The notes below the pieces were generated by a model that was not told where the DNA came from, ran no database searches, and saw only the letters and a program-made list of their open reading frames with translations. DNA of 64,000 nt. It comes from an uncultured delta proteobacterium. GTDB taxonomy: Bacteria > Desulfobacterota > Binatia > UBA9968. This document shows, in pieces, positions 1-64,000 of this stretch (position 1 is the first letter of the stretch; each line of letters begins with the position of its first letter). The stretch lies in the NCBI GenBank assembly GCA_963760795.1, contig CAVXEP010000010.1, positions 1-64,000 of the forward strand, written 5' to 3'. The translations under genes and the position numbers were made by a program.

Positions 1-706
1 CGAAGCCAATCCATAAGAACATACCGACGATCAGCAAGCTGCCGATGGCTGCGCCGACGAGAAATTCCCGCCAGCGGCGGCGCACCAGCAGGATCAGATG
101 AGGAACGGCCATATATTGCGGTTTGACGCACAGCAGACCAGCCCAAACTCCCGCCAAGGGTCGCTCCGCTCGTCTCTGGGCGAGCACATGCAGGGTCAGT
201 AAAAACAGCACTATCGCCGAGGTTTGGCCGTAAAATACCACGCCGTGCACGGCGAAATTGCACAGAGTGAATAACATTAACCAATGCGCTTGGTCGGTGG
301 ATAGATTCAAATGGCGCATGAGCAGTCGTAAACTCTGGCCAATCAGCAGTAAGTTGACGATCGTCAGGAGCAAAAACGCTGTCGAGAAGCGGAACCAAGC
401 CAACGGCGCGAGAAACGCCGCGGTAATCGGCGGGTAAACGAAGGGTAAAACCTTTTCCACCGGGGCGATGCGGTTTTGATAAATTTGCTGGCGCTCGAGA
501 TCGTAAAGCGCTTGACGATCGTCCCAGATCATTTGCGCGGCAGCGTAGAAGGTGACGAAATCCGCCACACAGTTTTTTTCGGCGGGACATTTGGGCACAT
601 GATGCGTATAAATATTCCACCAGTCGGTGCTCATCAGCACCGCTAGTCCCAGGCCGACACCCACCAGGGTCGCCTTAATGCGGTTTGTCCAGCTCGAGCT
701 CGCCAT
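1..706 (-). CDS. Glycosyltransferase family 87 (DUF2029)-like membrane protein, runs off the window edge
   Basis: Manual translation from ATG at 706: MASSSWTNRIK...ADFVTFYAAA...PFVYPP...YGQ...VKPQ; GT87-type motifs and several TM segments; absent from the ORF track. Confidence 0.75.
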   Translation of the reverse strand, partial: MASSSWTNRIKATLVGVGLGLAVLMSTDWWNIYTHHVPKCPAEKNCVADFVTFYAAAQMIWDDRQALYDLERQQIYQNRIAPVEKVLPFVYPPITAAFLAPLAWFRFSTAFLLLTIVNLLLIGQSLRLLMRHLNLSTDQAHWLMLFTLCNFAVHGVVFYGQTSAIVLFLLTLHVLAQRRAERPLAGVWAGLLCVKPQYMAVPHLILLVRRRWREFLVGAAIGSLLIVGMFLWIGF

Positions 707-759
707 CAGGACCGGTCCAATCTTGCCGGACTTTTATAAGAGGATTAGCGCGACGGCAT

Positions 760-1254
760 TTAGGCTTTAACTAAGGCCAAACCGAGCAGCACCGCCACCG
801 GACCGAGACCGGCGTTGAGTTTGAGCAGCATGTACCAGCGGCGCCAGTCGCCGAGCAGTGTTTCGGGCCAGACCGTCGCGGCGAGATTTATCGCCGCGGT
901 TTGTTGAGCGATGCGCGGGGCGTATTTGAAGACCTGGAGACAATGGTGCACCGTCATGGCGAGGAAGATGAAAAGCTTGGCGCTGAGCATGATCATGTAC
1001 GCGGTGCCCGGCGCGGCGCTGATAGGTTGACGCAGCGCCAGGTTGGCGACGCCGGTGGCGAAAAGCAATCCTATGGCGATCCAGGAGATCGATTCCAGAC
1101 CGATACGGCCACGGTTCATGGTGCGGATTGCGATACTCGGTTCGAGTTCCTGCACCGCCGGTCCCATGACGATGAGAAAAAACACCATGGCGCCGATCCA
1201 CATCGCGAAGGCGACCAGATGCAAAAGCAAACTCACGGTGTGCCAAGTAGTCAT
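760..1254 (-). CDS. CopD/DUF4149-like membrane protein
   Basis: LLLHLVAFAMWIGAMVFF, KL..F...MTVHH pattern, about 4 TM helices; start taken at the second Met of the 760..1311 ORF. Confidence 0.6.
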   Translation of the reverse strand: MTTWHTVSLLLHLVAFAMWIGAMVFFLIVMGPAVQELEPSIAIRTMNRGRIGLESISWIAIGLLFATGVANLALRQPISAAPGTAYMIMLSAKLFIFLAMTVHHCLQVFKYAPRIAQQTAAINLAATVWPETLLGDWRRWYMLLKLNAGLGPVAVLLGLALVKA

Positions 1255-1409
1255 TCTGGAAGTGTCAAGAAGCGCTACTGTGTCAGTATCATCGGCGCCA
1301 AACCATTGCAAATCTCGGGCTTTTTGTCTTGAAATGGTAGTATCGCTATGTTAGCAAGAACCTAGTTTTTTCTTACAACTTCCACAAAATACGAAGGATG
1401 GTTGGATAA

Positions 1410-2075
1410 ATGCTGCGCTGGTTGCCGGAAGATGTCTCGACCTATGGTCATGAGATCGACTCGTTATTTTATCTGATTTATTACATCACGGCGGCGACAT
1501 TCGTGCTCGTCACTGTCGCGATGATTTGGTTTTTGATCAAATACCGCGAGCAGCCCGGCCGGCGGGCGATCTATAATCACGGCAACACCACTCTAGAAAT
1601 TATCTGGACGGTGATTCCGGCGGCGATACTGATCGTGCTGTCGTTTATGAGCGTCAACACTTGGGCCAAGATCAAACGCAATATTCCGGCCAGCGATTTT
1701 GAAATTCAGGTCACCGCCAAGCAGTTTAACTGGGATGTGGTTTATCCCGGCGCCGACGGTAAATTCGGCACGCCAGACGACGTCAAGTTCGACAACGACC
1801 TGCATGTGCCGGTGAACAAAATCGTGCGCATTTACCTCAGCGCCAGCGATGTCATCCACAGTTTTTTCATTCCTAACATGCGTTTCAAACAAGACGCCGT
1901 GCCTGGCCGCACTATTCTAACCTGGTTCGAAGCCAAGAAACCCGGCAGATACGAGCTACCGTGCGCCGAGCTCTGCGGCTTTGGCCATTCCGGCATGAAG
2001 GGGTGGCTCAACGTTTACACCCCGGAAGACTATCAAAAATGGGCGGCGGAAAAGTTAGCGCCCAAGCCGCAGTAG
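1410..2075 (+). CDS. coxB: Cytochrome c oxidase subunit II (CuA, no fused cytochrome c)
   Basis: LEIIWTVIP, DVIHSF, CAELCGFGHSGM CuA motif. Confidence 0.97.
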   Translation: MLRWLPEDVSTYGHEIDSLFYLIYYITAATFVLVTVAMIWFLIKYREQPGRRAIYNHGNTTLEIIWTVIPAAILIVLSFMSVNTWAKIKRNIPASDFEIQVTAKQFNWDVVYPGADGKFGTPDDVKFDNDLHVPVNKIVRIYLSASDVIHSFFIPNMRFKQDAVPGRTILTWFEAKKPGRYELPCAELCGFGHSGMKGWLNVYTPEDYQKWAAEKLAPKPQ

Positions 2076-2124
2076 CCAGTTTGGTTCCGATTTATCCGAG
2101 CATCCCTACGGAGGTTTTCAACCG

Positions 2125-3885
2125 ATGAGCGAGTCAGCAGTGGCGCATGGAGCGCATGGACATCACCCCAAGCCGAGTTTTATCAGCCATTATATCTTCT
2201 CGCTCGATCACAAGATGATCGCCCGGCAATTCCTCTTCGTGGGCTTGCTGATGCTCATGATCGGCGGCATTCTCGCCATGCTGGTGCGCTGGCAATTGGC
2301 CTGGCCGGAATCCCCGGTTCCGGGGTTGGGCTTCATCTCAGAACCCTATATCTACCCTGGTCCCAACGGCGGCGGCATCATTCCGCCGCAGACCTATAAC
2401 GCCCTGTTCACCATGCACGCGACGATCATGATTTTTTTCGTGGTCATGCCGATCATGGTCGGCACCTTCGGCAATTTTCTCATCCCGCTGATGATTGGCG
2501 CCGGCGACATGGCTTTCCCCAAACTCAACATGCTGTCGTTTTGGTTCGGCGCGGTCTCCGGTGTGGTCATGCTGGCGAGTTTCTTTGTCCCCGGCGGTCC
2601 GGCGGCGGGAGGCTGGACCGGCTACGCGACGCTCTCCGCCAAGGCGCAGTACACCGGCGTCGAGTGGGGCCAGCATCTGTGGATTATCGCCTTAATGCTC
2701 AACGGCGTTTCGTCATTGATGGGCGCGATCAACTACATCACGACGGTCGTCAACATGCGCGCGCCGGGCATGAGCTATTTCCGCATGCCGTTGACGGTCT
2801 GGTCGCTATTTGTCACCGCGATCTTGTTGTTGCTGGCGCTGCCGGTGTTGACCGCGGCCTTGGCCATGTTGCTATTCGACCGCATGGCGGGCACGAGCTT
2901 TTTTCTGCCTGAGGGCGGCGGTGAGCCGCTGCTCTGGCAGCATATGTTCTGGTTCTTCGGCCATCCTGAGGTTTACATTCTGGTCCTCCCGGCCATGGGC
3001 ATCACTTCCGATCTCCTGTCGACCTTCTCGCGCAAGCCGATCTTCGGTTATCACGCCATGGCTTTTTCGATGATCGCCATCGCCGGCCTGTCGTGGATCG
3101 TCTGGGGCCACCATATGTTCATTAGCGGCATGAACCCGCTGCTTGGCACCGCCTTTATGATGACCACGATGGTCATTGCCGTGCCCTCCGCGATTAAAGT
3201 ATTTAACTGGCTCGGCACGCTTTGGGGCGGTTCGATTCGGCTGACCGTGCCCATGCTGTTCGCTTTAGGATTCGTCTCGAACTTCTTGATCGGCGGATTG
3301 AGCGGCATTTTCATGGCGTCGACGCCAGTCGATATCTTCATCCACGATACCTACTTCATCGTCGCCCACTTTCACTACGTCGTCGCCGGTATCATCTTCG
3401 CGCTGTTCGCCGCGGTTTATTATTGGTTTCCCAAGATGTTTTACCGGCAAATGAACCAACCGCTGGGTAAGATTCATTTCGTCCTCACCTATATTTTCTT
3501 TAACGGGGCTTTTTTTCCGATGCATTTCTTGGGCGTCGGCGGCCATATGCGGCGAATTTACAACCCGCTGCAGTATGAATTCATCACGCCGATGCATGAC
3601 TGGAATATTTTCATCACCTGGAGCGCCTTGATCCTCGGCGCGTCGCAAATATTCTTTCTTGTTAATTTTTTCTGGAGTCTGTTCGCCGGCAAAAAAGCCG
3701 AGCGCAATCCCTGGCAAGCCAATACTCTTGAGTGGTCGGCGGCGACGCCGACGCCCCATGGCAACTTCGAAGTGACTCCAACGGTTTATCGCGGCCCCTA
3801 TGAATATAGTTCGCCGGAAGTGAAGGAAGACTGGCTGCCGCAGGATCGGGACATTGGCGGCAGCGTCGCGGCGAAAGCCCACTAA
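2125..3885 (+). CDS. coxA: Cytochrome c oxidase subunit I, A1 type
   Basis: TMHATIM, GHPEVY, WGHHM, VAHFHY ligand motifs; SD GGAGG upstream. Confidence 0.98.
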   Translation: MSESAVAHGAHGHHPKPSFISHYIFSLDHKMIARQFLFVGLLMLMIGGILAMLVRWQLAWPESPVPGLGFISEPYIYPGPNGGGIIPPQTYNALFTMHATIMIFFVVMPIMVGTFGNFLIPLMIGAGDMAFPKLNMLSFWFGAVSGVVMLASFFVPGGPAAGGWTGYATLSAKAQYTGVEWGQHLWIIALMLNGVSSLMGAINYITTVVNMRAPGMSYFRMPLTVWSLFVTAILLLLALPVLTAALAMLLFDRMAGTSFFLPEGGGEPLLWQHMFWFFGHPEVYILVLPAMGITSDLLSTFSRKPIFGYHAMAFSMIAIAGLSWIVWGHHMFISGMNPLLGTAFMMTTMVIAVPSAIKVFNWLGTLWGGSIRLTVPMLFALGFVSNFLIGGLSGIFMASTPVDIFIHDTYFIVAHFHYVVAGIIFALFAAVYYWFPKMFYRQMNQPLGKIHFVLTYIFFNGAFFPMHFLGVGGHMRRIYNPLQYEFITPMHDWNIFITWSALILGASQIFFLVNFFWSLFAGKKAERNPWQANTLEWSAATPTPHGNFEVTPTVYRGPYEYSSPEVKEDWLPQDRDIGGSVAAKAH

Positions 3886-3900
3886 GCGAAAGCCGGTAAG

Positions 3901-4869
3901 ATGAACGTGGAATCAAGAAGGATGGGGGCAGATTCTGCCCGCCATCCTTTGTCATTTTCACCCTGGCCGCACCGCATGGCGGTGATCTTGGCCTGTGCCA
4001 CGTTTCCGCTACTGTTTATCGGCGGCCTGGTCACGAGTTTAGGCGTCGGGCTTGCCGTTCCCGATTGGCCCACCACATTCGGCTACAACATGTTTCTTTA
4101 CCCCTGGTCGAAAATGATCGGCGGGATCTTCTACGAGCATAGCCATCGTCTGGTCGCTTCCTGCGTCGGACTACTGACCATCGCGCTCGCGCTGACGTTA
4201 TGGCTAAAAGAGCCGCGCCCATGGCTGCGCTGGCTCGGTGTCGGAGCGCTCGCTTTAGTCATCATTCAAGGCGTCCTCGGCGGCTTGCGTGTGGTGTTGC
4301 TGCAACAAACCTTGGCAATTATTCATGCTTGCTTTGCCCAGGCATTTTTTGCTTTGACCGTGAGCCTGGCGCTGTTGACCTCGAAAGAATGGCGCAACCC
4401 GCCGCAGTCGGCGCCGATCACGGACGGCGGGCGACTGCGCCGGTTGGCGACGATCACCACAGCGCTGATTTATATTCAGATCATTTTTGGCGCTTTGCTA
4501 AGGCATACCGGCGAGCGGCTCGACGGCCATTTGTTGTTTGCTGCGTTAGTGACGGTGCATGTGATCTTGTTGCTGCTCCGCATCACCAGGCAGCATGGCG
4601 CGGATATCGCATTAACTCGCCTGGGATTTTCGCTAGGCGGGCTTTTGCTCGGACAATTACTGCTCGGTGCCGGGTCCTATCTGAGCAAATTTACCGCTGT
4701 GATGCCGTTACCCGCCGGCGCCTTGGTCTTGATCACGACGAGCCATTTGATAATCGGTGCTTTGATGTTGGTCACCAGCTTGACGATCGCATTGCGCGCC
4801 TTGCGCTTTTCGCGACCGGTAGGTTCAACGCAGGGGCGGCCGGTATTAACGGAACAGTATTCGGTATGA
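3901..4869 (+). CDS. ctaA: Heme A synthase (COX15/CtaA)
   Basis: GLAVPDWP, EHSHR, QGVLGGLRV, conserved His residues; exact start uncertain. Confidence 0.9.
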   Translation: MNVESRRMGADSARHPLSFSPWPHRMAVILACATFPLLFIGGLVTSLGVGLAVPDWPTTFGYNMFLYPWSKMIGGIFYEHSHRLVASCVGLLTIALALTLWLKEPRPWLRWLGVGALALVIIQGVLGGLRVVLLQQTLAIIHACFAQAFFALTVSLALLTSKEWRNPPQSAPITDGGRLRRLATITTALIYIQIIFGALLRHTGERLDGHLLFAALVTVHVILLLLRITRQHGADIALTRLGFSLGGLLLGQLLLGAGSYLSKFTAVMPLPAGALVLITTSHLIIGALMLVTSLTIALRALRFSRPVGSTQGRPVLTEQYSV

Positions 4870-5771
4870 ACTCGAACACCGACACCGCGACTCTGACCGG
4901 CACCAGCGCACTGCGCCGGGCCGCCGATTTTGTCGAGCTCGCCAAACCGCGCGTCGTGCTCATGGTGTTGATCACCACGTTCGTCGGTTTCTACCTCGGC
5001 TCGGAGCAGGTGCCCAACTATCTGGTGTTAGCCCAAACCTTGATCGGCACGGCGTTGGCGGCAGGCGGCACGCTGGCGCTCAATCAATACATGGAACGGG
5101 ATACCGACGCGGTCATGCAGCGTACCCAACGCCGGCCGCTGCCGGACGGCCGCTTACAGCCCCGCGAAGCGGTATGGTTCGGGCTGGCAGTCACCCTCTT
5201 GGGTCTGGTCTACTTGGCGCTGACGGTCAATCTATTGAGCGCTTGCGTCACCGCGTTTATCACCATCAGTTATTTACTCTTTTACACGCCGCTGAAGCGG
5301 CGCAGCTCGCTGTGCATGCTGGTCGGCGCCGTGCCGGGTGCATTGCCGCCGGTGATCGGCTGGGTGGCGACGCGCGGCATGCTGGAAGTCGATGCCTGGG
5401 TGCTGTTCGCGATCATGTTTCTCTGGCAAGTGCCGCATACCCTGGCGATCGCCCGGCTTTACCGCGACGACTACGCCAAGGCCGGCATCATGTTTCTGCC
5501 GGTGATCGAGCCCGAAGGCGGCAGCACCAATCGCCAGATCATCAGCCATAGCGCCGCGCTGTTGGCCGTGAGTCTATTACCGACCTTGCTCGGACTTGCC
5601 GGTGGAATCTATTTCGCCGTGGCGTTTGTTTTAGGCGTCGGTTTCATCACCGCCGGCATCGCCATGGCGCTGAATTCCACCTTGGCCAACGCCCGGCGGC
5701 TGCTGTTTGTTTCCTTGGCTTATCTACCCGTGCTCTTGCTCGTGATGGCTTTGGATCGAGTCCCCTTATGA
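4866..5771 (+). CDS. ctaB: Protoheme IX farnesyltransferase (heme O synthase)
   Basis: ELAKPRV, NQYMERDTDAVMQRTQRRPLP, YTPLKR, WQVPH; ATGA overlap with ctaA gives start 4866. Confidence 0.95.
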   Translation: MNSNTDTATLTGTSALRRAADFVELAKPRVVLMVLITTFVGFYLGSEQVPNYLVLAQTLIGTALAAGGTLALNQYMERDTDAVMQRTQRRPLPDGRLQPREAVWFGLAVTLLGLVYLALTVNLLSACVTAFITISYLLFYTPLKRRSSLCMLVGAVPGALPPVIGWVATRGMLEVDAWVLFAIMFLWQVPHTLAIARLYRDDYAKAGIMFLPVIEPEGGSTNRQIISHSAALLAVSLLPTLLGLAGGIYFAVAFVLGVGFITAGIAMALNSTLANARRLLFVSLAYLPVLLLVMALDRVPL

Positions 5772-5893
5772 ATCAAACTATGACTGAGTCACACCAACCG
5801 AAACATTCGAAGACAGGGCGTTTCGGCGTGCTCTTGGCGGCTGCGGTGATTCTCTATATCGTTGCGGTTATGGTGTTCATCGTCGTCTACTGA
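5768..5893 (+). CDS. 41-aa single-TM microprotein in the cox operon
   Basis: MNQTMTESHQPKHSKTGRFGVLLAAAVILYIVAVMVFIVVY*; ATGA overlap with the ctaB stop; below the ORF-track cutoff. Confidence 0.6.
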   Translation: MNQTMTESHQPKHSKTGRFGVLLAAAVILYIVAVMVFIVVY

Positions 5894-5917
5894 TGGCGAT
5901 CGTTTGCATCAAGGATC

Positions 5918-6571
5918 ATGGCAACCAGCTCGGTAGCTCGTAAGCTAGATGACGCCGAACCATTGTCGCCGGCGCCGCGTCCGGAATTCGCCGGTGGCGG
6001 CGGTCCGCCGGTGCGACCCAATGTACGGATACTTAACAATGCCGAGCTCGGCGTGATCATGCTGCTTGGCGCAGAATTGATGTTCTTCGCCGGTCTGATC
6101 GGCGCCTTCTTGGTTTTTCGTCTAAGCGCCACAGTCTGGCCGCCACCGTTTCAACCGCGCTTACCCATCGGTGTCACCGGCGTCAATACCGTCATATTGC
6201 TCTTCAGCGCCTTGACCGTTCACTGGGCTGTCGGCGCGGCGCGCGCCGGCGCCGCTATCGTGCGCCATTTGGCCTGGACCGCACTTTTAGGTGCGGTCTT
6301 CTTGCTGATCCAGGGCTATGAGTGGCTGCGCATGATTCATTTTGGCCTAACGACATCGAGTAGTGTTTATGGCGGATTGTTTTATGCCCTGATTGGCGCC
6401 CATGGCGTCCATGTCATCGGCGGCCTGATTTGGCTGTCGATAGTCTGCTGGCAGGCCACGCGCGGGCGCTTTACCAAGAAAAATTTTGTCGGCGTGCAAA
6501 CGGCGCGCATGTATTGGACCTTTGTCGTGGCGCTTTGGCCAGTGCTTTACGGCCTGGTATATCTTTACTAG
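5918..6571 (+). CDS. ctaE: Cytochrome c oxidase subunit III family protein (copy 1)
   Basis: AELMFFAGL, NTVILLFS, QGYEW, GAHGVHV, YWTFV. Confidence 0.9.
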   Translation: MATSSVARKLDDAEPLSPAPRPEFAGGGGPPVRPNVRILNNAELGVIMLLGAELMFFAGLIGAFLVFRLSATVWPPPFQPRLPIGVTGVNTVILLFSALTVHWAVGAARAGAAIVRHLAWTALLGAVFLLIQGYEWLRMIHFGLTTSSSVYGGLFYALIGAHGVHVIGGLIWLSIVCWQATRGRFTKKNFVGVQTARMYWTFVVALWPVLYGLVYLY

Positions 6572-6581
6572 CGCAGTTTAG

Positions 6582-6610
6582 TTGACAGGGCGGAGCGGTT
6601 AAGATACTTT
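6582..6610 (+). promoter_or_regulatory. Candidate internal sigma70 promoter
   Basis: TTGACA-N17-TACTTT, ending 11 nt before the ATG at 6622. Confidence 0.45.
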
Positions 6611-6621
6611 TTTGCCTGTTT

Positions 6622-6915
6622 ATGCTTGTAAGGGCGAGAATTCTGCTTGCGTTTCTGTTCGGCGTAATAATGTTGCCGGCGGCGGCAAGAGCCTGTTCGG
6701 TGTGCTTTTCCGGCGACGATGACGCCGTGACCCACGCGTTCAATTGGAGCGTGGGTTTCTTGCTGGCCGCGCCGTACGCGATCACGGGTACCATTGCCGG
6801 TTGTTTAGTGATTGCGTATCGCAGAGCGGCAGCGAAGCAAGCAGTGTTGGCAGAGCTAGAAGCGCAGGAAGCGATTAATCCGTTGTTTTGGACCCAGGAG
6901 GAAAGTGCGAAATGA
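6622..6915 (+). CDS. Small exported/membrane protein with CxxC
   Basis: Signal-like N-terminus ending ARA, then CSVC, one TM helix; ATGA overlap with the next gene. Confidence 0.7.
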   Translation: MLVRARILLAFLFGVIMLPAAARACSVCFSGDDDAVTHAFNWSVGFLLAAPYAITGTIAGCLVIAYRRAAAKQAVLAELEAQEAINPLFWTQEESAK

Positions 6916-7520
6916 CTGAAGCGGTAGCGGTGCATGGCGCGGTGGAGCCCGCCGAAACGCCCTTGACCCCGGAGAGCTGGGGCAAGCTCGGCATGTGGTT
7001 GTTTCTCGCCGGCGACGCGATGTCGTTCGGCGGCCTGATTGTCGCCTATGGCGCCTTGCGTTACCACAGCAAAAGCTGGCCGGTTCCCGCCGAGGTGCTG
7101 GGCATCAACCTGACGGCGCTGATGACTTTCTTGCTTATCGTCAGCAGCGTGACCATGGTGTTGGGCTTGGCGGCACTGCAGGACGGCGATAAACGACGCT
7201 TCAATAAGTTCATGGGTTTGACCATCCTCGGCGGCGCGATCTTTCTCGGCCTACAAGCCTATGAGTGGACGCATCTGATCGGCCACACCCTGCCCCACTA
7301 CAAATTGGCCTTTAGCACCGATTTATTCGCGACGACGTTCTTTGTGTTGACCGGTTTCCACGGCATGCATGTGTCGGGCGGCGTGATCTACAACTCTTGC
7401 GTGCTGGCGGCGGTCAATCGCGGCGGGTATCAAGCCAAACATGTCGAGATCGCCGGACTCTATTGGCACTTCGTCGACTTGGTGTGGATTTTGATCTTTA
7501 CGTTCGTCTATTTGTTATAG
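6912..7520 (+). CDS. ctaE: Cytochrome c oxidase subunit III family protein (copy 2)
   Basis: KLGMWLFLAGD, QAYEW, TGFHGMHV, GLYWHFVDLVW. Confidence 0.93.
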   Translation: MTEAVAVHGAVEPAETPLTPESWGKLGMWLFLAGDAMSFGGLIVAYGALRYHSKSWPVPAEVLGINLTALMTFLLIVSSVTMVLGLAALQDGDKRRFNKFMGLTILGGAIFLGLQAYEWTHLIGHTLPHYKLAFSTDLFATTFFVLTGFHGMHVSGGVIYNSCVLAAVNRGGYQAKHVEIAGLYWHFVDLVWILIFTFVYLL

Positions 7521-7541
7521 TCAAACATTCGAGGAAGTCTC

Positions 7542-7820
7542 ATGGCATCGACCGCGCACGCGCATCACAACTACATCAAGATTTTCATCGTTCTCTCGGT
7601 GCTGACCGCCGTCGAGATCGGCGTGACATTTCTCGGTCTACCGAGAACGCTGCTGGTTACCCTGCTGGTCGTTCTGGCGGTGTGGAAGGCCGCGCTGGTG
7701 GCGCTCCACTTCATGCACTTGAAGATCGAGAAGAAGACCCTGACGATTGTCGCGCTGATACCGTTTATTCTGTGCGTTTTCCTGAGCCTAATGTTGCTGC
7801 CGGACATTTACCCGCGGTGA
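7542..7820 (+). CDS. ctaF: Cytochrome c oxidase subunit IV family
   Basis: Y..IF..L..LT..E and KAALVALHFMHLK motifs, 3 TM. Confidence 0.88.
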   Translation: MASTAHAHHNYIKIFIVLSVLTAVEIGVTFLGLPRTLLVTLLVVLAVWKAALVALHFMHLKIEKKTLTIVALIPFILCVFLSLMLLPDIYPR

Positions 7821-8233
7821 TGACCGTTTCGCAACTTCCGACGTTGAACGCGGCGCTGAACAGTTTCAGCGCCGTTTTTCTTTGTGCCGGGTATTTCTTC
7901 ATTCGCCGTAACAACCCCGGCGCCCACCGGCGCTGCATGCTGGCGGCAGTGACCTGTTCGGTCGTGTTTCTGACCTCCTATCTGGTGTACCACTTCCAAG
8001 TGGGCTCCATCGGCTTCAAAGGCCAGGGCTGGATTCGTCCGGTCTACTTCACGATCCTTATCACCCATACCATTCTCGCCGCGGCGGTGGTGCCGCTGGT
8101 GCTGGTGACTCTAACCCGCGCCCTGCGCGAGCGCTTCGACGCGCACCGGCGCATCGCCCGCTGGACCTTTCCCATCTGGTTGTATGTTTCGGTCACCGGT
8201 GTGGTGATTTATCTGATGCTGTACGGCATCTAG
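7820..8233 (+). CDS. DUF420 (YozB-like) membrane protein
   Basis: LPTLNAALN, HRRCM, ILITHTILA, HRRIARWTFPIWLYVSVTG; TGATG overlap. Confidence 0.9.
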   Translation: MTVSQLPTLNAALNSFSAVFLCAGYFFIRRNNPGAHRRCMLAAVTCSVVFLTSYLVYHFQVGSIGFKGQGWIRPVYFTILITHTILAAAVVPLVLVTLTRALRERFDAHRRIARWTFPIWLYVSVTGVVIYLMLYGI

Positions 8234-8285
8234 CGATGCTTTAACGCACTGCGCTGCTTGCCTTGGCGCGCGCGTATCCTGCGGA

Positions 8286-8582
8286 TCAATTACGGTCAGG
8301 GATCAACTGTGGCTGGCGGGGCGGCAAACTGATGGCTGATGGCGGTACCAACAGGATTTGCTCGTCTTTGTCGAGTTTGAAGCGCCGGCCGGTTTTTAAA
8401 CAGAATGCGTTATGGCCTTGTAACGACGAGACCTGTGGCGGCATCGAACGGCCGGCGAAGAATTCGGCAAGACTCTGCTTGCGATCCGGGCCTTCGGTGA
8501 GGTGGATCTTCATGTGGATCGTATGTTCGCGTTTGCAGTCGTCGCAACGGAAGTAAATTTCGTACGCCGGCATAGATGTCAT
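8286..8582 (-). CDS. Small hypothetical protein with CxxC-x3-H and a distal Cys
   Basis: YFRCDDCKREH...AFCLKTG. Confidence 0.55.
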   Translation of the reverse strand: MTSMPAYEIYFRCDDCKREHTIHMKIHLTEGPDRKQSLAEFFAGRSMPPQVSSLQGHNAFCLKTGRRFKLDKDEQILLVPPSAISLPPRQPQLIPDRN

Positions 8583-8811
8583 CTACCACCATGCGAAGGA
8601 TTTGCCAATCTTTACCATGTGAATTTTAATCGTCGTGCCCATTTGACTTTCTACTCGCTTGGCATGGCTATGGGCCGGTTGTCGCTGGGTTTGCCGTCTC
8701 GGCCAGATATTGAGTCGATTGCCTTAACGAGCTGGCGTCGATTGACAGGGCAAAACGCTTCAAGCTAGATAGACAAGCACGAAAATTTTCTGATGAGGTT
8801 GACGGCGAATT

Positions 8812-9618
8812 ATGGCGATCAAGTCGATTGGCATTGTCGGTTGCGGGGCGATTGGCAAGGCGCTGGTGCGCGCCGTGGAAGATGGCAAACTGTCGGTGCG
8901 CATTGCCGGCGTGACCAGCCGAAGGTCGCAGAGCGCGCGGGAGTTTCTCGCGGCTTTTAAAAACCCGCCGCGATATCTTCCCTTAGACGAATTAATCGCG
9001 GCGTCCGACCTGCTGGTGGAAGCGGCGGGTGGCCATGTGGTGGCGGAGCTCGCGAGCAAGGCCTTTGCCGCCGGCAAAGATCTGATGGTCATCAGCGTCG
9101 GCGCGCTGCTCGAACATCCCGAGGTAATGGCGGAGTCGCGCCGCACCGGTTGTCACTTGTACGTCCCGTCGGGCGCCATCGCCGGCTTGGATGGCATCAA
9201 GTCGGCCTGCGTCGGCGCCATCACCCATGTCACGCACACGACGCGCAAACCGCCGTTGGGCCTCGAAGGGGCGCCCTATTTGGTCGAGCGCGGCATCTCC
9301 CTGGTTGGCTTACAGGAAGAGCAAGAAGTTTTCTCCGGCTCGGCGCGCGAAGCCTGCCGCGGCTTTCCGGCAAACGTTAACGTTACCGGCGCGGTAAGCT
9401 TGGCGGGAATCGGCCCGGACCAGACCCGTGTGCGCATCCTTGCCGTGCCCGGCCTGCCGCGCAACTGCCACGACATCGACGTCGAAGGCGAGTTCGGCAA
9501 GTTGCATGTGCATATCGAAAATATCCCGAGTGAAAATCCCAAGACCGGGAAGTTGACCGCGCTGTCGATTATTCGCGCCGTGCAAGACGTCGTCGACCCG
9601 GTGCGGATTGGTAATTAA
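8812..9618 (+). CDS. nadX: L-aspartate dehydrogenase family protein
   Basis: GCGAIG Rossmann motif, PSGAIAGLD, FPANVNV, ENIPSENPKT. Confidence 0.9.
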   Translation: MAIKSIGIVGCGAIGKALVRAVEDGKLSVRIAGVTSRRSQSAREFLAAFKNPPRYLPLDELIAASDLLVEAAGGHVVAELASKAFAAGKDLMVISVGALLEHPEVMAESRRTGCHLYVPSGAIAGLDGIKSACVGAITHVTHTTRKPPLGLEGAPYLVERGISLVGLQEEQEVFSGSAREACRGFPANVNVTGAVSLAGIGPDQTRVRILAVPGLPRNCHDIDVEGEFGKLHVHIENIPSENPKTGKLTALSIIRAVQDVVDPVRIGN

Positions 9619-9624
9619 CGACCA

Positions 9625-9689
9625 GGTCGAGGATCGAAGATGGAGGATCGAGGATCGAAAAGCGCCATCTTCTATCCTCCATCCTCGCC
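9625..9689. repeat. Heptamer-periodic imperfect palindrome (GAGGATC-type units)
   Basis: GAGGATC GAAGATG GAGGATC GAGGATC ... CATCTTC TATCCTC CATCCTC; related inverted copy at 61124-61194. Confidence 0.8.
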
Positions 9690-9739
9690 GAGAACGTAGG
9701 CGATGGCCCGCGCTAATACGGCAAGATTAGATCAAAACC

Positions 9740-11338
9740 ATGAACAACAGCGATCTCATTGTCCGTACGCTGGAACAGGCCGGAGTGCGCTGGGTATTCG
9801 GTATCCCGAGCGGGCCGGTGTTGCCGTTGATCGAGGCGTTGCGTCAGAGCTCAGTGCAGTTTGTCCTCACCGCCACCGAAACTTCGGCGGCGTTCATGGC
9901 TTCGGCGGTGGGTTATCTGACCGCGGTTCCCGGCGTCTGTGCGTCGACGGTCGGTCCCGGCGCGACCAATTTAACCACCGGCGTCGGTTGCGCCTGGTTG
10001 GACCGCGCGCCGCTGTTGGCGATCACTTGTAATGTCGCCACGCCTTGGCTCGAGCGGCGTATTCAGATGCGCATCGATCATCACAAGCTATTCGAGCCGC
10101 TGACCAAGGCGACCTTAGCTTGCCGCCATGGCAATGTCGGCGAGATGTTCGCTCAGGCGATTGGCATCGCAACGCAAGAACCGCCGGGGCCGGTGCATCT
10201 CGACTTGCCGGAGGATGTCGCCAAGGCTATGGCGCTGGACAATCGCAGTACGCCAACGGCGAAAGCAGTGCTGCCGGATCTATCCGAGGAAGGTGCCGCG
10301 GCAATTGCCAATGCGTTGAACAACGCCAAGCGTCCGTTGCTAATCACCGGTTTGTCGTTCACTCGCAGCGCAGCGAGTCAGTCTCTGCGGCAATTCGTCG
10401 AGCGGCAAACCATTCCTTTTGTCACGACGCTCCATGGTAAGGGTTTTTTGCCGGAGAGCCATGGAAACTTCGCCGGCGTCATTGGCCGGGCGCGGCGCAG
10501 CGATGTCAAAAAGTTCACCGATAGAGCCGATCTCATCATCGCCGTTGGCTACGATCCCATCGAGATCAATTACGAGGAGTGGGTGAAGCCCGGGACGCCG
10601 ATCGTTCACCTCAGCACCGAAGCGGCTGAGAGCGGCAACGGTGTGAATCTGATTTGGAACAAGGCCTGCAACTTGGACGCGGCGATTCGAGCAATGAGCG
10701 CCACTCCGGCCACGGCGAATGACTGGTGCGCGCGGGACTTCCACGCGTATCGCGATGCTTTGGACCAAGCGCTCCGTCCAGCCAGCGCGAACTTTGCGCC
10801 GTTTCAGGCTTTGGATGTTTTGCGCGAGAGGCTTCCGGCCGACGGCATACTGGCTTACGATGTCGGCGCGCACACCCATCAGATCGCTAGCCAATGGCGC
10901 ACCGATGTGGCCAGAACTCTGCTCGCGACCAACGGTTGGTCGTCGATGGGCTACGGCATGCCGGCGGCGTACGCGGCGAAACTCGTTCATCCCCATCGCG
11001 CGGTTGTCTGCGTGGTCGGCGACGGCGGCTTTCAAATGACCGCCGGCGAATTGGCGCTGGCGCGCCGGCTGAATCTCGCCGTGCCGGTGATCGTGCTCAA
11101 CGACGGCTGGCTTGGCTTGATGAAAGTCAAACAAGAAAAACGCCACTATCCGCTTTCCGGCGTGCGTCTCGGCGCGCCGCCGGAGTCACCGGCGCATTAC
11201 TTCGGCGTCCCCTGCCGCGCCGCCAAGACGCCGGAGGAATTTCGCAACGCCCTCGATTGGGCATTCGCCCTCGATGGACCCACCGTCATTGAAGCCTTTG
11301 TCGACGCCGACAGCTATAGCACAACCGTCTTCGACTAA
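9740..11338 (+). CDS. Thiamine pyrophosphate-binding enzyme (acetolactate synthase-like superfamily)
   Basis: Conserved N-terminal Glu (TETSAAFMA), GPGATN, GPVHLDLP, MGYGMP, GDGG...N motif. Confidence 0.9.
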   Translation: MNNSDLIVRTLEQAGVRWVFGIPSGPVLPLIEALRQSSVQFVLTATETSAAFMASAVGYLTAVPGVCASTVGPGATNLTTGVGCAWLDRAPLLAITCNVATPWLERRIQMRIDHHKLFEPLTKATLACRHGNVGEMFAQAIGIATQEPPGPVHLDLPEDVAKAMALDNRSTPTAKAVLPDLSEEGAAAIANALNNAKRPLLITGLSFTRSAASQSLRQFVERQTIPFVTTLHGKGFLPESHGNFAGVIGRARRSDVKKFTDRADLIIAVGYDPIEINYEEWVKPGTPIVHLSTEAAESGNGVNLIWNKACNLDAAIRAMSATPATANDWCARDFHAYRDALDQALRPASANFAPFQALDVLRERLPADGILAYDVGAHTHQIASQWRTDVARTLLATNGWSSMGYGMPAAYAAKLVHPHRAVVCVVGDGGFQMTAGELALARRLNLAVPVIVLNDGWLGLMKVKQEKRHYPLSGVRLGAPPESPAHYFGVPCRAAKTPEEFRNALDWAFALDGPTVIEAFVDADSYSTTVFD

Positions 11339-11354
11339 TCTCCCCGTTTATCGC

Positions 11355-12578
11355 ATGGCCGCCGGCACCTCGTTGAAGCGGGACCCTGTCCGCTGGAAGA
11401 TCCTCGCGCTGATCAGCGTGTCGCATGTCATCGGCGCCGCGGCGCAGTACGGTATCAACACTTTAGCGCCATTCTACAAAGACGAGCTCGGACTTTCGCG
11501 CGCCCAGGTGGGGTTGTTTTTTTCGTCATTCTATTTAGCCATGACCGGCGCGTCGTTTGGCACCGGTTGGCTGGCGGATCGCTTGGGTGTGCGCAAAACC
11601 ACCCTGCAAGGGCATGTGTTCCTGGGTCTATGCACCATGGCGGCGGCTTTTTCGCAGTCCTTCGAGTTTGGCTGCCTAAGCTTTTTCTTGGCCGGGTTTG
11701 GCTACAGCTTTCTCAATCCGGCGTCGACCATCGGCGTAATGTACTGGTTTCACCGTGACGAGCGCGCGACCGCCATGGGCGCAAAGCAGACCGGAGTGCC
11801 GGGTGGCGGCGTGCTCGCGGCGATCGTCGCGCCGTCGCTGGTACTGTTGATCGGTTGGCGTGGCTCGTTAGCCGCCCTGGGCGTACTTAATTTGATTTTC
11901 GGTTTCATCTTCTCATGGCTGTGGCGCGAGCCGGCGGCCGAGAACGTCCCGGTCGCCGAAGCCAACCATGACGCCGCAACCACCGACGGACCACTGAATG
12001 TTTGGGGGCTGTTGCCGATTAGCTGCGCGACGGCGATTTATTTGATCGGCCAGATGGCGCTGATCACTTACTTGCCGTTGTATCTGAAAGACGCCATGGA
12101 GTTTTCACCTTACTGGGCGAGCCAGGCGCTCGCCCTCACCCAGGCGGGGGCGATGATCGGGCGGGTCGGTTGGGGCGTCGTCAGCGACCGGATCTTCGCT
12201 GGCCGCCGTAAGATCGTGCTGATATGGATCGGCGTATTGTCGGTGATTCTCTTCACGGCGTTAAGTTTGATGGGACGCGACTCCTCCTACTTGGTCCTCA
12301 TGGCGATCTTGTTTCTTTCCGGCGTCTGCATCGTCGGTTACCAAGGCGTTTCCTACGCGCTCATCGGCGAGATCGCCGGCAAGGCCAAGACCGGCACCGG
12401 GCTCGGCATGATGATCACCATCAATGCCGGCGCGGCGACGTTGGGCACGCCGATTTTCGGTTACATCGTCGATCGCACCGGCTCCTATCCGATTGCCTGG
12501 CAAGTCCTCGGAGCCGGGATCGCCATCGGCATGCTCGCCATGGCGACCCTGCTCAAAGAGACTGCGCGCACGCGCTAG
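11355..12578 (+). CDS. MFS transporter
   Basis: About 12 TM; GWLADRLGVR motif A; GVVSDRIFAGRR. Confidence 0.92.
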   Translation: MAAGTSLKRDPVRWKILALISVSHVIGAAAQYGINTLAPFYKDELGLSRAQVGLFFSSFYLAMTGASFGTGWLADRLGVRKTTLQGHVFLGLCTMAAAFSQSFEFGCLSFFLAGFGYSFLNPASTIGVMYWFHRDERATAMGAKQTGVPGGGVLAAIVAPSLVLLIGWRGSLAALGVLNLIFGFIFSWLWREPAAENVPVAEANHDAATTDGPLNVWGLLPISCATAIYLIGQMALITYLPLYLKDAMEFSPYWASQALALTQAGAMIGRVGWGVVSDRIFAGRRKIVLIWIGVLSVILFTALSLMGRDSSYLVLMAILFLSGVCIVGYQGVSYALIGEIAGKAKTGTGLGMMITINAGAATLGTPIFGYIVDRTGSYPIAWQVLGAGIAIGMLAMATLLKETARTR

Positions 12579-12637
12579 CACGGCGGGGTTTTCCGAGCCA
12601 GTTGCTCGCTATCGGCGTCGGCGATTTTCTACCTATG

Positions 12638-13459
12638 TCAGCTTGTCATTCCGAGGCTGGTCGGCAGAGTCGTGAGGTCGGCCTGCACATGCTTGATGCC
12701 GGGAATCGCTTCAATGTAGGTGACGACTTGCCGTGCGGTAATCCATTCCGGCACAGTCCCAGTGACAAAAATATCGCCCTCATTGACTTTGACCTCGACC
12801 CGCACCTGAGACAGGTCTTCAGCTAGCGCTAAGGTGGCGCGAACTCGCGATGCCAGCGCGAAGTTTTCAAACGCTTGCTTCGAGGCTTGGGTCATTTGAT
12901 AATCCGGCGCATGGGCCGCAGCGACGATCAATTGTTTCGCCGTCGCCACGCTCATATGGCCAAGATTGACCACCAAGTCGTAGCGGCTGGCATCGCGCCA
13001 ATCGGCGCCGAACATGCCTTGGAGCCGGCGCGTGCGCGCCTTATCGACTTCATCGACGTAGCGCCGCGCGGCGATTTCATTGAGCTTGTGACGCGCGCGC
13101 ACTTGCTCGACGCGCATTTCCATCGGTGCCGTGAGCAAGACTTTGAGAACATGCTGGAACTTGGGAATGAGCTCGTGACCCAGGTGACCGTGATAGACGA
13201 TGCCATGATCACGGGCGAGCTCGCAAAACGCTGCTTGCAAAGCGATGCGATAAGGGTCGAGATTGCGCGTGAAGGTCGCCCACCAACTCGGTTCTCGCTC
13301 GACGATTTCGTTGAGTTTGGATTCTGGGATGCCGTACTGCAAGCTGGCCTGAACCAGCACTTCGCGGTCGACAGGGCGGTAACCCAACGCCTGTGCCACA
13401 CTATCGCCCAACTCTTCGCCGCTGCCTGAAGCGCCCTGATAGATTGTGATGATTTGCAT
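12638..13459 (-). CDS. Cytidylate kinase-like protein with a C-terminal BON-like domain
   Basis: IITI...GSG N-terminus, VYHGH, DASRYDLVVN; C-terminal VEVKVNEGDIFVTG...IPGIKHV. Confidence 0.75.
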   Translation of the reverse strand: MQIITIYQGASGSGEELGDSVAQALGYRPVDREVLVQASLQYGIPESKLNEIVEREPSWWATFTRNLDPYRIALQAAFCELARDHGIVYHGHLGHELIPKFQHVLKVLLTAPMEMRVEQVRARHKLNEIAARRYVDEVDKARTRRLQGMFGADWRDASRYDLVVNLGHMSVATAKQLIVAAAHAPDYQMTQASKQAFENFALASRVRATLALAEDLSQVRVEVKVNEGDIFVTGTVPEWITARQVVTYIEAIPGIKHVQADLTTLPTSLGMTS

Positions 13460-13548
13460 GGTCCCTCCCGGTCTGAATGCGCTAACCGTAAACGCCTGTC
13501 GTTACGCTAAGCCGATAATGGATCCGTGGCGCCCTGCCATGGACAAAA

Positions 13549-14037
13549 TCACTGTGCCAGACCCCTTGGCAAGACGAGCCCTTCTCTAAACGCCTGGGCC
13601 GCCTCTTCTTCGAACAGTGGCCCCACCACTTCGACGGGGTGAGTGCCTCTGGCCAGCACCTCGGCGCAGTGTTCGAATAGTTGCTCCGAATGCTGGCCGA
13701 CCAGTTGTCTCAGGCGGGCGTTGCTGAGACCGAAGACGACGCGGCCCACGCCGCTCCAGAATATCGCACCGGCGCACATCGGGCAGGGCTCGGCATTGAC
13801 GTAGAGCGTGCAATGGCCCAGCAAGTGGCGGGGAAATTGCCGCGACGCCTGGGCGAGCAGCCTGGTTTCGGCGTGGCTGGTGCAGTCATGGGTGGCGTGT
13901 TTGGCGTTTTCCGCCTCGATTAGAATTCTGCCGCGATTGCTTACCAACACCGCGCCAAACGGCCGATCGCCATGATCGCGCGCGCGGTCGGCGACCATCA
14001 AGGCATAGCGCAGATAGCGATGATCCGCTTCTAGCAT
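13549..14037 (-). CDS. Nucleoside/nucleobase deaminase (TadA/GuaD-like)
   Basis: PFGAVLV, HAE, EPCPMC zinc motifs. Confidence 0.9.
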   Translation of the reverse strand: MLEADHRYLRYALMVADRARDHGDRPFGAVLVSNRGRILIEAENAKHATHDCTSHAETRLLAQASRQFPRHLLGHCTLYVNAEPCPMCAGAIFWSGVGRVVFGLSNARLRQLVGQHSEQLFEHCAEVLARGTHPVEVVGPLFEEEAAQAFREGLVLPRGLAQ

Positions 14038-14107
14038 AATCTTCCCCTGATCCTTACCGCTGCTATTAAAACTGCCCAGCGCCGGACCGAAACTGGTTGG
14101 CGCGGCG

Positions 14108-14146
14108 AAAAATGACAAGGGCGTCCTTCGCAGAAGGACGCCCTTG
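14108..14146 (-). terminator. Intrinsic terminator-like hairpin upstream of the deaminase
   Basis: Perfect 14-bp stem CAAGGGCGTCCTTC/GAAGGACGCCCTTG followed by TCATTTTT on the minus strand. Confidence 0.7.
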
Positions 14147-14172
14147 CGGCGCGTATCGCGCACTTAATTGCG

Positions 14173-14259
14173 CTATTTAGTTTGTCCTGATTCCCACTGC
14201 CCACGGTTCCATGGGCTTCGCTCCGGAACGCACTCACGTGAGAGACCTCCGCGTGTCAT
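14173..14259 (-). CDS. Candidate 28-aa small ORF
   Basis: MTRGGLSRECVPERSPWNRGQWESGQTK*; purine-rich upstream; stop lies in the AACTAAATAG motif. Confidence 0.3.
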   Translation of the reverse strand: MTRGGLSRECVPERSPWNRGQWESGQTK

Positions 14260-14334
14260 ACTACCTACGACCTTCCTCACTATGTCGCTAAAGCGACTAT
14301 TTGCCTTCAGGCTATTTAGTTGAGGTCCGGTTAG

Positions 14335-14427
14335 TTAACGCCGCTGCGTGAGACGGGCTAGATGTCCGGAGCGGGAGCCGCCCGCAAACAGCGGGCATAC
14401 GTGGTTCGGTGGATTTCCGTCTTGCAT
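14335..14427 (-). CDS. Candidate 30-aa small ORF with a very strong SD
   Basis: GAAAGGAGGT-7nt-ATG; MQDGNPPNHVCPLFAGGSRSGHLARLTQRR*. Confidence 0.45.
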   Translation of the reverse strand: MQDGNPPNHVCPLFAGGSRSGHLARLTQRR

Positions 14428-14516
14428 AGCAAAGACCTCCTTTCACACCTTGGGGCTTTAATCCGTTTGCGACCCCCTCGCCCCTACGCCTGGCGGCGTT
14501 CAGTGGGTCTGATATC

Positions 14517-14545
14517 GCTCTACGACTGCGCAGTACGAATGTCAA
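14517..14545 (-). promoter_or_regulatory. Candidate sigma70 promoter for the 14.1-14.5 kb unit
   Basis: TTGACA-N17-TAGAGC (perfect -35, weak -10). Confidence 0.4.
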
Positions 14546-14672
14546 GGGCAAAAATACCTTCGGTCAGATCACAGTTGCACCCGCTATGCCACGTCCAACG
14601 CCGTTGACTTCGAGTCGCTGCGGAGTTTTAATTTTTGCCAGTCATTGCTCAAAGTCGCCAACCGGAGACGCT

Positions 14673-15260
14673 ATGCAACGTAAAGTTTTTTTCTGTTGTC
14701 TTGCCTTGCTGTTGATCGTCACCATCCCCGCGCTGAGCGCCGAACCGGAACGGTCGAAGCCGCCGGTGCCGGAAGAACTGTCCGATGCCTGGGAAAGCTT
14801 TCAACGCGCGTTGCACGACTGGGGCGGCCGGTTGTGGGAGCGTGTCGGGCCGCGTGGCGGCCGCGAAGACCGCCCGGTGATCAGCCAGATGCTCAACAAC
14901 AAAGAGGCGCTGGGATTGTCCGCGGATCAAGTACGCCGGTTGGAGCAGCAGCGCGATAATTTCCAGCGCTTGACCATCCGCAACGAAGCGGACTTGCGCA
15001 TCCTGGAGCTCGATATCGCCACCTTGCTCGACAGCGAGCCGGTGGAAATGGCCAAGCTGGAAGCGAAAATGCGCGAGGAAGAAAAGCTCCGCACCGACCT
15101 GCGCATCGCGCGCATCCGCGCCATCGAGCAGGGCAAGGCGCTGCTCAACGCCGAACAAAAGAAAAAATTAACCGAGCTGCCGCGCCAATCGCTGACACTG
15201 CGATGGCCGCCGACAAGTCAAAATCCGTCCGCTACGGAACGAGGACAACCTTCCCGGTAG
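14673..15260 (+). CDS. Spy/CpxP-like periplasmic protein
   Basis: Signal peptide, LGLSADQ and LLNAEQ (LTxxQ-like) motifs, helical. Confidence 0.75.
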
Positions 15261-16200
15261 TTTTTCTGCCTTCCAATCGCCTGTGCGCGTCGGCGGCGTC
15301 TAGCAGCGAGAACGTGCCGTCGATACGCAGCTTCAGCTTGCCGCTCGCGGTCCAGTTGAATAGATCGTTAGCGCGCTGGAGCAATTCATTGCGATCGAGC
15401 ATATAGTGAGCCAGGCTTGGGCGGGTAAGAAAGAGCGAACCCTTGGCCGCGAGCTTCCCCGGATCGAATGGCGCCACCGGCCCGCTCGACTGGCCGAACA
15501 GCACGATATAACCGCGCGGGCGCAGGCAATCCAGACTCTTGTCGAACGTCGTCGCGCCGACGGAATCGTAAACAACATGCGCGCCTTTACCTGCCGTGAG
15601 CTTTTTCACTTCAGCTAGAAAGTCTGTCTGCGTGTAATGAATCACGTCATCCGCGCCGGCCTGCTTGGCAAGCTGAGCTTTAGCTTCGGTGCCAACCGTG
15701 CCGATGACCCGCGCGCCGAGCATCTTAGCGATCTGAATCAGCAGCAGCCCAACGCCGCCCGCCGCGGCGTGAATCAGTGCGGTGTCGCCTCTTTTCAGTG
15801 GATATGTGTTGTGCGTCAGATAATGCGCCGTCATGCCTTGCAGCATGATCGCGGCGCCGGACTTGTAATCGACGTTGGCCGGCAGCGGTGCCAACTTCGC
15901 CGCCGGCACGATGGCGTACTCCGCGTAAGAACCAAGAATCATCGCGTAAGCGACCCGGTCGCCGGTTTTTACTTCAGTCACACCGTCGCCAATCGCTTCG
16001 ACGATGCCCGCCCCTTCCATCCCCAACGTAAATGGCGTCTGCAAAGGATAAAGCCCTGTGCGTTGGTAGATGTCGATGTAATTGAGACCGATCGCTGCGA
16101 GCTTGACGCGCGCCTCGCCGGCCTTGGGTTCGGGAACCGCGATGTCTTCTTGGGTTAAGACTTCGGGGCCGCCGTAATTGTAGATGCAGATTGCTTTCAT
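15232..16200 (-). CDS. qor: NADPH:quinone oxidoreductase (zeta-crystallin family)
   Basis: [41 protein letters not shown]. Confidence 0.93.
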
Positions 16201-16462
16201 GAATCACTCTCCATCGAGTCGCCGATTGATTACCGCGTATCCGGTTGTACAGGTAATTTCAACTGCGCTGTTTCATGGCAGTAGCTCAACTTGTTAACCC
16301 GTTGTCGCCAGGCGCAATCGGGTGCCGTGAAACCGGCAAACCAAGATATCATCAGCGCGGGTCGGCTAGCATTTGTCTTTTCACTGTCGTTCCAATAGCC
16401 TGCCGTTAAGAAAGTCCCGACAGGATCAGGAAAATAAGTTCCCGGTCGTGTCTGAGAGTGTC

Positions 16463-17281
16463 ATGAAGAGCTTTGGACAAAGTAGAATTTCACGGGTCAT
16501 CCTTGGCTCAGCTGTTGCTATCAGCTTACTGCTGTCCTCGAGCCCATTCGCCCAAGCCTCCTGCCGTGATCCCGATGTCGCGCGCGGGTTTAGATCGCTC
16601 GCCTACGCGGCCAATGTTGACGCGACGATTCAATACTTTGGCCACAATTTTTTCCTGATTACGACGAGCAAAGGCACGCGCATCGTCGCCGATCCTTTGG
16701 GACCTGGATGGTATCCCAATCCCAACGTCGCCGCCGATGTCGTCACCGTCGGCAAGGAAATGTTCAACCACAATGCCGTGCAGATCGTCCTGGGAAATCC
16801 GCTGGTCTTGCGCGGACTGAAAAACTACGGCGCCGACTGGAACATGGTCAGCACCAGTGTCAAAGATACTTTCATTTACAGCGTGCCGATTCATCAGAAC
16901 GCCGACTTTATCCAGGGGATTCACGGTGCCGCATTCGTCTTCGACCTCGGCGTCTTGTGCATCGCCCACCTGGGCGACTTGAGCCAAAAATTGAACGAGC
17001 AACAGATCAAAGCTTTCGGCAAAGTCGATATCGCGCTCACGCCCATCGGCGGCGGCCGTACCATGGCTCCGGACTTGGCGAGAGAAGTTCTTACCCAGCT
17101 CAAGCCCAAAATCGCCATCCCGATGCACCATCGGGATAATCCGTATCTGATCAAGCAATTCACCGCCGGTATGAAGACGCAGCTGTTGGACACCGATACC
17201 TTGGCCGTGAGCAAGGACGCGCTGCCGTTGCCGACGGAGATCCGTGTTCTCCAGCCCCGCGGCGTGATGAATTACCGGTGA
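16463..17281 (+). CDS. Exported MBL-fold protein with a degenerate metal motif
   Basis: Signal peptide; YFGHNFF, ADP, HLGDL, IPMH; HxHxDH replaced by KEMFNH. Confidence 0.8.
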   Translation: MKSFGQSRISRVILGSAVAISLLLSSSPFAQASCRDPDVARGFRSLAYAANVDATIQYFGHNFFLITTSKGTRIVADPLGPGWYPNPNVAADVVTVGKEMFNHNAVQIVLGNPLVLRGLKNYGADWNMVSTSVKDTFIYSVPIHQNADFIQGIHGAAFVFDLGVLCIAHLGDLSQKLNEQQIKAFGKVDIALTPIGGGRTMAPDLAREVLTQLKPKIAIPMHHRDNPYLIKQFTAGMKTQLLDTDTLAVSKDALPLPTEIRVLQPRGVMNYR

Positions 17282-17415
17282 GCTCGACTTAGTCCCGAGC
17301 GACTTTGTATCAGTGATGTCGCTCGAAGTCAGTGAATTTCAGCCATCCGTGTTTCCAGATGCTGCCTGGCACTTCTCTTTCTCCTGCAACACATTACTGA
17401 ACTTCGACCGAAATC

Positions 17416-18207
17416 CTACCGCTGCCCCCAAGGCATGACGATGGTCTCGATCGGCTGCGGCAACTCCGGTTTGGATATTTTCAGCACCGGCGTGCTGAGC
17501 ATTTTTACCCGCGTCAGGCCCTGGGTGTATTCCTGCACGGCTTGTTCCCACCAGAAGTGTTTGGGGATGGCGATTTTGGGATTGACTAGCTTGGTGACTT
17601 CACGGGCTTCTGTTGGCGTGACGGTGAAGTAGCCACCGGCGATGGGCACCAGCAGAATATCGATCTTGCCCATCATCTTGAGTTGGTCGGGGGTCAGCAC
17701 ATGGCCCAGGTCGCCCAAATGGGCGATGCAGATGTCGTCGACTTTGAATACAAAGATGGCGTTCTTGCCGCGCTGCATGCCGCGGCTTTTGTCGTGATAG
17801 GCGGGAACGACATAAACCGACACGTCGCGGATAGTTGTCGAGATCTTTTGCCAGTCTTCCCCGCTCGGCGTGAGGCCGTGGAAAATTACCGGCGTGCCGG
17901 GCGCCATGTGGACGCTGCTATGCGGACCGTGGCGGTGGCTGCTGGTGACGATATGTTGCGGCAAAGTCGGGCGCGGCAGATCGAAAGCGCCGTGCGGGTC
18001 GGTGAGGACTCGGGTTCCTTTCGACGACGTGATTTCAAAGGTCGAGTGGCCCAACCACTCAATAGTCACTTGCGGCGCGCCTGCCGCCGCGGTGCGCATG
18101 ATGCCACCCCGCTGCACGACTTCAAGTTCATGGCAGAAGGCCAGAACCCGCGCCGGCGATACCAGCAGCGCGAACATTAATGTGACTCGGTAGAGGATTC
18201 GAATCAT
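17416..18207 (-). CDS. Exported MBL-fold metallo-hydrolase (paralog)
   Basis: Signal peptide; WLGHSTF, TDP, SHRHGPH, PAYHD, HLGDLG. Confidence 0.85.
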   Translation of the reverse strand: MIRILYRVTLMFALLVSPARVLAFCHELEVVQRGGIMRTAAAGAPQVTIEWLGHSTFEITSSKGTRVLTDPHGAFDLPRPTLPQHIVTSSHRHGPHSSVHMAPGTPVIFHGLTPSGEDWQKISTTIRDVSVYVVPAYHDKSRGMQRGKNAIFVFKVDDICIAHLGDLGHVLTPDQLKMMGKIDILLVPIAGGYFTVTPTEAREVTKLVNPKIAIPKHFWWEQAVQEYTQGLTRVKMLSTPVLKISKPELPQPIETIVMPWGQR

Positions 18208-18230
18208 TATCGGTTGGTCCGGGTTTTATT

Positions 18231-18314
18231 GTCGGGGCATCCTATGTGATTGCCCTTCCGTCGAAGGGAGGACACCCTTCGACTCGGCTCGGGACAGGCG
18301 CCGGTCCGCCCTAC
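18231..18314. repeat. REP/BIME-like pair with a nested second palindromic element
   Basis: Minus strand: GTAGGGCGGACCGGCG[CCTGTCCCGAGCCGAGTCGAAGGG]TGTCCTCCC ... GGGCAATCACATAGGATGCCCCGAC. Confidence 0.55.
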
Positions 18315-18323
18315 AAGTTATTT

Positions 18324-20579
18324 TCATATCAGTCCCCACTTCCTCCTCATCCACCATTCGACGCTAAGCAACGCCAGGACGATCGCGAAGGGCCACAGCG
18401 TGCTCCACAGCCGGGTTTGGCGCTGCTCGACCAGCTGCGATGGCGCGATGGTTTCGAGCTTGGCGGCGATCTTTTCAAGCGCTTTGTCGTTCCAGTCGTT
18501 GATCGAAAAGTATTCGCCTTTGCTGTTCTCAGCGATCTGCTTCAACAGATCGAGGCGTGGCAGGCCGTCGTCGGTTTCGCCGTAGGCAAACGCGGCGGTG
18601 AAACTGCCGCGGTCTTTGCCGAGCACTTTGCCGCCCAAGCTTGCTTCCGCCTCGACGCGGTGGGTGCCCTCTTTGGTCGGAATGAATTCGCCGGTGTATT
18701 CGCCTTCCTCGCTGTCGGCGCTGGCGGCGACCACCGTCGGTTCGCCTTCGGGGCCGAAGACGCGCAGTTGCACGGCCGCTTGGCGCGTCGGCGTGAAGTC
18801 ATCTTTCAGCACTTTCAATTTGATCTGGCTCTTCTCGCCCGGCTGCACCGCTGCGATCGGACGCAGCTGCACCTGTTCGAAGGACGGCTCCTGGGCGAGC
18901 CAGCGCACCGCTTGACGCACGAGCTTTAAATGACTTTGCGGCGTTTCTTTATTGCCGACGGCGATGAAGTTCCAACGCCAGGCGTCGTCGCTCATGAGCG
19001 CCAGCGTGCGCCCCTTGCCGAAGCGGCCGATGGTGAGGAGTGGTGCGCCGCCGCTTTCGGCGCTACTGGCGATCAAAGTCTCGCCGCGGGCGGCGCGCAC
19101 CTGATTCATGCCGGTGAGCGCCGGCATCTTGCTCCAGGCTTCTTCGTTGGTTTTGGGATCGGGCAGCAAGCGGGTGATCGGATGGGCCTTGCCCGCGGCG
19201 GTAAGCGCAAAGTTAACCGCGGCCGGCGCTTGAAAACTACCTTTGCCGTCCAGCTCAACCGGCAACGCTTCTTTCAACGCGCTTTCGCCGTAACCGCCGG
19301 CATCAAAGGAGCGCGGACCGCCGAACATCGCCAGGCCGCCGCCGTCGCGGACGAAATCCCGCACCCGTTCCAAATAAGACGGGTTGAAGTAGGCGCGATG
19401 AGAAAAGTCGTCGAAGAAAATCACGTCGAAGTTTTTCAACTCTTCGAGAAAAATATCGTCGATGGGAAATGGAATTAAACTCAACTGGCTCTCGGGCACG
19501 TCGACGGTGTCGGTGGGCGTGCGCAGAAACACGAAGGAAACCAGCTCGATCAACGGATCTTGCTTCATCGCCATGCGTAGAAATCGGTAATTCCAAGCCG
19601 GCGAGCCGGACAACGTCAGGACACGAATCTTGTCGCGCTGGACGTCGACTTTGAACTCTTTGCTGTTGTTCTGGGTAATTTGCTCGCCGGCCTGGGCCGG
19701 TATATTCACGGAAAACCCATGAGTGCCAAGATCCTTGGGCGTGAAGGCGAGGGTGATTTTCTGCTCGAACAGATCGGCGTCGACGGCTAGTGTGCGGGTG
19801 GTGACAATATTTTTGCCGCGGTTGAAGAACAGCGGCATCGACTTGCCTTTCATGCCCGAGGCTTGGATCGTCAAGTCGATCTTGAACTCGCGGCCGCGAA
19901 AGGCGAACTCCGGCGCGCCGACCTTGGCGATGCGCACATCGGTGAAGCCTTCGGCCTCGCCGACGCCGACGGCGAAAACCGGCACGGTTAGCGCCGGGCC
20001 GCCATCTAAGTTTTTCTTATCGCCATTGGTAATGCCATCGGTGAAAACCACCACGGCCGATGCCGAGGCGCTGTCGCGCGCCGTGGTTTGCAGCAATTCC
20101 AACAGTCTCGTACCGGGATCTTGGGGCTTCAAACCGGCAAGGCTGGCGGTCGACATCGGTTCGAGGCCGGTGCCAAGGCGAATCAGCTTGAGATCGTAGT
20201 CACGATTGAGTTTTTGCAGAATCGAGCCGTTTGCGCCCGAATCAAGTTTATCGCGCACAAGATCGAGACGGCTCTTGGCGTTCTTGTCCCCCGGCGCGCT
20301 CTTGGCGCTGGCCGGAAAGCCCATGCTCTGGGAACTGTCGATCAGCACCGTCAGCGGCCGGCGCAACTTGGTCACGCGCTTGTCGATCAACGCCGGGCCG
20401 AGGAGAAAAAAGATCAGCACGGCGTAAACCAACGCGCGCAGCGCGGTGAGAATGCCGCTCTGACCGATGGGCAGACGTTTTTTTAGGCCGAAAAACTGGT
20501 GCAGCAGCAGCGCCGCGGTGGCGACGCCGATGAGCGCCACCAACCAGCCCGGCAAAGAACCGATGAGGTATAAGATCAT
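18324..20579 (-). CDS. Membrane-anchored vWA plus glutamine amidotransferase-like (DUF1355-type) protein
   Basis: 2 N-terminal TM, DSSQSM MIDAS, FTDG, FVRDGGGLAMFGG, GKGR, C-terminal TM EWWMRRKWGL. Confidence 0.8.
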   Translation of the reverse strand: MILYLIGSLPGWLVALIGVATAALLLHQFFGLKKRLPIGQSGILTALRALVYAVLIFFLLGPALIDKRVTKLRRPLTVLIDSSQSMGFPASAKSAPGDKNAKSRLDLVRDKLDSGANGSILQKLNRDYDLKLIRLGTGLEPMSTASLAGLKPQDPGTRLLELLQTTARDSASASAVVVFTDGITNGDKKNLDGGPALTVPVFAVGVGEAEGFTDVRIAKVGAPEFAFRGREFKIDLTIQASGMKGKSMPLFFNRGKNIVTTRTLAVDADLFEQKITLAFTPKDLGTHGFSVNIPAQAGEQITQNNSKEFKVDVQRDKIRVLTLSGSPAWNYRFLRMAMKQDPLIELVSFVFLRTPTDTVDVPESQLSLIPFPIDDIFLEELKNFDVIFFDDFSHRAYFNPSYLERVRDFVRDGGGLAMFGGPRSFDAGGYGESALKEALPVELDGKGSFQAPAAVNFALTAAGKAHPITRLLPDPKTNEEAWSKMPALTGMNQVRAARGETLIASSAESGGAPLLTIGRFGKGRTLALMSDDAWRWNFIAVGNKETPQSHLKLVRQAVRWLAQEPSFEQVQLRPIAAVQPGEKSQIKLKVLKDDFTPTRQAAVQLRVFGPEGEPTVVAASADSEEGEYTGEFIPTKEGTHRVEAEASLGGKVLGKDRGSFTAAFAYGETDDGLPRLDLLKQIAENSKGEYFSINDWNDKALEKIAAKLETIAPSQLVEQRQTRLWSTLWPFAIVLALLSVEWWMRRKWGLI

Positions 20580-20586
20580 TCATGGT

Positions 20587-21357
20587 TTACCGGGTGAGCC
20601 GCTTGCGGATGAACGGCACATGGATGAGATCGTCTTTGTAGTTCTCGGTCATGGCATACAGAATAAGATTAATGCCCAAGTGAAACGCATCGCGCCGCTG
20701 CGGCTCGCCGCCGGGGGTGCAGGCGTTGGTCCACTTGCCGACTTGATCGCGCTCCCAGGCGGCACACAGGCCGTTCTGGCAATAGATCACCGGCGTCGCG
20801 TTGCCGAGGGTAATGCCTTCAAGGGCCGGGCTGACGATGCGCACGCCGCCGATACTACGCATTAAGTAATAGCTGCGCAGGGCGGCGTGGCCGGCGGGCA
20901 TGCGTTTGAACTCATTGCCGGGAAATACCCGGAGCATTTCGCGGCGCACCGCTTTATCGAAGCCGTAGCCCTGTTGGCCAAGAGCGTCGTCGATCAGCAT
21001 GAAGCCGCCGTAGGTGAGAAAGCGGCGCAAGACATCGATCTCCTCCTGGGTAAACGGATCGAATTCGTATTTGCCGGTGAGATAGAGAAACGGGTAGTTG
21101 AACAGATCGCGGTCGGTCAAGCTGGCTTCATGGCGCGCCGTCGCCGCTTCGACGCTGGTGCGCGCCATCAGTTCTTCCATCAGCGGCGTCACCGACAACG
21201 GATGCGGATTCCAATCGCCGCCGCGATATTTGACCTGGGCGAAGACGAACTGCAGCCGGCGCTTGTCGGCGGGTTGAGCGGCGGAGGCGAGCGTCGGCAG
21301 AAGTGTCGTACCAACGAGCCCCTGGGTTAGTAATTGGATAAATTTGCGGCGACGCAT
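20587..21357 (-). CDS. DUF4159 domain protein with a Tat signal
   Basis: RRRKFI Tat-like motif; GGDWN, YPFLYLTG, GGFMLIDD, GINLILYAMT. Confidence 0.85.
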   Translation of the reverse strand: MRRRKFIQLLTQGLVGTTLLPTLASAAQPADKRRLQFVFAQVKYRGGDWNPHPLSVTPLMEELMARTSVEAATARHEASLTDRDLFNYPFLYLTGKYEFDPFTQEEIDVLRRFLTYGGFMLIDDALGQQGYGFDKAVRREMLRVFPGNEFKRMPAGHAALRSYYLMRSIGGVRIVSPALEGITLGNATPVIYCQNGLCAAWERDQVGKWTNACTPGGEPQRRDAFHLGINLILYAMTENYKDDLIHVPFIRKRLTR

Positions 21358-21373
21358 AGGTCTGATTACTTGT

Positions 21374-21492
21374 TAAAGTCAAAAACTTTCATTGCATAGC
21401 GCAGAACGCAACATGCACAGGGCAAAAATTCGAACGCGGTTCCGATTCTGCCAATTTGACTTTGACATTTTGCATTATTCACTTTGCATTCT
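21374..21492. repeat. Degenerate heptamer-periodic inverted repeat (TTTGCAT-type)
   Basis: GCAGAAC GCAACAT GCACAGG GCAAAA ... TTTGACT TTGACAT TTTGCAT ... TTTGCAT. Confidence 0.5.
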
Positions 21493-23580
21493 CTAGAACC
21501 GCTGCCCTAGCCAGCCCTCGAATAGCAACGTGACCATCAGCATTGCCAGCAACGGCAGCGCCAGGTCGACGCGCTTGCCGCCGTCTTTGAGTTGCTCAAA
21601 ATCGAGCACTTCGGTGCGGATCGGTTTTAGTTTACCGGCGAGTTCGGCGGCGCCGATCTCGTCGAGGCGCGATTCCAAAAACGGCGCATTGACGGCGTAG
21701 AGCTGCGGCGCGCCGCTGTCTTTGTCGCCGCCGGCGGTCAACGATAGCCGGTAGATGCCGACCTTGTCATTCTCCTCCACGGTCGCCATGGCGCGCTCTT
21801 TGGCGCCGACGATGGCGACTTCGGTGTTTTGCTTGTCGGGCTTGGTGACGCGCAGATTGCGCCCGACGAAGTTGGCGGGGAACGACAATTCTTTGCTGGC
21901 GCCGACGGCGATGCCGGCGTCCAGGTTGCCGCGCTTGCCGCCGGCGAGATATTGCGTCAGCGATTGAATCAGCGGTAAGAAGACCGTTTTCACCGGCAGA
22001 TCACTCCAATCGCGGTCGGCGCTTGTCGTCATCAACATCACTTTGCCGGCGCCGACCTTCTGTTCGAGCAGCAGCGGATCGCCGTTGGCGAGAGCAATGA
22101 GCGGCTTGCCGGCGGCGCGCTGATATCCCCACACGCGCACGGTCTTGAGCGATTCTTGCAAAATACTGTCGGCAAGATTTTGCAGCGCCGGATGATTGAG
22201 ATCGACCTTGTCGATCTTCTCGCCGCCGGATTCCGGACCGGTTTTTTTCTCGCGCAATTGCGCCGGCAACGCAGCCCCAAGTTTTTGATTGTAACTATCG
22301 GCTGATAATTTATCGCCGGCGAAAATCAATAGGCCGCCGCCTTGGCGCAGATAGTTTTGCAATTTTGTGACAAAGCCGTCGGCGAGGGTCGCCAGGTTGG
22401 ACAGAATGACGACCTGGTAGTTATCGAGGTTCGCGGCGTTGAGGCCGTCGGGCAAAACGACTGTCGGCAAGAACAGTGACGAGTCGCGCTCGCCGGCAGG
22501 GTTAAGCGCACGGGTGAGGAAAAACGTTTCGCTCTGAACTAGAGAAGTTTGCGGATCACCGTCGACCAGAAGTATTCTCAACTTGTCCTGTGCGTCGAGA
22601 GCGAAATGCGCGACTGAATTGCCGGCGAAGCCGTCTTTCTTGAGCGTGATTTGACCGGCATGGGCGCCGGCCTGGCCGATGCGGGTTTGAAAAGTAACTG
22701 AAGTCTCACCCTTTGCCGGAATGGTCGTGAGCTTCTGCTCTTTGCTCTGCCCGTCGATGGAGAGCTGCACCAGCAGCTCCTTAATTTCCATCCCGCCGAA
22801 GTTTGCCACCGTCGCTTCGATCTGCAGCGGCAGGTTGACGCCGACGCCTTGGCCGCCGAGGCGGATTTCTTTGACGGCTCCGTTGAGCGGCTGCTGTTTT
22901 CTGCCGATGCGGATAACTTTCAACGGGATCGACGGGTCGGCCTGTTTCAGCGCGGCGACGGAGAATTGATCCCAGCCGGTGAGCGCCATGTCGGTGATGA
23001 TGCGGATTTCTTTCTGCCCCGCCGGTTGGTTGAGCAGCTCATAAGCTTTGCTCAACGCGGCCGGGAGATTGGCTGTGCCGTCGGCGATTTCACTGGCGGC
23101 AATTTCTTTTTGCAGCACGTCTTTTTGATCTTTCAGGCGAAAGCTTTCCTTGCCGCTGATGCTGGTTGGAATCACCGCGGCGCGGTCGCCGTCGTTCAAA
23201 TTCGCTATGAGCAGACTCGCCGCATCTTTCGCTTGTTTGAAACCGTTGCCGTCGCCGGACCAGGTCATGCTCAGCGAATTATCCAAGATGACGACCAGCG
23301 ACACCGGACCGCCGCCAGCGAACAGGCCGGCGCCGGTTTGGAAGATCGGATTGGCGAGCAAGAGCGCCAGACAAATCACCGCCAGTGTCCGCAACGCCAA
23401 CAGCAGCCAGTGGCGCAAGCGGTAACTGCGCGAAATGCGTTTTTGTGACAGCAGGATAAAGCGTACGGCGGGAAAGCGGATGCGCTTCAAACGGCGCCGA
23501 TTGAGCAAGTGAATCAACACCGGCAGCGACGCCGCGGCCAGGCCGAAGAGAAACAACGGGTAGAGAAAAAACACCGACAT
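21493..23580 (-). CDS. BatA N-terminal double-TM plus vWA domain protein
   Basis: PVLIHLLNRRR...FPAVRF, LLLALRTL, DNSLSM, C-terminal TM. Confidence 0.88.
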   Translation of the reverse strand: MSVFFLYPLFLFGLAAASLPVLIHLLNRRRLKRIRFPAVRFILLSQKRISRSYRLRHWLLLALRTLAVICLALLLANPIFQTGAGLFAGGGPVSLVVILDNSLSMTWSGDGNGFKQAKDAASLLIANLNDGDRAAVIPTSISGKESFRLKDQKDVLQKEIAASEIADGTANLPAALSKAYELLNQPAGQKEIRIITDMALTGWDQFSVAALKQADPSIPLKVIRIGRKQQPLNGAVKEIRLGGQGVGVNLPLQIEATVANFGGMEIKELLVQLSIDGQSKEQKLTTIPAKGETSVTFQTRIGQAGAHAGQITLKKDGFAGNSVAHFALDAQDKLRILLVDGDPQTSLVQSETFFLTRALNPAGERDSSLFLPTVVLPDGLNAANLDNYQVVILSNLATLADGFVTKLQNYLRQGGGLLIFAGDKLSADSYNQKLGAALPAQLREKKTGPESGGEKIDKVDLNHPALQNLADSILQESLKTVRVWGYQRAAGKPLIALANGDPLLLEQKVGAGKVMLMTTSADRDWSDLPVKTVFLPLIQSLTQYLAGGKRGNLDAGIAVGASKELSFPANFVGRNLRVTKPDKQNTEVAIVGAKERAMATVEENDKVGIYRLSLTAGGDKDSGAPQLYAVNAPFLESRLDEIGAAELAGKLKPIRTEVLDFEQLKDGGKRVDLALPLLAMLMVTLLFEGWLGQRF

Positions 23581-23587
23581 GCCAGCC

Positions 23588-24477
23588 CTAACCTCTCCAG
23601 CTCAAATAGCTCGCCAGCGCCTGATCCAGCGGTGTGGCGGTGGAGATCAATTGATAGTCGATGGCGCTGTCGTGGCACTGCTTGCGCATGTCGTTGACGA
23701 ACTCTTGGACGACTTCTTTGTAGGTGGCGCGAATGGCGCGCGGGTCGGCGATCACTTGCAGATTGGCGGTTTCCAAATCTTCAAACAAGATATTGCCGTC
23801 GAAGGGCAGATCGAGCTCGGCCTGGTCGAGCAGGTGAAAGACGATGACATCGTTGCCCTTGAAACGGAATTGGCGCAGTCCTTTGATAATCTGCTCGGGT
23901 TCGTCGAGCAAATCGGAAATTAAAACAATCAAACCGCGCCGGCGAATTTGCCCGGCCAACTCCTCGAGAATTTTCGCGACATTGGTTTCCCCCGCCGGGC
24001 CGCGATTTTCCAGGGCGTGGATAATTTGCAATAAATAGTCGCGCTTGGAGCGCGGCGGGATGAACGATTCGATCTTGTTCGAGAAAGTTATGACGCCGGC
24101 GGCGTCCTGCTGCTTCAAAACCAAATATGCCAGCGATGCGGTGAGGGTGCAGGCATAGTCGAACTTGGTGATGCCGTCCGAGGCGTAGTTCATCGACGCG
24201 CTGCCGTCGACCAGCAGGTAGGCGCGCAGATTGGTCTCGTCCTCGTACTCCTTAATCATGTAGCGGTCGAACTTGCCGAGCGCCTTCCAGTCGATGCGGC
24301 GGATCTCGTCCCCCGGCGAATACTCGCGGTGCTCTTCGAACTCGACGCTGAAGCCTTTGGCGCGGCTCTTGTGGACGCCGGACAACAGCCCTTCGACCAC
24401 CCAACGCGCGCGCAGGGCGAGATTGGCGATGCCCGCCAGGACTTTAGGGTCGAAGTAATTTTTATCGTCGTGGCCAT
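23588..24477 (-). CDS. DUF58 protein (one indel near the 5' end)
   Basis: GVHKS, GFSVEFEEHREYSPGDEIRRIDWK, DGSASM, ISDL; YFDPKVLA segment is out of frame with the ATG at 24477. Confidence 0.9.
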
Positions 24478-24554
24478 GATGGCAGATTACTCGTCGAGGA
24501 CCGTGAATGGCAAATTGCCGACGGCCATTTTTAATTCTTCAGTTCTCTGCCACG

Positions 24555-24636
24555 GCAATTCCAAATTACAAATTCCAGATTCCAGATTCAAAGAATTCCG
24601 CCAATTGGAATTTGGAATCTGTAATTTGCAATTTGC
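24555..24636. repeat. Heptamer-periodic palindrome (AATTCCA-type units)
   Basis: AATTCCA AATTACA AATTCCA GATTCCA GATTCAA ... TTGGAAT TTGGAAT CTGTAAT TTGCAAT. Confidence 0.85.
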
Positions 24637-24645
24637 GGCGCGGCG

Positions 24646-25673
<1,028 letters not shown>

Positions 25674-25699
25674 GGTTGTTACGATTCTTCCTTTGCAAA

Positions 25700-27285
25700 T
25701 TAATTGGCGCGCGCGAGGCTGTCCAGGGTGGTTTTAGCCTGGCGCGCCTTTTCGGCGTCCCCCAGGGCAGCGTAAACTTCGGTGAGTAAACGATAGATCA
25801 GCGGATGAAACGGATTCAATTGGATCGCTTCTTCGAGGATGGTGCGAGCTTCCTTGAAGTTTTTCGCCAAGTGGTAACCGCGCCCCAATTGCACGTAGGT
25901 GTTGGAGCTGTCCGGATCGATGTCGAGGGCTTTCTTCAAGAGCGATCAAGGCCTCTTCGGCGCGGTTTTGTTCGATCATAACGCGGCCGAGTTTGTTCAA
26001 GATCACCGGCGACTGCGGGCTCGCTTGCAAGGCGCGCTGGTATTCGCTGAGAGCCGCCGCCGGGCGGCCCTTGGCGAGCATCTGGTCGGCGAGATGCGTG
26101 CGGTTGCGCGCGATCGCGGATTGAATCTCGCGCAGCTCGACCACTTCTTCATCTTCGCGCTGGTCTTTTTTGACCCGTAACCGGCGCACCCGCGTGCCTT
26201 CGATGGGCTTCAATCCCTTGGCCTTGAGAAACGCCTTCCACTTGGTTTCAAAGGCATCGAAGGCCATGCCGTAGACTTTTTCCACCGCTTCGGGCGTCGG
26301 TCTGTCTTTGAGGGTGGCGAGCAGCTCGCGCACGCCGACCTTGCCCTTGCTCTGATTGATAAAGTCGACCGCGGAAGCGGCTTCGGCGTAGGCCAGCTGC
26401 ACTTGTTCCGGCGTGTCTAAATGAATCAGCGACGGTTCCATTTTTTTAAAACCGACGAATTGATTTTTCTCCAGCGCCTGCACCAGCAAGGTCTGATTGG
26501 CCGGTGTGAGATAGTCTTCATGCGCCTCTTTGGCCGGTGCCGGCTTACGCCAGCGGGTTTCATAAAAGCGCGCCATGCCCTCGTGCAGCCAGATCGGCGC
26601 TTGGTTGTTCGATAAGGAGACGATGACGTAGTGCAGATACTCGTGGCTCAGCGAATCGACCCAGCGGTAGCCGAAGCTCAGCGCCCGCGGCGAGATGATC
26701 ATCAGTTTATTGAACTTGCAGATGCCGACGGCGCCGGTCTCCTCTATGTCGCGCAAGGACAGAGTCGAGATCGCGTTAAAACTCGTCGCCTCCGGCGCCA
26801 CTTCGACGCGGACCTTTTCCTTGGGAAAGTAGCCGAGCTCGGCGCCGATGGCTTCGTAGGTTTTTTCCAAGGCATCCAAGTGCGTGGGGCACCAGGATGG
26901 CGTCGCGCTTGTCGTCGACGAAGAGAATGAAATGAGCGCTCTCGTGGCGTTTGAACGACTTATGAACGTCGAGAGTGAGCTGGGTGAGCAGCTTCATCGC
27001 CTGGCGCCGCGGATCCTTCGAATCAACCGCCAGGGCGCGGTCGAGAACGGTCAGCGCTTCTTGATAGCGGCCTTGGTAAAATTTAATCCGGCCGTCGAAC
27101 TCCAGCGCGGTGGCTGACTTGGGATTATCCTTGAGCGCCTTGGCGGCGATGGCCTCGGCTTCCGGGAAACGCCAGGCTTCGAGAATGTCTTCGCCGGCTT
27201 TGAATTCCCGTTCGGCCTCGGCGGCGCAGAGCGCCCCGGCCCATAGGCAAACGAAAATGAGAAACGGCGCGATTCGATACATCAA
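25700..27285 (-). CDS. Exported TPR plus peptidase MA-like (HExxH) protein (frameshifts near 26880 and 25940)
   Basis: Signal peptide, TPRs at both ends, SHEYLH and PIWLHEGMA gluzincin-type motifs; three consecutive ORF pieces. Confidence 0.8.
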
Positions 27286-27292
27286 GCGGCGA

Positions 27293-30200
27293 TCACTCGG
27301 AAAGATTTTTGAAATAGCGCTCGATCTGCTCTTTCATCTGCCGAGGCACGCCCTGCTTGAGAGAGTCGAGAATTTCTTCGCGGAAGTTGCGCGGTGCTTT
27401 GTACTCTTCTTTGCCGGGCAGGCGAAACTTTTCCGTGTCGAGCCCGGTGAAACCTTGTTCAAAGTCGAACTCGGGGAATTGCGGCATGCCCGGCAGCGGC
27501 GTCAGGCTGCCGAACGGCATGAAGCGCCCAGGTCCGCCCTGGCGGAACAGCCTGGTCATCGGCATGTTGCCCATCTGGCCGCGCTGGGCCATCTGCTGCA
27601 TGGACTGCTGCATCTGCTGCTGCGCTTGACCCAACCGTTCCAATGCCAGGCGCTCCGGCGGCACTGCGCCGCGGGAGTCGAGCTGGCCGAGGCGGCCCTG
27701 AGCACTGCCCATCGCCTGGCCGGCTTCGCCGATGCCCTGAACGATCTTGGGATCGAGCTGGGGGAAAAGTTGAAACAGTGATTCCAGCTTTTCATGCAGC
27801 GAATCGGTTCGCTCCTTCAAAACATCTTCGCGCTGGGCCAACTCGCGCAGGGCGCGTTTGTCGGCGTCGCTCAAGGCTTGCGCCGGTTCGTTGAGCAGTT
27901 TTTCCAGTTCATTTTTAATATCGCCGATGCTCTTGTCGGCCCGCTGGGCTTTGGGCTCCTGCACCGGCGTGCGCTTTTTCGCCAGTTCCTTGCGGATATA
28001 GCCGTCGCCTTCGTTGAAGCCGGGAAAGTCCTTCTGGCTCAGCTTGGCGATCAAGTTGCGCAACAGCGCGTTCATGGTGGCGTCGTCCAGATTGGTGAGC
28101 AGGTTGGGATCGTCGGGCCCCTCGCGGTCGGGAAACAGCTCCGTGAGTTTGCCCAACTCGGCGATGGAACGCGCCAGGAATTGTTCCAACTTTGACTTTA
28201 GCGCGGCGTCCCGTTCGGTGAGGCCGGCGCTATTAAGATTCTCGGTCTTGACCAAAATTTCCTGCTGCTCGCGGGCGATCTCTTGGAGCTCGTTGGTCTG
28301 GCGCTGCATTTCGCCCTGCATGCGTCCCATGCTCGAGGCCATTTGCGAGCGCTGCATGTTCTGCATCGCCGCGACCATTTGCGCCATTTGATTGAACAGC
28401 TCGCGCGCCAACTGGCGCGCCCCCTCGATGTCGCCGGCCTGAAGTTTTTTGCGGATCTCGTCGAGGCCCTTGAACATCTCGTCCATGCCGAGGCCCTGCA
28501 TCTGCTCGGCATTCATGAAATCGTCGGGCATCTGCTGCGCCAGTTGCGCCATCGCCTGCTGCAACTCCATCAGCGATTTTGCCAGATCGGCGATCTGCTT
28601 CATGATCGCGTCGAGATTCTTGTCGCCGCTTTGCAGCTTGTCGAGGGAGTCCATCAGGCGCTCTTGGTTGCGCGCCAGATCCTGCGCCGTCGAAGCGAGC
28701 TCCTGGGCTTTCATGCGCTTGCCGATGTCCTCGGACAACAGCGACATGCGCTCGAGCTCGGATGATATCTCGTCGCGGGCTTTTAGTTTGTCGTCGGTGT
28801 TGGCGGCTTGCTCCTGTTTGCGCAAGAGTTCCTCTTGGGTGAATTCCAAGTTGCGCTTGAGCGCTTGGAGATCCGAATAGGTGGCAAAATCCGTCATGCG
28901 GTCTTTTTCCGTCCGGCGCATGATCTCTTCGGTGCGCTTGGCGGCGTCGGCCAAGTTTTGTTCGAAGCGCTGTTCCAACTCTTTTGACTGAGCCGTAGGC
29001 TTTTCGCCCGGATTCGGCGTTTCCAGATGATCGGCCAGCAGATTCATCATCCGCGTGTTCAAGTCCTTGACCATCTCGGCGATCTGCTGGTGCTCGCCTT
29101 TCAAATTCTTGAGCTTCAAGCGGATTGTCTTCGAGGTGCCCAGTTTTGGACCGGAGATGGTGTCGTTGTCGAAAACTTGCAGGAAAAACAGCGCTTCGTC
29201 TTGGTCACGCAAACCGAGTCGGCCCAAATCCATCTTATATTGATCGCGCAGGATCAGCCGCTTCGAATCGTCCCTGGCGAGACGAATCTTATCTTCGCGC
29301 TCGCCAATCTTGACGATCAGATTGATCTCACCGATGCCGAAATCGTCGCGCGCGCTGTACTCTAAATTCAAAACTTCGTCGCCGTTGATCTCCAAATCTT
29401 CGGTGGGCCGAAGCAGATCGACGGTGGGGAAGCCGTCGGGCTTGACGCGCAATTCATAGCTAATCGGCGAGTTTTTAAAGCCATGGCTATCTTCTACCAG
29501 TATGCGGTAGGACTGCGACTGGAACAGCACCAGATTCGCTTGTAGCTTCCGGCCATCGATCTTGAGCGGGATCTTCTTGCCGTCGTCCATGACGATCTCG
29601 GCCTTGACGACATCCTTGGTCGTGACCGCATCGAGGCGAAGCGAAGAACCCTTGAGCCCTTCGATGCTGCCTTCCGGCGACGTGGTCGACGCGAGACCCG
29701 TGTAGGCCGGTGGATAGAGCATAAGTTGGATATTGGCGATCTCCGGCGTGTCCACCGCCTCGGCGGTGAAGGTGGCCGAAGTGAAGGCGCCGGTCACCAC
29801 GCGGTAGCGCAGGGTTTTGTCGAGGCGGGCGATTTTCGAGCTGAACTTGCCGCCGCCGAGATTTTCCATGGCGGTCTTTTCCTGGCCGATGAGCTCGCCT
29901 TTGGCATTGGTGCCTTGCCAGGTGATCAATTCCACAGACTGCGGCAGCGCACCGGCGGTGGCGGCCTGGATCGTCACCGGGCTACCGCGCACGACACGCA
30001 TGCCCTTGGGTTCAACTTCAATGGTTGTCTGACTCGGTGGCAGATGGTCCAGCGGGTTCGCCAACATATTCAATGTCCCACCGACCCAGGACGGATTGAG
30101 AAATACCATCGCCAACACCGGCAGAATGAGAAAAGCGAGCAGCCTGGCACTGGAACGAATCCGGCTGTGATCGAGCAGTTCGTCAATTTTCAGCGCCGCC

Positions 30201-30613
30201 ACCTGCTTGCGGGTCGCGCGCAAGAGCGCAAACACCATGGTCGCCGAGAAGCCGGGAGTATTCTTCGCCTCAGCGACCTGGGGATAGAGTTGCAGCGAGT
30301 TAATCAGATTGTTGCGCAGTTTGGGCTGCTGCTGTTCGATAAAAAGCGCGGCTCGTTCTTGCGATAGACGGCCGAGGAAACGAAACGCGGTCCAACCGAT
30401 GGCGGCGAGAAGAACTATGCCGGTTAAAATGGAGTAGACCAGCGGCGCGTAGGGCAAGAGTTGGCGCAGTTGGTAGATGCCGAGACCGGCAGCAAACAAC
30501 AGCACGGCGCAAATCGCCGTGAGGCAGATTCCCTCGATCCCTTGGAGCAGCTTGAAGCGCCGGCTGAAGCGCTTCAGGAACGAGGAAAGCTCTTGATATT
30601 CTTCCTGTCCCAT
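27293..30613 (-). CDS. DUF4175-like membrane-anchored long coiled-coil protein
   Basis: N-terminal TMs, LRNNLINSLQL, beta-rich middle with ARDDFGI, Q/M/E-rich coil, C-terminal IERYFKNL. Confidence 0.75.
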   Translation of the reverse strand: MGQEEYQELSSFLKRFSRRFKLLQGIEGICLTAICAVLLFAAGLGIYQLRQLLPYAPLVYSILTGIVLLAAIGWTAFRFLGRLSQERAALFIEQQQPKLRNNLINSLQLYPQVAEAKNTPGFSATMVFALLRATRKQVAALKIDELLDHSRIRSSARLLAFLILPVLAMVFLNPSWVGGTLNMLANPLDHLPPSQTTIEVEPKGMRVVRGSPVTIQAATAGALPQSVELITWQGTNAKGELIGQEKTAMENLGGGKFSSKIARLDKTLRYRVVTGAFTSATFTAEAVDTPEIANIQLMLYPPAYTGLASTTSPEGSIEGLKGSSLRLDAVTTKDVVKAEIVMDDGKKIPLKIDGRKLQANLVLFQSQSYRILVEDSHGFKNSPISYELRVKPDGFPTVDLLRPTEDLEINGDEVLNLEYSARDDFGIGEINLIVKIGEREDKIRLARDDSKRLILRDQYKMDLGRLGLRDQDEALFFLQVFDNDTISGPKLGTSKTIRLKLKNLKGEHQQIAEMVKDLNTRMMNLLADHLETPNPGEKPTAQSKELEQRFEQNLADAAKRTEEIMRRTEKDRMTDFATYSDLQALKRNLEFTQEELLRKQEQAANTDDKLKARDEISSELERMSLLSEDIGKRMKAQELASTAQDLARNQERLMDSLDKLQSGDKNLDAIMKQIADLAKSLMELQQAMAQLAQQMPDDFMNAEQMQGLGMDEMFKGLDEIRKKLQAGDIEGARQLARELFNQMAQMVAAMQNMQRSQMASSMGRMQGEMQRQTNELQEIAREQQEILVKTENLNSAGLTERDAALKSKLEQFLARSIAELGKLTELFPDREGPDDPNLLTNLDDATMNALLRNLIAKLSQKDFPGFNEGDGYIRKELAKKRTPVQEPKAQRADKSIGDIKNELEKLLNEPAQALSDADKRALRELAQREDVLKERTDSLHEKLESLFQLFPQLDPKIVQGIGEAGQAMGSAQGRLGQLDSRGAVPPERLALERLGQAQQQMQQSMQQMAQRGQMGNMPMTRLFRQGGPGRFMPFGSLTPLPGMPQFPEFDFEQGFTGLDTEKFRLPGKEEYKAPRNFREEILDSLKQGVPRQMKEQIERYFKNLSE

Positions 30614-30795
30614 AACGTTAAACCGAAAAGCATCTTATCGCCGTTTAGGGGCCATTGTCTAGCCACGGAGCCAAAACTAGCGCGCTCGATAGCAAACGCT
30701 AAACACCGCGACACAACAGAGTCCTAAGACCGAGATGCACGACGAGATCCTCGCCTGCTTTAGCTCTGAATCTCTCTCACTTCCGGCTTGTTGTC

Positions 30796-32056
30796 TCACT
30801 CAAAGATCAGACTGGTAAACGTCACCGCCGAGCCGGTCTCGGGCGTGAACGCTTGCCCGTAATGGAGATGATGACCGCGCACACCGTCGAGCAGGTGAAT
30901 CAGTGAATAGAGCGGCGAGAAGCCGCAGATCTTCCGCTTGTCTTCGTCCTTGGCAATCTCATTGAAAAAACCCGGCGCATCCAAGGCGCTTAAACGCTCG
31001 ACCAGCTTGTGATCTTCCGCCTCGACCCATTTGAGGAAATCATCCGTGACCGATTCCTCGTCGCCAAACTGTTTGCCGACATGAGCGAGATCGACGCCGG
31101 CGACGAAGCAAATTTGCCGCCCGTCATGTTGGGCTAAATGGCGCAGCGTGCGCAAGAAATTGCCCACCGGAAGGGTGTCTTCCGGCGGCGTCAGACTGAC
31201 CATCATCGGGTGGAATGACGAAACCAAAATCGGCACGATCTTAAATGGCTTCTCCGGTTCGCCCGTGAGCGTCGCGCGTTTCTGCGCGATGTATTTCAAG
31301 AACAGCACCTGAAATTCGATGGAATGCTCGCCGCGATGAAGATATTCATCGGTGAAACAGTCCTCGGCGCACTGCGACTGTAACTGTGCCGACGAACTCG
31401 GCGTCAGTTTCGACTAAGCCAAGCGGCGTTTCAAAACTTTTACGGGTGAGAATGTAAGGTGTCTGACCGCCGCAGTGTGACGTGCCAAGAACAATGTAGA
31501 GGTCGGCACCGGCACTTTCAGCCAAGCGTTTGTAAGCCCAGGCGTAGGCCGGGCCACCGCGGTGAAAGTCGATGTGCGGCGCGACAATTGCCTTGGGCGC
31601 CTTTGACGCCGCCGCGCCAGCAGAAGTCGACGGCAGCCCGGGGCCTGTCGGCGCGGTAAAATAGCTGTCGAGCTGCGCCGTCAGTGCCGCCGGATCGTTC
31701 TTGTAACCGCCGCCGACATGGGCCGGCGCACGGCTGGGCCGCGCGCGAAACTCGGCGATCACAGATTGCTGGTATTGCTCAAACCGCGCGCTTTTCAAGT
31801 AATAGTGTTGATCGAGCATATCGACGAATTGATCGAACTCAGCGTGCGCCAGCGGCGCGCGAAACCGTTGTTCGAAAACTTCGCGAAGCTCGTTGTAAGC
31901 ATGGCGTCCGTCGAAATGGGCTAATAGAAAATAACCTACCGGGGAAATTCCCAGGGGCGTGGCGAAATTGAGCGGGTCTTTGAGATAGATGAGAGTCTTG
32001 CCGTCTTGTTGGACCGGAAATGCCTCGATGGCACGAACTCTCGGTTTGTCGTCCAT
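30796..32056 (-). CDS. amrB: AmmeMemoRadiSam protein B (MEMO1 family) with an N-terminal extension (frameshift near 31388)
   Basis: APHID, LGTSH, FETPLG, HRGEHSIEFQ, DLAHVG, ICG. Confidence 0.88.
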
Positions 32057-32096
32057 AAACGAGTCAGCTGCTAACGCGAGTCGCCCCACCGCCGCT

Positions 32097-32396
32097 TCAG
32101 ACGATGCCAAGTCGCTCCTTGGCTTCCTCGGCGATCATGCTCGGATTCCACGCCGGTTCCCAAACCAGATCGACGGTGGCATCGCTGACCCCTTCGATGG
32201 CCATGATTTTCTCTTTGGCGTCCGCCGCGATCATGCCGCCCATGCCGCAACCCGGCGCGGTCAGCGTCATCTTCACCGCCACTTTGTCGTCGGTTACCTC
32301 GACATCGTAGACCAAACCAAGGTCGACAATGTTGACCGGAATCTCCGGGTCGAAACATTCATGCAAGGCTTCGTAAACCTGTTCTTTGGTAATCAT
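32097..32396 (-). CDS. DUF59 / metal-sulfur cluster assembly factor (SufT/PaaD-like)
   Basis: DPEIPVNIVDLGLVY, MTLTAPGC, VWEPAW. Confidence 0.92.
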   Translation of the reverse strand: MITKEQVYEALHECFDPEIPVNIVDLGLVYDVEVTDDKVAVKMTLTAPGCGMGGMIAADAKEKIMAIEGVSDATVDLVWEPAWNPSMIAEEAKERLGIV

Positions 32397-32436
32397 CCTA
32401 GTTCTCCTCTTGGCGCCCGGCTGCCAATAACCCGCT

Positions 32437-33540
32437 TCAATGGGTGGTAATGATCGTCGGTCCCTGACCTTTATTGCCGCGTTCGGCGGCGATCGACAGT
32501 TGCCCGGCCAATTTGCCGGCGATATCGAGAAAACTCTTGCTCACCGGCGAGTTTGGATCCTGAATCAAGATCGGCACCCCTTCATCGCCGCCCTGGCGCA
32601 GCGCCGGCGTGATCGGAATCTCGCCGAGGAAGGGAATTTGAAAGCGTTCGGCCGCCTGTTTGGCGCCGCCGCGGGAAAAAATATCATGTTCCTTGTTACA
32701 ACCGTCGCAGATGAAATAACTCATATTCTCGATCAGGCCGACGATCGGGATCATCACCTTGTCGAACATCGATTTCGCCCGCACGACATCGGCCAGGGCG
32801 ACATGTTGCGGCGTCGCCACCAACAGGGCGCCGCTGACCTTGAGCTGTTGCGAGAAAGTAATTTGCACATCGCCGGTGCCTGGAGGCATATCGACGACCA
32901 GATAATCCAACTCGCCCCAATGCACGTCGCCCATCAGTTGATGCAATGCCTTGCCGAGCATCGGTCCGCGCCAAATCACCGCCTGATCGGCATCGAGAAA
33001 AAAACCGATGGACATCACCGGCACGCCATGGGCCATGGTCGGTTCGATTTTCTGGACGCCGCCAACTTCGATTTTTTTCGGCTCGCCTTTGACGCCCATG
33101 ATGATCGGCACCGATGGCCCGTAAATGTCGGCGTCGAGCAGCCCGGTCTTAGCACCGAGCATATGCAGCGCCACGGCCAAGTTAGCTGCCACCGTCGATT
33201 TTCCGACTCCGCCCTTTCCCGCCGCCACCAGGACGACATTCTTAACCGTCGGCAATAAATCGGTTTGCCCGGCGCCGGATTTGCTGCCACGCACTTGGGC
33301 ACCGAAGTTTATTTCCAGGCCGGTGATGCCGGGGACCGCGCCCAAAGCTTTTTTACAATCGGTCTCAATGGTTTCACGCAGCGGACAGGCCGGCGTGGTC
33401 AATTCCACGGTAAAGCGCACTCTGCCGTTGTCGATGCTGAGTTCTTTGACCATCCCCAGGCTGACGATATCGCGGTGCAGTTCGGGGTCTTGGACGTTGC
33501 GCAACGCTGCGATGATTTGTTCTTGCGAAATATTTTCCAC
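32437..33540 (-). CDS. mrp: Mrp/ApbC/NBP35 Fe-S carrier ATPase
   Basis: N-terminal DUF59 (DPE, TTPACP), GKGGVGKST, DADIYGPS, WRGPM, DMPPGTGD, ENMS..CDGC; GTG start with GAGGA SD. Confidence 0.95.
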   Translation of the reverse strand: MENISQEQIIAALRNVQDPELHRDIVSLGMVKELSIDNGRVRFTVELTTPACPLRETIETDCKKALGAVPGITGLEINFGAQVRGSKSGAGQTDLLPTVKNVVLVAAGKGGVGKSTVAANLAVALHMLGAKTGLLDADIYGPSVPIIMGVKGEPKKIEVGGVQKIEPTMAHGVPVMSIGFFLDADQAVIWRGPMLGKALHQLMGDVHWGELDYLVVDMPPGTGDVQITFSQQLKVSGALLVATPQHVALADVVRAKSMFDKVMIPIVGLIENMSYFICDGCNKEHDIFSRGGAKQAAERFQIPFLGEIPITPALRQGGDEGVPILIQDPNSPVSKSFLDIAGKLAGQLSIAAERGNKGQGPTIITTH

Positions 33541-33563
33541 GAATTTCCTCTCGACGCGAAGGA

Positions 33564-33593
33564 ACTATAGGCTTATAAAGTCTATGAGGTCAA
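33564..33593 (-). promoter_or_regulatory. sigma70 promoter of mrp with an overlapping 19-bp near-palindrome
   Basis: TTGACC-N18-TATAGT; ATAGGCTTATAAAGTCTAT at 33567-33585. Confidence 0.55.
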
Positions 33594-33985
33594 TGACGCG
33601 ACGTCATATCCAGCAAAACTCGCCGTTGGCTTCGGAGAATCATTCAACAAGCCTCATAAATCGCTCACTGTTCCTTGCGCATTCGCGGCTCTTTGTTAGT
33701 ATTTACCTATAGTTGCCGTCCGATCACCGTCCTCTCGCTAGCATGTCAACGAACAAACCGGGAAATGGCTCATTGCGGCTGCGCCAAATCGACACCAACA
33801 AATGGAAATCGAGCGGCAAAGACGCGAAATCGACAAGTATAGCCGCCAATTCGAATACTGAGCGGCGCTAATCGGTAAACTGCCGACCGCAGTAGGGTTT
33901 TCCTATAACCGTTATCTATTTATTGTTTCACTACGTCTAACCAGAGACAGCCCAAGGCTTACATAGCGAAGGCCGAGGAGGAACT

Positions 33986-34693
33986 ATGAGAAATACCAAT
34001 CGATTATCCACGACCGCACTGTTGGTCGCCGCAGTCCTGGCGGGCTGTGCCGGCGGTGAAATCACCACCCGTGAAAAAGGCGCCGGCATCGGCGCCCTGG
34101 GCGGCGCCGCCGCGGGCGGCTTGATTGGCGCTGCAACCGGCCGTCCAGGAGTGGGCGCCGCGGTCGGCGGCGCGTTAGGCTTGGGCGCCGGCGCCCTCAT
34201 CGGCGACCAGCTGCAGGGGCAAGAAAACCGCCAAAAAGACCAACAGAAGGCGATCGACCAGCAAAGAGTCGAACTCGAGAAGAATCGCGCTCTGATCGAA
34301 GAACTGAAAAAACGCAACATTGAAGCTAAGGAAACCAGCCGCGGCGTCATGGTCAATTTGCCGAGCGTCAATTTTGAATTTGACAGCGCCGATCTTTCGC
34401 GCGATGGCCGCGAACGGGTCAACCAGATCGCCGATATTATTCGCCGCGATGCGCCCAATCGCCGCATCACCGTCGAAGGCCACGCCAGTCGGGAGAGCGC
34501 CGCCGCCGAAGCTTATAATCAGCGATTGTCGGAACGGCGCGCCTCTACCGTAGCCGATAGCTTGGAGCGAAGCGGTGTGAACGGCAGGAACATTTCCTCC
34601 CAGGGTGTCGGCACCCGCGCGCCGGTGGCGAGCAACGACAGCGAAAGCGGACGGCAGCAGAATCGCCGCGTCGAAGTGATTATCGAAAATTAA
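33986..34693 (+). CDS. OmpA family lipoprotein with a glycine zipper
   Basis: LAGC lipobox, GxxxG zipper, FEFDSA, VEGH, NQRLSERRA, NRRVE. Confidence 0.92.
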   Translation: MRNTNRLSTTALLVAAVLAGCAGGEITTREKGAGIGALGGAAAGGLIGAATGRPGVGAAVGGALGLGAGALIGDQLQGQENRQKDQQKAIDQQRVELEKNRALIEELKKRNIEAKETSRGVMVNLPSVNFEFDSADLSRDGRERVNQIADIIRRDAPNRRITVEGHASRESAAAEAYNQRLSERRASTVADSLERSGVNGRNISSQGVGTRAPVASNDSESGRQQNRRVEVIIEN

Positions 34694-35287
34694 TCAGAAC
34701 TTGAATGCGCGTCAAACCGCAGCTCGGTTCCGGCGCGTAACCGCTGAATATTGCCGCGATGACGCCAGACGATCATGGCGGCAAAAAAGGCGCCCAGCAA
34801 GACGATCGCTCGGGGCTGCAAAAACAGCCAGAGCGCGAACGGGGCCGAGGCCGCTGCGACGATCGAGCTCAACGACACCAGGCGGGTAGGAAAAACCACC
34901 ACAGCGAAAATTGCCACCAACAGTAAACCGGCTAGCGGCGCAATGACTAGGAGCGAGCCTAGTGCCGTCGCCACTCCTTTGCCACCGCGAAATTTCAAAA
35001 ATACCGGATAGAGATGACCGAGAAAAGCCGCGGCGGAGAGCGCCGCGATCGCCGCCGGTGGTAGCGTCATCGCAAGACCGATCGCTGCCGGCAGCATACC
35101 TTTCACCGCATCCGCCAGCAAAGTTAAAACCCCCTGCCATTTGCCAACCGCCCGCGCGACATTGGTCGCGCCGACGTTACCGCTGCCCACCTGGCGCACG
35201 TCAACCCCGGCAAACTTTGCCCAGTATATAGCCTGTCGGGATCGAGCCGAGGAGGTAGGCCAAACCAATGAGCGCGATGATTTCCAT
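34690..35287 (-). CDS. plsY: Glycerol-3-phosphate acyltransferase PlsY (frameshift near 35217)
   Basis: MEIIALIGLAYLLGSIPTG then DVRQVGSGNVGATN, GHLYPVFLKFRGGKGVAT, RHRGNI. Confidence 0.93.
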
Positions 35288-35311
35288 GCGTCAGGGCGAC
35301 CGTGCGCCAGC

Positions 35312-35711
35312 CTAGAGACGCAGGCGCCTCCGGTATTTGCGCTCGCGCCGGACGGAGTAGAGACCGCCACAAACCCAGCCCAAGACAAAGGCAACGCCGC
35401 CAACCACCAAGGCGATCTTCACTTCCGCTTCATGGGCTTCAAGCAATTGTAATAAGGAAGGCGATTTCCCATCCGTCGGCTTGGCTCGGGCCACTTCCAC
35501 CGGCGCGGCGGTTGCCGCAACCGGCGGTGACTTTTCGGTTTTGGCGACGGTTGATGCAGTGGTTTGGGCGGCGCCGCTTCCCTGGGCCGCCGGCGTTCCG
35601 GGTCCCCGTGGCTTTTTGTCCAACCGCTTCAGCCGCATGGGCGCTATTGGCGCGCACCAAGAATCCAATGACAACCAAGCATGGGAAAAAGTTACGACAG
35701 CGACCAAACAT
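35312..35711 (-). CDS. Hypothetical protein: signal peptide, Ala/Thr-rich linker, C-terminal TM and basic tail (probable frameshift near 35600)
   Basis: Two overlapping ORFs give a signal-like N-terminus (AHA-AE) and IALVVGGVAFVLGWVCGG...RRERKYRRRLRL. Confidence 0.5.
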
Positions 35712-35777
35712 GGGCTCAATCTAACACAACCGTCGAATGCGGCTCAACGAATTTTCTTGAATTGCAGCGGCGAATGC

Positions 35778-35810
35778 AAAAAGCCCCGCAGAGTACTACC
35801 CTGCGGGGCT
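35778..35810 (-). terminator. Intrinsic terminator after the cupin gene
   Basis: AGCCCCGCAG/CTGCGGGGCT stem followed by a T-run on the minus strand. Confidence 0.8.
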
Positions 35811-35835
35811 AATAAACCAAAAAATCGATGACCGC

Positions 35836-36927
35836 TTAAGGTCTCTTGTAAAAATTCGGATCCATCTTGGTCGTCGTGCCGGACTTGCCGAGTTCTTCCT
35901 CGAACATCTTGCGAATGTTGGGGTCCTCGTCGAAGTACTCGATTTGATTGCCGCCAGCCTTCACGTCCTTGTCGACTTTAGTGATATCGCCGAACCCCTC
36001 ACCCAGACTGTACTTGATCCCGCCCAAACGCGGCGGCAAGTAACGCGCCCCGGTGGCGCCGGTGTTGAAGTGCTGGTGCCACATCATCGCCGGCGGTGTA
36101 AAGACACTGCCATCCTGCCAATCGTAACGTTTCGGCTCCTCGCCCTGGCGCCAAAACATCGAGAAACCTTTACCCTTGATGATGATGACGTTAAAGCCGG
36201 GTCCGTGGCGATGGGCTTTCTTGTAGGTGCCAACGGGAAATTCCGAGATATGCGCGGCCATGGAGCCATTGGCCATTTCTAACATGACGTTTTTGCCACC
36301 GCCGCCGCGCTCGACCCAATCTTCCAGCGCAAAGCTGCGCGCGTCGGCGATAAAATTAGTATCCCAGACCCGGCCCGGATAGGCTTTACCCTTGCCGCTA
36401 AAATATTCCGGATCGCCATCGAAACGGTCGGTGAAATCCCGCGGCGTGTTGAAGACAAAGTCCTCATGATGAAACAGGTTGAAGACAATCGGCGCGCTGT
36501 TGACCGAGAAAAACCGCGCCGGCTCGTCGCCGGAACCGTTGAAGTGCTGATAAGTGCAATTGAGCGGCAACGCGAACAGGCTGCCGTCGTGCCATTCGAA
36601 CTGCGTCTTGACGCCCTTGTCGTTCCAAATCGTCGTCGCGCCACGTCCCTTGAGGACGAAATGCAAATCTTCGTAGAGGTGGCGCATCGGGTTCAATTTT
36701 TTGCCAGCGGGAATCTCGCTGACGTAGGCACCGGTCGCGCCTTCCGCGCCTTCCATGTTGATAAACGCGCCGCTGCCGCCGATCCGGGCCCAGGGTTTGA
36801 GGTCGACTTTCTTTAGATCCTGGACGAAAAAGGTTTTCATGATGGGAATCCCCTCGCCCAACTGCCACTTATCGTAAAAGGGGATATTATCCATCACGTT
36901 GTCGGACTGCTCTGCTGGTTTCGACAT
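35836..36927 (-). CDS. Bicupin protein (gentisate dioxygenase-like fold)
   Basis: RHLYE...YQHFN and KAHRHGPG...WHQHFN cupin motifs; GGAGG SD. Confidence 0.8.
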   Translation of the reverse strand: MSKPAEQSDNVMDNIPFYDKWQLGEGIPIMKTFFVQDLKKVDLKPWARIGGSGAFINMEGAEGATGAYVSEIPAGKKLNPMRHLYEDLHFVLKGRGATTIWNDKGVKTQFEWHDGSLFALPLNCTYQHFNGSGDEPARFFSVNSAPIVFNLFHHEDFVFNTPRDFTDRFDGDPEYFSGKGKAYPGRVWDTNFIADARSFALEDWVERGGGGKNVMLEMANGSMAAHISEFPVGTYKKAHRHGPGFNVIIIKGKGFSMFWRQGEEPKRYDWQDGSVFTPPAMMWHQHFNTGATGARYLPPRLGGIKYSLGEGFGDITKVDKDVKAGGNQIEYFDEDPNIRKMFEEELGKSGTTTKMDPNFYKRP

Positions 36928-37160
36928 AAATTTCCTCCGAAAAAACTTGCCCGAGTTAATATCGTATCGATCGCGCGAAAGCAAGGTGACATCCGGCGCG
37001 TTGCGCCGATGGCGTGCCACCCAGAGCGCGTCGCAAGACGCTGCGGCGAATCTGTTTATAGCATTGACTTTGAAGGTGAAACTCTACTAAATGGCGGCTA
37101 CGGTCGGGGCTCTTTTACACCGACTAGAGACCGCGTGCGATTTAATAAAGGAGATCTCGC

Positions 37161-37376
37161 TTGGCAACAACGATTGAAGCCCCAATGGTAGGCAAGGTGC
37201 TTAAAATAGAAAAACAAGTTGGCGAACGGGTCGAAGAAGACGATGTCGTCATCGTCATGGAAGCGATGAAGATGGAGATTCCGGTCGTCGCTCCCGCTGG
37301 TGGCGTAGTCAAAGAAATCAAAGTTTCTCCCGGCCAAGCCGTCGAAGCCGAGCAAGTTCTCGCAGTCATCGAATAA
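37161..37376 (+). CDS. Stand-alone biotin carboxyl carrier protein
   Basis: APMVG, EAMKM; TTG start with AAGGAG SD. Confidence 0.93.
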   Translation: MATTIEAPMVGKVLKIEKQVGERVEEDDVVIVMEAMKMEIPVVAPAGGVVKEIKVSPGQAVEAEQVLAVIE

Positions 37377-37427
37377 TCGCGGATTGCATCCCGTTAGCTC
37401 AGCGATCTAATCCCACAAGGAGATTTC

Positions 37428-37574
37428 ATGGATACCTGGACGTTCGGCTGGACGCTGGCGTTGATCGGTATGGGCGGGACCATGTTGGTCCTCTGGCTTA
37501 TTAGCATCATGATCCTGCTCATTAGAAAAATCTTCCCGTATCAAGCCGAGCCATCGGCAGTAAAGAAAGGTTAA
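37428..37574 (+). CDS. OadG/MmdD-like gamma/delta subunit (48 aa)
   Basis: AAGGAG SD; MDTWTFGWTLALIGMGGTMLVLWLISIMILLIRKIFPYQAEPSAVKKG*; lies between the BCCP and beta genes; not in the ORF track. Confidence 0.8.
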   Translation: MDTWTFGWTLALIGMGGTMLVLWLISIMILLIRKIFPYQAEPSAVKKG

Positions 37575-37582
37575 TACAGTCA

Positions 37583-38731
37583 ATGGAATCCGCGCTGGTT
37601 TCCGGCGTCCAGGGTCTATTTGCCGGTGTCGTGAGCATCACGATTTGGCAAATCATCATGCTCGTCATAGCTTCGGTGCTGCTCTACCTCGGCATTAAAA
37701 AAGGCTATGAACCGCTTTTACTCGTACCCATAGGCTTCGGCGCTATCCTAGTCAATATCCCGCTCGCCGACATGATGGGCAAAGATGGTTTTCTCCGCTT
37801 CTTCTACGATGCGGGCGTGCTCACAGAAGTATTTCCGTTGCTGATTTTTATCGGCATCGGCGCCATGACCGATTTTCAGCCTTTGTTGCAGAATCCCAAA
37901 ATTATTCTGCTCGGTGCCGCCGGCCAGTTCGGCATATTTTTAACCCTGCTGCTCGCTCTGGCTCTGGGGTTCGACAAACTCGATGCCGTCGCCGTTGCCG
38001 TCATCGGCGCATGCGACGGACCGACAGCGATTTACGTTAGCTCAAAGTTCGCCCCGCACATGCTCGGCGCAGTATCGGTCGCCGCATATTCGTACATGTC
38101 TTTGGTGCCTTTGATCCAGCCGCCGATCATGCGCGCCCTCACCACTGAGAAGGAACGGCAGATCGTCATGGGCACGGCCAAGTTGGAACCGATCTCAAAG
38201 ACCACCAAAATCGTCTTTCCCATCGCCGTAACCATTTTCGCTTCGATCTTGGCGCCCAAAGGCGCGCCACTCATCGGTACGGTCATGCTCGGCAACCTGT
38301 TGCGCGAAAGCGGCGTGGTTGAGCGGCTCAAGAGCGCCTCGGAGAACGAGATCGCCAATATCGTTACCTTGCTCCTCGGGCTGTGCATCGGCGCCACCAT
38401 GGAAGCGGACAAATTTTTGAAAGCACAAACGCTGTTGATCTTGGGTCTCGGGTTTATCGCCATCAGCTTGGACACCGTTGTCGGACTCCTCTTCGGCAAG
38501 TTGATGTGCGCGATGACCGGCGGCAAAGTCAATCCGCTGATCGGCGCCGCGGGCATTTCAGCATTTCCGATGGCGGCCCGCGTCGTCCAAGCCGAAGGTC
38601 AGAAATATAATAAGAAAAGTTATCTGTTGATGCATGCCATGAGCGCCAACGCCGGCGGCCAGATCGGCTCGGTGATCGCCGCGGCGGTCATGCTCTCGGT
38701 ACTGCAAGGAATGGGAATTGTCGGTGGATGA
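37583..38731 (+). CDS. Na+-translocating decarboxylase beta subunit (OadB/MmdB/GcdB family)
   Basis: EPLLLVPIGFG, GAMTDF, GAAGQFGIF, DGPT, AAYSYMSLVP, NPLIGAAGISAFPMAAR. Confidence 0.95.
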   Translation: MESALVSGVQGLFAGVVSITIWQIIMLVIASVLLYLGIKKGYEPLLLVPIGFGAILVNIPLADMMGKDGFLRFFYDAGVLTEVFPLLIFIGIGAMTDFQPLLQNPKIILLGAAGQFGIFLTLLLALALGFDKLDAVAVAVIGACDGPTAIYVSSKFAPHMLGAVSVAAYSYMSLVPLIQPPIMRALTTEKERQIVMGTAKLEPISKTTKIVFPIAVTIFASILAPKGAPLIGTVMLGNLLRESGVVERLKSASENEIANIVTLLLGLCIGATMEADKFLKAQTLLILGLGFIAISLDTVVGLLFGKLMCAMTGGKVNPLIGAAGISAFPMAARVVQAEGQKYNKKSYLLMHAMSANAGGQIGSVIAAAVMLSVLQGMGIVGG

Positions 38732-38744
38732 TTAGGCGGCGCCC

Positions 38745-40298
38745 ATGGCAAAATCACGAGAAGAGCTAGAAAAAAAACTCGCCGGTATGGAACAAAAGGT
38801 CGCCGCCGGCGATCCCAAGACCACGGCAAAGTTACACGAGCAAGGCAATCTCACCGCCCGTGAGCGCATCGATAAACTGTTGGACCCCGGCACCTTCGTC
38901 GAAGAATTCATGCTCGCGGAAACTCCCTGCATGGACTTCGGCATGGCCGAACGCAAGCAACCCTCCGACGGAGTCGTCACCGGTTTCGGCAAAATCGATG
39001 GCCGGCCGGTTTATGTCTATTCCCAGGACCGCGCGATACTGGCGGGCAGCGTCGGCGCGGCCCACGCGGAGAAGATCGCCTACGTGATTCAAACCGCGCG
39101 CAAAGTCGGCGTGCCGGTGATCGGCCTCAACGACTCCGCCGGCGCGCGCATCCAGGAAGGGCTCAGCGTCACCTCCGCCATCGGCAAAATATTTTTTGAG
39201 AACAGCATCGCCTCCGGCTGCATTCCGCAGATCTCGGCGATCATGGGTCCCTGCATCGGTGTCGGCTCCTATTCGCCGGCGCTCACCGATGTGATTTTGC
39301 AAGTGCAAAATTCCGGTCAAATGTTCATCACCGGACCGGCGGTAATCAAAGAAGTCTTGGGCGAAACCGTCACCATGGAAGAGTTGGGCGGCGCCAAAAT
39401 TCACTCTGAGATATCCGGCGTCACCGACTTGGTGGCGAAAAACGATGAAGAATGTCTGGCGATGATTCGCCGGCTGGTCAGTTTCCTACCGGCTAATTTC
39501 GAGGAAAAACCGCCGCGCAAACCAACCACCGACGATCCCGGCCGCATGCTCGATAATTTGGCAAAGCTCGTGCCCGAAGACATGAAGCGCGCCTATAATA
39601 TCGTCCAGGTAATCAAAGCCATCGTCGACGACGGCGATTTTTTCGAATTGAAAGCCAAGTTCGCGCGCAATCTCGTCATCGGCTTCGGCCGGCTGAATGG
39701 CGATCCGGTGGGCTTCGTCGCCAATCAGCCGATGTTTCTTGCCGGCAGCCTGGATGTCGACGCCTCGGACAAAGCGGCGCGCTTCATCCGCTTCTGCGAT
39801 GCCTTCAATGTCCCGGTGATTACCTTGATGGACGTGCCGGGTTTCTTTCCCGGCAAACAGCAGGAAGAAAAGGGCATTATTCGCCACGGCGCCAAGATGC
39901 TCTACGCCTACGCCGAAGCCACCGTGCCGAAAATCACCATCGTGCTGCGCAAAGGCTATGGCGGCGCCAAACAGGCGCTGTGCACTCGTGAGATGGGCGC
40001 CGATCAGTTATTCGTTTGGCCGGGAGTCGAACTCGCGGTGATGGGCGGCGGCGGTGCGGTGAACGTGCTCTACAAGAAAGAGATCGACCAGTCGGCCGAT
40101 CCGGCAAAAACCCGCGCGGAAAAACTCGCGGAATATCTGGAGCGCTTCAGCGGCCCCTTCGAAGCGCTGTCCAAGCAGTTCGCCCAAGCGGCCATTCGGC
40201 CTGCCGAGACCCGCAAGCGGCTGATTCAATCGCTGGAAGTTTTACGTAATAAAAAAGAAGACCGGCCGCGCAAGAAGCATGGCCTCATGCCGGTATAA
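38745..40298 (+). CDS. Acyl-CoA carboxyltransferase (MmdA/PccB family)
   Basis: [55 protein letters not shown]. Confidence 0.93.
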
Positions 40299-42912
40299 GC
40301 CGCTCACCTTTTTCGACCCGGGCCGGCAAGGAAAAATAAAAGCTGCTGCCCTTGCCGAGTTCGCTTTCGACCCAGATGCGCCCGCCATGGGCTTCAACAA
40401 TCTTTTTGCAAATCACCAGCCCGATGCCGGTGCTGCGGCGCTGGCTCTTGTCACTGCTCGCCCCCTGGCCATACATTTGAAACATACGGCCGAGCTCATC
40501 GGCGGCCATGCCGAAGCCGGAGTCGCGCACGGAAACCACGATATCGCCTTCGCTCTGCCATGCCGACACCTCGATGACACCGCCGGAGCTGGTAAACTTG
40601 AGGGCGTTGCTCATTAAATTTGTCAGCACCTGTCCGACACGGCGGGAGTCCGCCCAGAGCACCGGCAGGCGCGCGTCAACCCGTGCGATTAGTTTAATTT
40701 CACGCTTCTCGGCTTCGATGGAGTATTCCGCCAAGTTTTCGTGAATTTGCGAACCGATACTCAACCGTTCGCGTTTGAGCTCCAGCTTGCCGGCATCGAT
40801 GCGCGAAAAATCCAGAAAATCACTCACCTGATCGATCAGGCCACGGCAGTTGTTTTCGATCTTACCCAGCCAGTTCCGTTGTAAATTGTTGACCTCTCCG
40901 AACAACCCTTCCTTCACCGACTCCGCCATCGAGACGATGTTGGCCAGCGGCGAACGAAGATCGTGAACCACCATTGCATTGAAATCGGCCAACTGCTTTT
41001 CGGCCTTTTTGCGCTCTTCGATTTCCCCCGCCAAGTTGTCAATCAGGGTGAGTGAAGACTTGTAGAGCTGGCCATTCTCGACGCCGAGGGCGATCTGTCG
41101 GGCCAGCGCCTTGAGAAATTGGCTATCGTCGACACCGAACGAGCGTGGAGCATTGTCGAGCAGAACCAAGGTGGTCCGGCCCCGGTCCTTGTGCATCATC
41201 GGTAAGATCGCCGTCGCTCCAATTCCATATTGCGGCCACAAGGCCGCGAGTTCCGGCACAGTAGTCACATCTTCGACGAACCACTCGCCGGTGCATTGGG
41301 TTGCCGCCGCTGCCAAATCATCGACCCATGGCCCGTGCAGCGCTTGAGCATCAGCCTGGCGGCTCGCCGAGACGGAATTGACCGCGCCATCGGCGCCGAT
41401 GCAATAAACAACCGCATGATCGCAGGGCACCAGCGCGACTAGCGTCGCAAGCGTCTGCGGCATGGTTTCCGCTAAGGACAGGCTTTCGGCGATTTCTTGA
41501 CTCACCGTCTGAAGAGTTTCCAGCTGGCGGGTGTGTATCACCATCTGTTCTTCACCTTTGCGCAACAGCGTAATGTCGCGGGTGATCGTCGCGGCACCGC
41601 GAACACTTCCCTGCGAATCGCGTATCGGTGACAGCGAAGCGGACACGGCAATGCGCCGGCCATCCCTACAGATGCGTTCGCTTTCGTAACGATTGATGCC
41701 CTTACCCAAGCTCACGATCTGCATCAGTTCAGAAATCTCGTCACGGTGTTCCGGCGGTGTCAGCACCGCGACATTCTGGCCGATGATGGTCGCGGCATCG
41801 TAGCCATACATCTGTTCGGCGCCGCCGTTCCAACTGGTGATCGCCCCATCGAGGGTCATGCCGACGATGCCGTCTTCAGAAGATTCGACGATGGCGCCCA
41901 ACCTGGCTCGGGTTTCTTGGACATCGCCGCGGTTTTTCAGGTATTCGACAACCGATTTACTACCGATGAACCAGGCCGCCCCGCTGGCCATCCCGGTGAG
42001 CATCGCGATCCAAAACAAGCTCCACAGCAACGTCTGATCGGCTTCCCGGTAGGCGATCGCCTTCGGCACGCCGACGATGACATGGAGCTGGCCGCGTGCG
42101 CGGCTGTCACCGACGGTTTTGAACGCATAGAGCCGCGTGATCCCGTCCAGACCGGCGATCTCTTTGGTGGTTTGATGGCGCAGCTGCATCAGTTCCAAGA
42201 GCGGCGCATCGGGCAGTTGCCTGCCGACCCATTCTTCATGATCGGGAACCCTGGTCAGGATCGTCCCGTTACTGTCGAGAATCGTCAGCGCCATGCCCGC
42301 TGACAGGTTACTCTCCGCGGTTAACTGGTCGATCTGTTTCATGTCTAGTGCCGAGTATAGGACCTCCCGGACGGCGCCGTTTTCATCCAGAATCGGATAT
42401 CCGAACGTGAGCGTCCGGCGCCGCCAGTTGCCGAGCACGTGGTGATCACCGATGACAAAGTCTTTAGTTGCAATGACTCGCCGCAGCAGCGTACTGCGTG
42501 CCAAGGCAACCGAGGAACCGAGGTCGCGGGCGCGACAGCGTGTCGCTCCCGTTGCGTCCAACACGCCAATATCCGAATAAGCCTGGTTCTTGTCTAACAG
42601 TCGGCGCACAACCTCGCCGCAGGCAACTCTATCGCCTCTGCCCATCTCCGGCGTCTGGGCCAGCAGAGTCAATAACTGCTTGGCCGCATCGACCACTTGC
42701 GACTGACGCAGCGCAATGACATTGGTAAGCCGCCAGGCCGCCTCATGCACCTCGAGAATTTGCACATCGCGGAGAACTTTCGCCTGGTACAAGATAACCG
42801 CAAGAATCGGCACCACGGCGACGGCAATCATCAGCAACAAACGCCGGCGCAACCGGCGCAAATACGGCCCTGTTGCTAACTCTGCGAATTTTTCAATCTG
42901 TAGCTTCGCCAA
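40285..42912 (-). CDS. Sensor histidine kinase (Cache-like, PAS, GAF, HisKA, HATPase)
   Basis: 2 [11 protein letters not shown]...[35 protein letters not shown]. Confidence 0.92.
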
Positions 42913-42997
42913 CTTTAGTCCCGCAGTCCGAGGGGTTCGCTAGTGGTCTATGTTGGTGGCACCCATGGCGATCTAACAGCTCGACAGGGTCGCAGGG

Positions 42998-43195
42998 TTA
43001 AGAGTGTGACTTACCTTCGCGGCTTTGGATCCAACTGATGAGCTGGCTTTCACGCAGGCGCCATTGGCCGCCGACTTTCAGTGCCGGCAGTTCGCCGCTG
43101 CGAATCATGCGTTGCAAAGTCTTGGTTGAGACATGGAGTAACTGAGCCGCTTCGGTGAGGGTCAGTAGCTGCAGGGATTCGTTAGGTCTTTCCAT
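42998..43195 (-). CDS. Excisionase-like HTH_17 DNA-binding protein
   Basis: LLTLTEAAQLLHVSTKTLQRMIRSGELPALKVGGQWR. Confidence 0.88.
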   Translation of the reverse strand: MERPNESLQLLTLTEAAQLLHVSTKTLQRMIRSGELPALKVGGQWRLRESQLISWIQSREGKSHS

Positions 43196-43218
43196 AGGTT
43201 TAGCGTTTGTCTATCAAC

Positions 43219-43300
43219 GCAATGGCAATGCCAGGTGACAAAAACCTAAGCTCTTGTATTTTAAGCTTTTTATCAGGGAGCGATGGTGCGATTTAGCACC
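43219..43300 (-). promoter_or_regulatory. sigma54 promoter with IHF-like site and upstream palindrome
   Basis: TGGCAT-N5-TTGC (43219-43233); ATACAAGAGCTTA (43247-43259); GGTGC-N6-GCACC (43285-43300). Confidence 0.6.
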
Positions 43301-43514
43301 CTTGGCAACAAATTTGAACAAGTCGATACTGCGGGGGCCAATAGCGGGCGGCGCGGTCAAATCTGCGCCGCAGCGCAGCACATTGCCGGCCAAAACTAGC
43401 TCAATGTGACCCCATCCACAGAGTACGCCGGATGGAATCGGGCTAAGCGGAAAACCCAGGTAACGATGATTACCGCGATGTCCTGGAAAGCGGTTTAGAT
43501 CGATGCAGGAAGCA

Positions 43515-45446
43515 TCACTGGCGGTAGAGTAGCGCCCCAGCGTTGGTGGTGTCGTAGCCGCCCAAAGCGCTGACCGCGCCCTTGAAGCCGCCAGAACAGA
43601 TCGTCGCCAGCAGCAACTCGCCGCGCGGAGATTCGAAAAATCGCCGCGCGATGAGCAAGTCATATTGCTCGTTGGCGACGGGAATGAAGTCCAATGCCAA
43701 CGCCTGCGCCGCGGCGCGCACACCTAAACCGGCATCGGCCAAGCCGCTCGCCACCGCAACGCCAACCGCCATGTGAGTAAACTCTTCGCGCTCGTACCCG
43801 GCGATCGCTGCGCCCTCGATGTTTAGCTTCTTGAGTTCGAAATCCAATAATACCCGCGTGCCCGAGCCCGGCTGGCGATTGACGAAGCGAATATCGTGAC
43901 GCGCAAGGTCCTGCAAGCCGCGCAGCGCTTTCGGATTGCCGCGGCTGACGATGATGCCCTGCTCGCGCTGCGCCAGATGAACCAGGACGACCGGAACATT
44001 GGGAATCGCCCGCTGAATATCTGGAATGTTGTAGACGCCGCTGGCGGGATCGAGCAGATGAGTGCCGGCGATGTGAGTCTCGCCCCGCTGCATGGCGAGC
44101 AAGCCGCCCAAGCTGCCAACGTTAGCGGCGGCAATTTTCAATTCCGCATGGCGCAGTTTAAGTTGGTCTTCGAGCACGCCAATCGCCAGATCATGGCTGC
44201 CGGTGCAGAGAATCGTGTTCTCGACATCGACCATCGGCCGCAATAGTTCAACTTCGGCGGTTTCGCCGGCGTTGAGCCCTTCGACCAAACTGGCGATGCG
44301 CATCAAGCCGTCGGCATGCACCATCGTGGTGATCACGCCGGCGCCGCGCGCCAAAGGCACGGCGACCAATTTCTCGCCGACCCGACCCAAGGTCACGCGA
44401 ATGAACTCTTCCAAACCCAAATGAGAGGCGATTTTTTTCGGCACGATGGCGCGCACCGCCGGCAACATCGGCGCGGTATTGCCGAGAAACTTTTCCAAGG
44501 CCGGACGGAGAATTTCGCGGGCAATGACGATCGCCGACACCGGGTAACCCGGCACGCCGAGCACCGGCTTGCCATTGAGAGAACCGAGCACAGCGGGCTT
44601 GCCCGGCATCACGTCGATGCCATGGGCGAGCAATTCGCCGGCGGCGGCCACCACATCGGCGGTGAGATCATGCTCCCCCGCGGAAGAGCCGGCGATAATC
44701 GTCACCAGATCGCACTCGGCACCGGCGCGCTCGAGCGCCGCCCGCAGCAACTGCTCATCGTCGCGGGCGCGCGAATACCTGACCGGCATACCGCCCCATT
44801 CGCGGACGAAAGCCGCCAGCACCGTCGAATTGAAATCGATCACCGCGCCGGGCGTGGCTTCCTCGCCAGGTTGAATCAGCTCATCACCGGTGGGAATGAT
44901 GCCGACCCGAGGCCGCGCCTTGACCCGCACCGTCGTATGACCGGCCGCCAACAACGCGCCCAAATCGTAGGGGCGCAGCCGATGGGAACGGGGCAACAGC
45001 AGCTCGGTGGCGACGACATCTTCACCGACCAAGCGCACATGATTCCACGGCGCCACCGATTCGAAAATCTCGATGGTGGTCGCATCGACCTGGTGCACTT
45101 TCTCGATCATGATGACGGCGTTGGCCCAGGCCGGCAGCGCGTTGCCGGTATCGACATAACGAAAAGCATCGGCACGAGGAGAATCGGAATCGATCAGTGT
45201 GAGTTTCTTGGCGACGAACTCTGTCGCACCGAAGGTCTCTTCCGCGCGCACGCAGATCCCATCCATCGCCGAGGCATGATAATGCGGCGAGGAGATCTTG
45301 GCGAACACTGGCTCGGCGGTAATCCGGTCGAGGGCGTCGTCGATGGCAATCTCTTCGATCGCTAACGCCGCCGGGTTGACCGTCGACAAAAATAGCTCGC
45401 GCGCTTCGCTGAGCGGCGTTTTCTTTAAATATCTCTTACGCGCCAT
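43515..45446 (-). CDS. moeA: MoeA fused to a periplasmic-binding-protein-like domain
   Basis: SAMDG, VDTG, PTGDEL, MPGKP, PGYPVS; C-terminal GSHD, GSLGGL, NRQPGSGTR. Confidence 0.93.
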   Translation of the reverse strand: MARKRYLKKTPLSEARELFLSTVNPAALAIEEIAIDDALDRITAEPVFAKISSPHYHASAMDGICVRAEETFGATEFVAKKLTLIDSDSPRADAFRYVDTGNALPAWANAVIMIEKVHQVDATTIEIFESVAPWNHVRLVGEDVVATELLLPRSHRLRPYDLGALLAAGHTTVRVKARPRVGIIPTGDELIQPGEEATPGAVIDFNSTVLAAFVREWGGMPVRYSRARDDEQLLRAALERAGAECDLVTIIAGSSAGEHDLTADVVAAAGELLAHGIDVMPGKPAVLGSLNGKPVLGVPGYPVSAIVIAREILRPALEKFLGNTAPMLPAVRAIVPKKIASHLGLEEFIRVTLGRVGEKLVAVPLARGAGVITTMVHADGLMRIASLVEGLNAGETAEVELLRPMVDVENTILCTGSHDLAIGVLEDQLKLRHAELKIAAANVGSLGGLLAMQRGETHIAGTHLLDPASGVYNIPDIQRAIPNVPVVLVHLAQREQGIIVSRGNPKALRGLQDLARHDIRFVNRQPGSGTRVLLDFELKKLNIEGAAIAGYEREEFTHMAVGVAVASGLADAGLGVRAAAQALALDFIPVANEQYDLLIARRFFESPRGELLLATICSGGFKGAVSALGGYDTTNAGALLYRQ

Positions 45447-45495
45447 AAGCCCATTTGTTGGTTCGCAGCTCTATTCTCTGCGCTGACGCTGATCG

Positions 45496-46731
45496 TTAGA
45501 ACAGGATCACATCCACTTCCTCGCCCTGTTCGAGGCCATCTTGATTCATGCCGATGCGCACCATGCCGTCGGCCTTGACCAGAGTGAAAATCGCTCCCGA
45601 CTTACTCGGTAACGGCGTCGCGACAAAGCTCGCACCCTCACCTTCCATGACGACGCGGACGTAGTCCTCTCGGCCGATCTGCGAAGCGATGTTGGTCTTT
45701 AACTTCGCGCGCACGGTGTGACTGAAACGCTGCAAAGCGTCACGGCTCTCGCCGCCCAAGCGGCGCAGCATCGGTGCGCCGAACAAATCGAAGATCACCA
45801 GAGCGGAAACCGGATAGCCCGGCAATCCGAGGATCGGCTTGCCGCATGCTTTGGCGAAGATCGTCGGCTTGCCTGGCGCGATGGAGATGCCATGGAAAAT
45901 AAATTGCGAATCGGGAAACGACAGGATCGTTTCCAAGGCGATATCCTTGGCGCCCATGGAGCTACCGCCCGAAAGCAGCACGGCGTCCGCCCAATCGAGT
46001 GCTGCACCGATCGCCGCGGTCAACTGCGCGCGATCGTCGCGGATCACGCCCCAATCTTTGAGTTCGCTGCCAGCTTCTTCAATCAAGCCCGCCAGCGAGT
46101 GCTGGTTGATGTTACGCACCTGCCCGGGCAGCGGGTCAATTTCTGCATCGACAATCTCGTCGCCGGTGGAGATCAGCGCGACACGCGGCCGCCGATAAAC
46201 TGCAATCGATGCAATGCCGACGCCGGTAAGCGCGCCCAAATCATGGCCGCGCAGCCGCCGTCCTTGAGAAAAAACCGGCTCGCCTTTTTTGATATCGTCG
46301 CCGATTTGAATGACATTTTGCCCGGGTGACACGGCGCGATGGATTTCCACCAAGCCGCCGTCGGTTTCATCGGTGTACTCAACCATCACCACGGCGTCGC
46401 CATCAGGCGGCATCATGCCGCCAGTGGAAATGCGAATCGCTTCGCCTTTGTTGAGCGGCTGAGTCGCCTCTTTGCCCATCTCGACGACGCCGGCCAATTT
46501 TAAATAAGCCGGCAAGCTTTGACTCGCGCCAAAAGTATCTTTCGCTTTAACCGCGTAGCCGTCCATCGCCGCGCGGTGAAAATGCGGCAGATCCACCTGC
46601 GAGAAGAGATCTTCGGCCAGAACTCGACTTCTGGCGCGAACGGTCGCCACTCTTTCCGTCCCCACCGGAAGCACCTCGAGAAGAATGCGTCTGGCCTCCT
46701 GCGGCGGCTCAACTTTAAAAAAATCTTTCAG
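45496..46731 (-). CDS. moeA: Molybdopterin molybdo/tungsto-transferase MoeA, apparent CTG start
   Basis: RAAMDGYAV, ISTGG, STGDE, SGGSS, PGKPT, GRED; frame open up to CTG at 46731 after GAGGGGG. Confidence 0.93.
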   Translation of the reverse strand: MKDFFKVEPPQEARRILLEVLPVGTERVATVRARSRVLAEDLFSQVDLPHFHRAAMDGYAVKAKDTFGASQSLPAYLKLAGVVEMGKEATQPLNKGEAIRISTGGMMPPDGDAVVMVEYTDETDGGLVEIHRAVSPGQNVIQIGDDIKKGEPVFSQGRRLRGHDLGALTGVGIASIAVYRRPRVALISTGDEIVDAEIDPLPGQVRNINQHSLAGLIEEAGSELKDWGVIRDDRAQLTAAIGAALDWADAVLLSGGSSMGAKDIALETILSFPDSQFIFHGISIAPGKPTIFAKACGKPILGLPGYPVSALVIFDLFGAPMLRRLGGESRDALQRFSHTVRAKLKTNIASQIGREDYVRVVMEGEGASFVATPLPSKSGAIFTLVKADGMVRIGMNQDGLEQGEEVDVILF

Positions 46732-46852
46732 ATAGCCCCCTCATGGCGGCTTATATAGAAACACTTTTGTGAACGCAAGGTAAAGCGCTGCGTGGGTTGC
46801 ATGGAACCTTTATGTCTTTCAATAATTCCATGCCTAGGATAGATGTGGCGCA

Positions 46853-47836
46853 GTGAACCAGACACGGGGAGAAGAAGCGACAGCGGTCATCCTGGCCGGC
46901 GGCAAAAGCTCGCGCATGGGTCAACCGAAAGCGCTTTTGCTCTTTGCCGGCGAGCCGTTGATCGTTCACATGGTTCGTCGACTTGGCCAATTGTTTAGCG
47001 ACACCGTTGTGGTCGCCGCTCCCGAACAGGAGCTGCCGGCGCTGCCATCGACGATCGTGCGCGACGATGTCGCGTATCAGGGCCCCGTCGGCGGCATCTA
47101 TTATGGGCTTAAAGCCGCGCGCCGAGAAATTTGTTTTGTCACTTCCTGCGACGCCCCGTTTCTGAATCTGCGCTTGATCGCTTATCTCATGGCGCAGATC
47201 TCAGACTACGATGTGGTGGTTCCCTTCACCCAGGACCGCTTTCAGCCGCTGCACGCGGTCTATCGCAAACAGGTGGCGCCACTTTTAAAAGAACAACTAG
47301 AGCGCGGTGAGCTGCGGCCGATTTTTCTCTACGACAAAGTCCGTACCCGCAAGATCACCGAAGCTGAAATGCACCCCCATGATCCGGAGGGGTTGAGCTT
47401 TCTCAACATGAATACGCCGGAAGACTATCAAGCCGCCTTGGCAAGCTGGAACGAGAGACAGAGATTCGAGATGGAGACCGGTCAAGACAGACAGAGAATT
47501 GAGATAGAGACCGCCACCGCCCCTTCTGTCTCCGACTCTCTCTCTGTCTCTAACTCTATCGCCGTCACCGTGGAACTTTTTGGCGTGGCCCAGCTACTCG
47601 CGAAGACCAAGGATGTTCCATTGTCGTTACCGCCACAGGCCACGCTGTCCGATGTTTGTCAGGCGCTTGCGGCCGAGCACCCAGTCTTGCTCGGCCGGGT
47701 CATCAATCCGAACCGGTGTAGCCTCTCGAGCGGCTATGCTTGCAACATTAACGGGCTTGAGTTTGTCAAAAATTCCAACACCAAGGTCAATCCAGGAGAT
47801 AAGATATTTATTCTTTCGGCGGATGCCGGAGGCTGA
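46853..47836 (+). CDS. mobA: MobA guanylyltransferase fused to a C-terminal MoaD/ThiS domain
   Basis: LAGGKSSRMG, GPVGG, CDAP, QPLHAVY, NMNTPED; then VTVELFG...ADAGG C-terminus. Confidence 0.88.
   Translation: MNQTRGEEATAVILAGGKSSRMGQPKALLLFAGEPLIVHMVRRLGQLFSDTVVVAAPEQELPALPSTIVRDDVAYQGPVGGIYYGLKAARREICFVTSCDAPFLNLRLIAYLMAQISDYDVVVPFTQDRFQPLHAVYRKQVAPLLKEQLERGELRPIFLYDKVRTRKITEAEMHPHDPEGLSFLNMNTPEDYQAALASWNERQRFEMETGQDRQRIEIETATAPSVSDSLSVSNSIAVTVELFGVAQLLAKTKDVPLSLPPQATLSDVCQALAAEHPVLLGRVINPNRCSLSSGYACNINGLEFVKNSNTKVNPGDKIFILSADAGG
47453..47560. repeat. In-frame GAGACA/TGTCTC-type inverted repeat forming the MobA-MoaD linker
   Basis: Purine-rich arm GAGAGACAGAGA...GAGATAGAGAC, pyrimidine-rich arm TCTGTCTCCGACTCTCTCTCTGTCTCTAACTCTATC. 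Confidence 0.7.
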
Positions 47837-47839
47837 GCC

Positions 47840-49697
47840 ATGTATGGCTTTCACGGACGACTGCTCCATATCGATCTGAATTGCGGCACGAGTTCGTGGC
47901 GCGAGCTTGAGGAGTCGCGCCTGCGCGCATTCCTTGGCGGCATCGGACTAGGCACGAGCCTGCTCTACGAATTCGCGCCTGCAGGAGTCGATCCCTTTGC
48001 GCCCGCCAACCCGCTGATTTTCACCAGCGCGCCATTGGTCGGCACCGGTCTGACGACCACGGCGAAATTCGCCGTAGTGACGAAATCCCCGCTCACCGGC
48101 TTTATCGCCGACTCGCTGTCGTCGAGCCACTTCGCCCTCGAGCTCAAGCGCGTCGGTCTCGACGCTCTGGTGATCACCGGCCAGGCATCGTCGATGGTGT
48201 ACATCTTGATCCAAAATGACAGAGTCGAGATTAGACAAGCTGAAAACCTGAGAGGACACAGCCCGAGCGAAACCGAAACCATGATTCGCTCGGAGCTGAG
48301 CTCTCAGTCAATGCGCGTGGCGGCCATCGGTAAAGCCGGCGAGAACCTCGTGCGCTTCGCCACCATCAGCAACGAAGGGCGTCACGCCGGGCGCGGCGGG
48401 GTCGGCGCGGTGATGGGGTCGAAGAATCTCAAAGCCATCGCTCTGTGCGGCGACCGCGAGATTTCGGTGGCCGATCCAAGCGGCGTTGAGGCAATCGCCG
48501 GCTCCCTGCGCCGCCAGAGTCTTGGCTCGCTCACCGACAAGTACCGAAATATCGGCACCGTGGCCAACCTGGCGGTATTCAACCGGCTGGGAACTTTGCC
48601 GACGCGCAATTTCCAGCAGTCGACCTTTGACCACGCTGAGGCGTTGAGCGGGGAAACTCTCACCGTCAACAACTTCAGCCGCCGGCATGGCTGCGCATCC
48701 TGCACGATCCAATGTGAGCGGCTGTTCAAAGCTCTCAACGGCGAGGAGCAGCGGCTCGAATACGAAACTTTATTCGCGCTCGGGCCGCTCTGTGGCATCA
48801 AAGATCCGCAGGCGGTGCTCCACGCCGCGCAGCTCTGCGACCAATATGGCATGGACACCATCAGCACCGGCGGCACCCTCGCCTGGGCGATGGAGTGCAG
48901 CGAGAGAGGATTGTTGCCCGAAGCGGCAGAGCTCGACCTGCGCTTCGGTCAATGCGACGCTCTTTTCGCCGCCATCGGTGCTATCGCTGAGCGCCAAGGC
49001 ATCGGTGCTTTACTCGCCGAAGGCTCGCGCCGCGCCGCCATCGAAACCGGTCCAGATACTCAGTGTTGGGCGATGCATGTCAAAGGCTTGGAGCTTCCGG
49101 GCTATGAACCGCGCAGCTTGAAAACCATGGCTCTGGGTCTCGCGGTTAGCCCGCGCGGCGCCTGCCACAATCGCTCCGGCGCCTACGAGGCCGACTTTTC
49201 CGGCGATGTCGATCGTCTGCGATCCGACCCCGGCAGAGGCTCCCTTGTCGCCGCCTCCGAGGATTTCGCCGCCGTGCTCGATTCGCTGATCGTCTGTAAA
49301 TTCCTGCGCAAGTGCTTCAGCGACTTTTACCGCGAAGGCGCCGAACTGCTCAGCAAAGTCACCGGCTGGGATTGTTCCAGCGACGAGCTCAAACGCATCG
49401 GCGAACGCATTCATAACTTGAAAAAACTCTTCAATCAGCGCGAGGGCTGGCGCGCCGAAGACGACTGGCTGCCGGAGCGGCTGCTGCAGCGAAACCCTTC
49501 CCACCGGCGTCGCCCAGGGCGTGGGCCTAAGCGCCAACGATCTCCGCGAGATGATTGGCGGCTATTACCAAGCAAGGGGCTGGGATGAGAATGGGTTTAT
49601 TCCTCAGAGCAAGCTAAGGGAGCTAGGAATTGAAGCTCCGGATTCGAGTCTCGGGTTTCGGGTTGTCAACCCGAAACTCCGGAACTCGAATCTCTAA
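47840..49697 (+). CDS. aor: Aldehyde:ferredoxin oxidoreductase family (W-pterin) protein, frameshift near 49486
   Basis: KSPLTG, GRGGVGAVMGSKNLKA, CASCTIQC, EYET, GMDTIS, VKGLE, RGACH, DSLIVCKF; shifted frame gives YYQARGWD. Confidence 0.93.
49639..49693. repeat. Heptamer-type palindrome inside the aor 3' end
   Basis: GATTCGAGTCTCGGGTTTCGGGTT ... AACCCGAAACTCCGGAACTCGAATC. Confidence 0.7.
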
Positions 49698-49722
49698 ACC
49701 GCGACCATGAAAGGGGGAAACC

Positions 49723-49902
49723 ATGCCCACCGATGAAACGCGACGCGTCCTGAAAGTGTTCGGCGTTGCCGTGACTGCATTCGAGGATGCGGTCGATAAA
49801 GGTGCAGCGCCCGAGGAGCTAAAAAAGGCTGACGCCGAGCTCAAGCTACGGCTCGAAGAAGCTACCGCCCTCATTGAGCGCCTGCGCGCGCGGTTGAAGT
49901 AA
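49723..49902 (+). CDS. 59-aa helical hypothetical protein
   Basis: AAGGGGG SD; MPTDETRRVLKVFGVAVTAFEDAVDKGAAPEELKKADAELKLRLEEATALIERLRARLK*; below the track cutoff. Confidence 0.7.
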   Translation: MPTDETRRVLKVFGVAVTAFEDAVDKGAAPEELKKADAELKLRLEEATALIERLRARLK

Positions 49903-50091
49903 TCCAGGATCTCCAACTGTAACCCTGCCACAGTGTGCCCCCGTCTTGCGGTCTCGTAGCGCGGACTGAAGCCGCAATTTCAACTCATATTCTGGGTTAG
50001 TTATTGTCAGTAAAAGTTATTTTTTGTAATTCTTGTTGCATTTTCTCCCAAATCGGCAATAAAGAAGAGCCGCAATCTCTCGGCGGTCGCA

Positions 50092-50991
50092 ATGAACGAA
50101 TTCTTAAATACGAAGGAAGTGGCGAAGTACATCGGGATCAATGAGAAGAAGGTCTATTTCATGGCCAAGGCCGGCAAGCTCCCATGTACGCGGGTCACCG
50201 GAAAGTGGGTTTTCCCTAAGCGGCTGATCGATGAATGGATCGAGGAAAATAGCCGGGGTATCACCAGCAGCAAAAAAACGGAGCAAAGAGAATTTCTTCT
50301 CGCGGCGGGCAGCGATGACCCGAGCCTCGGGATTCTGCGCGAACTCTACGCGGCTCGCAAGACATCTGCATCGATCTTTTTCGCGACTTCCGGAAGCAGC
50401 GGCGGATTGGCCGCGCTCCGAGACGGCGTCGCGGACTTCGCCCTATCTCATCTGCTCGATCCTGAAACCGGCGAGTACAATCTCCCCTTCGTCCGCACAA
50501 CGATTTCCTCAGGTGTCGCGCTCGTCCCGTTATTCCACCGTGAACTCGGCCTATTGCTCGGAGCGGGAAATCCTCTCGGTCTGCGAACGCTTGCCGACCT
50601 TGGACGGACCGGCGTCCGGATGATCAACCGGCAAGCAGGCTCTGGAACGCGCCACTACACGGACCAACAATTTTCCAAACTCGGCATCGACACGAAAAGC
50701 ATCAAGGGATACGACATGGCCGTCGCCACCCACCTCGAAGTCGGGTTGAAAATTCTCCGCGCAGAGGCCGACGTCGGAATCGCCTCGGGTACGGCCGCTC
50801 AGCTGCTCGGCCTCGACTTCATTCCTCTCACCCGGGAGCGATTCGATATCGTGATCCCCAAAGCGCGCTTCTTCTCTCCGGGCATTCAGGTCTTGCTCGA
50901 GATCGTCGGATCGCGCGATTTCCGCAGCCGCGTGGAAGCGTTGGGCGGCTATGACACCTCTGACTCCGGCCGGATGATCGCGTCAAGTTAA
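50092..50991 (+). CDS. HTH_17 plus PBP-domain regulator (molybdate/tungstate sensing type)
   Basis: FLNTKEVAKYI...VTGKWVF; GSDD, GSSGGL, NRQAGSGTR. Confidence 0.88.
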   Translation: MNEFLNTKEVAKYIGINEKKVYFMAKAGKLPCTRVTGKWVFPKRLIDEWIEENSRGITSSKKTEQREFLLAAGSDDPSLGILRELYAARKTSASIFFATSGSSGGLAALRDGVADFALSHLLDPETGEYNLPFVRTTISSGVALVPLFHRELGLLLGAGNPLGLRTLADLGRTGVRMINRQAGSGTRHYTDQQFSKLGIDTKSIKGYDMAVATHLEVGLKILRAEADVGIASGTAAQLLGLDFIPLTRERFDIVIPKARFFSPGIQVLLEIVGSRDFRSRVEALGGYDTSDSGRMIASS

Positions 50992-51006
50992 ATCGAGGAA
51001 GTGGTT

Positions 51007-51864
51007 ATGCAAAATAAATCTTATTTCCCGACCTTGCTCGCTGTCCTGGCTTTGGTTCTGGCGGTCCCATCGCATCTTCCCGCCGGAGAAGCGGCCAGCA
51101 AAAACCTCATCCTGTCGACCACCACCAGCACCCAGGACTCGGGGCTGCTGGATGTTCTGGTGCCGCTGTTCGAGAAAAAGAGCGGCTACAGCGTAAAGAC
51201 CGTCTCGGTCGGCACCGGCCAAGCCCTCGAGTTGGCGGCCAAGGGAGAGGCAGATGTGGCGCTGGTCCATGCGCCGAGCCTGGAGAAAAAATACGTTGCC
51301 GACGGCAAGCTGCTCAATCGCCGCCTCGTCATGTACAACGACTTTATCTTGCTCGGTCCGGCGAACGATCCCGCCCAGATCAAATCGACCAAAAGCAGCG
51401 CCGAGGCGATGAAGCGGATCGCGGCGAGCGCGAACAGATTCGTCTCTCGTGGCGACAACTCCGGCACCCACAACCTTGAAAAGTCGCTTTGGAAACAGGC
51501 GGGAATTGACCCCAAGGGCGCTTGGTACATCGAGTCAGGCCAAGGAATGGGGGCGACCCTAGGCATCGCTAATGACCGGAACAGCTACACGATCACCGAC
51601 CGCGCGACCTATCTGGCCTTTCGTAAACGGGTAACTCTCGCGATCCTACTGGAAGGCGACAGGCCGCTCTTGAACATCTATTCGGTGATGGAAGTGAATC
51701 CCGCCAACGGCCCGCGAATCAACACCGCCGGGGGAAAAAACTTCGCCGATTTCATGGTCGCGCCGGAGACCCAGGCCGTGATCAAGAGCTTCGGCGTGGA
51801 AAAGTTCGGCCAGCCGCTGTTCATTCCGGTCGCGGGAATGCGCGAAGAACAGGTGGGAGAATAG
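51007..51864 (+). CDS. tupA: Tungstate ABC transporter substrate-binding protein
   Basis: TTTS motif, DSGLL, GTGQAL, FVSRGDNSGT, GQGMG. Confidence 0.92.
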   Translation: MQNKSYFPTLLAVLALVLAVPSHLPAGEAASKNLILSTTTSTQDSGLLDVLVPLFEKKSGYSVKTVSVGTGQALELAAKGEADVALVHAPSLEKKYVADGKLLNRRLVMYNDFILLGPANDPAQIKSTKSSAEAMKRIAASANRFVSRGDNSGTHNLEKSLWKQAGIDPKGAWYIESGQGMGATLGIANDRNSYTITDRATYLAFRKRVTLAILLEGDRPLLNIYSVMEVNPANGPRINTAGGKNFADFMVAPETQAVIKSFGVEKFGQPLFIPVAGMREEQVGE

Positions 51865-51865
51865 C

Positions 51866-52579
51866 GTGGAACTCGTCTGGGAAGGGATCAAGCATGCCTG
51901 CTGGCTCTTGCTCAGCCGCGATGCCGAGGTGCTCGGGATTACCCTTTTCTCGTTGCAGGTTTCCGGCGCCGCCACCGGACTATCCCTCGTCGTCGGAATT
52001 CCCCTGGGAATTTTACTCGCCATGAAGCGCTTCCCAGGCCACAGCCTCGCCGTCAGCCTGATTAATACCGGCATGGGACTCCCGCCCGTGGTCGTCGGTT
52101 TGTTCGTCACGATCTTTCTCTGGCGCAGCGGCCCGCTCGGTTATATGGAATTGCTCTACACGCCGACGGCGATGATCATCGCTCAGGTGGTGATCGCATT
52201 TCCCATCGTCGCCGGCCTGACCATGGCTGCATTCCAGAGCCTCAATCCCAATTTGCCGCTTCAGCTACTGGGAATCGGCGCATCGACCCCGCAACTCCTC
52301 TGGTTGCTCTGCAAGGAAGCCCGGCTGCCTTTGCTCGCGGCGATCATGGCCGGGTTCGGCGGAGTCATCTCCGAAGTCGGCGCATCGATGATGGTCGGCG
52401 GCAATATCCGCGGCCAGACCCGCGTACTGACGACCGCGACGGTTTTGGAAACCGGCAAAGGCAACTTTGAAATCGCCATCGCCCTCGGTTTAATTCTCCT
52501 GGTTCTCACCTTTGCGGTGAATCTTCTCCTCACCCACATTCAGCAGCGCGAGCAGATCCGATGGCCGAAGCCCTCCTAA
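51866..52579 (+). CDS. tupB: Tungstate ABC transporter permease
   Basis: MGLPPVVVGL, RSGPLG, SEVGA, GGNI, TRVLTT. Confidence 0.92.
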   Translation: MELVWEGIKHACWLLLSRDAEVLGITLFSLQVSGAATGLSLVVGIPLGILLAMKRFPGHSLAVSLINTGMGLPPVVVGLFVTIFLWRSGPLGYMELLYTPTAMIIAQVVIAFPIVAGLTMAAFQSLNPNLPLQLLGIGASTPQLLWLLCKEARLPLLAAIMAGFGGVISEVGASMMVGGNIRGQTRVLTTATVLETGKGNFEIAIALGLILLVLTFAVNLLLTHIQQREQIRWPKPS

Positions 52580-53652
52580 CTCTTCGCGACATCCTGGTCC
52601 GCTACGGCCCGTCCACCATCCTTGAATTTTCTTCGCTGGCCATTCACGCCGGTGAAAATCTCGCCGTCATCGGACCCAATGGCGCGGGAAAATCGACGCT
52701 GCTCCGCCTGATGGGACAACTGCAGCAGCCGACCCAGGGCAAGATCTACTTTCATGACCGCGAAGTAATCCCATCCGATGGCCTCGCGATCCGGCGCCGC
52801 ATGGCGAGCGTATTTCAGGAGCCGCTGCTGTTAAATGCCTCGGTCTATGACAACGCGGCGTTGGGCCTAAGACTGCGCGGTTTGGACCGCCGCTCCATCG
52901 AACGGCGGGTTCAACCCTGGCTCGAGCGGCTTGGCATCGGCCATCTTATGCGCCGCCGGGCTCGAAGCCTTTCCGGCGGCGAGGCCCAGCGCACCAGCTT
53001 GGCTCGCGCCCTGGCGCTCGACCCCGAGATCCTCTTTTTAGACGAACCCTTTTCTCCCCTCGACCCGCCCACGCACGAGGGCCTGCTGCTTGATCTGGAG
53101 CGCATACTGCGCGAAACGGGTATCACCACCGTGTTCGTCACCCACGATCGTGATGAGGCTTTCATGTTCGGCGACCGAATTGCGGTGCTCATAGGCGGCA
53201 AGCTGCTCCAGACCGGGCCGACGACGGAAGTCTTTGCTCATCCGGAAAACCTGGAGGTCGCTCACTTCGTCGGGTTCGACACCAAAATCCCTGGAGTCGT
53301 GGAGAGCGCGAGCGAACATTCGGCCCAAGTCCGCTTTAACGGCGGCTATGCGCAGGTGGTCGGTAATTTTCAAGCCGGCGAGCAGCTGTTTCTTTGCCTT
53401 CGACCGGAGGATATCACTGTGAGTCTGCCGGGAGTGGAGGGCGCCAAATCGAGCGCGTGTAACCAGCTTCAGGGCAAGGCGCTGAAAGTCACTCCCTGGG
53501 GCGCTCACTACCGGATGGTGGCCGCATGCGGGGAAAACCGTCTCGTCGCCTTTATCACCAGACCGTCATTCCTCGGACTTAAGATCGCAGAGGGAGACGA
53601 GATCGTTGCGTCGTTCAAAGCATCAGCGGTTCACGTGATTAAACGAAAATGA
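52561..53652 (+). CDS. tupC: Tungstate ABC transporter ATPase with a TOBE domain
   Basis: GPNGAGKS, LSGGE, LDEP, VTHD; C-terminal FKASAVH. Confidence 0.9.
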   Translation: MAEALLTLRDILVRYGPSTILEFSSLAIHAGENLAVIGPNGAGKSTLLRLMGQLQQPTQGKIYFHDREVIPSDGLAIRRRMASVFQEPLLLNASVYDNAALGLRLRGLDRRSIERRVQPWLERLGIGHLMRRRARSLSGGEAQRTSLARALALDPEILFLDEPFSPLDPPTHEGLLLDLERILRETGITTVFVTHDRDEAFMFGDRIAVLIGGKLLQTGPTTEVFAHPENLEVAHFVGFDTKIPGVVESASEHSAQVRFNGGYAQVVGNFQAGEQLFLCLRPEDITVSLPGVEGAKSSACNQLQGKALKVTPWGAHYRMVAACGENRLVAFITRPSFLGLKIAEGDEIVASFKASAVHVIKRK

Positions 53653-53692
53653 AGTGTTGAAGTATAGCCTCAACACCGACTCCATTTTTCCC

Positions 53693-53720
53693 TTGACATT
53701 GATTCTCCCAGCGATAGGAT
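53693..53720 (+). promoter_or_regulatory. Candidate sigma70 promoter of the fdh operon
   Basis: TTGACA-N16-TAGGAT. Confidence 0.55.
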
Positions 53721-53859
53721 GCCAGCCGTTTTAGCGTTGTTGCGCATTGAGCTTCGTGCAGCAATAAATTTATCGGCTCGCCGATTGTGAAATCATGTCG
53801 CTTACCAGTGTCCTCTCTTTTTCACTCCATCCTTTCGCTGCAGAAAAAGGAGTCAAAAC

Positions 53860-56800
53860 ATGGAAGTTTCACGACGAGATTTTCTCCGGCTTTCAGTCGC
53901 CGCGGGCACCGGCACAGCGCTCAGCGGCCTGATCGGTTCAGGCGTTAACCTAGGGCCGGCGGTGGCGCGGGCGCAGGAACTCAGGATCAAGGACGCCAAG
54001 GTCACTCCCAGCGTCTGCCCCTATTGCTCGGTGGGCTGCGGCACCCTGGTTCATACGGTCAAGGGGCAGATCGTCAACATCGAGGGCGATCCGCGCAGTC
54101 CGCACAACGAGGGCACCCTCTGCCCCAAGGGCGCGGCGATCTTCCAGCTCCACGTCAATCCCAATCGTCCGACGCAGGTTCTCCATCGTAATCCCGGCGC
54201 CACGCGACTGGGAAGTATGGGACCTCGAGCGCGCCATGAACCGCATCGCCGAGCTGGTGAAGAAGACGCGCGACGAGACCTTTATCGAGAAACTGCCCAA
54301 CGACAAGGTCGTCAATATGACACCGGCCATTTTTTCCCTCGGTGGCGCCACCCTCGAGGTCGAGTTCAATCATGTGCACCAAAAGCTCATGCGCGGCCTG
54401 GGCATAGTCGCCATCGAGAATCAGGCGCGCATATGACACAGCTCTAGCGTCCCCGGTCTGGGGACCCGATTCGGCCGCGGCGCGGCCACCCTCTACCCGC
54501 GCAGCATGTACGATTCCGACTGCATCATCGTCATGGGCTCCAACATGGCGGAGAACCATCCCGTCGCCTTCCGCTGGCCGATGAAGGCCAAGGTCGAGCA
54601 TGGCGCCAAGATCATCCACGTCGATCCGCGCTTCACCCGCACCAGCGCCGTCGCCGATATTTACGCGCCGGTGCGCGCCGGCTCGGACATCGCCTTTCTC
54701 GGCGGAATCATCAAATATGTTCTCGACAGCGAGAAGTGGAACACCGACCCATTCTTCAAAAAATTCGTCGTGAACTACACGAATGCTCCGACCATCATCC
54801 ACGAGGACTTCAAGGACACCGAAGATTTAGACGGAGTGTTCTCCGGCCTTATGCAATCCAAAGGCGGGGTCGCCGAATGGCCGTTCAACGGTTTTACCAA
54901 TCAATACGACGGCGCGACCTGGCAATATGCTCGCACCAAGGTCGGAGCTCAGGGCGAAGGGGCGGCGCCGACCGCGCGTTCCGGTGAGACGCCGACATCC
55001 TCTGGACCGACCGGAGAAAAAAAAGCGGCGACGCCCGCAGCCACGCCCGCGCCGGCAGCCGCCAAAGCCCCGCAGGGCCCGCCATTCGAGCCGCTTGTCG
55101 CGTCGTTGGTGCGGCCTGCGGCGATAAAAGACGAGACGCTGCAGAACCCGCGCTGCGTTTTCCAAATCGTTAAACGGCATTTCGCCCGCTACACGCCGGA
55201 GATGGTCGAAAAAGCCACCGGCTGCCCGAAAGAAATTTTTCTTCAGGTCGCCGAGACCATTCTGGCTAATTCGGGCGCGGACCGGACGACCTCATTCGCC
55301 TATGCGGTCGCCTGGACGCAACATACCTACGGCGTCCAGATCATCGGCGCCTGCGCGCTGCTACAACTTTTGCTCGGCAACATCGGCCGTCCGGGCGCGG
55401 GCGTAATGGCGCTGCGCGGCCACGCCTCGATCCAGGGCTCTACGGACATCCCCACGCTTTATCACTCGATTCAGGGTTATCTGGCGGCGCCGACGGCGCT
55501 GAAGAAACACGACACCCTGCAAGATTACATCGCCGGCGAGACGGTACCGACGGGGTATTGGGCGAACATGCCGAAATTCATGGTGTCATACCTGAAGTCC
55601 GTTTACGGTGACGCGGCGACCAAGGAGAACCAGTTCGGCTACGACTGGCACCCGAAAATTCTCGGCGACCACTCACACATGGCCATGTTCGCGGCGATGA
55701 ACGCCGGCAAGGTGAAGGGAATGATCTGCATCGGCCAGAACCCGGCCACCTCGATCAACGCCAAACTGGAGCGGACCGGACTGAGAAAGCTCGAATGGCT
55801 GGTCATCAAGGACAATTGGCTCACGGAGACGGCGACATACTGGAGGAACGCGCCGGAAGTCAAGAACGGCGAGGTCAAGACGGCGGACATCAAAACCGAA
55901 GTTTTCTTCTTGCCCGCCACCCAGGTCGCCGAGCTCGAAGGCACCTTCACCAACACCCAGCGGCTATTACAATTCCATCATAAAGCGGCCGAGGCGCCCG
56001 GGGATTGCCGATCGGACACGCTGTTCAGTTACGATCTCGGCAAGCGGCTGAAGAAACTTTACGCCAACTCGACCGCGCCGCGCGACGAGGGCTTCAAAAA
56101 TCTCGTCTGGGACTACGAGCATGAGAACGAAGCCGAGCGCAAGAAGGGCGAGCCTTCGGCGCTGAAGATTCTCAAAGAGATCAACGGCTTTTTCACCGAA
56201 GACCCCGCGCGCCACTGCGTCGGTTTCGGCGAGCTCAAGGACGATGGCTCGACGACCTGCGCCTCGTGGATCTATTCGGGCGTCTATCCGGCAGTGGGTA
56301 AGCTCCTCGCCGACCGGCGCACTCCCGACCCGCCCGGCAAACCCGGCGCGCAACTCAATTGGGGATGGGCATGGCCGGCGAACCGGCGGGTGATGTACAA
56401 CCGCGCTTCCGCCGACCCCGACGGCAAGCCGTGGAGCGAAAAAAAGAAATGGGTCTGGTGGGATGCGGAGGCAAAGAAATGGGTCGGCTATGACGTGCCG
56501 GACTATATCGCGGCGAAGCCGCCTACCGATAAAGCGAAACCCGGCGCTGCCGGCATGGATGCGCTTCCCGGAACTGCGCCGTTTATCATGCGGCCGGACG
56601 GATTGGGGTGGCTCTTCGTACCCGCGGGCCTCGTCGACGGGCCGCTGCCGACGCACTACGAGCCGGTGGAATCGCCAGTCGCCAATTTGCTCTATAAGCA
56701 GCAGACGAGCTCCGGTCTACAAACATTGGCAAGGTGAACCGGCAACGACCTGGCGAAGATGGGCGATCCCAAGTTCCCCTATGTTCTGACAACCTATCGC

Positions 56801-57163
56801 TTGACCGAGCACTACCTCGCCGGCGCCATGAGCCGCTGGCTGCCCTGGCTCGCCGAGCTGCAACCCGAGCTTTTCGTCGAGATCAGTCCCGAGCTGGCCA
56901 AGGAGAAAGGCATCAAGAACCTCGACTGGTGCAAGATCACCAGCCCGCGGACGCAGATCCGCGCCAAGGCTCTGGTTACGCGCCGCATGCGCCCCTTCAA
57001 GATCGACGGCAAAATCATCCATCAGGTGGGTATGCCCTGGCACTGGGGCTATGAAGGTCTTTCCACCGGAGATATCGTCAACGAGCTGACGTCGCTGATA
57101 GCCGATCCGAACGTTTCGATGCACGAGGGCAAGGCTTTTGTGTGTAATGTCGAGAAGGCGTGA
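53860..57163 (+). CDS. fdnG: Formate dehydrogenase alpha subunit, selenocysteine-containing, Tat-exported (indels near 54206 and 56710-56740)
   Basis: SRRDFL, CPYCSVGC...LCPKG, NQARI-UGA-HS at 54434-54436, MGSNMAENHP, ALRGHASIQG, TTYRLTEH, PWHWG. Confidence 0.93.
54449..54465 (+). promoter_or_regulatory. Bacterial SECIS-like hairpin
   Basis: GTCCCC-GGTCT-GGGGAC starting 13 nt after the in-frame TGA, with G at the start of the apical loop. Confidence 0.75.
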
Positions 57164-57217
57164 GACGCGAGTAAGAACCAACGGCGCGCGATAGCATTCT
57201 TCATAGGAGGGTGGGAA

Positions 57218-58028
57218 ATGGCTGCTCCAGTCGAACCCATGGGTTTCTACACCGACACGACCGTGTGCATCGGCTGCAAGGCGTGCGAAGTCGCTTGCAA
57301 GGAATGGAATCAGCTCCCCAGCACCAACGGCGGCGTCAACACGTTGAGCGGCGATAGTTACGACAACACCCGCGCGCTAGACGGCATCCACTGGCGTCAT
57401 GTGAAATTCATCGAGCAGTTCACCGAGGACCGCAAGGACGGCCGCTGGCTGCTGATGAGCGACGTGTGCAAGCACTGCGTCAACGCGCCATGTTTGGAGG
57501 TCTGCCCCACCGGCGCCATCGTGCGCACCGAGTTCGATTCGGTGGTCATCCAGTCGGACGCCTGCAACGGCTGCCGCGACTGCATCTCGGCCTGTCCTTT
57601 CGGCGTCATCGAAGTCAATCCAGCCTCGGGCACCGCGCAGAAGTGCACGCTTTGCTATGACCGGCTGCAGGGCGGTTTGGAGCCGGCCTGCTCGAAGGCT
57701 TGTCCGACACAATCGATCCAGTTTGGCACCATCAACGATTTGAAAGGCCGGGCGCAGAAACGCGTGGACCAGCTTCAACAGATGGGCGAGAAGAGAGCCT
57801 ATCTTTACGGCGCGGATGAAAAAATGCTCGGCGGGCTCAATTCGTTTTACCTGCTGGTCGACAAACCGGAAGTCTACGGCTTGCCCCCTGATCCGAAAAT
57901 GCCCACGCGCAATCTCAAATCCGGCACTTGGTTCTCCGCCTTGGGCGCCATTCTGGTCGGTCTGATGGGTATCATCAATTTCCGCAACCGCGGCGCCGCG
58001 CGCGAACGCTCGGGAGGATCGGCCATGA
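57218..58028 (+). CDS. fdnH: Formate dehydrogenase Fe-S beta subunit (reads in-frame into nrfD in this sequence)
   Basis: CIGCKACEVAC, CKHC..APCLEVCP, CNGCRDCISACP, KCTLC...CSKACP; C-terminal TM. Confidence 0.9.
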
Positions 58029-58931
58029 ACCAGTTTCCCTCGAGCACTTTTTTCAGCGCGCCGCCGGACTGGGGTTGGTACATTGTTTTTTACTTTTTTT
58101 TCGGCGGCCTCGCCGGCGGAAGCTATTTTCTCGCCGTACTGATCGATTTGTTCAGCAGACCGGAAGACCGTCCGCTCGCACGCCTGGGGTACTACATCTC
58201 GTTCCCTTGCATCGTTATCAGCGGGCTGCTGCTGACTCTTGATCTCGGCAGGCCCGAGCGGTTTTGGCATATGCTGATCCAGTCGAATACCTTTCAGCCG
58301 ATCTTCAAGCCCTGGTCACCGATGTCGGTCGGATCTTGGGCGCTGATGATCTTCGGGATTTTTTCGCTCCTCGCTTTCTTGAGCGCGCTTGCAGAAGATG
58401 GTCGTTGGCAACGGCCGGCGGCCCGCGCGCCTGCGGCCTCCCGGCATGCTCGGATCGATCATCGCCGTGATCGGCGGGCTCTTCGGTTTCTACGTCGCGG
58501 GTTATACGGGAGTTCTTCTCGCCGTCACCAATCGTCCGATTTGGTCCGACACGCCGCTGCTCGGCATGCTGTTCGTGGTTTCGGCGGCGTCGATATCGGC
58601 GGCTTTGATGATTCTGCTGGCGCACAAGTCCGGCCGCACCATGCCGGGCGTTAATGCGCTGCACCGCTTGGACAGCTGGGTGGTCGCGTTGGAATTTGTC
58701 GTTCTCATCGCCGTCATGATTTCCCTGGGGCCGGTATTTCGCGCCTGGCTGAACGCCTGGGGTCTTCTGCTCTTTTTTGGCGTCATCGTTCTTGGCATGC
58801 TGCTACCCTTGGCTCTCTACTGGCGCAGACAATGGTTCGGCGATTTGAACGTCACCGCGGCCGCCGCAGCGGTCCTGGCCGGCGGTTTCATTCTGCGCCT
58901 GGTGATCGTTTTTTCGGCTCAAGGAGTTTGA
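58025..58931 (+). CDS. nrfD: NrfD/PsrC-type membrane anchor (frameshift near 58428)
   Basis: GGAGG SD; WGWYIVFYFFFGGLAGG, DLGRPERF, SPMSVGSW, YTGVLL, RPIW. Confidence 0.88.
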
Positions 58932-58932
58932 C

Positions 58933-59163
58933 GTGGCGCACACTACGATTTTCTTTTTAGTCGTTCTCTGCGCTCTTGCCGCCTGCGCGAGTCCGGAAAC
59001 CGGCCGATCGCGCGGCGGCGGTCCGGGCGCCGACGTCGGCAATCGGACCAAGTTCGTGCGCATGCATGAAGGCGCGGACCCTTTCTACAAGACCCCAAAA
59101 CTTATTCGCAGCCAACCGCCGCCGTTGGCGCCGGCGCGCCAGGCCGACACGCTTAGCCGCTGA
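58933..59163 (+). CDS. Small lipoprotein
   Basis: AAGGAG SD, GTG start, LAAC lipobox, RGGGPGADVGNR; TGATG coupling to fdhE. Confidence 0.7.
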   Translation: MAHTTIFFLVVLCALAACASPETGRSRGGGPGADVGNRTKFVRMHEGADPFYKTPKLIRSQPPPLAPARQADTLSR

Positions 59164-60045
59164 TGACGGCTTCCATCGATACGGATATCCAGGATCTCGG
59201 CCGCCAACGGCCCGAGTGGCAGCCCTGGCTCTCTGTGGTTCAGCAGGTCCTCAGAGAAACCGCCGACGCTAAATGGGACGCAGTTATCCCGGATCGCGCC
59301 GAGCCGCGAGAAAACAAGGCGCCGCTTCTGGCGGGCGCTTTGATCGCGCTAGAAACGAGGTGGCTGCGTCGTTGGACCCAGCAGCTGATCGGCACCGCCA
59401 GCCGTAGTGGCACAGAAAAAATGGCGACACTCAAGGGCGCGCTGCAAGAGACGACCGATACTCTTTCCCTGTTCAAAGCTGCCCTCCGCCTGGATGAAAG
59501 CGCGCTAAAACAGATCGCAGTGAACTGTGATGCCGACCCGGACAGCATTCCAGGCGGTTACAGCGCTGCTACCTGTGCCTTTCCTCCACGCCTGCAATCG
59601 CCGCTGGGCGCATTCGCTGCCTCAAGGCTGGGTTGAAGGGTATTGCCCCGTATGCGGTGCCTGGCCTGCCGTCGCCGAAGTGCGCGGCATCGAGCGCAGC
59701 CGTTACTTCCGCTGCGGCCGCTGCGCCGGCGAGTGGCAAGTCAACTGTTTGGTTTGCGCGTACTGCGGCATGACCGACCATGAACAGCTGGTCTCGCTGG
59801 TGCCGGAGCAAGTCGGCAATACGCGCGTGATTGAAGCCTGCAAGCGCTGTCTCGGCTATGTCAAAACTTTCACCACCCTCCAGGCCACTCCGGCCGCCAG
59901 GGTGATACTCGACGATCTCGCCAGCGTGGATCTCGATATCGCGGCGGTGGAGCATGGTTACAAACGTCCCCAAGGACCCGGTTACCGCTTCGACGTCACG
60001 GTCGTCGATAAAATCACTGACAAATTTTCTTTTTGGAGAGCATGA
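59163..60045 (+). CDS. fdhE: Formate dehydrogenase accessory protein FdhE (frameshift near 59545)
   Basis: GYCPVCG, CGRC..EW, CAYCG, CKRCLGYVK, DDLAS..LD. Confidence 0.9.
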
Positions 60046-60432
60046 GTGGCACCGGCAATTCGCCCAGCCCAGGTTTGCCAGGCATTGCTCGCGGCGCTCG
60101 AAGCGTCCGAGGGGCAACGAAAGAGACGCAAGCGCGACCAAACACCCGACGCCATCGGACTGGCGGTGAAACGGGAACTGCTGGAGCGCGCCGTCGAAGC
60201 CGACCCCGAGCCGGAAGCCTTCGAAGCATGGCTGCTCAATTATTCTCAGACCTGCGTCGCTGCTGAATTAGCTGGCCCGGCCTCCGCTATGGCTAGGTCC
60301 GTGTTCGACGAATGGCGGTTGGCTCATTCGTTGAAAGAATTTAATGTTTGGTTGAATCAGGGAGCGCCGTCGGCGGATGTTGCCGATGGGAACCAAGAAA
60401 GCTCGCACACGAACGTTAGAGAGACTCGGTAA
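60046..60432 (+). CDS. Hypothetical protein
   Basis: Coherent 128-aa ORF (LEASEGQRKRRKRDQTPDAIGL) directly after fdhE. Confidence 0.65.
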   Translation: MAPAIRPAQVCQALLAALEASEGQRKRRKRDQTPDAIGLAVKRELLERAVEADPEPEAFEAWLLNYSQTCVAAELAGPASAMARSVFDEWRLAHSLKEFNVWLNQGAPSADVADGNQESSHTNVRETR

Positions 60433-60535
60433 ATCGCCGAGCGACTCGTCCCGCAGGGTTGTGGGATGCGGACCACCAGTCAAGATTCGTAACTACGTCC
60501 AACCTGCCGTTTCTTAACACTCCACAATTAGTCCA

Positions 60536-60570
60536 CACTCGAATCTGCGACAGATTCGAGTGAATTTTCT
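60536..60570 (+). terminator. Probable terminator of the fdh operon
   Basis: 12-bp stem CACTCGAATCTG/CAGATTCGAGTG followed by AATTTTCT. Confidence 0.6.
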
Positions 60571-60682
60571 ATCTGCACCGAGCCGGTCTGAGGGGATGAA
60601 GTTTGCAGATCACTCGGTTTGTTATATAAACCCAAGATTGGCTTGACAGATCTCGTCCAGCACAGGGGAAAGGATTACCACG

Positions 60683-61123
60683 ATGAAACTAACCAAGGTT
60701 TACCACATGGGCATCCCGGTCGATGATTTGGACCGCGCTAGAGAGTTTTACACCAACGTATTGGGCATGGACTATCTCGGCCGGGTCGGCGGCAATCCGA
60801 GCAACCCGGATTCATTTCCCGTGCATGGCGTGGCGCAAAAACTCGACCGGCTGCGCTGCGGCGATTATGACGTCGTGCTGTTTGCCCGTCCGCGACCGCT
60901 CAACCGCGACGCCGTCGACCAAGACGGCATTACCCACCAAGCTTTCAGTTTGGCCTGGGAAGATTATGACGCAGCGATGAAACAAGCCAAGGAACTCGGC
61001 AAATTCCACCGCAGCGTCGAACGCGACAGCGGCAATACGATTTACATGTTCGACTCGGAAGGCAACTATCTCGAGCTCCACTTCGCCCGCCCCGGCGGTC
61101 GAAGCGCACGGCAGGCGGTTTAA
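60683..61123 (+). CDS. VOC/glyoxalase family protein
   Basis: HMGIPVDDLDRAREFY, HQAF, IYMFDSEGNYLE. Confidence 0.88.
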   Translation: MKLTKVYHMGIPVDDLDRAREFYTNVLGMDYLGRVGGNPSNPDSFPVHGVAQKLDRLRCGDYDVVLFARPRPLNRDAVDQDGITHQAFSLAWEDYDAAMKQAKELGKFHRSVERDSGNTIYMFDSEGNYLELHFARPGGRSARQAV

Positions 61124-61194
61124 ATCGCGGATCGATGATGGAGGATAGAGCATCGAGTACTGGATCATCCATCCTCGATCGTCAATCCTCGACC
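61124..61194. repeat. Heptamer-periodic palindrome, same family as 9625-9689
   Basis: Reverse complement begins GGTCGAGGAT and contains CTATCCTCCATC, both also present in the 9.6 kb copy. Confidence 0.8.
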
Positions 61195-61229
61195 CGTTCA
61201 AGCAACAACGCTAAAGCGAACAAAAAACA

Positions 61230-62181
61230 ATGGACAAACCCATAAAACTCTCCATCGCCGCAACCTCCAAGCGCGTCGATATCGCCAACGTCGTCGGCTA
61301 TACATTTTTCAATAGCATCGAGCTGCCGCGCCAATCGCAACTCGACATCGCCATGGGCTGGCGCGACTCCGAGCTGGGCGGCACCGGCCCGGCGATCCTT
61401 GGTCGGCAACAAGAAATATACTTTCGGCTTCGGCAATCCGGTGGGCCTGTCGGCGATGGCCTATCTCGGCTGCGGTTTTTACAAAAAGAAAATCCCCCTG
61501 CGCGCCATCGGCGTCTTTCCGACCTGGGACCGCTTGATCTTCGCCGTGCGCCCAGACATCGGCATCCAGTCGCTGGAAGACATAAAGAAGCAGAAATATC
61601 CGCTGCGCATCTCGACGCGCCGGCGCGGCAAGCTGGCCACGACGATCTACGCCATCGAAGAGGTGCTCAAAGCCTACGGCATGAGCTACAAAGACATCGA
61701 GAAGTGGGGCGGCAAGATCATGGAAGCGCCCAACCCGAGCGGCCCGGAGCGGCGCGACGCGATTTTATCCGGCGCTGCTGATGCGGTCTTCGACGAGGGC
61801 GTGAAGAGCTGGGGGCCAACGGCATTGAAAGCCGGCATGCGCTTTTTGCCGATCGACGACAACGCGGCAAAGCATATGGCCAAGCTCGGCTTTCCCAGCG
61901 CCATGCTGACACGCAAGCATTATCCCAAGTTGGCTCAAGCGATTCGCTGCGTCGATTTCAGCGGCTGGACGTTTTTTTGCCACGCCGATTTATCGGACAA
62001 GGTCGCCTACCACATGGCCAGAGCCGTCGACCTGTGCCACAAACACATCCCCGTCGATCATTTCGACAAACGGCCCATGACCATTCGCGAGTTCTGCCGC
62101 GGCGGCGAAGCTGGACAACTGAACATCCCGCTCCATCCGGGCGCAAAGAAATATTTTCGCGAGAAGGGCTATATCGACTAA
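61230..62181 (+). CDS. TAXI-family TRAP solute receptor-like protein (frameshift near 61400)
   Basis: LRAIGVFP, GIQSLEDI, YGMSYKDI, ADAVFDEG, IPLHPGAKKYFREKG. Confidence 0.78.
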
Positions 62182-62182
62182 A

Positions 62183-63170
62183 ATGTTTGGCTTCATTCAA
62201 CGCGTCGCGCTGGCAACGCTTCTGGCGATTGCATCGATTGGCCAACCAATCGCGGCCCATGGCGAGCAGTTTCGCGTCGCGCTGTCGACCAAAGACTTCG
62301 GCTACCTGCCGCTGTTCGTCGGCATGCGCGCCGGTCTATTCGCCCAGGAGAATTTGGAAATCCAGTGGATCGTGGTGAATAGCAACGTCGTCGTCACCGC
62401 GCTGTTGGCCGGCGAGATCGATGTCGCCGGCATCGCCGGTTCGTCCATGCGCGCGGCGGCACGCGGCGCGCCGTTGAAGGCGAACTTTTTCCCCTACGAC
62501 AAATCGCTGTTTGTCTTGATGGGCGCGCCCAATATCAAGCGCGTGCAAGATTTAAAAGGCAAAGTCATCGGCACCACCGGCCCCGGCGCCACCACCGAAG
62601 TCGCCGCGTCGATGGTCTTGCAGCATCACGGCATGGATCCGAAAAAAGATGTGACGTTCATGACCATCGGCGGCGCCGAGACATCCATCGTCGCCATGCG
62701 CAACGGCATCATCCAGGCGCGCGCCTTCAATCCCGACGCGGCGTACATCATGAAGAAACAAGGCTTCACCGAACTCGGCGTGCTGGCCGACATGGGGCCC
62801 TGGCCTTGGGCGGGTTACTCGACCTCTGACGCGCTTCTGGCGAATCGGCGCGACAAGCTCAAACGCTGGACCCGCGCCATGGTCAAGAGCCTGCAATTGA
62901 TGCTCACGCGCAAAGAAGAAACCTATAAGTTTGCCCAGGCCGATTTCGCCCATGCGCGCGACGTCATCGAGGGCGCGGCGAATGTTTGCATCAAAGCCAT
63001 CGATCGCACAGAATCCCGGCGGCGCCACCGACGACGCCATGCGCAAGAATATCGATTTAACCATCACCCAGCCGTTAAAGCTTCCGGCTAGCCCGCCACT
63101 GGCGCAGCTGGTCGACTTTTCCTTGCTGCGGGAAGTTCACAAAGAACTCGGCATAGCGGGGCGAAAATGA
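62183..63170 (+). CDS. ABC substrate-binding protein, NMT1/SsuA-like (frameshift near 63010)
   Basis: Signal peptide, LPLFVG..GLFAQENL, ALLAGEID, DLKGKVIG, C-terminal VDFSLLREV. Confidence 0.85.
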
Positions 63171-64000
63171 ACTTGCGAATTTTTCCGGCGATACCGCTGG
63201 TTGCAGCACTTTTACTGACACCGCTGGAATCACACGCGCAGAGCGTCGATGCCAAGCTCGCCGTGTTGGAGAAACTACCGGCCGCGGAACGCCAGCAGAA
63301 ATTACTGGAGGGCGCCAAGGCCGAAGGTGAAGCGGTCATTTACGCCAACATGGATGTCAGCGCCATGAAGCCGCTCACCGACGGCTTCATGAAACGCCAC
63401 CCTGGGGTTAAAGCCACCAGCGTGCATATTTCCGGCGCGGGGATCATCACCCGGGTCGAAGCGGAGGCCCGCGCGGGACGCTCGCTCTCCGATGTCGTCC
63501 TCAGCGGCCAACTCGGCGTGCTCGCCTTACTCGAAAGAAAAATCTTCGGCCGCTACCGCTCGCCGGAGCGCGAACATTACCGCGATGGCTACAAGGACAA
63601 GGACGGCCTGTGGACGGCTTACATGAACAACGTCATGGTCAGCGTCTACAACACCCGTCAGGTAAAAAAGGACGAAGCGCCGCGCGGCCTCGAAGATCTT
63701 CTGAAACCCCGTTGGAAGAACAAGCTCGCGATGGACAGCCAGTCCTACGTCTGGTTCGGCACAATCCTGCAGTACCTGGGTGAAGAAGCCGGCTTGCGTT
63801 TCATGAAGCGGTTAAACGAGCAAAACCTGTCGCACCAGCGCGGCCGCCGGCTGATGAGCCAACTGGTCGCCGCCGGCGAATTCGACATGGCCGTCGAAAC
63901 CAATTTGAACTCGGTTCTGAGCCTGAGCCGTCAAGGCGCGCCGCTCTGGTTCGCCCCGGCACCGCCCTTTTTCCTGACGCCGAGCTTGGTGTTCGTCAAC
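63167..64000 (+). CDS. Extracellular solute-binding protein (iron/ABC type), runs off the window edge
   Basis: Manual translation MNLRIFPAIPLVAALLL...EGAKAEGEAVIY...RVEAEARAG...YNTRQV...DLLKPRWK; ATGA overlap. Confidence 0.82.
   Translation, partial: MNLRIFPAIPLVAALLLTPLESHAQSVDAKLAVLEKLPAAERQQKLLEGAKAEGEAVIYANMDVSAMKPLTDGFMKRHPGVKATSVHISGAGIITRVEAEARAGRSLSDVVLSGQLGVLALLERKIFGRYRSPEREHYRDGYKDKDGLWTAYMNNVMVSVYNTRQVKKDEAPRGLEDLLKPRWKNKLAMDSQSYVWFGTILQYLGEEAGLRFMKRLNEQNLSHQRGRRLMSQLVAAGEFDMAVETNLNSVLSLSRQGAPLWFAPAPPFFLTPSLVFVN

What the first reader, a model, noticed from the sequence alone, without database searches (positions are those of the whole stretch)
14105..14545. Candidate novel roughly 400-nt structured RNA with its own promoter and terminator
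Seen on the minus strand: TTGACA promoter (14517-14545); three nested complementary pairs (14365-73 with 14219-27, 9 bp; 14347-52 with 14233-38; 14322-27 with 14244-49); local hairpins (GCCCGC/GCGGGC, GTCGC/GCGAC, CCCATGG/CCGTGGG); an exact 11-nt direct repeat AACTAAATAGC (14311-21, 14172-82) lying outside those stems; and a perfect 14-bp terminal hairpin plus U-tract about 70 nt before a nucleoside deaminase. GACCTC can pair either with the downstream GAGGTC or with the SD-overlapping GAGGTC (14434-39), which are mutually exclusive folds. I match it to no RNA family I know. Inference: an sRNA or protein sponge, or an attenuator controlling the deaminase.
Basis: partly seen in the sequence, partly recalled or inferred. 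Interest (0 to 1): 0.8.

Follow-up and report, generated by a model that had tools for sequence, protein, structure and literature searches.

The report
Structured RNA carrying a translated mini-gene
This is a real, separately transcribed RNA of about 400 bases, found in soil bacteria known only from environmental genome assemblies, that folds into a long conserved rod and also carries a tiny translated gene whose proline-proline motif sits just in front of that rod; it matches no described RNA family.

Summary
On the minus strand, 14545-14106 is a self-contained unit: TTGACA promoter, structured RNA, 15-bp terminator. It matches no Rfam 15 family. The 3' domain model finds it in 47 of 123 genomes of the same order: 45 of 89 in the window's family, 1 of 5 and 0 of 28 in the other two. 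It was found in 0 of 132 sampled genomes of other families of the class. Contigs from four metatranscriptome studies cover 14147-14498 only.

Codons 6-7 are Pro-Pro in 48 of 51 unique peptides, with freely varying third positions. The next residue is G, D or N in 42 of 51, the context reported to stall ribosomes in the absence of EF-P.

From nucleotide 32 onward, the ORF is one arm of a long irregular rod. A 13-14-bp long-range helix with compensatory changes closes it, and a covarying three-way junction caps it.

Best reading: a new dual-feature RNA in which translation and the rod compete. The function is unknown. It is not an attenuator of the deaminase, because downstream genes differ between loci and some are convergent.

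The parts
14517..14545 (-). Promoter: -35 TTGACA (14545-14540), 17-nt spacer, -10-like TAGAGC (14522-14517). The inferred transcription start is near 14510.
   Evidence: Sequence read. An exact TTGACA stands upstream in 52 of 52 unique relatives, with an A/T-rich stretch upstream in the alignment. The consensus scan did not call it. The start site is inferred, not mapped.
14452..14509 (-). 5' leader domain. P1 is 14509-14502 with 14478-14471. P2 is the hairpin 14499-14486. The pseudoknot strand GGGGC (14484-14480) pairs with GCCCC (14456-14452).
   Evidence: Model R2 finds it in 32 of 50 loci. On alignment A4 (31 distinct rows), 92.6% of cells are paired and the covariation score is 0.271 against 0.179 shuffled, 0 of 500. 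Pseudoknot: cognate -13.35 against permuted -12.04 +/- 0.26, 0 of 5000. The other loci carry different, shorter structured leaders.
14419..14440 (-). Translation initiation region: SD GGAGG (14440-14436) and a hairpin, GUCUU (14436-14432) with AAGAC (14423-14419), that holds the ATG (14427-14425) in its loop.
   Evidence: An SD core lies 4-10 nt from the ATG in 51 of 52 unique sequences. All 5 pairs of the hairpin show changes on both sides (helix 5).
14335..14427 (-). Mini-ORF of 30 codons (MQDGNPPNHVCPLFAGGSRSGHLARLTQRR, stop TAA 14337-14335). The family range is mostly 24-33 codons.
   Evidence: ORF list. An ORF is present in 52 of 53 elements (the last is cut by a contig end), giving 51 unique peptides. 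There is no Pfam or NCBIfam match.
14404..14412 (-). Codons 6-8, Pro-Pro-Asn: the diprolyl motif.
   Evidence: Among 45 unique ORF starts, codons 6 and 7 are always Pro, with entropy 0 at positions 1 and 2 and 1.13 and 1.38 bits at position 3. PP is at residues 6-7 in 48 of 51 unique peptides, and the next residue is G (22), D (16) or N (4).
14383..14396 (-). 5' strand of the long-range helix LR (GCCCGCUGUUUGCG). It covers ORF nucleotides 32-45 (codons 11-15).
   Evidence: GCCCGC begins at ORF nt 32 in 43 of 44 sequences. Several pair types occur at LR positions 7, 9, 10, 11 and 13. Cognate -21.77 against permuted -19.29 +/- 0.35 kcal/mol, 0 of 5000.
14193..14205 (-). 3' strand of the long-range helix LR (CGUGGGCAGUGGG).
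   Evidence: LR is in the single-sequence MFE of 34 of 44 relatives, but not of this window's RNA. In this RNA, forcing LR costs 4.5 kcal/mol.
14206..14268 (-). 3' arm of the rod. It pairs with the ORF's 3' part (14334-14382) and includes 14227-14219 and 14238-14233.
   Evidence: Arm against arm duplex: cognate -35.54 against permuted -27.02 +/- 0.74, 0 of 5000, 39 unique sequences.
14269..14327 (-). Apical three-way junction. P3 is GACCU 14327-14323 with AGGUC 14273-14269. P3a is the hairpin GCC-UGAA-GGC (14312-14303). P3b is the hairpin GUCGC-UUUA-GCGAC (14297-14284). The conserved AAGGAAGG lies 5' of the P3 3' strand.
   Evidence: Model R1 and alignment A5 (53 sequences): P3 96.8%, P3a 97.4% and P3b 95.5% of cells paired. 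The covariation score for all five helices of the model is 0.347 against 0.131 shuffled (0 of 500) and at most 0.059 when slid.
14148..14192 (-). A-rich linker (holds the second AACTAAATAGC copy, 14182-14172) and short G+C hairpins (GCGCA/UGCGC 14173-14158; GCGCG..CGCGC).
   Evidence: A GGCGC..GCGCC hairpin stands before the terminator in the relatives listed.
14106..14147 (-). Intrinsic terminator: 15-bp stem at 14147-14115, loop of 3, then CAUUUUU.
   Evidence: Compensatory changes appear in the stem across 12 relatives (GC to AU in 6, CG to UA in 4).

Best explanation
The locus is a free-standing gene for an RNA of roughly 390-400 nt that is both a structured RNA and the messenger of a mini-ORF.

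Shown or strongly supported:
- It has its own promoter and terminator.
- Its Shine-Dalgarno site, ATG and first eight codons (M-x-D/E-x-x-P-P-G/D/N) are under selection at the peptide level, so ribosomes load and read at least that far.
- From nucleotide 32 onward, the ORF is one strand of a long, imperfect rod. A 13-14-bp long-range helix closes the rod and a conserved three-way junction caps it.
- The stop codon usually lies 3-19 nt before that junction.

Inferred mechanism: translation and the rod are mutually exclusive. A ribosome slowed at Pro-Pro-Gly/Asp/Asn, with Pro7 in the P site, would have its leading edge at the foot of the long-range helix. How quickly that pause is resolved would then decide whether the rod is opened. 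The pause could depend on EF-P, on prolyl-tRNA supply, or simply on initiation through the structured leader.

Opening the rod frees its 3' arm and the AAGGAAGG and junction elements. This would change what the RNA can bind in trans, or how long it lives. The RNA would thus work like a leader-peptide switch that is not attached to any downstream gene, that is, a dual-function small RNA gated by its own translation. Its cellular target and physiological role are unknown.
For: - Independent unit. An exact TTGACA occurs in 52 of 52 and an SD in 51 of 52 unique relatives, and the terminator stem covaries. Flanking genes differ among loci and some downstream genes are convergent.
- Conservation. 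R1 finds it in 47 of 123 genomes of the order and in 0 of 132 sampled genomes of other families of the class.
- Expression. Contigs of four metatranscriptome studies cover 14147-14498 only, and two contigs of 329 and 321 nt consist almost wholly of the element. RNA libraries of only 9-67 million letters hold it.
- Translation. Codons 6-7 are invariably Pro with synonymous third-position variation, while codon 3 is D or E. PP is at residues 6-7 in 48 of 51 peptides, followed by G, D or N in 42 of 51. The introduction of PMC4176338 names Trp, Asp, Asn and Gly after a diprolyl motif as contexts in which stalling is observed.
- RNA-level constraint inside the ORF. GCCCGC at nt 32 is invariant in nucleotides while the amino acids vary.
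- Long-range helix and rod. Cognate strands pair better than permuted ones in 0 of 5000 permutations for each. Pair types UA, AU, CG and GC all occur at one position. LR is in the single-sequence MFE of 34 of 44 relatives.
- Junction covariation.
- The G-U pairs in these helices fit only the minus strand.
- Precedent for Pro-codon leader ORFs read out through EF-P: a section heading in the outline of PMC6460261.
Against: - Nothing shows a stall, an EF-P dependence, a conformational switch or a trans target. These steps are inference.
- The C-terminal two thirds of the peptide are poorly conserved. The ORF is shifted or truncated in some close relatives (G019, G022, G013a; 9 of 51 ORFs end far from the junction). 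The peptide itself may therefore not matter.
- In this window's own RNA the thermodynamic fold prefers two local hairpins over the long-range helix, by 4.5 kcal/mol.
- Alignments A4 and A5 were fitted to the models' structures, and the sequences are related. The shuffle statistics therefore overstate the support.
- Contigs show neither strand nor true ends.
- The element was not found in about half of the family's genomes, including several reported 98-100% complete. It is therefore not a housekeeping RNA.
Confidence: 0.5

Rival explanations
1. It is an ordinary messenger for a small protein of 24-33 residues. The structured leader, the pairing between coding region and 3' UTR, and the terminator only set mRNA stability and translation rate. 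The RNA has no function of its own.
For: The SD, ATG and N-terminal octapeptide are conserved at the peptide level. In one clade the whole 26-codon ORF keeps its length, a similar C-terminus (..AAGGSK) and an in-frame UAG.
Against: Most of the conserved information is RNA-level: about 220 nt beyond the stop codon are conserved with covariation. Inside the ORF, nucleotides are conserved where amino acids vary. Frameshifts and truncations of the C-terminal part are tolerated. No protein family matches.
Confidence: 0.25
2. It is a purely non-coding RNA, such as an sRNA, a protein sponge or a 6S-like rod, and the ORF is incidental.
For: It has a rod-like conserved fold and appears to be abundant. 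It carries purine-rich GGA-type motifs (AAGGAGG, AAGGAAGG). No 6S RNA was found in this genome with RF00013, although that model rings in only 5 of 14 control genomes.
Against: Third-position variation at two invariant Pro codons, D/E at codon 3, an invariant ATG and an SD at 4-10 nt are not expected of a non-coding stretch. The element was not found in about half of related genomes and is duplicated in four of them (G003, G013, G023, G086), unlike a housekeeping 6S. There is no Rfam 6S match in the region even at E up to 10.
Confidence: 0.08
3. It is a cis-acting leader or attenuator that controls the downstream nucleoside deaminase and cytidylate-kinase-like/BON genes by conditional read-through of the terminator.
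For: The deaminase starts 69 nt after the terminator on the same strand. The deaminase follows in 8 loci and the kinase-like gene lies nearby in 10. In one paralogous locus (G023, locus L009) the element loses its 3' arm and runs directly into the kinase-like gene.
Against: In most of the 53 loci the downstream gene is different or convergent, behind an equally strong terminator. RNA contigs stop before the terminator, and a separate low-depth contig covers the deaminase (a weak hint only).
Confidence: 0.05
4. It is a type I toxin-antitoxin-like locus: a tightly folded, stable mRNA for a small toxic peptide, kept silent by long-range structure and an antisense RNA.
For: It is a highly structured small-ORF mRNA with long-range pairing. 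It has patchy distribution and occasional duplication.
Against: The peptides are hydrophilic: median GRAVY is -0.87 and the longest hydrophobic run is at most 5 residues in 51 peptides. No antisense promoter or gene was seen. The C-terminus is not conserved.
Confidence: 0.04

Closest known systems
Dual-function small RNAs (for example RNAIII/hld, SgrS/SgrT, SR1/SR1P, AzuCR, VcdRP)
   Same: An independent transcript of a few hundred nucleotides, with its own promoter and intrinsic terminator, that carries a small ORF of about 26-43 codons next to conserved structured RNA. Basis: search listings and abstract openings of PMC12612679, PMC12310071, PMC8915982 and PMC8672173, plus my own recall for RNAIII and SgrS.
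   Different: No sequence or Rfam relationship. Here the ORF is not beside the structured part. It forms one strand of it over about 70 nt. Only its first eight codons look constrained as peptide. No base-pairing target is known.
Proline-codon leader ORFs of Salmonella mgtA (mgtL) and mgtCBR (mgtP), read out through EF-P
   Same: A very short ORF whose proline codons set ribosome speed, overlapping alternative RNA helices. Basis: the heading of section 3.1 of PMC6460261, seen in its outline. PMC3641672 and PMC5299641 were seen only as listing and abstract openings.
   Different: Those are leaders of long mRNAs and act on the gene downstream in cis. This element ends at a strong terminator and has no constant downstream gene. 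EF-P dependence is not tested here.
Type I toxin mRNAs (hok, tisB, aapA1)
   Same: Compact, stable mRNAs in which long-range pairing governs access to a small ORF (recalled, no call).
   Different: The peptide is hydrophilic. No antisense RNA was found. The initiation region is not buried by the long-range helix.
6S RNA
   Same: A likely abundant RNA dominated by a long imperfect rod.
   Different: Roughly twice the length expected of 6S (recalled). It has an apical three-way junction and a translated ORF, is missing from many relatives, and gives no RF00013 match.

Membership tests
Any Rfam 15 family | Score at or above the family's gathering threshold | tested here: not met
   0 matches in the whole window at gathering thresholds. 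At E up to 10 on 13900-14750 there are only two chance hits, both on the terminator hairpin: P11 at E 0.16 on the opposite strand, and mir-9447 at E 8.4.
tmRNA | tRNA-like domain plus a tag reading frame without SD or ATG | tested here: not met
   ARAGORN finds nothing in the window. The genome's tmRNA is elsewhere (contig C27, 194 bits). The ORF here has an SD and an ATG.
6S RNA | Match to RF00013 and a rod with a central bubble, in a housekeeping RNA | tested here: not met
   No RF00013 match in the region or in the genome (the model rings in only 5 of 14 control genomes, so it is weak). The element was not found in about half of related genomes.
Dual-function small RNA | Independent transcript with its own promoter and terminator | tested here: met
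   RNA contigs are confined to the unit. Transcript ends and strand are not mapped.
Dual-function small RNA | Small ORF that is actually translated | tested here: inconclusive
   Comparative signature only: synonymous variation at invariant Pro codons, an invariant ATG, and SD spacing. No ribosome or peptide data.
Dual-function small RNA | Base-pairing regulation of other transcripts | not tested
   No target search was made. It would need transcript ends and an experimental system.
Leader-peptide attenuator (mgtL/mgtP, his/trp type) | Short ORF with regulatory codons overlapping alternative helices | tested here: inconclusive
   The PP-G/D/N motif lies just upstream of the long-range helix. 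The long-range helix and the two local hairpins exclude each other, 4.5 kcal/mol apart in this RNA. The local hairpins are not conserved family-wide.
Leader-peptide attenuator (mgtL/mgtP, his/trp type) | Controls a constant downstream gene in cis | tested here: not met
   There is no constant neighbour. Some downstream genes are convergent.
Type I toxin-antitoxin | Hydrophobic membrane-active peptide and an antisense RNA | tested here: not met
   Median GRAVY is -0.87 and the longest hydrophobic run is at most 5 residues. The antisense RNA was not specifically tested.
Riboswitch | Conserved aptamer upstream of a consistent gene class | tested here: not met
   The pseudoknotted 5' domain is present in 32 of 50 loci and replaced by other leaders in the rest. 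It precedes only the mini-ORF. There is no Rfam match.

The most novel reading that the evidence does not exclude
A free-standing translation-elongation sensor. The mini-ORF exists to park a ribosome at Pro-Pro-Gly/Asp/Asn directly in front of the long-range helix. EF-P activity or prolyl-tRNA supply then decides whether the rod is opened. The opened or closed RNA acts in trans on other transcripts or proteins. This would be a leader-peptide attenuator that has become a regulator in its own right, not tied to any downstream gene.
Probability: 0.2. Interest if true: 0.85.

Novelty: new variant of a known kind. Interest (0 to 1): 0.68.

Why it matters
Dual-function RNAs are few, and almost all come from cultured model bacteria. 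This one comes from a soil lineage represented in public records only by metagenome-assembled genomes, labelled Deltaproteobacteria, Thermodesulfobacteriota, Binatia or Syntrophobacter.

Very small metatranscriptome libraries hold the RNA, which hints at high abundance, although contigs cannot measure level. It also has an unusual layout, in which the coding region is itself one strand of the conserved RNA rod. A diprolyl motif lies at a fixed distance in front of the closing helix.

If the inferred coupling is real, it offers a compact natural system for studying how ribosome pausing and mRNA structure gate each other. It would also be a possible read-out of EF-P or proline status that is not wired to a neighbouring gene. 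Even if the mechanism is wrong, the family is a well-defined new entry for RNA databases and a marker for this lineage in soil transcriptomes.

Tried and rejected
- Rfam at gathering thresholds and at E up to 10 gave nothing relevant. ARAGORN gave nothing.
- The second small frame (MTRGG.., from 14257) is open in close relatives. It is shortened or lacks a start codon in others, by my reading of the alignments, so I rejected it as coding.
- The 11-nt repeat as a dispersed motif: there are only 3 copies in the genome, two of them in the element. The second copy is not kept beyond close relatives.
- Phage or mobile origin: one pattern hit in viral contigs, not confirmed by R1.
- Conserved neighbour as a functional clue: none is universal. 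The commonest is a divergent periplasmic Metal_resist/Spy-like gene, in 14 of 53 loci.
- Literature searches for a description of this RNA found none. These searched Creative Commons PubMed Central papers and bioRxiv only.
- Parts of the stretch without RNA contig cover (14503-14900, 14022-14132) are not evidence of absence.
- I made no search of protein databases with the 30-residue peptide beyond Pfam and NCBIfam, because a query this short has little power.
- Rows dropped before counts: L013 (the weak 38-nt match in G004) from all alignments; L043 (cut by its contig end) from ORF counts; 4 sequences from the LR pair table because their best duplex lay elsewhere; 5 from the rod test because my pattern did not find P3; G082's hit was not fetched.
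- Unpublished genomes: G093 (locus L041) is one row in the counts. G082 and G093 count in the tally, and G004 in that.
Full report
**1. What is in the sequence**

I read the region on the minus strand. It holds TTGACA (14545-14540), a 17-nt spacer and TAGAGC (14522-14517). About 400 nt of G+C-rich, self-complementary sequence follow. A 15-bp hairpin (14147-14115) with a T-run comes next. After another 69 nt comes the ATG of a dCMP_cyt_deam_1 deaminase (14037).

The RNA folds better than shuffled versions: -165.3 against -142.5 +/- 6.6 kcal/mol, z = -3.47, 0 of 100 shuffles as good.

Rfam 15 gives no match at gathering thresholds in the whole window. At E up to 10 it gives only two chance hits, both on the terminator hairpin. 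ARAGORN finds nothing.

**2. It is a conserved gene**

- BLASTN found the stretch in 12 of 41 related genomes (G000 included), all of the same genus.
- From 12-13 of these sequences I built two covariance models. R1 covers the 3' domain and R2 the 5' domain.
- R1 finds the element in 12 of 31 genomes of the genus.
- In the order, R1 finds it in 47 of 123 genomes: 45 of 89 in the window's family, 1 of 5 in a second family and 0 of 28 in a third. That is 19 of 27 genera.
- In an even sample of the class, the six genomes with a match (G000 among them) belong to those two families. There was no match in the 132 genomes of 16 other families.
- These searches score only a few dozen first-look candidates per genome, and many genomes are incomplete. 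"Not found" is therefore not "absent". Even so, several genomes reported 98-100% complete lack a match.
- Four genomes hold two copies (G003, G013, G023, G086).
- A pattern scan of one genome per species returned 30 hits, of which R1 confirmed 26. Most confirmed records are titled as Deltaproteobacteria, Thermodesulfobacteriota, Candidatus Binatia or Syntrophobacter(aceae) MAGs. Three carry other labels but show the full architecture.
- The four unconfirmed hits agree with my own rough estimate of about 3.5 chance matches for this pattern, an estimate that comes from no tool output.
- No constant neighbour exists, and in some loci the next gene is convergent. The unit therefore stands alone.

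**3. Expression**

The index of public runs lists 20 holders from 14 studies of soil, rhizosphere and mine drainage. Six of them are RNA libraries, and five of those are very small (9, 15, 22, 30 and 67 million letters).

I laid contigs of four RNA runs from four studies on 13800-14900. Within the unit they cover only 14147-14498. One contig of 329 nt (14173-14498) and one of 321 nt (14173-14490) consist almost entirely of the element. In one run, sequencing-adaptor letters abut 14497 and 14147.

The only other cover is a separate contig of depth 3.3 over the deaminase. Pieces inside the element have depths of 13-106 in that run.

Contigs cannot give strand, true ends or level, and no DNA run was laid beside them. 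This shows only that the RNA is present in RNA libraries and is not bridged to its neighbours. It is a weak hint of a discrete, abundant RNA.

**4.

All relatives keep AAGGAGG, an ATG 4-10 nt later (51 of 52 unique sequences) and an ORF of mostly 24-33 codons. In the window it is 14427-14335, reading MQDGNPPNHVCPLFAGGSRSGHLARLTQRR.

Among 45 unique ORF starts:
- Codons 6 and 7 are always proline, with zero entropy at the first two positions and 1.13 and 1.38 bits at the third.
- Codon 3 is D or E in 36 of 45, with a variable third position.
- Codon 8 is G, D or N in 39 of 45.

Over 51 unique peptides, PP is at residues 6-7 in 48. The following residue is G (22), D (16) or N (4). Invariant amino acids written with varying codons are the signature of translation. 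I found no RNA-level explanation for CCNCCN. Its only candidate partner (GGU upstream) does not covary and is absent from the clades with short leaders.

The introduction of PMC4176338 states that stalling at diprolyl motifs is observed with Asp or Ala before, and/or Trp, Asp, Asn or Gly after, the two prolines, and that EF-P relieves it. The conserved motif is thus of the EF-P-dependent type.

The rest of the peptide is poorly conserved:
- Two close relatives carry a frameshift and one a premature stop.
- The stop codon lies 3-19 nt before the junction strand CCUC in 42 of 51, much earlier in 2, and beyond it in 7.
- The peptides are hydrophilic (median GRAVY -0.87) and match no Pfam or NCBIfam family.

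**5. The ORF is also RNA structure**

Codons 11-13 read NGC CCG CNG. The nucleotides GCCCGC are invariant while the amino acids change: S, R, G or C at codon 11 and L, R, Q or P at codon 13. GCCCGC starts at ORF nucleotide 32 in 43 of 44 sequences.

This segment and the 8 nt after it pair with a segment about 190 nt downstream. In the window that is 14395-14383 with 14193-14205, 13 bp. One position shows UA 19, AU 5, CG 4, GC 2 and UG 4. Four other positions also show several pair types.

I ran a test that gives every pairing the same freedom, matching each 5' strand against the whole 130-nt distal region of every sequence. Cognate partners average -21.77 kcal/mol against -19.29 +/- 0.35 for permuted partners (0 of 5000 permutations; 48 unique sequences).

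The remainder of the ORF pairs with the stretch between the junction and the distal strand. Cognate pairs average -35.54 against -27.02 +/- 0.74 (0 of 5000; 39 unique).

At the apex sits a three-way junction. On 53 sequences, P3, P3a (GCC-UGAA-GGC) and P3b are paired in 96.8%, 97.4% and 95.5% of cells. Across all five helices of the R1 model the covariation score is 0.347, against 0.131 shuffled (0 of 500) and at most 0.059 when slid.

The conserved partner of GACCU is AGGUC inside AAGGAAGGUC, not the GAGGUC at 14249-14244. Many helix positions use G-U pairs, which would be C-A mismatches on the other strand. The structure therefore belongs to the minus strand.

Two cautions apply. Alignments A4 and A5 are fitted to the models, and the sequences are related, so all these statistics lean towards the structure.

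**6. The 5' leader**

In 32 of 50 loci the leader is a pseudoknotted domain:
- P1, 8 bp, with 4 pairs changed on both sides.
- P2, a hairpin.
- GGGGC pairing with GCCCC just before the SD. Cognate pairs average -13.35 against -12.04 +/- 0.26 permuted (0 of 5000). The two strands change length together.

A 5-bp hairpin presents the ATG in its loop, and all five of its pairs show compensatory change. The other loci have shorter, different leaders that still wrap the SD or ATG in a hairpin. The leader is thus variable equipment. The constant parts are the promoter, the SD and ATG, the M-x-D/E-x-x-P-P-G/D/N start, the long-range helix at nt 32, the rod, the junction, a small G+C hairpin and the terminator.

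**7. How it most likely works**

Shown: the unit, its conservation, the fold, and the peptide-level constraint on the first eight codons.

Inferred: with Pro7 in the P site (ORF nt 19-21), the long-range helix begins at nt 32. That is about 13-14 nt downstream, which is about where mRNA enters the ribosome. That distance is recalled knowledge and comes from no call. A ribosome pausing on PP-G/D/N would thus sit at the foot of the rod. Reading on requires unzipping about 70 nt of pairing up to the junction, where translation usually ends.

Translation and the folded rod therefore exclude each other. The rate of escape from the diprolyl pause, or of initiation through the structured leader, would set how often the 3' arm and junction are exposed.

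Two further observations bear on this:
- In this window's RNA the long-range helix competes with two local hairpins and is 4.5 kcal/mol less favourable.
- In 34 of 44 relatives it is part of the minimum-energy fold.

What the exposed or closed RNA then does is unknown. It could pair with other RNAs, bind a protein, or change its own decay.

**8. Comparison with known systems and verdict**

The nearest kind is the dual-function small RNA, an independent transcript with a small ORF plus structured RNA (abstracts seen). In working principle, the nearest are the proline-codon leader ORFs mgtL and mgtP, whose reading depends on EF-P.

It is a member of neither:
- There is no sequence or model match.
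- No trans target is known.
- No gene is controlled in cis.

tmRNA, 6S RNA, riboswitch and type I toxin readings each fail a defining feature. I found no paper describing this RNA.

I rate it a new variant of a known kind.

Noticed in passing
L009 (a second copy in genome G023), about 1500-1780; homologous to window 14280-14510: A paralogous copy keeps the promoter, 5' domain, mini-ORF, the P3 5' strand and P3a. It loses the whole 3' arm and terminator and runs straight into the ribosome-binding site of the Cytidylate_kin2/BON gene. In the window that gene lies two genes downstream (12638-13459). In this one locus the element may serve as a leader.
   Followed up: partly
window 14586-15260 (+): The divergent upstream gene encodes a secreted-looking protein with a weak Metal_resist (Spy/CpxP-like) match, E 4.5e-4, below Pfam's cut-off. 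It recurs in the same position in 14 of 53 loci, making it the commonest neighbour.
   Followed up: partly
whole genome G000: No 6S RNA was detected with Rfam RF00013, although that model rings in only 5 of 14 control genomes. The tmRNA is on contig C27 at 69196-69548.
   Followed up: no
L087, L096, L089 (named records): Three records with the complete element are titled Verrucomicrobiia, Candidatus Acidiferrales and Candidatus Udaeobacter. All other confirmed records are labelled delta-proteobacterial or Binatia. This suggests label noise or mis-binned contigs rather than a wider distribution.
   Followed up: no
window 14497 and 14147 (run X13): Logan contigs of one metatranscriptome carry Illumina adaptor letters directly next to 14497 and 14147. 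Library fragments therefore ended there. 14147 is the first base of the terminator stem and 14497 lies inside hairpin P2. These could be processing sites or artefacts.
   Followed up: no
window 14362-14607 (+): An 81-codon frame is open on the opposite strand across the leader and promoter. Similar antisense frames are open in some relatives. The region upstream of TTGACA is not conserved, so I take it as a chance open frame in G+C-rich DNA.
   Followed up: partly
window 14328-14340 and the same place in relatives: Stop codons stand in two reading frames just before the junction (for example TAA at 14337-14335 and again 4 nt later; TAA plus TAG in others). A UAG abutting the P3 strand is kept even where it is out of frame. 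Termination before the junction may be enforced whatever the frame.
   Followed up: partly
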